A DNA stretch of 32,000 bases. Source: Chlamydiales bacterium (lineage in GTDB: Bacteria; Chlamydiota; Chlamydiia; Chlamydiales; SM23-39). Every line of letters starts with the position of its first letter. Within the stretch, counting starts at the first letter, position 1. The notes below the pieces were generated by a model, which ran no database searches, was not told the origin of the DNA, and was given only the letters and a program-made list of their open reading frames with translations. Where the stretch lies: the NCBI GenBank assembly GCA_965261025.1, contig OZ253438.1:900001-932000 (forward strand), in the 5' to 3' direction. Below, piece by piece: positions 1 through 32,000 of this stretch. The position numbers and the translations under genes were made by a program.

Positions 1-1275
1 CAACCAGGACAAGAAGAAAAATTTAAAAAGCTTACTCAAATAGAGAAAGTAAAAGAAATTGATGCCGATGAGAATAGAAAAAGGAAAAAACAAAGAGGAG
101 AACCAGAAGAGGAGGCCTCTTCTATGCAAAAATTTAGCTCTCCTATGGAAATCGCGAGAGAAAAAACCCCAAAAACAGATCTTTTTCGAAAAAACTTTTC
201 TGCCAAACAAGGTTTTGGATCCCCTGTTGCTTCAACTACTCCTTCTCCTTCTTTTTCTTCCGAATCAGAACCTACAGAAGGCCTTCCTTCTTCCAATCTG
301 TTTTGGCAAGGAGCGCCGTTAAATGCTCCTGAAAAAAAATCGGAGAGAAGCCTTAAAAAACCCTCGGAAAAATCCAAGGAACTCCCCTCAAAAAAATCTT
401 CAAAAGAAGAGAAAGTAGAGCCCTTTTTTGAAAAGGAGGAAATCTCTCCCACTCCTGTAGATCCTAAAAAAGCCTCTTCTAACACTAAGGAGGTAAAAGA
501 GTCTGTTTCCTCCCAGGAAAAAGAAGAAAAGCCCTTTGAAAAAAAACCACATATCCCTGCAAATAAGACTTCCTCTTTAGAGGAAAAAAGAAAAGATCCC
601 TCTTTTTCTACAGAAAAAAAGCCTCTTCGAAGAAAGAAAAAAAAGGAAATAAACGAGCCGATTACTCCAAAAAAAGAAGCCCCTTCTTTAAAGGAAAAAA
701 AGAAAGGAAGAAAAACTTCTTCTAAAACACCTTTAAAACATATCGCTGACAACTTTGCCCCTATGTTGGTTCTCCCTTCAGAAAACAAAGAGACTTCTTT
801 CCATAAAGAAGGGAAGAAAAAAGAAACACATCCTATAGCAGGGCTCGATTCCATAAAAATACCTCCTGAAATTGCGGCAGAAGGCCTCTCTGCCACTACA
901 AGTCTTCCTTCTTATATAAGCCCGCAAGTGCAAAATTTGTTTGCTCAAATGGTAAGCACCATCCTGGTCATGCAAACCAAAGAGATTGTTTCAACGCAAG
1001 TAGAACTAAACACTCCTTCCTTTGAAAAGTCGATCTTTAAAGGAGCTATCATTACTATAGATCGCTATTCCACAGCGCCTGGTTCTTTTAACATTCGCTT
1101 ATCTGGTTCTCCGGAAGCAGTACAACTTTTTGAAAAAAATATTTCTACACTACAAGCCGCTTTTCAAAAAGGAAAATTTTCTTTTCGAGTCTCTAGGCTA
1201 GAGACTTCTCTAAAGGAAGGGAGACCCTTAGTACAAAGAAAAGGCTCTTCTAAAGAAACAGGGGGAGGTTCTTAG
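1..1275 (+). CDS. sctP: T3SS needle-length / substrate-specificity-switch protein (SctP/CdsP-like), 5' partial
   Basis: Frame 1 is open from nt 1 (QPGQEEKFKKLTQIEK...) with no stop before the first ATG at 124, so the N-terminus lies upstream of the window. The first ~300 aa are K/E/S/P-rich low complexity. The C-terminal ~100 aa (LFAQMVSTILVMQ..VELNTPSF..FNIRLSGSPEAVQLFEKNISTLQAAFQKG) resemble the FliK/YscP T3S4 domain. The stop lies 1 nt before sctQ. Confidence 0.6.
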   Translation, partial: QPGQEEKFKKLTQIEKVKEIDADENRKRKKQRGEPEEEASSMQKFSSPMEIAREKTPKTDLFRKNFSAKQGFGSPVASTTPSPSFSSESEPTEGLPSSNLFWQGAPLNAPEKKSERSLKKPSEKSKELPSKKSSKEEKVEPFFEKEEISPTPVDPKKASSNTKEVKESVSSQEKEEKPFEKKPHIPANKTSSLEEKRKDPSFSTEKKPLRRKKKKEINEPITPKKEAPSLKEKKKGRKTSSKTPLKHIADNFAPMLVLPSENKETSFHKEGKKKETHPIAGLDSIKIPPEIAAEGLSATTSLPSYISPQVQNLFAQMVSTILVMQTKEIVSTQVELNTPSFEKSIFKGAIITIDRYSTAPGSFNIRLSGSPEAVQLFEKNISTLQAAFQKGKFSFRVSRLETSLKEGRPLVQRKGSSKETGGGS

Positions 1276-1276
1276 A

Positions 1277-2329
1277 GTGGACCTTTCCCTTTTTGAAAAG
1301 ATCAAACCTCTTTTACAGCTTACTGAAAAAAAAACTCTTTTAGGCTCTTCTGCTATTCCTTGGAAAGAAGTGGCCCAAACGATTGCTACAAACTGGAAAC
1401 TTTCCTCTTTAGGTATTTCTTGTAAAGAACAGAAAACCTGGAAAGAAACGGAGCTTCTTTTAGGATTTAGCGAAAATTTTTATTTAGTTTCTCTTCATTT
1501 TTCTCCTTTGGCAGGAAAAGTATTTTGGATCATGGATCATGCTGACCTGGCGAAATTATGCGCTGAATTTTTGATACAAAATGGACCACAAGACTTGCTT
1601 TTTTCTGAAATTTTACAAGAGAGTTTTTACCACTTTTTACTCACACAAGTTCTCTCCGATGTTGTAGAACATTCTTTCTTTCACAATTTCTCTCCTAAAA
1701 TAGCCTTTGAAAGTCCCCTTCCTGAACAAGCATGCTTTGGCACAGATATTCTTATAAAAACCCCAAAATATTCCCTTTGGGGAAGGCTTTTACTCACCTC
1801 TGATTTCGTATCTTCGTGGAATCATTATTTGCAAAAACACTTTCCCAAAGAAGAAATTTCCTTGGAAGACAAGCAAAAAGTAGTTTCTCTTTTGCTCTCT
1901 GTAGGCTCTTTTTCCCTTTCTGAAGAGACTTGGGAAAAAATAAAACCGGGGGACTTTATCACTCTAGAAGAAGTTTTCTATGATCCCCATCTTCAGGCAG
2001 GAACTGGAGTCCTCTTTTTGGAAAATATGCCTCTTTTTGAGGTAACCCTTTCTGAAAAAAAAGTAGAAATAACCCAAGCTCTTCTTCCCAAAAAACCAGG
2101 AGAAACTCTTTTTGAAGTACAAATCGCCCAAATACCTATAACTTTAGAAAAGCTCCTTTATCTAAAAACAGGTGCTCACTTGCCTTTTCCTATTTTGTCA
2201 GAAACTCTCTCTATTAATAGGGAAGGAAAAAAACTAGGAGAAGGCTCTTTTTACTACCTCGGAAACCGTCTTGGTATCTTACTACAAAAAAAGAATCTCC
2301 CTCCTTCTAAGTCCAAGAATTCATTTTAA
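1277..2329 (+). CDS. sctQ: T3SS cytoplasmic ring / sorting platform protein SctQ (CdsQ, YscQ/FliN family)
   Basis: GTG start 8 nt downstream of a GGGGGAGG Shine-Dalgarno. The C-terminal ~80 aa (FEVQIAQIPITLEKLLYLKTGAHLPFP...INREGKKLGEGSFYYLGNRLGILL) fit the SpoA/FliN surface-presentation-of-antigens domain. Position between the sctP-like gene and sctC matches the chlamydial cluster. Confidence 0.7.
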   Translation: MDLSLFEKIKPLLQLTEKKTLLGSSAIPWKEVAQTIATNWKLSSLGISCKEQKTWKETELLLGFSENFYLVSLHFSPLAGKVFWIMDHADLAKLCAEFLIQNGPQDLLFSEILQESFYHFLLTQVLSDVVEHSFFHNFSPKIAFESPLPEQACFGTDILIKTPKYSLWGRLLLTSDFVSSWNHYLQKHFPKEEISLEDKQKVVSLLLSVGSFSLSEETWEKIKPGDFITLEEVFYDPHLQAGTGVLFLENMPLFEVTLSEKKVEITQALLPKKPGETLFEVQIAQIPITLEKLLYLKTGAHLPFPILSETLSINREGKKLGEGSFYYLGNRLGILLQKKNLPPSKSKNSF

Positions 2330-2445
2330 GATTTATTTTAAAGGGTCTTTTTATTTACTTTTTTTTCTTTTCTAGACTATTATTTACGGAGTTTGTTTGC
2401 TAAAAGTTATTCTTTTTTTGAACGAACAAAAGCAGTAGACAACAT

Positions 2446-2474
2446 TTGCATTAATTTACAAGGTATTTTACGAT
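2446..2474 (+). promoter_or_regulatory. candidate sigma70-type promoter for sctC (TTGCAT-17 nt-TACGAT)
   Basis: Hexamers read directly in the 236-nt sctQ-sctC spacer, ~90 nt upstream of the sctC ATG. No experimental support. Confidence 0.25.
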
Positions 2475-2565
2475 GCAAAGACAAGGGGCTTGTACGAAGC
2501 AGGGGCTACCTTTTCGGGGCATCTTTAACCTTAAGTTTTGATGGGGCCAGTAGCGAATCCTCCTT

Positions 2566-5500
2566 ATGAAATGTGGTAGATGGGTTTTTCTTTTTTTCTT
2601 CTTGTGGATAACTCCTCTTCTCGCTACGAGCTCTGTTTCTGCAGAAGATCGGTTTACTATCAACTACACGAATGTTTCCATTCAAGAGTATCTAAAGTTT
2701 GTTAGTAAAATTACGGGTGTAAATTTTATCTACCAGGAGGAAGACTTAAACTTCTCTGTTTCTGTTTTATCTGAAGATCCTGTCACACCTGAAAATGTTT
2801 TAGCTACTTTGACTCAGGTTCTCCGCATTAATGGTCTTTTTTTGATGGAGGAAAAAGAGAGTCTAGTGATTCATAAAAATCCTGATGTCAGGCAGCCTGC
2901 TCCTTTGATGCTCGAAGGAGAAAAAAGGAAAAATACCTATCCGATGGCAACCAAGATCTTTCGGTTAAAACAAGCCCAAGCCTCTGCTGTAAGTGCCGTA
3001 GTTCGTCCGATGATCTCTTCTTCTGCGATTTTAGAAATTTTTGAATCAACTAATCAGCTAATTCTCACAGATATAACAGCTACTGTGGAGAAAGTCTCTT
3101 CTTTGATTGAAAATTTAGATTCTTCACAAACGCCTCTTTCCATAGAGCCTTTTCATGCAAAATATGAGGAAGTAGGTGTATTGATGGATTTGGGGACAAA
3201 AATCTTGGAACCGATTACAAAGGGCTCTCCTTTCCTTTTGGTACCTCAAACTTCCACCCAGGTAATCTTCATCGTCTCTAATTCTCCTTTAATTGAAAAA
3301 GCAATTAAGGTTCTCTCTGTTTTGGATGCCGAGGCAAAAAAACCGAAATACAAAACACTGAAATCAGAAAATGTCTTTATCTACAAGATAGAACACAGAA
3401 CCGTATCTGAAATTATGAGAAGCCTTCAGGCCATTGCAAGCAATATTCAAAAAAGGGGGTACATAGAAAGAGGGCTCTTGGAAACCATTGATAAAGCAAA
3501 ACCTATCGTAGAGAGTAATACCCTTCTTTTTACAGGAGATCCTTCTTCCTTAAATAAGGTTAGGGAGCTCTTACAAATTTTGGATGTTTCTTCGAAAGAA
3601 GAAGTAGAGTCTTCCGAAGATTCTTTTTTTGTATATAAACCCCTTTACGTCTCCCCTTCTCAAGTAGAAAGAGCTTTACAAGATGTAGCGGAGAGTTTGT
3701 TAAAATCCCCTTTAAAAGACCAGTCTCTTTTAAAGACGCTACAAAGCGCGAAGATAGTGCCTAGTACTCAATCGGTAATTTTTTCGGGAGATCCTACTAC
3801 CTTTTCTAAAGTAAAAGAGCTTTTAGCCTCTATTGATAATGCAGAGTCTGCCGAAGGGGAAGGAAACCATACTTTTTATGTGTACCAAATCCAGAATGTT
3901 CCTGAGGAAGTCTTGGCTGCTTCGTTAAAGAAACTCGCAAAAACCCTAGAGAAGGAAAAAAGTAAAAATACGGCCCTAGTGGAAGCTATTGACTCAATGA
4001 AATATCTGCCTGACACCAATTCTATTCTCTTTACAGGAACTCAGAGAGCTCTAGAGAGACTCAAAGAGCTCATTCCTTCCTTTGATCAAGGATTTGAAAA
4101 AGGAGCCTTGCAGAAAAGCTCTCAATTTTTAGTTTATAAACCCCAATATCTTTCAGGAAAAGAACTCCAAGAGGTGCTTGGTGATTTCATCTCCAATTTG
4201 CAAGATGCCAAATTAACAGACCCTAATCTTTTGCGTTCTTTACAAAGTATGCACTGGATAGACAAAACCCAGTCACTCATTTTTACAGGGGATACAGCTT
4301 CTTTACAAAAAGTCGAGGGATTATTAGCTACGGTTGATGTGCAAAATTCCCCTGCTGTGCCCGGGTTAAAAAGGACTTTTCTCATATACCAGCTTCAATA
4401 TGTGCCTGAAAAAAGCGTAGAAGACTATTTAAAAAAAGTATCTGACAACTTAACTAAAAAGAGCTTGAAAGAGGAAAACCTGGTAGAAGCTATCCGAACT
4501 ATGAGATGGATTCCTGAAGCGCATTCTTTTATGTTTTCCGGAACGCAAACTGCTTTAAACCAGATTAAACAACTTCTTACCAATTTTGATATTCCCGTAG
4601 ATAAAGCTTTTGCCGCTTCTAAGCCTAAATTTCTTTTGTATCCCTTACAAAATGTTTCGAAGGAAAGACTAGAAGCCTATTTACACCAAGTATCGCAAAA
4701 TTTGAATAGATCCGACATAGAGCAAAATAGTCTTTATAACACCATTCACTCTATGAAATGGATTTCAGAATCTCATTCTTTTATGTTTAATGGTAATGAG
4801 ACTTCTTTAGCAAAAGTACAAGAGCTCGTCTCCCATTTCGATACAACTACCCAGAAACAGGCACCTGAGAAAAGCACCTTTATCCTATATCCCTTAAAGT
4901 ATGTTTCTCAAAAACAAATGGATGCCTATCTCTCTTCCCTAGTAAAAAATCTAAAAAACTCAGGACTAGGAGAACAAGCCCTCATGGAGATTATTTCAGA
5001 GAGGAAATGGATTCAGGACTCTCATTCTTATATGTTTTCTGGTCCCCAAAATGTCTTAGATAGACTACAGGTTCTCTTAAAAGACTTTGATGAGCCTTCC
5101 GATGCAAGACAAGCGCAAGGATATTTCCTTTATAAGCTCGAAAACACCCCTGGAGATGTAATTGAAGAGGATTTGGAACGCTTTGCCAAGAACATGAAAG
5201 CCTCTGGCATGGGAAATACCAAGGTAATTCAAGTCATTGAAAACCTCAAATGGATCAAAGAAACGAATTCCATCCTCCTAACAGGAGATGCTTCTGCTAT
5301 AGAAGAGGTAAAAGCGCTTATTGTACAGTACGATATCCCCAGAAAATCTGGCTCAGTTCATAGTGAGTTCTACATGTACAAACCGCAATATGTAACCCCT
5401 CAGCAGCTACAAAAGTCTCTTTTGGATATTGCCAAGACGTTAAAACAGGGAGGACTGACAGACTCTTCTCTTCTAAGCGCTATCAACGGGATGAAATTTA

Positions 5501-7326
5501 GCAGTGAGACCTGTTCTGTTATCTTCACAGGTTCACAACAAACACTACAAAAGATTGAAGGCCTTATTAAAGAGGTGGATCTACCTTCTAGCAGGCAAAA
5601 AAAAGCACTGCAAAAATCGGGTTTTTTTCTCTACAAGCTAAAATTTGTTTCCGGAGAAAAGATGCTTACCTACTTAAAAGATATTACCGATGACTTAAAA
5701 AAATCCGGTTCTTCTGATCAGCAGTTTTTATCTGCTTTAACTAGTGTGCGTTTTGTACAAGAAACTAACTCTTTAGTCTTTACAGGATCTGATCCTTCTC
5801 TGGAAAGGGTAAAAGCTTTGGTGGAAAAATTTGATATTCCCTCTCTAACAGACCATCCTAAAGGAGAAGTCCCTTCTTCTTTTTTTGTATATAAACCTGT
5901 TTATGTCTCGGGAAGTGGCCTAGAGAAAATGCTTTTAGATTTTGCAGATAACCTAAAGGAACAAGGACTGTATGATCCTGCCTTGTATCAAACGATCCGT
6001 TCTATGAAGTGGATTACTTCCACGAAGAGTTTGGTATTTACAGGGGATAAAAACACTCTTGCTCAAGTCAAAGATCTCTTGCAGCTTTTTGATACTCCTC
6101 AAGAAGGACAACCTTTTTCTGATGGCTCTATTCAACCCATCGACAATACTAGCTTTTTGGTATACAAGCTTCAATATCACAAAGGGACAGAAATCCAAAA
6201 TGCACTAAGGCAAATTGCAAAAGATTTTGATAATAATAAAACGCAAGTAAACAAAGAGCTTCTACTAGCTATTCAGTCTATCCAGTGGTTAGAGGTAACT
6301 AATTCTCTTCTTTGTACAGGTCCTCAAGAAACCCTAACTCGGTTAAAAGAGCTCATCAAAAATTTAGATGTTCCTTTAAAGCAGGTATTCATAGAGGTAC
6401 TGGTCATTCAAACTTCTCTTGCCAATATTTTAACTTTTGGACTGGATTGGACGAGCAATTTTAAGCACAAAGATAAGTTTTCTGGGAAACTGCAGAACTC
6501 CTCTAACACTACGAGTAATTTCTTATCCAATTTTGACACAGTAAATGCAACCACTTCCCCTGCCCCTACTTTGATTCCCAACCTTCAACCTAGTTTTGAG
6601 TTGGGAGTAATAGGAGATATTATTCTTCATAGGGGACGCTCCTTTATTTCGATGGGATCTTTATTAAGAGCTCTGCAAAAGGACCAAGAAACCACTATAG
6701 TGACTACCCCAAAACTTCTTACGCAAGATAATAAGCAGGCCAGTATTTTCATTGGGCAAAATGTTCCCTATGCGGGTTCTTTTGTGAGAAATGAAGGACA
6801 AAATACTGTCATTAACCAAAATCTGGAATATAGAGATATTGGAATGAATCTTACTATTACCCCCGTCTTAGGAAATTCTGATATAGTTACCTTAGACATC
6901 CAGCTTAACTCTAGTTCTATAGCAACAGATGCTTTGGGAAATACAGATACAAACATCATCAATAATCAGGGAGTTAGCGGTATTACTACCAGTAAAACCA
7001 ATTTAAATACCACTGTCCATGTTCCCAATGAAAGCTTTTTAGTGCTCAGTGGTATGGTGGATATCACAAAGACAGAGAGAAAAGAAGGGATCCCCTGTCT
7101 GGGAGGACTTCCCTATCTTGCTTCTGCTTTTTCCGTAGCAAGTAAAGGAGATACTCGGTCTAACATCGTGGTTTTTATAAGACCTCATATTATCCACTCC
7201 TATGAAGATGTGAAAAAGATCACAGAAGAGCAAGAAGATGCTTTCCGAGAGCAAACAGGTTCTCCTCGCTTAGAAAAAGAATTTGATGAAGCCATGGAGT
7301 ACATCAAAGGAGAAGAAGACAGGTAA
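2566..7326 (+). CDS. sctC: Giant type III secretion outer-membrane secretin (SctC/CdsC) with expanded periplasmic N-domain array
   Basis: 1586-aa ORF. It has an N-terminal signal peptide (MKCGRWVFLFFFLWITPLLATSSVSA) and an N0-like domain (INYTNVSIQEYLKFVSKITGVNFIY...). Many Secretin_N-like units follow. The C-terminal secretin pore domain runs VFIEVLVIQTS...LEYRDIGMNLTITP...IPCLGGLPYLASAF...NIVVFIRPHII. Assigned to T3SS rather than T2SS by its position after sctQ. Confidence 0.9.
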   Translation: MKCGRWVFLFFFLWITPLLATSSVSAEDRFTINYTNVSIQEYLKFVSKITGVNFIYQEEDLNFSVSVLSEDPVTPENVLATLTQVLRINGLFLMEEKESLVIHKNPDVRQPAPLMLEGEKRKNTYPMATKIFRLKQAQASAVSAVVRPMISSSAILEIFESTNQLILTDITATVEKVSSLIENLDSSQTPLSIEPFHAKYEEVGVLMDLGTKILEPITKGSPFLLVPQTSTQVIFIVSNSPLIEKAIKVLSVLDAEAKKPKYKTLKSENVFIYKIEHRTVSEIMRSLQAIASNIQKRGYIERGLLETIDKAKPIVESNTLLFTGDPSSLNKVRELLQILDVSSKEEVESSEDSFFVYKPLYVSPSQVERALQDVAESLLKSPLKDQSLLKTLQSAKIVPSTQSVIFSGDPTTFSKVKELLASIDNAESAEGEGNHTFYVYQIQNVPEEVLAASLKKLAKTLEKEKSKNTALVEAIDSMKYLPDTNSILFTGTQRALERLKELIPSFDQGFEKGALQKSSQFLVYKPQYLSGKELQEVLGDFISNLQDAKLTDPNLLRSLQSMHWIDKTQSLIFTGDTASLQKVEGLLATVDVQNSPAVPGLKRTFLIYQLQYVPEKSVEDYLKKVSDNLTKKSLKEENLVEAIRTMRWIPEAHSFMFSGTQTALNQIKQLLTNFDIPVDKAFAASKPKFLLYPLQNVSKERLEAYLHQVSQNLNRSDIEQNSLYNTIHSMKWISESHSFMFNGNETSLAKVQELVSHFDTTTQKQAPEKSTFILYPLKYVSQKQMDAYLSSLVKNLKNSGLGEQALMEIISERKWIQDSHSYMFSGPQNVLDRLQVLLKDFDEPSDARQAQGYFLYKLENTPGDVIEEDLERFAKNMKASGMGNTKVIQVIENLKWIKETNSILLTGDASAIEEVKALIVQYDIPRKSGSVHSEFYMYKPQYVTPQQLQKSLLDIAKTLKQGGLTDSSLLSAINGMKFSSETCSVIFTGSQQTLQKIEGLIKEVDLPSSRQKKALQKSGFFLYKLKFVSGEKMLTYLKDITDDLKKSGSSDQQFLSALTSVRFVQETNSLVFTGSDPSLERVKALVEKFDIPSLTDHPKGEVPSSFFVYKPVYVSGSGLEKMLLDFADNLKEQGLYDPALYQTIRSMKWITSTKSLVFTGDKNTLAQVKDLLQLFDTPQEGQPFSDGSIQPIDNTSFLVYKLQYHKGTEIQNALRQIAKDFDNNKTQVNKELLLAIQSIQWLEVTNSLLCTGPQETLTRLKELIKNLDVPLKQVFIEVLVIQTSLANILTFGLDWTSNFKHKDKFSGKLQNSSNTTSNFLSNFDTVNATTSPAPTLIPNLQPSFELGVIGDIILHRGRSFISMGSLLRALQKDQETTIVTTPKLLTQDNKQASIFIGQNVPYAGSFVRNEGQNTVINQNLEYRDIGMNLTITPVLGNSDIVTLDIQLNSSSIATDALGNTDTNIINNQGVSGITTSKTNLNTTVHVPNESFLVLSGMVDITKTERKEGIPCLGGLPYLASAFSVASKGDTRSNIVVFIRPHIIHSYEDVKKITEEQEDAFREQTGSPRLEKEFDEAMEYIKGEEDR
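3367..6384 (+). repeat. 12 tandem, diverged coding repeats (~243-270 nt, 79-90 aa each) inside sctC, each a secretin N-domain-like unit
   Basis: Unit starts are at nt 3367, 3619, 3868, 4120, 4372, 4624, 4873, 5119, 5362, 5620, 5878 and 6148. The recurring pattern is xF[FL][VIL]YK[PL]xYV..(helix)..L..D..L...I.SM.WI..TNSL.FTG....L..V..L...[FL]D. Similarity is at the protein level; at DNA level only short codon islands recur (for example ttt aca ggn for F-T-G). Confidence 0.85.
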
Positions 7327-7466
7327 AACCTGGAATAGCAAAAAGAATCCCTGTTAAGAAGAAATTTTTTCTTTAGTTTAACATCAAGATATTACACTTA
7401 GAAAATCCTTCCTTATCCCAGAAGACGGGGCGCTTTCTGTAACTTCTTTTTTAGGCGCTAAATTGC

Positions 7467-7495
7467 TTGACGAATTCCCAATCTATCTCTAACAT
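7467..7495 (+). promoter_or_regulatory. candidate sigma70-type promoter (TTGACG-17 nt-TAACAT) for the TPR-lipoprotein / YidD-like pair
   Basis: Near-consensus -35 and an acceptable -10 at 17-nt spacing, ~38 nt upstream of the ATG at 7533. The TTG that the ORF track uses as a start at 7467 is the -35 element itself. Confidence 0.3.
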
Positions 7496-7532
7496 CGGCC
7501 TTGAGCAGGAAGTTAGCATTTCTTTTTATCAC

Positions 7533-8483
7533 ATGTCCTTTTATAAAAAACTGGTTTCTTTTCTTATTTTTTCTTGCTTTTTCTCTTCTTGCTACAGAGT
7601 TTCCGATACCATTGAACCCAAAGTAAATCCTCAAATCGAAGCTTCGTACTTGCATTCTCTTTCTTCTCCTTTTCCTCCTCTTTCCTATGAGGAAAAAAAT
7701 AGTGATTGGGGTAAGGAGTACAGAATAGGGCTAGATTTTGCAAAGCAGCTAGATCTGTATCGAGCTGTTTCTACGTTCAAAAGAGCGGCTGTTTTAGTAG
7801 ATGAGGAAGAAAGAGCTTTGCAAATTCACTACTTCATCTGCTTTTGTTATTACCTTGGGAAAAAATATGAAGAAGTGATTACCCATTTTGAAAAGTCGAA
7901 TTTACCTCATATCGATGCCAGTTTTCCTGCCTATCAAGATCTTCTTGTTTTTTTATATGAATCTTATGTAGAGCTTAATGATATAGAAAAAGCAGAATGT
8001 ATTTTTCATCTCATTCAAAAAAAAGATCCCAAAAAAGGGGAAAAACTCAAAGTTTCTTCTTCTCTGCTCCACGGAAATATTTATGAACTAGAAAAACTCT
8101 CTAAAATCCCCCCCTATGACAGCTACCTCCCTCCTCTTTTAAAAAGCTATCACGCCCAAAAAAAATCGGTTTCTAAAGCACAAGGATTAAATGCCCTTTT
8201 ACCGGGAGCGGGATATTATTATTTAGGTATGAAGAAAACTGCTAGTACCGCTTTTTTATTAAATGGACTTTTCCTTTACGCTTCCTATCATTTTTTCAAA
8301 AATGGCCCCTTGGCTGCGGCTATTATTACCACCAGCTTTGAAATGGGTTGGTACTTTGGAGGTATCTATGGAGCGGGCGAGGAAGCCAAATTCTACAATG
8401 AAAGACTTTACGAAAAACAAGCAACTCCTATTATGAACAAAAGGAAGCTTTTTCCTGTTTTGATGTTAGAATATGGTTTTTAG
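7533..8483 (+). CDS. TPR-like repeat protein with putative lipoprotein signal and two C-terminal TM helices
   Basis: The ATG at 7533 gives MSFYKKLVSFLIFSCFFSSCYRVS: a basic n-region, a hydrophobic core and two candidate lipobox cysteines (imperfect lipobox). The middle has TPR-like helical repeats (YRAVSTFKRAA, YYLGKKYEEVITHFEKS, IEKAECIFHLIQKKDP). The C-terminus is hydrophobic (LLPGAGYYYLGMKKTASTAFLLNGLFLYASYHFF..AAAIITTSFEMGWYFGGIYGAG). Confidence 0.6.
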   Translation: MSFYKKLVSFLIFSCFFSSCYRVSDTIEPKVNPQIEASYLHSLSSPFPPLSYEEKNSDWGKEYRIGLDFAKQLDLYRAVSTFKRAAVLVDEEERALQIHYFICFCYYLGKKYEEVITHFEKSNLPHIDASFPAYQDLLVFLYESYVELNDIEKAECIFHLIQKKDPKKGEKLKVSSSLLHGNIYELEKLSKIPPYDSYLPPLLKSYHAQKKSVSKAQGLNALLPGAGYYYLGMKKTASTAFLLNGLFLYASYHFFKNGPLAAAIITTSFEMGWYFGGIYGAGEEAKFYNERLYEKQATPIMNKRKLFPVLMLEYGF

Positions 8484-8919
8484 AATTATCTTTTTTATTT
8501 TTACCTTTATTAGCCTTTTTGCAGAGCAAGGATTTCATGTTCCTTGGGGAAAAGATCATGACTTAAAAGTTCTCTCTAAAAAGGTAGAAAAAAAAAGCTC
8601 TTTTGCTGCTAAAACGGCAGGAGGAGTCATCCGTTTTTATCAAAATTACCTATCTCCAACTACAGGGGCAAGAAGTAATTTTCGCCCCACTAGCTCTAGA
8701 TATATGCAGCTTGCTATTCAAAGATATGGATTTTTGAAGGGTTTTGTTATGGGCTGTGACCGTCTTTTAAGAGAAAATAATGAAGACTGGATTTATCCTA
8801 CTTTGGGAAAAGACCGGGGAGGTTATAAATACGACCCTGCTTTTTTTCATAAAAGACTTTCTAAAATAGAGCGATTTACTCCACTATCTCCTGAGCTTTC
8901 AGACAGGCTTTCCAGGTAG
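8473..8919 (+). CDS. YidD-fold (membrane protein insertion efficiency factor-like) protein, cysteine-less variant with N-terminal signal/TM segment
   Basis: VIRFYQNYLSPTTGARSNFRPTSSRYMQLAIQRYGFLKGFVMGCDRLLRENN...GGYKYDP aligns by eye with E. coli YidD ([38 protein letters not shown]...RVLKCHP..GGDDP). The three conserved Cys are replaced by S, S and E. The start overlaps the upstream gene by 11 nt. It carries an N-terminal hydrophobic segment (MVFRIIFFIFTFISLFA). Confidence 0.65.
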   Translation: MVFRIIFFIFTFISLFAEQGFHVPWGKDHDLKVLSKKVEKKSSFAAKTAGGVIRFYQNYLSPTTGARSNFRPTSSRYMQLAIQRYGFLKGFVMGCDRLLRENNEDWIYPTLGKDRGGYKYDPAFFHKRLSKIERFTPLSPELSDRLSR

Positions 8920-10603
8920 AAAGCTGTGGTCTTCCCTCATCTGCTAAAAAAAAATTGTCCTTCCCTATTTTTTGAATCAAAGAAGAAGAGGAAAAAACTT
9001 TCCATACTGAAGGGGTAATCCCACTAACCATAAATATCTTTTTCTGAGACTGTAAATACTCGTGGATACGTAAAAAAGCAAGACAAGTAGAAGCATCCAC
9101 ATTTCTTATCCCATTCATCCTTAAAATAATTACCTTGGTATGAGGGTCTTTTCCTATTTTCCGGAGAGTTTCTTCTAAAGAATCTACTACAGCAAAAAAA
9201 AGTTCTCCTCCAACTCCTAAAATGCGTATCCTTCTATGGAGATTTTCGTCTATTTGTAATACATTTAAGTGACCTGATCTATTAAAGGCATATTCCCTAT
9301 AAGTAGGCTCTGATGCCTTCCTTAAGTACGAAATAATAGAAACTCCAATTCCTATAAAAAAAGCTGTATCTAAAGAAAATATAAAACAACAAAAAACCGT
9401 TATGATAAAAGCAAAAGCATCTTCTCTCGTAGCTCTTAAACAAAGTTTAACCTGCTCTTTGTCCAAAAAATAAAAGGAAGAAAAAATCAAAAGTGCAGCA
9501 ATAGAGGCCATGGGAATATAAGAGAGCCAAGAAAATCCAAAATAAAAAATTCCCGCTACAAAGACTCCGCTAAGAATACCCGAGACTCTACTTTTAGCCC
9601 CGTTCATATAATTGACTATACTTCTAGAAATGCTAGCCGAAGCCGGAATCACTCCTGGGAAAAAAGAGAGCATACCATTTGCAAGCCCCACTCCAAAAAC
9701 TTCTTGATTCGTATTCACAAAGTCTCCACTTTTCCCATGAACTGCTTTAGAAACAGCGGCTACTTCCAAAATACTCATAAAAGCGATAGCACTTGCTGGA
9801 AATATCAGTTTATCTAACCAAAAAAGTTTTATCTTAGGAAAGGAAAAGGCAGGCCATGAAAGAAGAAAATCCTGCTTTAATACAATCAGCTCTGTATGGG
9901 TAAAAGAAAAAAGAAGTTCTTTAAAAAATCCTGCTATTATAAGCATGAATAAAGCTGCAGGCAGCCTGGTTCTTTTTAAACTTAGCAAAATAGCCAAGCT
10001 AAGTGCTCCTATGAAAAGGGGGGCAAATCGCACTTCTTGGAGGTGTGAAAAAAAATAAACAACTTTTTGTAAAATTGTGAAATCTTTTTCGGGAATATAC
10101 ATCCCAAAAAGAGAAAAAGTTTGATGCACAATAATTGCTATAGCAACCCCTAAGAAATAGCCAAAAATCACCGGTTTACTTACAAACTGTAGCACTTTAG
10201 ATACATTGCAAAAAGAAAGCAGCAGCTGCAAAAAAGCAATTAAAACCCCCATCTGTCCTAATACCAAGAAGGTTAGTAACATTTTTTCCTCTACAGAAAT
10301 ACCCTCTTGTGCACCTATAATCTGTAAAACTACCCCTTGTATCAAGATGGCCATACTAGTAGAAGGCCCCGAAATCAAAAGGCGACTTCCACAAAAAAAA
10401 GAAGCCATCATGGTGGCAAAAATAGTAGAAAATACCCCAGCAAAAACAGGAAGTCCTGCTAAAAAAGAATAAGCAATGGCTTGAGGAATTCCCAAAAGGG
10501 CGACAGAAAGAGCACTAGTAAGATCTTTACAGAAAAAACCCCAAGAATACTTTCCTGAAAGCTTTGGGAAAAGATGCGGCCTACTCTGAGAAAACCTATT
10601 CAT
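8876..10603 (-). CDS. SulP-family anion (sulfate/bicarbonate) permease with C-terminal STAS domain
   Basis: Multi-TM protein with an N-terminal SulP signature region (LTSALSVALLGIPQAIAYSFLAGLP). The C-terminal STAS-like domain reads ILGVGGELFFAVVDSLEETL...VIILRMNGIRNVDASTCLAFLRIHEYL. Confidence 0.85.
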   Translation of the reverse strand: MNRFSQSRPHLFPKLSGKYSWGFFCKDLTSALSVALLGIPQAIAYSFLAGLPVFAGVFSTIFATMMASFFCGSRLLISGPSTSMAILIQGVVLQIIGAQEGISVEEKMLLTFLVLGQMGVLIAFLQLLLSFCNVSKVLQFVSKPVIFGYFLGVAIAIIVHQTFSLFGMYIPEKDFTILQKVVYFFSHLQEVRFAPLFIGALSLAILLSLKRTRLPAALFMLIIAGFFKELLFSFTHTELIVLKQDFLLSWPAFSFPKIKLFWLDKLIFPASAIAFMSILEVAAVSKAVHGKSGDFVNTNQEVFGVGLANGMLSFFPGVIPASASISRSIVNYMNGAKSRVSGILSGVFVAGIFYFGFSWLSYIPMASIAALLIFSSFYFLDKEQVKLCLRATREDAFAFIITVFCCFIFSLDTAFFIGIGVSIISYLRKASEPTYREYAFNRSGHLNVLQIDENLHRRIRILGVGGELFFAVVDSLEETLRKIGKDPHTKVIILRMNGIRNVDASTCLAFLRIHEYLQSQKKIFMVSGITPSVWKVFSSSSLIQKIGKDNFFLADEGRPQLSTWKACLKAQEIVE

Positions 10604-10651
10604 TTCTTTAAGATAGCGAAAAGGTCTATTTTTAGCCTGCTCTTACTCCTT

Positions 10652-11962
10652 TTAGTTTTGCACTTTGGTTTTTCCCTTCACGTGAAAACGTAGAGGACAC
10701 CCCGTAAAGTCATACTCTTTTCTAAGTTGATGAATTAAGTATCTTCTATAAGAGCCTGCTAAAAGAGAAGTTTTATTAGCAAAAACTAAAAACTGAGGCG
10801 GCTTTTTTCCTGTTTGAGAGGCGTAAAAAATCTTAAACCGTTTCCCTTGAATCATAGGAGGAGAAACTCTTTGTAGCTGCTTTTCCAGAAACTGGTTCAA
10901 AGAAGAAGTGGAAACCTCCTTAGTCAAGTTAGTATATACTTTTTCTATCAAAGGAAAAACAGCCTCCACATTTCTGCCCGTTTTGGCCGAGAGAAAAAGG
11001 GAGGGTAAAAAAGAGGAAAAAGGAGCCACTCTACGAATCCCTTGAAGGGCATGCTCCATTTGAAACCCCTTTACTAGATCCCATTTGTTTAAAAGTAAAA
11101 TACAACCCTTCCCCTTTTCTTCTACCTTCTGAAAGATCCTTTTTTCCTCTATAGTAATGCCTTGAGAGCTGTCTAACAAAAGAAGACAGATATCGGCTCT
11201 TTCTACGGCTTTTTCTGTTTGGAAAGAAGAAAAAAACTCCTCCACTTCTTTTTCCTTATTCCTTTTGCGAATTCCTGCTGTATCAATAAAAAGATATTTC
11301 TTACCCTCTTTTTCAAATATCTCATCCACAGCATCCCTTGTAGTCCCTTGCTTTTCACTTACTATTACCCTCTCCTGTTGTAAAAAAGCATTCAAAAGAG
11401 TCGATTTTCCCACGTTGGGTCTTCCTATAAGGGCTACCTTGATAAGGTCCTCCTCTTCTACTTCATCCAAAAAATCTTGGGTCACCTCTTCCAACAAAAG
11501 CTCTATGTTGCGGTTATGCAAACAGGAAACAAAAAAGATTTTTTCTATCCCTAACGCATAAAAAACAGGGGTCATTTCCTCTTCTTTTTCTGGAGTATCA
11601 GCCTTATTTACAACAAGATAGATAGGTTTTTTGGTCTTTCGAATTTTTTCTACTACCCTCTCGTCAAAAAGGGTAACTCCCGATGAACCGTCTACGACGA
11701 AAAGAATACTATCCGCCTCTTTTAAAGCAATCTCTGCCTGTATTTTGAGCTCTTTTGCAAAAGGAATAGAAGAAGACTCGATACCCCCGGTATCTATTAA
11801 AAAAAAAGGTTTATCTCGAAAGATCCCTTTTTGGCAGAGGCGATCTCTTGTAACTCCTTCTTTATCAGCTACAATAGCCGCCTTTCTGTGTAAAATGCGG
11901 TTGAAAAGGGAAGATTTCCCCACATTGGGCCTTCCTATAATTACTATTTTAGGTAGTGCCAT
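10652..11962 (-). CDS. der: Ribosome-associated GTPase Der (EngA), double G-domain
   Basis: Two Walker A motifs (GRPNVGKSSLFN and GRPNVGKSTLLN), DTGG/DTAG and NKxD motifs, and a KH-like C-terminus. I prefer the ATG at 11962 (MALPKIVIIGRPNVGKS, preceded by GGGAG) over the upstream ATG at 12100 in the ORF track, which adds 46 aa before the first G domain. Confidence 0.9.
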   Translation of the reverse strand: MALPKIVIIGRPNVGKSSLFNRILHRKAAIVADKEGVTRDRLCQKGIFRDKPFFLIDTGGIESSSIPFAKELKIQAEIALKEADSILFVVDGSSGVTLFDERVVEKIRKTKKPIYLVVNKADTPEKEEEMTPVFYALGIEKIFFVSCLHNRNIELLLEEVTQDFLDEVEEEDLIKVALIGRPNVGKSTLLNAFLQQERVIVSEKQGTTRDAVDEIFEKEGKKYLFIDTAGIRKRNKEKEVEEFFSSFQTEKAVERADICLLLLDSSQGITIEEKRIFQKVEEKGKGCILLLNKWDLVKGFQMEHALQGIRRVAPFSSFLPSLFLSAKTGRNVEAVFPLIEKVYTNLTKEVSTSSLNQFLEKQLQRVSPPMIQGKRFKIFYASQTGKKPPQFLVFANKTSLLAGSYRRYLIHQLRKEYDFTGCPLRFHVKGKTKVQN

Positions 11963-12134
11963 AACTCTCCCACATGAGGGAAGGATTTTACGAGAAAAGG
12001 GATTAAATATATAGGGGAATGGAAAAAGCTTCCCTCCGCAGAACCTCCCTATCTCTCGGTTATAAACGGCCCAATTTTTTCCTAGCGCACAAGAATACAT
12101 AGGATCCCTATTCTACTTAAAAAGCTTTCCTCCC

Positions 12135-15100
12135 TTATAAGGACTTTCTTTGAAAAAGCGTTATAAGCTCCTCTCGAGTTAAAAGCCGGATTTGATCCAT
12201 ATCATCTTTTCCCACCGTCGACTCTAAGAGAAATTTCTTCTTATGAATTAAGGCGCTAATGGCTTCTTCAATGGTTCCTTTAGTAACCAGCTTAAATACT
12301 TGAACCCCCCTCCTTTGCCCAATTCTGTGCACTCTATCTGTTGCCTGATCTTCCTTGGCAGCGTTCCACCATCTATCATAATGTATTACCACGGAGGCAC
12401 AGGAAAGATCGATTCCTACACCTGCTGCCAATAAGGAAGCTAAAAAGATCTTACAAGAAGGATCTTGATGGAATTTTTGCATCTCCGCTTTTCTATCCTT
12501 GGTACTACCTGTTAAACAAGAAAAATTCACTCTCTTTTTCCGAAAAAACTTTTTAAAAATTTCGATCATATCTAGATATTGGGAAAAAATGACTACCTTC
12601 TGATCCGAGTCTAAAGCTTCTTCTATAAGCTCCTCAAATACCTCCCACTTTCCTGAAGTGTGTTTTTCATATTCTTTTGCTGTTTTTAAAAGAACGCTCG
12701 GATGATCGCAGAGCTGTTTTACTTGAGAAAGAAAAGAAAAAATAGGAACTATGGGAACTTGATGAGACTGACCCTGTAAAAGCTGTAATATATGTTCCCT
12801 TCTTTTTTCTACCAGTTCCTCATAAAGCTTTTTTTGTTCTTCGGAAAGATCACAGAAAACAATCTGTTCTATCTTCTCGGGAAGATCTAAAAGAACCTCT
12901 TCTTTTTTTCTACGTAGCGTAAAAGGCTTAATGAGTTTAGCAAGGAGTTTTCTTTTCTCTAAGTCTCTATTTTTCTCTATAGGAATTTCAAAAAATTCCC
13001 GAAAAACAGAAGGAGAAGGAAGATAGTTAGGAAGCACTATGTCAAAAAGAGCTTTTAACTCTTTAATTCTATTTTCCACAGGAGTCCCTGTAAGACCCAA
13101 TTTCATACTGGCTTCTATATGGATAAGATTTTGATGGGTCTGTGACTTGACATTTTTTGCAAACTGTATTTCATCCAGTATAGCTATTTCAAAAGGATAT
13201 CCTTTAAAGTTTTCTTTCCCAGTTCGTAAAATTCCATAAGAGGTTACCAAAACATCATAATCTTTAGGAAATCCACTTAAAGACCTATTTATTCCATGAT
13301 AGACTAAGACTCTTAAGGAAGGCAGGTATCTTTGTAAAAGATCTTGCCAATGATAAATAACAGAAGTGGGACATACGATTAAGTATTTATGAGAAGGCTC
13401 TTCTTGAAAAGAAGCGGCTAAAAGGGCCATTGCCTGGTGAGTCTTCCCCAGTCCCATATCATCACATAAGATCCCTGCAAGACCATGACAATAAAGATGC
13501 CAAAGCCACTGTAGGCCTATCTCTTGGTAAGGTCTTAAAGAAGAACTTAAACGGCTTATATCCAAAAGTCTTTTGGTATCCATTTGAAATAGTTTTTCTA
13601 AAAGATTTCTGGTTTTCCTTGCCTCTTCTGTATCTTCTAAAGGAGGATCAATCTGCTCCAAAATACTCAGTCGAATCCACTCTATAAAACTCAGTTTTAC
13701 CAGTTTTTCTTTTGGATAAACTTTTTTCTTTCCCCAATTTTTTACCCATTGAAACCTTGTTTGATCTAAATAGAGAAGGCCTGCTTTGGAAAAAAGCATC
13801 TTTTTTTTCTGCTGCAAAGCTTGCCAAACTTCTAGTAAAGAAATCTCTCCTATTTCTGTAGATACTTTGATATCCGCTAGTAAAAAAGTCTTTTTTTTCC
13901 TCTTTTTTACGTAAAGAGATTCTAGCTTTAGTTGAAATTTTTGGGGGCTTTTTAGTTCAGGATCTATATGAACTAAAAAAGGGCGCAGTTTTTCCATTTC
14001 ATACTGCATGAAAAAAGTCTCCTCTTTGGGAGCTATTTCTTTTTTTTGGGCATACTGAGAAGGGAGTTTCCCTTTTTCAGAAATGTCAAAAAAACCTTCT
14101 CCTTCTACGTAAGTATAGTGAGAAAACCAAATTACTTTTTCAGGAGAGTATCCTTCTTCATAAGCTACCTGTGGTTTTACCTGTATTTTCTTATCTTCGG
14201 TAAAAAAAAGGGCTATCCCCACTCTTTTCACCGGTGATTTTTCCGAAAAAAATCCATCAATCCAAAAAAGTTCTTCTTTTTTCTGTTCTAAAAAAGAAGC
14301 TATTTCTCCTGCTTTGATCTTCTTTTCTAAAAGAGTAAACGAAAACTCCTTTCCCTCTTTTTGAAAAAAACCCTTATTGGGCAAAAAAACCCATTTTCCG
14401 AAGTCTAAAATTTTCCCTTTTATTTCTCCTAAGGAGTGAAAAAACTCTAAGTTTTTCTCCGCATCAATCCTGTAGTGAACAAAGGTTTGTAAAAGATGAA
14501 TATGCGTCTGAAATCCCGGGTATGCCTCTAGAAAAATTCGATTTTTTGTAATAAATTCAGAAACCTCCTCCCTCTTTACGATAGTATGTAGAGATGGAAA
14601 ATGAGGCATCTGTACCTGAAAAAATCCTTTCTGAGGAAGATATATCCAAGGAGGGAAAAAAAGCGCCTTTTCCCATTTCAAATCCTTTTCTTCGGAAAGA
14701 TAGGCTTTTATATGGAAAGCTTGCCTTTCATCAAAAAACAGTTCATAACAGAGCTTATGTAAAGAGGTATTTACAGAAACATTTAAATATCTTTGAAAAA
14801 GAGAAGGATAGAAGGAAAGGGCTTCTGCTATTTTTCCTTCTTGAATCGTTTCTTCTCTCAGTAAGGGATGGACTATTTTACGATAAAAACCTCTGTGGGC
14901 AAGATAGACCCAATCTCCTATTTCTATTCCCCCTTCTAAAGCTTTTTTCTCTCTTTGTTTTTGTATAACAAAACAAGGAACTTCCGGAAGAAACACAATA
15001 GGGGGAAATTCCTCTTTTTTTTCCCTGATCTTTAAAGAAGCATTCACGGTGGATAAAGACTCAATTACGGGAGGGGTTAAAAGATTTTCTAAAAAAACCT

Positions 15101-15800
15101 CTAAGAAAAGCTCAGGAAATTGTACTTGCACCTTTTGAGGGATGTTTTCCGAAGGAGGGAAAACTATCTCATAGGACTTTTCTTCTTCTTGCTGTAAAAA
15201 AAACCACTTTGCTAAATCAGACCAAAAAGACAGTTCAAAACGGAGAAAAGAAGAAGCCCTTCCCCTTTTATAAAGCAAAAGCTCCTCCTTAGAAAGATTT
15301 ACAAACTTTAGGGAAGTTTCTTCTGTTTCTATTTTTCTTTCGGAGAAAATTTCCTTCAGTTTCTTTTTGTTTTCAAAAGAACTTCCCAGAAGATAGAAGC
15401 TCTTTTTTTCCTTTTCAGAAAACGCAACATAGGCCTCCTTTTCCTGTATCAAATTTCCTACATCATACCCAATGTTTCTAGAGGCTTCTTCAAAAAGATA
15501 GAACCAAAAAGATCTATGGAAGCGAACATGCAAAGGTTCTCGGTGTCCTGAAAAAATTTTTAAAAAAGCGGCTGCTATATGAGGACATCCCCTATTTTTG
15601 GTAGAATGTTCACAACTACAAAAGGCATCCAGATACCCTCCCTTATCGTCAAACTGACAAAAAGGCCAGTAGGATCTACCGTCTTTTATTTCTACCTGAT
15701 AGGTTCCCCTAGAAAAATGAAATTCTCCCAGTTTTTTCTCTTCAAGAAGCTTCTTTCCTTCTGGGAAAAACTGGGTAATTGCTTCTGGAATTTGCATCAA
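12135..15800 (-). CDS. SWIM zinc-finger / SNF2-family helicase (bacterial SWI2/SNF2 ATPase)
   Basis: N-terminal SWIM motif (CSCEHSTKNRGCPHIAAAF). SNF2 motif I (LCDDMGLGKTHQ), a DExx box (ILDEIQFAKN) and a helicase-C region (GGVGIDLSCASVVIHYDRWWNAAKEDQATDRVHRIGQ). Confidence 0.85.
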   Translation of the reverse strand: MMQIPEAITQFFPEGKKLLEEKKLGEFHFSRGTYQVEIKDGRSYWPFCQFDDKGGYLDAFCSCEHSTKNRGCPHIAAAFLKIFSGHREPLHVRFHRSFWFYLFEEASRNIGYDVGNLIQEKEAYVAFSEKEKKSFYLLGSSFENKKKLKEIFSERKIETEETSLKFVNLSKEELLLYKRGRASSFLRFELSFWSDLAKWFFLQQEEEKSYEIVFPPSENIPQKVQVQFPELFLEVFLENLLTPPVIESLSTVNASLKIREKKEEFPPIVFLPEVPCFVIQKQREKKALEGGIEIGDWVYLAHRGFYRKIVHPLLREETIQEGKIAEALSFYPSLFQRYLNVSVNTSLHKLCYELFFDERQAFHIKAYLSEEKDLKWEKALFFPPWIYLPQKGFFQVQMPHFPSLHTIVKREEVSEFITKNRIFLEAYPGFQTHIHLLQTFVHYRIDAEKNLEFFHSLGEIKGKILDFGKWVFLPNKGFFQKEGKEFSFTLLEKKIKAGEIASFLEQKKEELFWIDGFFSEKSPVKRVGIALFFTEDKKIQVKPQVAYEEGYSPEKVIWFSHYTYVEGEGFFDISEKGKLPSQYAQKKEIAPKEETFFMQYEMEKLRPFLVHIDPELKSPQKFQLKLESLYVKKRKKKTFLLADIKVSTEIGEISLLEVWQALQQKKKMLFSKAGLLYLDQTRFQWVKNWGKKKVYPKEKLVKLSFIEWIRLSILEQIDPPLEDTEEARKTRNLLEKLFQMDTKRLLDISRLSSSLRPYQEIGLQWLWHLYCHGLAGILCDDMGLGKTHQAMALLAASFQEEPSHKYLIVCPTSVIYHWQDLLQRYLPSLRVLVYHGINRSLSGFPKDYDVLVTSYGILRTGKENFKGYPFEIAILDEIQFAKNVKSQTHQNLIHIEASMKLGLTGTPVENRIKELKALFDIVLPNYLPSPSVFREFFEIPIEKNRDLEKRKLLAKLIKPFTLRRKKEEVLLDLPEKIEQIVFCDLSEEQKKLYEELVEKRREHILQLLQGQSHQVPIVPIFSFLSQVKQLCDHPSVLLKTAKEYEKHTSGKWEVFEELIEEALDSDQKVVIFSQYLDMIEIFKKFFRKKRVNFSCLTGSTKDRKAEMQKFHQDPSCKIFLASLLAAGVGIDLSCASVVIHYDRWWNAAKEDQATDRVHRIGQRRGVQVFKLVTKGTIEEAISALIHKKKFLLESTVGKDDMDQIRLLTREELITLFQRKSL

Positions 15801-15893
15801 AAACCCTTGGGAATTCTAAAAAAAGGTTTTATCTCTTCTCCTTTTTCTTGTCGAGAAGGCTTTCTCAAACTCCTTTCAAAGGAAACTATTTTC

Positions 15894-16694
15894 TTAAATC
15901 TTATCTGAAACAGAGGGTATTCCTATTCGATACTCCCCGGAAAACACAAAATCTGCAGGACCCTTCATAACAATGTTGTCTCGAAGTTCAATGTCCAAAA
16001 CTCCCCCCTTGAAAATTAATTTTACCTCCCTTTTCTTCTCTAAAAAAGCTTGCTGTACTAAGGCTACAGCGACAGCTCCCGTCCCACAAGCAAAAGTCTC
16101 TTCTTCAACTCCTCTTTCGTAAGTACGTACCCTATAGCTATCTTCGTTTTTTTCGATAAAATTGATATTAGCTCCTTCTTTCCCAAAAAGAGGGTGATTT
16201 CGGAGCTTTCTCCCCCAAGAGAGAAAGGGAATATCCTCGATTGCTGAAACGGATAAAACCGCATGAGGAACTCCTGTATCCACGAAGTAGACAGGAGTTT
16301 TTTGAAAAAAAAACCGCTTCTGTGGTTTCTTTGGCCTGTAAGACAGCTCTATACCAACCAAAGGACCCTCTAAAAATCCCAGAACATTTCCCCCTAGGGC
16401 CTCTATTGAAACTCTTCCAGAAAAAAGTTTAAAATCGTGCAAAAACCGAATTAAACAACGAAGCCCATTTCCACAACTTTTTGCCTCAAATCCATCTCTA
16501 TTGAAGATTCGCATTTGAAAATCACAAACCCGGGAGCGCCTTAAAAGAATAAGGCCATCGGCTCCAATACCAAAACGAACATCACACATTCTCCGGATAA
16601 CAGGCTTTTCTTCTACAGGAAAAGTCGCTTCAAAGTCTTGGATAAAAATAAAATGGTTCCCAGCCCCTTGATACTTAGAAAAGGAAAGCTCCAT
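15894..16694 (-). CDS. dapF: Diaminopimelate epimerase
   Basis: MELSFSKYQGAGNHFIFI (GNDF-type motif) and both catalytic Cys contexts (KSCGNGLRC and FACGTGAVA). I prefer the ATG at 16694 over the TTG at 16709, which would overlap clpP. Confidence 0.85.
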   Translation of the reverse strand: MELSFSKYQGAGNHFIFIQDFEATFPVEEKPVIRRMCDVRFGIGADGLILLRRSRVCDFQMRIFNRDGFEAKSCGNGLRCLIRFLHDFKLFSGRVSIEALGGNVLGFLEGPLVGIELSYRPKKPQKRFFFQKTPVYFVDTGVPHAVLSVSAIEDIPFLSWGRKLRNHPLFGKEGANINFIEKNEDSYRVRTYERGVEEETFACGTGAVAVALVQQAFLEKKREVKLIFKGGVLDIELRDNIVMKGPADFVFSGEYRIGIPSVSDKI

Positions 16695-16695
16695 A

Positions 16696-17310
16696 TTAAG
16701 AGCCAGCAAGCTCCATTTCTATATCTTCTGCTCTTGTGATTACCTTATCTAGAAGGAAAAAGGCTTTTGCCTCTTCTGCAGACATCCAGTTATCCCTGTC
16801 AATGGCTTTTTCAATTTCCTTGGGGTCTTTCCCTGTAGAGCTAGCGTAAATATCTACGATGGCTTTTCTCGTTTTTAACATCTCCTTTGCCTGGATAGCT
16901 AAGTCTGTAGCTTGTCCGCGAATTACCCCTGAAATCAAGGGCTGATGGATCATAATACGAGAATTAGCTGTGGCAAATCTCTTACCTTTAGAAGCACACA
17001 AACTAAGCAAAGATCCCATAGAAGCAGCAAGCCCTGTTACCAAAGTAATTACGGGACAGGATAAAAGCTTTATTTGGTCCCAAATAGCAAAACCTGCATC
17101 AACAGATCCTCCGGGAGAATTAATAATAAAAAGAATGGGTTTCTTAGGATCTGCCCACTCTAAATACCAAATTTTTCTAATTAAATCTTTCGAGGTTTCT
17201 ACATCTACGGCATCGCAAAGAAAAATCCTTCTCTTCTCTAGCATCATGTGATCGATATGATCATCAATTTTTCTAATAGAACTGCTTCTTTCCTGTTGTT
17301 TTGCGGGCAT
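16696..17310 (-). CDS. clpP: ATP-dependent Clp protease proteolytic subunit
   Basis: Catalytic triad contexts are present (GLAASMGS, IMIHQP, DRDNWMSAEEA). It sits between glyA and dapF, as I recall for chlamydial clpP1. Confidence 0.9.
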   Translation of the reverse strand: MPAKQQERSSSIRKIDDHIDHMMLEKRRIFLCDAVDVETSKDLIRKIWYLEWADPKKPILFIINSPGGSVDAGFAIWDQIKLLSCPVITLVTGLAASMGSLLSLCASKGKRFATANSRIMIHQPLISGVIRGQATDLAIQAKEMLKTRKAIVDIYASSTGKDPKEIEKAIDRDNWMSAEEAKAFFLLDKVITRAEDIEMELAGS

Positions 17311-17319
17311 ACTATTCTC

Positions 17320-18822
17320 CTATTTTGTAGAACATACCTTTTCTTCCAAAATCAGTTCTGGATACAAGGGATGCTTGTCTAATAAATCCTCTACTTTCTC
17401 TCTTGCCACATTTAAGACTTTCTCTTCAATAAGGACTTGCGCTTTAGAAGGGTCTTGTTCTTTGGAAGAGGTCTTTCCATTTTTTAGAACAAAAACAAGA
17501 ATTTGAGCAATTTTCCTCATTTGTTCTTCTTTCATTGCCAAAGTAGTCACGGCTGGAGTTCCTATTCGAATTCCAGAAGTATACCAGGGACCTTTTTCAT
17601 CATTGAAAAGAGCATTTCTATTTACATGAATTCCTGCCTTTTTTAAAGCAACCTCTGCTTGTCTTCCGGTAAGGGCAAAGCTTTTCAACACGTTAATCAA
17701 TACTAAATGATTCTCTGTTCCCTGGGTAAGCACCTCTACTCCTTCTTCCATAAGGGCTTCTGCTAAGGCCTGACTATTTTTTACTACCTGATGAGCATAA
17801 AGACGGTATGCAGGAGTATCCGCCTCTTTGAAAGAGAGGGCTTTTGCCGCCATAATATGAGGCATAGGGCCCCCCATAATCCAAGGACATCCCTTATCTA
17901 CCAACTCTTTGAATTCTTTTTTACAAAGAATTAACCCTCCTCTAGGTCCTCTTAACACTTTGTGAGTAGTAGTAGTTACCATATGTGCATAAGGGATAGG
18001 ATCATAAACTCCCTGTAGGACTTTTCCCGCTACCAGTCCTGCAAAATGGGCCATATCTACCCATAAAACAGCTCCTATTTCGTCTGCAATTTCTCTCATT
18101 TTAGAAAAATCAATCAACCGAGAGTACGCAGAATATCCTGCTAACAAAATAAGCGGCTTTACTTGCTTAGCCCTTTTTCTTAAAGCTTCATAATCTAAAA
18201 GCCCTGTTACGGCATCTACCTCATACCCGTAGGCCTGAACCAGTTTGGAAGAGATATTTTGTCTATACCCATGTGTTAAATGCCCTCCTGAATTCAAAGA
18301 CATCCCGAGAACTTTCTGATTTATTAAAATCTGTCTTAGGGCTTCATGTTCTTCAAAACTAAGCTCTCCTATATTTTTCTTACCTAATTTTTCCAAAAAA
18401 GGATTTTGCAATTTGTAGAGCAAAATAGACCACAAAGCAATCAAGTTTGCATCAGAGCCAGAGTGAGGCTGTACATAAGCATGCTCTGCTGCAAAAATCT
18501 TCTTAGCATAGAAAACGGCCTCTTCCTCTATTCGATCTACATTTTCACAACCAGCATAAAACCTTTTTTTGATAGAGCCTTCACTATATTTGTCCGTAAG
18601 AAGATTTCCCATGGCAAGCTGTACACTCAAAGAGCAATAATTTTCTGAGGCTATTAGCTTCAAATGACTTCTTTGATCTTTCAACTCCTGAACAAGGGCC
18701 CTTGCTACCTCAGGATAGGCTTTATGAACTACGTCTAAAGAGGCTAAATAAGCTATGGCCTCTTCTTTTCTTTTTTCCTCTGGTACTTTATCCCAATACT
18801 CTTTTAAAAAAGACACAAGCAA
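17320..18822 (-). CDS. glyA: Serine hydroxymethyltransferase
   Basis: PLP-lysine motif VTTTTHKVLRGPRGG and LIASENY near the N-terminus. It has a ~50-aa N-terminal extension, as in chlamydial GlyA. TTG start at 18822 is preceded by AGGAG; the GTG at 18816 is an alternative. Confidence 0.9.
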   Translation of the reverse strand: MLVSFLKEYWDKVPEEKRKEEAIAYLASLDVVHKAYPEVARALVQELKDQRSHLKLIASENYCSLSVQLAMGNLLTDKYSEGSIKKRFYAGCENVDRIEEEAVFYAKKIFAAEHAYVQPHSGSDANLIALWSILLYKLQNPFLEKLGKKNIGELSFEEHEALRQILINQKVLGMSLNSGGHLTHGYRQNISSKLVQAYGYEVDAVTGLLDYEALRKRAKQVKPLILLAGYSAYSRLIDFSKMREIADEIGAVLWVDMAHFAGLVAGKVLQGVYDPIPYAHMVTTTTHKVLRGPRGGLILCKKEFKELVDKGCPWIMGGPMPHIMAAKALSFKEADTPAYRLYAHQVVKNSQALAEALMEEGVEVLTQGTENHLVLINVLKSFALTGRQAEVALKKAGIHVNRNALFNDEKGPWYTSGIRIGTPAVTTLAMKEEQMRKIAQILVFVLKNGKTSSKEQDPSKAQVLIEEKVLNVAREKVEDLLDKHPLYPELILEEKVCSTK

Positions 18823-18978
18823 GCCCCCTCTCCTGAAAATCTCTCTATGATTTGCTAAAGGGTCTTTTTTGTCGAAGAAAAATTCTGAAGAATAAAAAAT
18901 CTTCTACCTTCCTCAAAAGGTATAACAGAGCCGGTAGAAGACAAAAAAAAATTTGATCTACCTGTTCTTGGATAGTCC

Positions 18979-19007
18979 TTGAAGATTTACCGAAAATCGA
19001 TTAAATT
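18979..19007 (+). promoter_or_regulatory. candidate sigma70-type promoter (TTGAAG-17 nt-TAAATT) for the Zn-ribbon gene (and possibly rnpB)
   Basis: Hexamers read in the 212-nt divergent glyA / Zn-ribbon intergenic region, 28 nt upstream of the ATG at 19035. Confidence 0.25.
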
Positions 19008-19034
19008 CAGAGTCTCACAAAGCAAGGGTTTTTC

Positions 19035-19805
19035 ATGTTCGAGAATTTGAAGATTATTTTAGAAATACAAGAACTTGATATGAATATGATCAGTTTGGTT
19101 CGTCTAAAAAGACAGAGACAAAAGGAATTGCAACATATCGATCGGTTAAGAAATGATTTGAAAGAACAACTGGAAGAAAAAGAGAAGGAAATTGCGGACC
19201 TTAGCCATAGCGTTGTGTTTCAGGAAAATAAAATTACGGAAATAGAAGAGAAGTTAAAGAAGCTAGAAGTAAAGCAATCTTCTGTAAAGAAGGTGGATGA
19301 ATTTAACGCCCTTACTCAAGAAATGACCTCTTGTGAAAGGGAAAAAGTAGCCACAGAACAGATTGCAAGTGATTTAATTGATAAAAGAAACCTGGAAGAG
19401 GAGATCTTAACAAAAATTCAAGAAAGTTTAAGAGAATCTGAAGAAGGCAGCAAAGCTTTAGAAGAAGAGATCTACACTAGCATCAAGAAAATCAATGTAG
19501 AAGGATCTGAGTTAAAAGAAAAGAGAGAACTTCTTTCCCAGAAAGCTCCTTCTGAACTCCTACGAATCTATGAAAGACTTTTATATAACAAAAAAGATCG
19601 GGTAGTAGTTCCCATTGAAAATAGGGCCTGTTCGGGATGTCATATCGCTTTAACAGCTCAACATGAAAATCTCGTGAGAAAAGGAGAGAGGCTCATTTTT
19701 TGTGAACACTGCTCTAGAATCCATTACTGGATTGAAAATGAAGATCTGGAAAGTTCTTCTGTAACAGGAAAGAAAAGACGAAGAAGAAGAACGGCTAGCG
19801 TTTAG
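19035..19805 (+). CDS. Coiled-coil protein with C-terminal C4 zinc ribbon (COG1579/DUF164-like, putative nucleic-acid binding)
   Basis: A long heptad-rich E/K region is followed by CSGCH..(22 aa)..CEHC and a polybasic tail (GKKRRRRRTASV). Confidence 0.7.
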   Translation: MFENLKIILEIQELDMNMISLVRLKRQRQKELQHIDRLRNDLKEQLEEKEKEIADLSHSVVFQENKITEIEEKLKKLEVKQSSVKKVDEFNALTQEMTSCEREKVATEQIASDLIDKRNLEEEILTKIQESLRESEEGSKALEEEIYTSIKKINVEGSELKEKRELLSQKAPSELLRIYERLLYNKKDRVVVPIENRACSGCHIALTAQHENLVRKGERLIFCEHCSRIHYWIENEDLESSSVTGKKRRRRRTASV

Positions 19806-20146
19806 GGAAGAAAAGGCAATCGCTCTTTTTAAAGAGAGGAAAGTCTGGACTTCAAAGAGGAGGATACCAGCGAAAGGCTGGGGGCCTTAAGGCTACGGAA
19901 AGTGCCACAGAAAATACGCTCTCTGTTTTTAGAGATAGCTTGAAAATGTCTACTTGAAAAGTGGACCTTTTTTAGGGAAACCTAACAAAGCGGTAAACCC
20001 TATCCGAAGCAAGAAAGGGATTTATTTTTTGTTCCTCGCAAAAAATCCCGTTTTTAGAGTCGCTTGAGGGATTTGGTAACAACTCCCCTAGAGGAATGAT
20101 TGCCCTTTGTGATAAACAAAGACAGAATCCGGCTTATTTTCTTCCC
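19805..20146 (+). ncRNA. rnpB: RNase P RNA, bacterial type A
   Basis: Conserved blocks are readable: GAGAGGAAAGTCTGGAC (P4 5' strand, cf. GAGGAAAGUCCGGGC), AGTGCCACAGAAAATAC, CGGTAAACCCTATCCGAAGCAAG and GACAGAATCCGGCTTAT (P4 3' strand). GGGAAGAAAA (19805-19814) is perfectly complementary to TTTTCTTCCC (20137-20146), forming P1. Confidence 0.85.
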
Positions 20147-21057
20147 TATTTTTTTCTCTTGGCCCGAGGGTGAGTTTTATCATAGACTTCTCTTTTCAAC
20201 TTTGTGGAAACATGGGTATAAATGGTGGTAGTAACCAAAGAGCTATGGCCTAAAAGCATTTGAATCATCTTCAAATCCATTCCTCTCTCTAGCCAATGCG
20301 TTGCTATAGTATGTCTAATTTTATGGGGGGTAATTTTTTCACAAAGCCCGCTTTTTTTTAAGTATTTCTGAAAATTCCGATCTACTGATCGAGAAGAAAT
20401 TCTGTATCCCCATTTATTTAAAAAAACCGCTCTCCTTTCTTTTTCTACGAAATGGTTTTTTCCTTTTTGGTTCCTTAAGGGATGATAAAGATATTCTTGA
20501 AGCCATTTTTTCGCTTGATTTGTGATAGGAAGCCATCTCTGTTTTTTCCCCTTCCCCAAAACTGTCACCTTATTCTCTCCCAAGAAAAGATGCTCCCTAT
20601 TTAACCCCACCAGCTCTGAAAGACGAAATCCAGAGCTATAAAAAAGCTCCATCATACATCGATCTCTTAAACCTAGATACTCCCCCACATCAGGTTGAGA
20701 AAATAAATGCTCTACCTGTTCGTAAGAAAGAGTAATAGGAAGAATTTTTTCTCTTCTGGGAGAAGCCAGCTCTTCTAAAGGATTTTTCTCTACTATTCCT
20801 TCTCTTTTTAAAAATTGAAAAAAAGAGCGTAAAGAAGAAATTTTTCTATGAATAGTTCTGCTTTTTTGTCTTCTTTCATAAAGATTTACGAGATAATCTC
20901 GAAGCACTTCTTTGTTCACTTCAAAAACCCTTTTTTGGGGAAAAAAAAAGGCAAAGGCTTTTAAATCAGCAGCATATCCCCTTACTGTGTGGGGAGAAAA
21001 TCCTTTTTGAAAAGTTATGTATTGGATAAACTTTTCCGAAGCCTCAGAAATCTGCAT
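20146..21057 (-). CDS. xerC: Tyrosine site-specific recombinase, XerC/XerD family
   Basis: N-terminal SAM-like domain (GFSPHTVRGYAADLKAF). C-terminal catalytic contexts (SGFRLSEL, HKIRHTIATHWL, LLGHSSLVTTTIYTHV). The choice of XerC over XerD is tentative. Confidence 0.75.
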   Translation of the reverse strand: MQISEASEKFIQYITFQKGFSPHTVRGYAADLKAFAFFFPQKRVFEVNKEVLRDYLVNLYERRQKSRTIHRKISSLRSFFQFLKREGIVEKNPLEELASPRREKILPITLSYEQVEHLFSQPDVGEYLGLRDRCMMELFYSSGFRLSELVGLNREHLFLGENKVTVLGKGKKQRWLPITNQAKKWLQEYLYHPLRNQKGKNHFVEKERRAVFLNKWGYRISSRSVDRNFQKYLKKSGLCEKITPHKIRHTIATHWLERGMDLKMIQMLLGHSSLVTTTIYTHVSTKLKREVYDKTHPRAKRKK

Positions 21058-21122
21058 AAAGGTCCTTTTTCTTTTTTTGATTTCTGCTATAATGGTTCGC
21101 TCCTATCTTTATAAGTTTTTTT

Positions 21123-22703
21123 ATGGTTACTTTAAATAAGATTCGAAAAACTTTAGGAACAAAAACTCTTTTTGAAGAGGTAACTTGTACCTTCAATCCA
21201 GAATGTAGATACGGTCTTACAGGCCCTAATGGAGCAGGAAAATCCACTCTCATGAAAATTATGATGGGAGAAGAAAGTCCCACGTCTGGCTCTGTTTGCC
21301 TTCCTGCAAAGACAGGCTTTTTAAGACAAAATATCGAAGAATTCCAAAACTACACTGTCCTAGATACAGTCATCATGGGAAATGACCGCCTTTGGAAAGC
21401 TTTACAAGAAAGGGATTCCCTCTATGAAAAAGAGATGAGTGATTCAGTAGGTATTCGCTTGGGAGAACTAGAGGAGATCATAGGAGAAGAGGAGGGATAT
21501 GTAGCAGAGGCCAACGCAGAAATGTTGTTAGAGGGAATGGGAATCCCTTCCTCTTTTCATCAAGAACCTATGAAAAATCTCCCTGTAGATAAGCAATTTA
21601 GGGCTCTTTTAGCCCAAGCTCTTTTTGGGGATCCCCAAGCTCTTTTACTAGATGAACCGACCAATCACTTAGATCTAGAGTCTATTCGTTGGCTAGAAAA
21701 TTTTTTGAAAAACTACACAGGGACCCTAATTGTAGTAAGCCACGACCGCCATTTTTTGAATGTGGTAACTACCCACATTGCTGACATCGATTACGAAACA
21801 CTCATCATCTATCCTGGTAATTATGATGAAATGGTTGTGGCAAAAACCCAGGTAAGAAAAAGAGCAGAACTGGAGAACAAGGCAAAAGAAAAAAAAGTAG
21901 CTCAGTTGAAAGAATTTGTCGCGAAGTTTGGAGCAGGAACAAGAGCCTCCCAGGTACAGTCAAGAATGAAGGAGATAGCCAAGTTAGAACCCCAAGAGTT
22001 AAAACAATCCAATATTCAAAGACCTTATATCCGCTTTTATCCTCCTGAAACTCCTTCTGGGCAAGTGGTTTTTAAGCTAAAAAAAATAGAGAAGGCCTAC
22101 GATGCAGAATCTGTTATCAACAAGCTCTCTTTGGAAATTCATCGAGGAGATAAGGTAGGAATCATTGGAAATAATGGAAGAGGAAAAACTACCCTTTTGA
22201 AAGTTTTAGCCCAAAAACTAGAGCCCACTTCAGGTACTTTAGAGGTTGGTCACAACGTGTCTCTGGGATACTTTCCACAAAACCATCAAGATATTATTGA
22301 TAAAACTTCTTCTTCTACCCTTTTCGATTATTTGAAAGATTCTATTCCGGGTCTTTATGACCAAGCAGTTCGCAGTATTTTAGGGAAAATGCTTTTTTCT
22401 GGAAACGATGCTTTCAAACCTATAAATGCTTTATCAGGAGGAGAAACAGCGCGTCTTATTCTAGGAAGACTTATGCTTATAACTCCTAATACGCTTATTT
22501 TAGATGAACCAAACAATCATTTAGATCTGGAAGCAGTTTCTGCTTTAAGTTGGGCCTTACAAGATTTTAAAGGGACTGCTTTAGTTGCTACCCATGATAG
22601 GACGCTTTTATCAGAATTTGCTACTAAGATTATTGCTTTTGAAGAGGAAAAAATCCTCTTCTTTGAAGGGCCTTTAGAAGAATATTTACAAAAAAAAGCA
22701 TGA
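21123..22703 (+). CDS. ybiT: ABC-F family ATPase (YbiT-like, two ABC domains, no TM domain)
   Basis: Two Walker A motifs (GPNGAGKST, GNNGRGKTT), two signature/Walker B regions (LLLDEPTNHLD, LILDEPNNHLD) and an inter-domain linker. It aligns by eye along its length with E. coli YbiT (LDTVIMG...LWKA..ERD.., VSHDRHFLN..THIADIDY..YPGNYDE). Confidence 0.85.
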   Translation: MVTLNKIRKTLGTKTLFEEVTCTFNPECRYGLTGPNGAGKSTLMKIMMGEESPTSGSVCLPAKTGFLRQNIEEFQNYTVLDTVIMGNDRLWKALQERDSLYEKEMSDSVGIRLGELEEIIGEEEGYVAEANAEMLLEGMGIPSSFHQEPMKNLPVDKQFRALLAQALFGDPQALLLDEPTNHLDLESIRWLENFLKNYTGTLIVVSHDRHFLNVVTTHIADIDYETLIIYPGNYDEMVVAKTQVRKRAELENKAKEKKVAQLKEFVAKFGAGTRASQVQSRMKEIAKLEPQELKQSNIQRPYIRFYPPETPSGQVVFKLKKIEKAYDAESVINKLSLEIHRGDKVGIIGNNGRGKTTLLKVLAQKLEPTSGTLEVGHNVSLGYFPQNHQDIIDKTSSSTLFDYLKDSIPGLYDQAVRSILGKMLFSGNDAFKPINALSGGETARLILGRLMLITPNTLILDEPNNHLDLEAVSALSWALQDFKGTALVATHDRTLLSEFATKIIAFEEEKILFFEGPLEEYLQKKA

Positions 22704-23437
22704 ACCTTTCCAAAGCTAAGTTTTTTCGTTTAGATTTCAGAATGCAGCATAAAAAGTGCGCAGACATCCTACGAAAAATCTACGAGAGTCTCTTAGAGCA
22801 AAAACCTCTCCCAGAGCTGTGGGAAAAATACAATCTCTTACTTTCCTGGCTGCAAATGGCTCCTTTTCCCCCTTGCTCTATAAAAAAAATAGCAGATCAA
22901 TATCACTTTCACCTTGCAAAGGCTTCTCTTTTTTTAAAAGAGCACAACCTACTTCCCCCAATTCGAAAAGGAGATCATGTAGCAAAACGAGCCTTTGGCA
23001 AGGTGGCTGTTTTTTTAGACAATGTCCGCTCTGCCTACAATGTGGGAAGTATTTTAAGAACCACAGAAGCGCTTCGCATCGGACCCGTCTATTTTGCCAA
23101 AAAAACTCCTTTTATTGATAATCCCAAAGTAATAAAAACCTCTATGGGAACCTATTCCTTAGTTCCTTGCTTTCAGAAAAATACATTAGAAGACCTTCCC
23201 AAACCTTTTATTGCCATAGAAACAGGAGAAGAAGCAGAAAATGTGGATACATTTCCCTTTCCCTCTTCTTGTACTTTAATAATTGGCAACGAAGAATACG
23301 GGATCTCTGATGAGGTGCTTTCTGAAGTGGACATCGTGGTAGACATCCCTCTTTTAGGACAAAAAAACTCCATCAATGCAGCTTGCGCTTATGCTATAGC
23401 AGCTAAACGAGTTTGCTACTGCCAAACTAAAAACTAA
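22700..23437 (+). CDS. SpoU/TrmH-family RNA 2'-O-methyltransferase
   Basis: C-terminal SpoU motifs (NVGSILRTTEALRIG, LIIGNEEYGISDEVL, IPLLGQKNSINAACAYAIA). The ATG overlaps the ybiT stop (ATGA). An alternative start exists at M15 (22742). Confidence 0.75.
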   Translation: MNLSKAKFFRLDFRMQHKKCADILRKIYESLLEQKPLPELWEKYNLLLSWLQMAPFPPCSIKKIADQYHFHLAKASLFLKEHNLLPPIRKGDHVAKRAFGKVAVFLDNVRSAYNVGSILRTTEALRIGPVYFAKKTPFIDNPKVIKTSMGTYSLVPCFQKNTLEDLPKPFIAIETGEEAENVDTFPFPSSCTLIIGNEEYGISDEVLSEVDIVVDIPLLGQKNSINAACAYAIAAKRVCYCQTKN

Positions 23438-24338
23438 TCCGCATTAGATCTTTCGCAGCAAAGGAATTTGAAAAAATTTCTTGTGCTTCTTTTTCAAAGA
23501 GCTTTTCTTCTGAATATCTTGCAGAAAAATGGGTTAGAATAAGCTTTTTTACTTGTGCTTTTTTGGCTAAACAAGCGGCTTCTTTGGCCGTCATGTGAAG
23601 GTATTTCTCTGCTAAATCTTTTTTATCTTCTAAAAAAGTACTCTCTGCTAATAAAAGAGTAGCTCCTTTGGCCAAAGATAGGGCTTGCTTACAGGGCCTT
23701 GTATCTAGCAGATAAGCAAAGATATCTCCCTTTTGTAAAAAGCTCACCTCATCTAAAAAGATCTTTTCTCCTTTCACGTTAACAAAACCCTCTTGCTGAA
23801 GCTCCTTTACCAGAAGGCCTTGAATTCCCTTGTTTTCCAGTTTTTCTTTATCAAATCGCCTCTTTGTCTTTTCCTCTATTCGAAATCCTAAATTTTGCAC
23901 CCCATGATGTAAGAAATCGGCAAAAAGAAAAAACGTCTCCTCTTCGTAAATCATCCCTGCCTCTTTTATAGGATGCTCTATTACTTGAATATTTTCATGG
24001 TAAATGGTCCCATAACGCAATCTTTGGAAAAATTTTTCTCCGCTAGCAGGATAAAAACAGTGAATAGGATGCTCCACCTTATCTAAATTGAGTCTCATAA
24101 GCATAGAACCTAGCCCAAGACAATGATCTCCATGAAAATGACTAATGAATAAATGCGTTACCGTAGTAGGGGTAACATCTGCAAAAATAAACTGCCTTTG
24201 GATTCCTTCCCCTGGATCAAAAAGAAATCCTCTTTCTCTCCAACGAAGAAGATATCCTCCATGATTTCTCTTTCGGGTAGGTTGCTGCGAAGAAGTTCCC
24301 AGGATGATTAGATCTTTTACGCTCAAGAAACCCTCCAA
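23427..24338 (-). CDS. rnz: Ribonuclease Z (tRNA 3' endonuclease, metallo-beta-lactamase fold)
   Basis: LIILGTSSQQPTRKRNHGGYLL and the HxHxDH motif (ISHFHGDHCLGL), with C-terminal ILTHFSARY. TTG start; the exact start is uncertain (24338 or 24326). Confidence 0.85.
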   Translation of the reverse strand: MEGFLSVKDLIILGTSSQQPTRKRNHGGYLLRWRERGFLFDPGEGIQRQFIFADVTPTTVTHLFISHFHGDHCLGLGSMLMRLNLDKVEHPIHCFYPASGEKFFQRLRYGTIYHENIQVIEHPIKEAGMIYEEETFFLFADFLHHGVQNLGFRIEEKTKRRFDKEKLENKGIQGLLVKELQQEGFVNVKGEKIFLDEVSFLQKGDIFAYLLDTRPCKQALSLAKGATLLLAESTFLEDKKDLAEKYLHMTAKEAACLAKKAQVKKLILTHFSARYSEEKLFEKEAQEIFSNSFAAKDLMRISF

Positions 24339-25420
24339 GAAAAAAGAGAAAATCTTCCTAAAACCATCCCAGAAAGAGCTCCTACAATATGACCCGTATT
24401 GGCAATCTTTAGTTGAATGGAACTAGAAAAAAGAGCTTCAAAGAAAAACCCCGCTACTTGAAAGAGAAAAAGCGATAATACATAGAAAGCAAGAAACAAA
24501 AGAGTGGTATTACTCAAGGGATACCCTTCCCAAGGAGCCCTTCTTTTTCGCATCCAAATAAATCCGGCCATAGCCGTAATAACCCCAGAAAATCCTAAAA
24601 ATATAGGACCACTCATAAGATACTGGGAAGTATTAGAGATTATTGCTGTAAGAACTACAAAAAGGAAAAAGCGGAAAAAAAAGATCCTCTCCTCAATTTG
24701 TCTCCCTAATAAGAAAAGCCAGATCATATTAAATAGAATGTGTAAAAAACCCCCATGTAAAAAAGAGGGAGTAAGAAACCGCCAAATCTCTCCTTTTCGA
24801 ATCCTTTCAAAAATAGGACCCGTCCCTGTTTCTCCTTTCTTATTCGAAAAAAACTCTAAAAGCTTTGGATAAATCCCATGGAAATAAGGAAGTTTCTCTA
24901 GACTTTTTGATGCAGCTTTTGCTTGCTGTCTATCCTGTATATAAATAGGCTTTTCTTCTTCTAAAGCCTTGGGGAAATCAAATAGAAAAAGCTTTTCTAC
25001 TGTTGTAAATAGTAAAAAAGGAACTTGCCCTTCTTTTTTTGTAAGTTTCATCTCCTCTGAAATCTGAAAAAAAAAGAGGATTACACAAAGTAGAAGAAAA
25101 AAGTATGTCCCCCATTTTCTAAAAGAAGGCTTTTTTTCTTCTTCTTCTAAAAAAACTTTCGGATTTTTTATCGCAGAAACAACAGGCTTTTGAAACTGTG
25201 GGGCTGAAAATTTCTTATCTTCTGGATTTTTTTCAAACTCTTCCCAGAGTTTCTGTGCTTTTTCTAGCTCATCTTCCTCCCGAATCCAGAGGGTACATTC
25301 TATCTGAGAGGTTTTCTTGTTTAAGGTAATCTCACAACTATTTTCTATTTTTTGACTTCTCAAATAAGCAGAGAATCGTTTGGCCTTTTTCTGATCGGCT
25401 AAAGTTACTAGGGATCTCAT
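24323..25420 (-). CDS. Rhomboid-family intramembrane serine protease (GlpG-like, with cytoplasmic N-domain)
   Basis: Rhomboid motifs are present: WRFLTPSFLHGGFLHILFNM, catalytic GFSGVITAM and HIVGALSGMVLG. The start overlaps the upstream gene's stop. Confidence 0.8.
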   Translation of the reverse strand: MRSLVTLADQKKAKRFSAYLRSQKIENSCEITLNKKTSQIECTLWIREEDELEKAQKLWEEFEKNPEDKKFSAPQFQKPVVSAIKNPKVFLEEEEKKPSFRKWGTYFFLLLCVILFFFQISEEMKLTKKEGQVPFLLFTTVEKLFLFDFPKALEEEKPIYIQDRQQAKAASKSLEKLPYFHGIYPKLLEFFSNKKGETGTGPIFERIRKGEIWRFLTPSFLHGGFLHILFNMIWLFLLGRQIEERIFFFRFFLFVVLTAIISNTSQYLMSGPIFLGFSGVITAMAGFIWMRKRRAPWEGYPLSNTTLLFLAFYVLSLFLFQVAGFFFEALFSSSIQLKIANTGHIVGALSGMVLGRFSLFSWRVS

Positions 25421-25908
25421 ATTTTTATTTTTTTTATAATTTCTGAGGTAGAAAACCCTTGTTTTAAAGGAACAATATGAACCCTTCCTCCATGTTTTTT
25501 CACAATATCTGCCTCCAAACAGTTCTCTCCATATTCGGGTCCATTTACATGAACATCTGGCTTGATCAAATCCAAAATTTTTCTCGGATCCGTTTCTGGA
25601 AAATAGGTTACATAATCTACAAAAGAAAGGGCTGATATCATTTGAAGACGATAAAATAAGGGAACTATAGGACGAGCCTTTCCCTTATATTTCTGAATCG
25701 ATTCATCCGTGTTTAAGGCTATAATCAACACTTGAGCCTGTTTAGAAGCCTCGTAAATCATATGCAAGTGACCTGCATGTAAAAGGTCAAAGGATCCATT
25801 CAGGGTAGCAATGGTTTTCTTTTGATTACGAATCTCTTCTATCAGAACCCGTAGTTTTTCTTTTTCTTGTATTTTTTCTAGGCTTTTTTTCTCCCAGCTT
25901 TGGCTCAT
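25417..25908 (-). CDS. Stand-alone cytidylyl/adenylyltransferase, HldE (RfaE) domain II-like
   Basis: NGSFDLLHAGHLHMI (HxGH nucleotidyltransferase motif), ..RPIVPLFYRLQMISALSFVDYV..IKPDVHVNGPEY..GFSTSEIIKKI parallels E. coli HldE C-terminal domain by eye. The ATG at 25908 is preceded by AAGGAGG, so I prefer it over the ATG at 25974. Confidence 0.7.
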   Translation of the reverse strand: MSQSWEKKSLEKIQEKEKLRVLIEEIRNQKKTIATLNGSFDLLHAGHLHMIYEASKQAQVLIIALNTDESIQKYKGKARPIVPLFYRLQMISALSFVDYVTYFPETDPRKILDLIKPDVHVNGPEYGENCLEADIVKKHGGRVHIVPLKQGFSTSEIIKKIKI

Positions 25909-28399
25909 AAGCCCTCCTTTTGCTAGAAACCTTACGGGATCTTTCAGAAAAAATAAGAGAAAAGACCTCTTCATAGGTTTCTACAAAATGTACTACAAGA
26001 TCCTTTTTCAAATAAGGAGGAAGTTCTTCAAAATCCCTTTTATTCTCTTTGGGGAAAATCAGCTCCTTCAGAAAAGACCTTCTAGCAGCTATCACCTTTT
26101 CTTTTACTCCCCCAATCTTTAAAACTCTTCCTGTTAGGGTAATCTCTCCCGTCATTCCCAGGTCTTGAGTAACAGGCCGTTTTCCCAAAAGGGAAAATAA
26201 AGAAGTTACCATTGTAACCCCTGCAGAAGGACCATCCTTGGGAGTAGCTCCTTCTGGGATGTGGATATGCACTTCTTGTTTTTCAAAAAAAGGCACATTA
26301 GGAAAAAATTTTTCTGAAACAGCCTTTGCATAACTCCAGGCAATCTGTGAAGACTCCTTCATAATATCTCCTGCTTGTCCTGTCAGCTTCATAAGAGCTT
26401 TTTCTCCTTTTGAAGCGGAAGCTTCTACGTAAAGAGTAGCACCTCCTAGGGCAGTCCAAGCAAGCCCTGTTGTTACCCCAATAGGGGTTTTCTCATAGAA
26501 GCGATCCGAAGTAAAAAAAGGTTTTCCTAAATATCCTTCCAACTTCTCAGAAGTGATATGCTCTTTGGTAAAGGGCTGTTTTCCTTCTTTTGCTTTAGCC
26601 ACTTTTACTGCTACTTTCCGAAGGACTTTCTTTATCTGATTCTCCAAAGAGCGAACCCCCGCTTCCCTAGCATAGTTTTGGATCATCTGAGAAACCCCTG
26701 AAGAGGCAAAGACTATCTGATTATTTTTTAAGCCCATGCCTTTACGGTTTTTAGGAATTAAATATTTTCGAGCAATCTCTAGCTTTTCAGAAGCGATATA
26801 ACCAGAGAGACGAATGATCTCCATACGATCTTTTAAAGGCTCTGGAATTGTATCTAAAACATTTGCTGTCACAATGAATAAAACTCTCGAAAGATCACAA
26901 GGAACATCTAAATAGTGATCTAAAAACTCCTTGTTTTGCTCCGGATCGAGCACTTCCAACAAAGCAGATGCTGGATCCCCTTGGTAGGCTGCCTTGCCAA
27001 TTTTATCTATTTCATCAATCATAACCACAGGATTCATACTTGCTGTTACCTTAAGAGCTTGTATCAATTTTCCTGGCATAGCTCCAATATAGGTTCTCCT
27101 ATGTCCTTTTACTTCCCCCTCATCTTTCATGCCCCCAACAGAAAAACGATAAAACTTTCGATTCAAAGCTCTGGCTACACTCTTTCCCACACTGGTCTTG
27201 CCTACTCCAGGAGGCCCTACCAAACAAAGGATACTTCCCTTTACTCCCTGAGTAAGCTTTCCTACTCCAATAAATTCTAAAATGCGCTCTTTTACTTCTT
27301 TTAAGCCGTAGTGATCCTCTTCCAAAATTTTTTCCGCTTCAGAAAAGCTGTTGTCTTCCTTTTCAAAAATCCCCCAAGGCAAAACAGTAAGCCAATCCAG
27401 ATAATTTCGACAGACAGAATACTCTGCCGAATGAGGATCCAAAGCCTGTAGTTTTTCCATTTCCTCTTCAATTACTTTAGAAGCTGCCTCTGGAACGGTT
27501 TTCTCTTTTAGCCTTTTACGAAATTTTTCTACATCTAAAAGCTTATCCTCTTTTTCCATTCCCAGCTCTTTTTTAATTACTTTCAGCTGCTCTTTTAAGA
27601 AAAAATCTCTTTGCGCTTTAGAAATGGTAACTTCAATTCTTTGATTGATGTTATTTTGTAATCGACTCAAATCCAGCTCTTTTTTCAAAAGAAGAAGTGC
27701 TTTATCAATCCTTTCCTGCAAGGAGAGAGTTTCTAATACATCTTGAAGTTCTTCCCTAGAAGCCGTCGTCAAAGCCACGGCAAAATCTGCTAGTTTTCCA
27801 GGTTCTGTGAAATCAGAATGCCCTAAAAAAACTTGAAGCTCCTCCTTAAACAAGGGGTTTAATTTCAAAAGTTCTTTGATAGTGGTCACAATACTGATAG
27901 AGTAAGCTTTGACTTCCTTGGAAGTATTTTCTGAAAGCGGCTCTTCGTGATAAACCACTTTTGCTTTTAAAAGCCCCCCTACTTGAGCTGTTTTCTGGAT
28001 TACCGCTCTTTTTTCCATATTTAACACCACTTGGGCGCCGCCCCCTTCAAGGGGAATAATCCGCAAAATCTTTGCAACTACTCCTACGGAAGACAGGTCT
28101 TCTTCTTTTAATTTGTAGATATCTGCACTTTCTTCCTTCGTCAAAAAAAGCCCGAGGCATTTATGGGATGTCTTAGCAACTCTTTTTAGTACTTCATAGT
28201 ATCCTCCCGGCTCAATCACCAAAGGAGCTGCCATTCCTGGAAAAAAAGGTCTTCGATTCAAAGGAACTACCTCTAACTCTTCCGGATAAGCTGCTTTCTT
28301 TTCTGGGAAATCTTTTTTCTTCTCCCTTTTTTGCGAAGATTCCTCAAATTCTAAAGTGGCCAAAGAAACCTCTTCTTGGGATGGAATGTCGTTTTTCAA
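25826..28399 (-). CDS. lon: ATP-dependent Lon protease
   Basis: LON N-domain (LEVVPLNRRPFFPGMAAPLVI), AAA+ Walker A (GPPGVGKTS), Walker B (MIDEIDK) and the catalytic serine context (PKDGPSAGVTM). There is no ATG upstream of the N-domain. I prefer the TTG at 28399 (AGGAG 5 nt upstream); the ORF track's TTG at 28468 is the alternative. Confidence 0.9.
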   Translation of the reverse strand: MKNDIPSQEEVSLATLEFEESSQKREKKKDFPEKKAAYPEELEVVPLNRRPFFPGMAAPLVIEPGGYYEVLKRVAKTSHKCLGLFLTKEESADIYKLKEEDLSSVGVVAKILRIIPLEGGGAQVVLNMEKRAVIQKTAQVGGLLKAKVVYHEEPLSENTSKEVKAYSISIVTTIKELLKLNPLFKEELQVFLGHSDFTEPGKLADFAVALTTASREELQDVLETLSLQERIDKALLLLKKELDLSRLQNNINQRIEVTISKAQRDFFLKEQLKVIKKELGMEKEDKLLDVEKFRKRLKEKTVPEAASKVIEEEMEKLQALDPHSAEYSVCRNYLDWLTVLPWGIFEKEDNSFSEAEKILEEDHYGLKEVKERILEFIGVGKLTQGVKGSILCLVGPPGVGKTSVGKSVARALNRKFYRFSVGGMKDEGEVKGHRRTYIGAMPGKLIQALKVTASMNPVVMIDEIDKIGKAAYQGDPASALLEVLDPEQNKEFLDHYLDVPCDLSRVLFIVTANVLDTIPEPLKDRMEIIRLSGYIASEKLEIARKYLIPKNRKGMGLKNNQIVFASSGVSQMIQNYAREAGVRSLENQIKKVLRKVAVKVAKAKEGKQPFTKEHITSEKLEGYLGKPFFTSDRFYEKTPIGVTTGLAWTALGGATLYVEASASKGEKALMKLTGQAGDIMKESSQIAWSYAKAVSEKFFPNVPFFEKQEVHIHIPEGATPKDGPSAGVTMVTSLFSLLGKRPVTQDLGMTGEITLTGRVLKIGGVKEKVIAARRSFLKELIFPKENKRDFEELPPYLKKDLVVHFVETYEEVFSLIFSERSRKVSSKRRAYEPKLGEKKPRKNTRKRKTTGSDRRDS

Positions 28400-28507
28400 A
28401 AAAGCTCCTACCTTATGCAATGAAATAAAAACTCCCACCAATTTACCATCTCTTAAAAAAAACCGCAACCTAGACAGTAAGCCCCTTTTCTTGGTATCCT
28501 GTCTTTT

Positions 28508-29155
28508 ATGTATGGGCTTATTTTAGATACAGCTACCCCCACCTCCTTCCTTATTTTAACCTCTCAAGGAAAAATTATAGATCTTTTCACCTTCTCCGAT
28601 AGCTCTAAGATATCCACTCCTCTACTAAAAACCCTTGCCTGCTGGCAAGAGAAATATAGGCTTTCCTCAGAGAATATGGCCTATCTTGCTATGGGGAAAG
28701 GCCCTGGGTCTTTTACAGGAAGCAAAGTAGGGATTATTTTAGCCAAAACGTTTTCCTATGCCCACCAGGTACCCCTGCTTAGCTTTTGTTCTTTGATATC
28801 TCTTACCCCAGAAACCACAGGCTCCTTTTCTCTTCTCCTAGATGCAAAGTCTTCTGGCCTTTTTATCTTGGAAGGGAAAAGAACCAAAGAGACAGTTCAG
28901 TTTTTTCTCCCTTTCAAAACCATTCTTTTAGAAAAAATTCCTTTAGCTTTAGAAAAAACAAGCCGTTGGGTAAGCCACAAAAAAGAAGATCTGGAATCAA
29001 AAATTCTTTTTTCTCCTTTTCACTGGGAAAAAAGAGAGCCTAACTATCCTTTTTTAGCAGAATATCTTTACGAAAGATACCAGAGAAAAGAGGATTTTTT
29101 TTCCTTTTTTTCTCCTCTTTACACTCCCCTTTCTTGCGAAAAAGAACCAGATTGA
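28508..29155 (+). CDS. tsaB: tRNA t6A biosynthesis protein TsaB (YeaZ family)
   Basis: [11 protein letters not shown]...[29 protein letters not shown] matches the TsaB/YeaZ signature. It lies between lon and rpsU, as in Chlamydia. Confidence 0.8.
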
Positions 29156-29235
29156 GTACTATCTCCCAAGTACAAAGTAGTCTGTTATCTTTGCTAAAAA
29201 CTTGTTGTAACTTACATAAGGACAAAATAGAAGCT

Positions 29236-29430
29236 ATGCCCAGCATCAGAGTGCGAATCGGAGAGCCGATAGAAAAAGCCCTAAGAGCTTTAAAAAAGAA
29301 ACTTGATAAAGAAGGAATTATGAAAACAGCAAAAGCGAATCGTTTTTATGACAAACCTTCTGTCAAAAGCAGAGCCAAATCCAAAGCAGCAAAAAAAAGA
29401 TCCAAAATTTCCTTTCACAAGGGTTTTTAG
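29236..29430 (+). CDS. rpsU: 30S ribosomal protein S21
   Basis: [46 protein letters not shown] is a typical S21 sequence of 64 aa. The longer ORF-track start at 29134 would overlap tsaB and add a non-S21 extension. Confidence 0.9.
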
Positions 29431-29433
29431 TTT

Positions 29434-29460
29434 TTAGCACTTTTTGTAAAGATTTGCTAA
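29434..29460 (+). promoter_or_regulatory. CIRCE-like HrcA operator half-conserved (TTAGCACTT-N9-ATTTGCTAA), overlapping a possible promoter (-10 TAAAAT 29458-29463)
   Basis: TTAGCA (29434-29439) and TGCTAA (29455-29460) form a perfect inverted repeat. Its 15-nt spacing is exactly that of the CIRCE consensus TTAGCACTC-N9-GAGTGCTAA. The site is 62 nt upstream of the dnaJ ATG. Confidence 0.5.
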
Positions 29461-29521
29461 AATGATCCTTTCAAAAAAAGGCTGTTTTCTCTAAACTTAT
29501 CTCAAAGAATGACCTGGTTTT

Positions 29522-30649
29522 ATGAAAAAAGATTACTATGCTATTTTAGGGGTTTCCAAAGGAGCTACCCCCGACGAAATTAAAAAAGCGTATCGAAAAA
29601 AGGCTCTGCTCTATCATCCCGATAAAAATCAGGGAAATCCTTCTTCCGAGACTCGTTTTAAGGAAGTCTCCGAAGCTTATGAAGTTCTCAGTGATGAGAC
29701 AAAACGGAAAACGTACGACCAATACGGAGAAGAAGGATTGAAGGGGTTTGGAGCTGGCGGTTCTGCCGGTTTTTCTTCTATGGAAGAAGCTCTTCGCACC
29801 TTTATGGGAGCTTTTGGAGGTTCCATGGGGGGAGGAGGAGAGTCCATCTTTGATTCTTTTTTTGGAGGAGGCTTTCAGGAAGGTAGAAGGGGACCTCAGC
29901 CAGGTCCTAATAAGAAGATTTCCTTAGCCATTTCCTTTGAAGAGGCTGTCTCAGGAGTTCAGAAAGAAGTATATATCTCCCATTTTTCTGCTTGTCAGTC
30001 TTGCCAGGGAAAGGGAACTCGCTCTTCTCGCGGTATCCAAAGCTGCTCTTCCTGTCACGGAAAAGGGCAAGTTTTTCAAAGTAGGGGTTTTTTTAGCATG
30101 TCTTCTACCTGTCCTCATTGTCAGGGATCGGGTGAAATGATCGTAGATCCTTGTTCTGAGTGTCACGGAGCAGGAAGAATAAAGGGGAAAAGAAAAGTCT
30201 CTTTATCTATCCCTGCCGGAGTAGATAATGGTATGACGCTAAAAATGAGTGGGCATGGAGATGCAGGAGAACCGGGAGCCCCTCCTGGAGATCTTTATGT
30301 ATTCATTGAAGTAAAACCTCATGAGTTTTTCCGAAGAGAAGGAGATGATGTATACTTAGATCTTCCTATCACCTTTGTGGAGGCTACATTAGGAGCCAAA
30401 AAAGAAGTACCTTCTCCGAATCAAGAAATTTGCAAGATGATTATCCCGGAAGGTTCTCAGACTGGTAAGGTTTTTCGAGTGCGAGGAAAAGGATTTCCCA
30501 ATATTCATGGACATGGAAAAGGAGATCTTTTAGTCCGCATTTCTGTACAAACTCCTCTTCATCTTTCCAAAGAGCAAAAAACGCTTTTGGCTTCTTTTGA
30601 AAAAACAGAAACGACTAAGAACTATCCTTATAAAGGGGAATCTTTTTAA
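29522..30649 (+). CDS. dnaJ: Molecular chaperone DnaJ (Hsp40, type I)
   Basis: J-domain with HPD (DYYAILGV...YHPDKN), a G/F-rich linker and four CxxCxGxG zinc-finger repeats ([32 protein letters not shown]). Confidence 0.95.
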
Positions 30650-30734
30650 AAGAGAGCATTCCTTCCCCTTCTTAGGAGAAAATCTCTTTTCAAGAATTCC
30701 TCCTTTTTGTAGAAAACAAAAAAAAGGAGGCTTC

Positions 30735-31109
30735 ATGAAAGGAGAAGGAGTCGAACTTTCTCGTTTAAAAAAAGAAGGAAGCAAGTATCTTTACCAGGGC
30801 AGAAGATGGCGTTTAAACCATCCTGTCCCCTCCACTTCCAAGACAAAAAAGATGATGGTTCTAGCTACAAAAACCATCCAAGGGAAAAGAAAAGCCAAGT
30901 TAATCCACTTTGGAGCAAGAGGCTATGGACACAACTATAGTGAAAAAGCCAAAAAAAGCTATCTGGCAAGAAGCGCTAACATCCGCAATAAGGCGGGAGT
31001 TTTAACAAGAACCGATCGATGGAGCGCTAATTATTGGGCTAGAAAAATTCTTTGGCCTAAAAATAAACCAACGAATGGCCCTAGAAAAACAGGGAAAAAG
31101 GCGGCTTAA
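30735..31109 (+). CDS. Small basic conserved-looking hypothetical protein (124 aa)
   Basis: The ATG at 30735 lies 4 nt after AAGGAGG. The sequence is MKGEGVELSRLKK...KLIHFGARGYGHNYSEKAKKSYLARSANIRNKAGVLTRTDRWSANYWARKILW. The ORF-track start at 30597 overlaps dnaJ and lacks an SD. Confidence 0.6.
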   Translation: MKGEGVELSRLKKEGSKYLYQGRRWRLNHPVPSTSKTKKMMVLATKTIQGKRKAKLIHFGARGYGHNYSEKAKKSYLARSANIRNKAGVLTRTDRWSANYWARKILWPKNKPTNGPRKTGKKAA

Positions 31110-32000
31110 AGCCATCCCTTGGTAGCTGCTATCTGTAAAAAAATAATTCCTAAAGAAACTATAATCATAAGAAGAAGAAGGGGCTTGCCTCCAAAAACGA
31201 GAAATTTTACTCTCTTCTTTTCTCTGTATCTTCCATGCCAAACCATTAAAGGAGGTAAGATTCCATAAAGAATCGCAACAAAAACTCCCGCATATCCTAA
31301 AAAAAGCAGAAAACCCTTTGGAAAGAAAAGAGTAAAAGCCATAGGAATTATAAACATGATACCCAGAAGGAGTACTTTTCCCCAGAAAGTCTTCTTAATT
31401 TTGAAACCATCTGCTAAAAAATCAAATAAGCTTAAAGAAACCCCAAAAAAAGAAGTGACCAAGGCAAAAAAAGAAAAAAAGCCTACCAAAATAGAAACCC
31501 AAGGTACCTGCAAAAAGTAATATAAAGATTCTGTTAAGGCCGCTACAGGGTGCGTTTTTTTTGCTAAAGCTTCTAATCCATAAGTTCCTTGTAAGGGTAA
31601 TAACCCAAATATTAAAAACTCCCAGAGTAAATAAAAGATTAGTGGAATGATGCTGCCCCAAATAAGCGCCTTCTTTAAATCTAAAATATTCCCTCGTAAG
31701 TAAGTCCTTAAAGAAGGTACCACAATGTGGGAAGTAAATGAAAGGATTACAATAGGAACCGCAGTCCATATATAACGAATACTCCCCCCCTTCTCCAAAT
31801 GCCTCAAATCCACCAAAGGGCTCACAAATAGAACCAGTCCCAAAAAACAGAGAAAAAGTCCTATGACACAAATCCGATTTACCCGATCTACGCCCTTTAC
31901 TCCAAAGCTTACTAAAAAACCAAATACGGCTAGAAAAAGCCAAATACCTATACTAGAGTCAGATTTTATAGAAAAAACCTCCTCAAAAACGCTTTGAATT
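31106..32000 (-). CDS. Aromatic amino acid permease (Mtr/TnaB/TyrP, HAAAP family), 5' partial
   Basis: The protein aligns by eye with E. coli TyrP (..FTSFGFHG.VPS.., LFDYLADLF vs LFDFLADGF, FYP.GF...LGYAGV). I translated the same frame upstream of 31843 and it stays open to nt 32000 (IQSVFEEVFSIKSDSSIGIWLFLAVFGFLVSFGVKGVDRVNRICVIGLFLCF), so the gene continues beyond the window. Confidence 0.8.
   Translation of the reverse strand, partial: IQSVFEEVFSIKSDSSIGIWLFLAVFGFLVSFGVKGVDRVNRICVIGLFLCFLGLVLFVSPLVDLRHLEKGGSIRYIWTAVPIVILSFTSHIVVPSLRTYLRGNILDLKKALIWGSIIPLIFYLLWEFLIFGLLPLQGTYGLEALAKKTHPVAALTESLYYFLQVPWVSILVGFFSFFALVTSFFGVSLSLFDFLADGFKIKKTFWGKVLLLGIMFIIPMAFTLFFPKGFLLFLGYAGVFVAILYGILPPLMVWHGRYREKKRVKFLVFGGKPLLLLMIIVSLGIIFLQIAATKGWL

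What the first reader, a model, noticed from the sequence alone, without database searches (positions are those of the whole stretch)
3367..6384. T3SS secretin with 12 tandem N-domain-like units (15 periplasmic domains in total)
The sctC ORF is 1586 aa. After the signal peptide come an N0-like domain (aa ~30-105) and two Secretin_N-like units (aa ~128-186 and ~193-255). I then count 12 back-to-back copies of a 79-90 aa unit before the pore domain (VFIEVLVIQTS..., from nt ~6385). Unit starts are nt 3367, 3619, 3868, 4120, 4372, 4624, 4873, 5119, 5362, 5620, 5878 and 6148. Each unit reads strand (xFF/LVYKPxYV), helix, a ~20-aa extra segment (L..D..L...I.SM.WI), strand (TNSLxFTG), helix (L..V..L...FD). 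This is the spacing of the secretin ring-building N domain plus an insert. The copies are strongly diverged at DNA level, so this is an old, maintained expansion rather than an assembly duplication. Units 5-7 share W-I-x-[ED]-[AS]-H-S-[FY]-M-F and look like a younger sub-expansion. As far as I know, characterised T3SS secretins have N0/N1/N3 and T2SS secretins have N0-N3. From memory, Chlamydia CdsC is ~900 aa. If every unit forms a ring in the secretin oligomer, the periplasmic conduit would be several-fold longer than in known injectisomes. That would imply an unusually wide or compressible periplasm, or extra docking rings.
Basis: partly seen in the sequence, partly recalled or inferred. 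Interest (0 to 1): 0.8.

Follow-up and report, generated by a model that had tools for sequence, protein, structure and literature searches.

The report
Extra-long chlamydial injectisome secretin
An environmental chlamydia's type III secretion outer-membrane channel carries 15 periplasmic domains instead of the usual 3-4, and across related genomes the number of extra domains rises and falls with the length of the neighbouring protein in the needle tape-measure position, which suggests unusually long injection machines whose length can change over evolution.

Summary
Window 2566-7326 (+) encodes a 1586-aa secretin: signal peptide, N0, two plain N-domains, 12 in-register units of 79-90 aa, then the pore. 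The units average 30% protein and 46% DNA identity, so this is not an assembly duplication. Every unit's best Pfam hit is Secretin_N. AlphaFold gives a confident beta-alpha-(extra alpha)-beta-beta-alpha fold, and its best PDB matches are secretin N-domains.

The protein looks GspD-like by sequence but sits in a T3SS cluster (SctD...SctN-SctO-SctP?-SctQ-secretin). This agrees with the published statement that chlamydial injectisomes use a T2SS-like secretin.

The array is not unique to this genome. 245 GTDB species genomes, those named being Chlamydiota, encode a relative. Unit number ranges from 1 (Chlamydiaceae-type) to 21. The backbone is 1-2-3-4...8-9-A-B-C, with a copy-variable cassette (U5-7 here).

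New evidence: the ORF in the SctP ruler position lengthens by 26-34 aa per secretin unit (r = 0.83-0.86, p <= 4e-11). The trend survives phylogenetic contrasts, and SctD, SctN, SctO and SctQ stay flat. This supports stacked units that lengthen the conduit, but that remains an inference.

I found no published description. Verdict: new variant of a known kind; interest about 0.6.

The parts
124..1275 (+). ORF in the SctP/CdsP (needle tape-measure) position. It is at least 383 aa. Its reading frame is open to the start of the window, so the 5' end may be cut off. It has a low-complexity K/E/P/S-rich middle and a conserved C-terminal domain of about 110 aa.
   Evidence: Synteny between SctO and SctQ in L003 and about 40 other loci. 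Anatomy. PF02120 (FliK hook-length control) matches weakly in 11 of 42 members, and no other family recurs. Weak in-register hhalign match to C. trachomatis CdsP, E = 0.017. No Pfam or NCBIfam hit for the window copy itself.
1277..2329 (+). SctQ/CdsQ (C-ring / sorting platform)
   Evidence: FliMN_C E = 9.9e-5. NCBIfam PRK05933 'type III secretion system protein' 3.2e-11 and TIGR02551 SctQ 1.5e-7, both below their curated cutoffs.
2566..7326 (+). Injectisome secretin (SctC/CdsC lineage, T2SS-like sequence type), 1586 aa
2566..2643 (+). Probable Sec signal peptide (aa 1-26, ...SVSA|ED)
   Evidence: Read directly from the translation. No signal-peptide predictor was run.
2662..2874 (+). N0 domain (aa 33-103)
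   Evidence: PF21305 GspD N0, 44 bits. AF2 model. Foldseek match to XcpQ/GspD N0-N2.
2944..3117 (+). Plain N-domain, N1-like (aa 127-184), beta-alpha-beta-beta-alpha with no extra helix
   Evidence: Secretin_N 39.8 bits. AF2.
3139..3324 (+). Plain N-domain, N2-like (aa 192-253). No Pfam hit, but the model shows a beta-alpha-beta-beta-alpha fold.
   Evidence: No family found. AF2 pLDDT about 80-87 in this segment. The model as a whole matches XcpQ N0-N1-N2 at E = 1e-15.
3367..6384 (+). Twelve tandem N-type units U1-U12 (aa 268-1273), each with an inserted helix between alpha1 and beta2
4372..5118 (+). U5-U7: the copy-number-variable 'HSFMF' cassette (0-5 copies in homologues)
   Evidence: Unit-type mapping across 120 homologues.
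6148..6384 (+). U12, in the position of the canonical N3 domain next to the pore. It is the one unit retained in Chlamydiaceae-type CdsC and in the 533-aa minimal form.
   Evidence: Aligns to the region of GspD just before the secretin domain. Co-linear with CdsC-type fragments.
6385..7326 (+). Secretin pore domain plus C-terminal tail (Pfam Secretin aa 1369-1543)
7467..8483 (+). Conserved lipoprotein (lipobox ...F-S-S-C, Cys42 of the listed ORF; the likely true start is the ATG at nt 7533) with a TPR-like region and a hydrophobic C-terminus. Candidate secretin assembly factor.
   Evidence: Conserved directly downstream of the secretin and upstream of yidD in the window, L003, L085 and L086. 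Only weak TPR hits. The function is an inference.

Best explanation
This is the outer-membrane secretin of a chlamydial type III injectisome. It belongs to the T2SS-like secretin lineage that Chlamydiae recruited into their T3SS.

Its periplasmic part is a GspD-like N0-N1-N2 head, then eleven extra copies of an N3-type domain (each with one inserted helix), then the N3-position unit U12, then the pore.

I propose that in the oligomer each unit forms one more ring, as N1-N3 do in solved secretins. The periplasmic conduit would then lengthen roughly in proportion to unit number. A compact 84-aa domain is about 2.8 nm across (my estimate from its mass). The ruler slope implies 4-6 nm per unit. 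On those figures this protein's conduit would be tens of nanometres longer than that of a four-domain secretin.

Unit number changes over evolution by tandem gain and loss, mainly in the U5-7 cassette. The protein in the SctP tape-measure position changes length in step, which would let the needle still clear the longer basal body.

What is shown: the domain content, the fold, the T3SS context, the distribution, purifying selection, and the co-variation.

What is inferred: ring formation by every unit, the actual conduit length, the ruler function of the neighbouring ORF, and the biological reason. A plausible reason is that the machine must span a wide or variable periplasm in elementary bodies.
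For: Domain content and fold.

T3SS context. Loci holding SctN, SctO, the ruler-position ORF and SctQ upstream are tabulated and seen again.

T2SS-like lineage: and Abby & Rocha 2012 (PMC3459982).

Homology to Chlamydia-type CdsC: 31% identity over 409 aa, E = 1e-57.

Selection on every unit.

Co-variation:
- The ruler-position ORF lengthens by 33.7 +/- 3.7 aa per unit (n = 39, r = 0.83, p = 4e-11). SctQ, SctO, SctN and SctD have slopes between -1.7 and +3.7 aa per unit.
- Phylogenetically independent contrasts give 33.0 aa per unit, r = 0.84, p = 4e-11, with flat controls.
- All 6 sister pairs that differ in unit number change ruler length in the same direction.
- The trend appears in both major clades, which expanded different unit types.
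- Out of sample, the 21-unit loci carry the longest rulers seen, 670 and 700 aa against a previous maximum of 599.

Literature: Nans 2015 (PMC4682100) report that needle length scales linearly with SctP size, that CdsP is the chlamydial tape measure, and that the C. trachomatis basal body (34 nm) is elongated and length-adaptable through the linked periplasmic domains of CdsC and CdsD.

SctD length is constant at 565-632 aa, so any extra span would have to come from the secretin.
Against: - No oligomer was modelled or imaged, so ring formation by 14 successive N-type domains is extrapolated from 2-3 rings in solved secretins.
- A fully stacked 15-domain conduit of at least about 42 nm exceeds the widest periplasm reported for C. 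trachomatis EBs (about 29 nm). I could not obtain any measurement for environmental chlamydiae, because Pilhofer 2014 is not held.
- The ruler identity rests on synteny and architecture. Sequence support is weak.
- The 21-unit points fall at or below the lower edge of the 95% prediction interval of the linear fit (700-951 aa), so scaling is sub-linear at the extreme.
- L012 and L017 have 10 units but rulers of only 324 aa.
- The control genes contain no repeats or low-complexity regions, so a lineage-wide tendency to expand such regions is not fully excluded.
- The Chlamydiaceae-type system (1 unit, CdsP 283 aa) lies above the regression line. It also carries a separate hydrophilic N-terminal extension (250 residues in C. 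trachomatis).
Confidence: 0.6

Rival explanations
1. The extra units do not stack into a long rigid tube. Joined by hydrophilic linkers of 8-15 residues, they would form a compressible or partly folded-back 'accordion', or a set of docking sites for other periplasmic components. The basal body would then be only modestly longer than in Chlamydia, but could adapt to a periplasm whose width differs between reticulate and elementary bodies.
For: Nans 2015 observed 34-to-29 nm compaction of the C. trachomatis basal body and attributed it to linked periplasmic domains. Inter-unit linkers have lower confidence in the AF2 model, with pLDDT about 62-71. The two-domain model superposes on solved N-domain pairs only at TM about 0.4, so the relative orientation of the units is undetermined. 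Ruler scaling is sub-linear at 21 units.
Against: Ruler length still tracks unit number at 22-34 aa per unit in both clades. That is hard to explain if the units add no length. All units are under purifying selection comparable to the pore, so their fold is maintained. That result does not discriminate between stacking and docking.
Confidence: 0.25
2. The unit-ruler correlation is a by-product and not a functional coupling. Lineages with more permissive genome dynamics (larger genomes, more slippage or unequal crossing-over) would independently expand both the secretin repeats and the low-complexity middle of the neighbouring ORF.
For: The ruler's variable part is low-complexity K/E/P/S-rich sequence that is prone to indels. 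The control genes used (SctQ, SctO, SctN, SctD) have no such regions. L012 and L017 are outliers.
Against: The correlation survives independent contrasts, and the sign agrees in 6 of 6 sister pairs. It recurs in two clades that expanded different unit types. Every secretin unit is under purifying selection, not drifting. The ruler-needle length relation is established in other injectisomes (cited).
Confidence: 0.1
3. The gene is really the type II secretion secretin GspD, as its best NCBIfam match says, and the repeat belongs to a T2SS.
For: TIGR02517 GspD scores 451 bits, above its cutoff of 351. The SctC model scores 117, below its cutoff of 238. The pore and N0-N2 are closest to T2SS structures. 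Some sources label homologues 'GspD/PulD'.
Against: No gspE, gspF or gspG lies nearby. The gene follows sctQ in the window. In relatives it follows sctD...sctN-sctO-ruler-sctQ, with pkn5 in some. It is co-linear with Chlamydia-type CdsC fragments. The literature states that all chlamydial NF-T3SS use a T2SS-like secretin and lists SctC and GspD as separate chlamydial protein clusters. Part of the GspD score is inflated because 7 stretches of the repeat match the model's N-domains.
Confidence: 0.03
4. The repeat count is an assembly artefact (collapsed or expanded repeats).
For: The source is an uncultured-organism assembly. One related locus (L084) does have a frameshifted secretin.
Against: The units share only about 46% DNA identity and there is no DNA-level tandem repeat, so assemblers cannot confuse them. 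An independent assembly at 83% protein identity, and another at 60%, have the same 12 units in the same order. The identical protein is recorded on a 1.42-Mb contig.
Confidence: 0.02

Closest known systems
Chlamydia trachomatis CdsC (SctC, CT674; 921 aa), the injectisome secretin imaged in situ by Nans et al. 2015
   Same: Same machine and the same T2SS-like secretin lineage. U12 plus the pore align co-linearly with Chlamydia-type CdsC fragments (31% identity over 409 aa, E = 1e-57), with shared motifs such as 'SIQWL(E/Q)V(T/N)NS' and 'D(V/L)P(L/P)KQV'. The gene neighbourhood is the same: sctQ, then pkn5 in some genomes, then the secretin.
   Different: CdsC is described as a 250-residue hydrophilic N-terminal domain plus classical N-domains. 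A Chlamydiaceae-type relative reconstructs as a hydrophilic extension, N0, two plain N-domains, ONE U-type unit and the pore. The window protein lacks the hydrophilic extension and has 12 U-type units, so its pre-pore region is 1273 aa against about 595 aa.
Type II secretion secretin GspD/PulD/XcpQ (N0-N1-N2-N3-secretin; e.g. PDB 5wq7, 5wq8, 3ezj, 5mp2)
   Same: Best sequence and structure matches for the pore (E = 1.9e-29), for N0-N1-N2 (E = 1e-15) and for the repeat units. It exceeds the GspD equivalog cutoff.
   Different: It has 14 N-type domains instead of 3. The units carry an extra helix. The genomic context is T3SS, not gsp.
Classical T3SS secretins InvG/MxiD/YscC/EscC (N0-N1-N3-secretin, about 560-610 aa)
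   Same: Same role in the injectisome, and the same N-domain fold.
   Different: Only a distant sequence relation (E = 9e-11 and 5e-8 for the pore). It scores below the SctC equivalog cutoff. It is about 2.6 times longer and has 15 periplasmic domains against 3.
YscP/FliK-type molecular rulers (SctP family)
   Same: The neighbouring ORF has the same gene position (between sctO and sctQ) and the same three-part architecture: an N-terminal region, a variable spacer, and a conserved C-terminal domain. Several members give weak FliK-domain hits. Its length varies with the size of a structural part of the machine.
   Different: No significant sequence or solved-structure match. In the classical rulers, as I understand them, length tracks the extracellular needle or hook. 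Here it tracks the domain number of the secretin. The 21-unit lineage has two paralogues, one long and one short.

Membership tests
Secretin superfamily (Pfam PF00263) | C-terminal secretin pore domain above the Pfam gathering score | tested here: met
   122.4 bits against a cutoff of 27.5, aa 1369-1543. Homologous to solved secretins.
Secretin N-domain (Pfam PF03958 Secretin_N) - each of the 12 units | Profile match of each unit on its own | tested here: met
   All 12 units have Secretin_N as their best and only credible hit (E from 5.6e-11 to 1.6e-3). Five of the 12 exceed the 28.2-bit gathering score alone (U1, U2, U3, U10, U12); the others score 19-27.7 bits. The whole protein scores 294 bits.
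Secretin N-domain (Pfam PF03958 Secretin_N) - each of the 12 units | beta-alpha-beta-beta-alpha (KH-like) fold matching solved secretin N-domains | tested here: met
   AF2 pLDDT 89. The top Foldseek hits, all at probability 1.0, are GspD, XcpQ and InvG N-domains. Tested for U5, U6 and U1 only. The other units are inferred from the gap-free alignment.
Secretin N-domain (ring-building function) | Forms a stacked homo-oligomeric ring in the assembled channel | not testable with these tools
   No oligomer prediction or imaging was available. The only support is indirect, from ruler co-variation.
T3SS secretin SctC (NCBIfam TIGR02516 equivalog) | Score above the curated equivalog cutoff | tested here: not met
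   116.8 bits against a cutoff of 238.45. This is expected, because chlamydial T3SS secretins have a different (T2SS-like) origin.
T3SS secretin SctC (functional role in an injectisome) | Encoded within a T3SS core-gene cluster | tested here: met
   sctQ lies immediately upstream in the window. The order sctD, TPR chaperone, sctN, sctO, ruler-position ORF, sctQ, secretin is seen in L003 and recurs in dozens of loci.
Chlamydial CdsC lineage | Co-linear homology to Chlamydia CdsC across the N3 domain and the pore | tested here: met
   31% identity over 409 aa, E = 1e-57, to P0124, which is 65% identical to the OCR-derived C. trachomatis CdsC fragment. A full-length C. trachomatis CdsC could not be retrieved.
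T2SS secretin GspD (NCBIfam TIGR02517 equivalog) | Score above the curated equivalog cutoff | tested here: met
   451.1 bits against a cutoff of 351.35, in 7 stretches, so the score is partly inflated by the repeat.
T2SS secretin GspD (functional role in a T2SS) | Genomic association with gspE/F/G and related genes | tested here: not met
   No gsp genes were found among the window ORFs scanned or among the ten L003 flank ORFs scanned. The context is T3SS.
SctP/FliK molecular ruler (for window ORF 124-1275) | Gene position between sctO and sctQ | tested here: met
SctP/FliK molecular ruler (for window ORF 124-1275) | C-terminal T3S4 / FliK-type substrate-switch domain | tested here: inconclusive
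   PF02120 hits 11 of 42 members, with a best E of only 0.029. hhalign to the CdsP C-terminus gives E = 0.017 at low probability. No PDB, NCBIfam or named-homologue match.
SctP/FliK molecular ruler (for window ORF 124-1275) | Protein length determines needle length | not testable with these tools
   Only the correlation with secretin unit number is available.

The most novel reading that the evidence does not exclude
Copy number of the secretin N-domain acts as an evolvable length setting for the injectisome. On this reading, environmental chlamydiae build basal bodies with 9 to 24 stacked periplasmic rings (N0 plus 2 plus 6-21 units). These would be two to three times longer than any injectisome so far imaged. 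Each ring gained or lost would be matched by about 26-34 residues in a tape-measure protein, so secretin and ruler co-evolve as a length-matched pair.
Probability: 0.45. Interest if true: 0.8.

Novelty: new variant of a known kind. Interest (0 to 1): 0.62.

Why it matters
Injectisome basal bodies are usually treated as having a fixed architecture. [quoted passage not shown]

These data show that most chlamydial diversity encodes secretins of 1200-2270 aa whose periplasmic domain number varies more than three-fold. The Chlamydia model system sits at the short end, with a single unit.

If the units stack, three things follow:
- It would be a natural experiment in how a trans-envelope machine adapts to periplasm width.
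- It would give a clear case of co-evolution between a structural scaffold and its ruler.
- It makes a simple, testable prediction for cryo-ET of culturable environmental chlamydiae: basal-body length is proportional to SctC unit number.

There is also a practical point. Annotation pipelines label these proteins GspD, or only 'secretin N-terminal domain-containing protein', which hides a T3SS component.

Tried and rejected
- Tandem Repeats Finder on the gene found no repeat, because the units are too diverged at DNA level.
- Pilhofer et al. 2014, the cryo-ET study of Parachlamydia, Protochlamydia and Simkania injectisomes, is the paper most likely to hold basal-body lengths. It is not held under either its DOI or its PMC id.
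- A search with an OCR-derived C. trachomatis CdsC fragment returned only fragments and no full-length CdsC. The Chlamydiaceae unit count therefore rests on a reconstructed, frameshifted relative (L084) and on the published domain description.
- The ruler C-terminal profile against PDB gave no hit, NCBIfam gave none, and the last protein search gave 4 unnamed hits.
- P0127, the minimal form with N0 plus one unit, was meant as an extreme test of ruler scaling. Its locus is not a T3SS cluster, so no ruler could be read.
- The 15-unit P0074 lies on a 6-kb contig with no flank.
- The T2SS reading and the assembly-artefact reading were considered and rejected (see rival explanations).
- The 2026 preprint that models the C. 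trachomatis injectisome gives no domain-level description of CdsC that I could use.
Full report
**1. The observation**

Window 2566-7326 (+) is a single 1586-aa ORF. They cut the region aa 268-1273 into twelve units of 79-90 aa, which align in register with almost no gaps.

Pairwise identity among the units is 20-41% (mean 30%) at protein level. It averages 46% (maximum 57%) at codon-aligned DNA level. Tandem Repeats Finder reports no array. The repeat is therefore old and cannot be an assembler duplication.

Pfam on the whole protein gives Secretin_N at 294 bits in 12 stretches, the Secretin pore domain at aa 1369-1543, and a GspD-type N0 at aa 32-98. Scanned singly, each of the 12 units has Secretin_N as its best and only credible hit (E from 5.6e-11 to 1.6e-3). 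Five units exceed the gathering score on their own.

**2. Fold**

AlphaFold2 on U5-U6, with a 40-sequence alignment, gave mean pLDDT 89. Each unit is strand, helix, extra short helix, strand, strand, helix. Foldseek against the PDB returns secretin periplasmic domains as the top hits at probability 1.00: ETEC GspD N0-N2, XcpQ, V. cholerae GspD and InvG. KH-domain proteins follow, which fits my recollection that secretin N1-type domains have a KH-like fold.

A second model of aa 26-351 (pLDDT 81) shows N0 (aa 33-103) and then two plain beta-alpha-beta-beta-alpha domains at aa 127-184 and 192-253. U1 follows, with the extra helix. The second plain domain has no Pfam hit, but its fold is clear. 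The model as a whole matches XcpQ N0-N1-N2 at E = 1e-15, with target-normalised TM 0.53-0.56.

The 'extra segment' is a loop plus helix of about 15 residues. All twelve units have it, and the two plain N-domains lack it.

**3. T2SS or T3SS?**

By sequence the protein looks like GspD. TIGR02517 scores 451 bits (cutoff 351) and the SctC model 117 bits (cutoff 238). The U12-plus-pore region matches T2SS GspD structures at E about 1e-29, against 9e-11 for InvG and 5e-8 for MxiD.

The context, however, is T3SS. The ORF immediately upstream (1277-2329) is SctQ. In the closest relative with a long flank (L003, 83% identical) the order is CdsD/SctD, a TPR chaperone, a 203-aa ORF, the SctN ATPase, SctO, a 444-aa ORF, SctQ, and then the secretin. 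Dozens of other loci repeat this order.

The literature resolves the conflict. 'All Chlamy NF-T3SSs include a T2SS-like secretin' (Abby & Rocha 2012), and Nans et al. 2015 say the same of CdsC. U12 plus the pore align co-linearly with Chlamydia-type CdsC fragments at 31% identity over 409 aa, E = 1e-57.

The best description is a GspD-like N0-N1-N2, then eleven inserted units, then U12 in the N3 position, then the pore.

**4. Distribution and evolution**

The first protein search returned 186 relatives. The best 120 are 1187-2266 aa with the same N0 + Secretin_N + Secretin architecture. Where a source names them, the name is Chlamydiales, Chlamydiota or Chlamydiia in all but one case (one MAG is labelled Verrucomicrobia).

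An HMM built from the twelve units counts 7-21 units in these proteins, with a mode of 9. A scan of one genome per GTDB species found 245 species with a relative. In the best 80 loci (those given a taxon are nearly all Chlamydiota: Parachlamydiales, Simkaniaceae, Rhabdochlamydiaceae, Neptunochlamydia, with three labelled Verrucomicrobia) the count is 6-14.

Mapping every homologue's units onto the window's units shows a conserved backbone, 1-2-3-4 ... 8-9-A-B-C. Between U4 and U8 lies a variable cassette of U5/6/7-type ('HSFMF') units:
- none in the commonest 9-unit form;
- one in many 10-unit forms;
- three in this window;
- five in the 14-unit forms.

A second group of proteins, 33-35% identical to the window protein, instead multiplied mainly U3-like units, up to 21.

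At the other end of the range, a Chlamydiaceae-type relative (L084, with the order sctQ-pkn5-secretin) reconstructs as signal peptide, hydrophilic proline-rich extension, N0, two plain N-domains, one U-type unit and the pore. This is consistent with the published description of CdsC. A 533-aa form with N0 plus one unit also exists.

Comparing the window gene with L003 gives dN of 0.04-0.18 per unit. That brackets the values for the pore (0.095) and N0 (0.106). Synonymous sites are saturated, and gene-wide dN/dS is about 0.05. All units are maintained by selection.

**5. Mechanism: a new line of evidence**

If the units add length to the conduit, something else in the machine should scale with them. 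I recorded the lengths of the genes upstream of the secretin in every locus with enough flank.

The ORF between SctO and SctQ occupies the position of the SctP tape measure, called CdsP in C. trachomatis. It lengthens by 33.7 +/- 3.7 aa per secretin unit (n = 39, r = 0.83, p = 4e-11). Median lengths run from 318 aa at 7 units to 595 aa at 14. SctQ, SctO, SctN and SctD have slopes between -1.7 and +3.7 aa per unit.

Several checks support the trend:
- Phylogenetically independent contrasts, on a tree built from the non-repeat parts of the secretin, give 33.0 aa per unit, r = 0.84, p = 4e-11, with flat controls.
- All six sister pairs that differ in unit number change ruler length in the same direction.
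- The trend holds within both major clades, at 29.1 +/- 4.8 and 21.9 +/- 5.3 aa per unit.
- Out of sample, the two 21-unit loci carry the longest such ORFs seen, 700 and 670 aa. These lie at or below the lower edge of the 95% prediction interval (700-951 aa). The combined fit is 26.1 +/- 2.5 aa per unit, r = 0.86, p = 5e-13.

The ORF has ruler architecture. It has a short conserved N-terminus, a low-complexity K/E/P/S-rich middle that holds all the length variation, and a conserved C-terminal domain of about 110 aa.

Sequence evidence that this C-terminal domain is a T3S4/FliK-type domain is weak:
- PF02120 hits 11 of 42 members, with a best E of 0.029. It is the only family that recurs.
- hhalign to the CdsP C-terminus gives E = 0.017.
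- There is no PDB, NCBIfam or named-homologue match.

**6. Size estimates (inference)**

At 0.15 nm per residue (alpha-helical rise) to 0.19 nm per residue (the YscP figure from Journet 2003, quoted from memory), 26-34 residues correspond to about 4-6 nm per unit. A compact 84-aa domain is about 2.8 nm across, which I estimated from its mass. With a linker of 8-15 residues, that is the same order of size.

Fifteen stacked domains would need at least about 42 nm. For comparison, the whole C. trachomatis basal body is 34 nm and its EB periplasm is about 29 nm at the T3SS pole.

SctD length is constant, so the secretin alone would have to provide the extra span.

I could not obtain any in-situ measurement for environmental chlamydiae. 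The stacked-ring, long-conduit reading is therefore my best explanation at confidence 0.6. A compressible or docking array is the main rival.

**7. Novelty**

Eight full-text searches found no description of multi-unit chlamydial SctC, and none of secretin-ruler co-scaling. The accessible literature treats the 921-aa CdsC as the largest T3SS secretin.

The proteins themselves are in public databases in large numbers, under generic or GspD labels. This window is thus one ordinary member of a large family whose shared peculiarity appears not to have been described.

I rate it a new variant of a known kind, with interest about 0.6. The remaining uncertainty is that subscription-journal papers I could not read, Pilhofer 2014 above all, may already mention it.

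Noticed in passing
window 124-1275 (+); L003:7378-8712; about 40 further loci: The ORF in the SctP/CdsP ruler position lengthens by 26-34 aa per secretin unit across chlamydial genomes (r = 0.83-0.86). SctD, SctN, SctO and SctQ do not. In the window this ORF's reading frame is open to nt 1, so its 5' end may lie outside the window.
   Followed up: yes
L085:4278-6380 and 6377-7033; L086:4337-6349 and 6346-7017: In the 21-unit-secretin lineage the ruler-type gene is duplicated in tandem. A long copy (700 or 670 aa) and a short copy (218 or 223 aa) both carry the conserved C-terminal domain (E about 1e-31 to the A4 profile). Two rulers in one injectisome cluster is unexplained.
   Followed up: partly
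window 7467-8483 (+), followed by yidD at 8473-8919: A conserved lipoprotein (lipobox ...FSSC, GSC or SSC, then xVSDxIEP) with a TPR-like middle and a hydrophobic C-terminus directly follows the secretin and precedes yidD. This holds in the window, L003, L085 and L086, even though the secretins are only about 35% identical. It is a candidate pilotin or assembly factor, whereas the literature says no pilotin is encoded in the C. trachomatis T3SS operons.
   Followed up: partly
L081:10001-11602 (P0127): A complete 533-aa secretin of the same lineage (44% identity over U12 plus the pore) has only N0 + one unit + pore. It sits outside any T3SS cluster, next to a DUF5399 gene. Its role (T3SS, T2SS or other) is unknown.
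   Followed up: partly
window 2330-2565; L084:7364-8893; L085:8238-9842; L086:8252-9856: A Pkn5-like Ser/Thr kinase gene lies between sctQ and the secretin in the Chlamydiaceae-type locus and in the 21-unit loci. It is absent from the window and from L003, where only a gap of about 240 nt separates the two genes.
   Followed up: no
L012 and L017: These sister loci are outliers to the unit-ruler trend. They have 10 secretin units, but the ruler-position ORF is only 324 aa (about 455 aa expected).
   Followed up: no
window 4873-5361 (U7-U8): U7 and U8 are the most conserved units between the window and L003 (dN 0.048 and 0.043; 90-93% aa identity), more conserved than the pore. U8 is the first unit after the variable cassette.
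   Followed up: no
window 19035-19805 (+) and 12135-15800 (-): A CT398-like coiled-coil/zinc-ribbon protein and a 1221-aa SNF2-family helicase lie among otherwise housekeeping genes (der, clpP, dapF, glyA, xer, lon, dnaJ). This is consistent with, though not proof of, a chlamydial chromosome. No tRNA genes occur in the 32 kb.
   Followed up: no
L003:14853-16604 (-): The closest relative has a 583-aa ORF with no Pfam hit inserted between the secretin and the downstream lipoprotein gene. The window has no such ORF.
   Followed up: no
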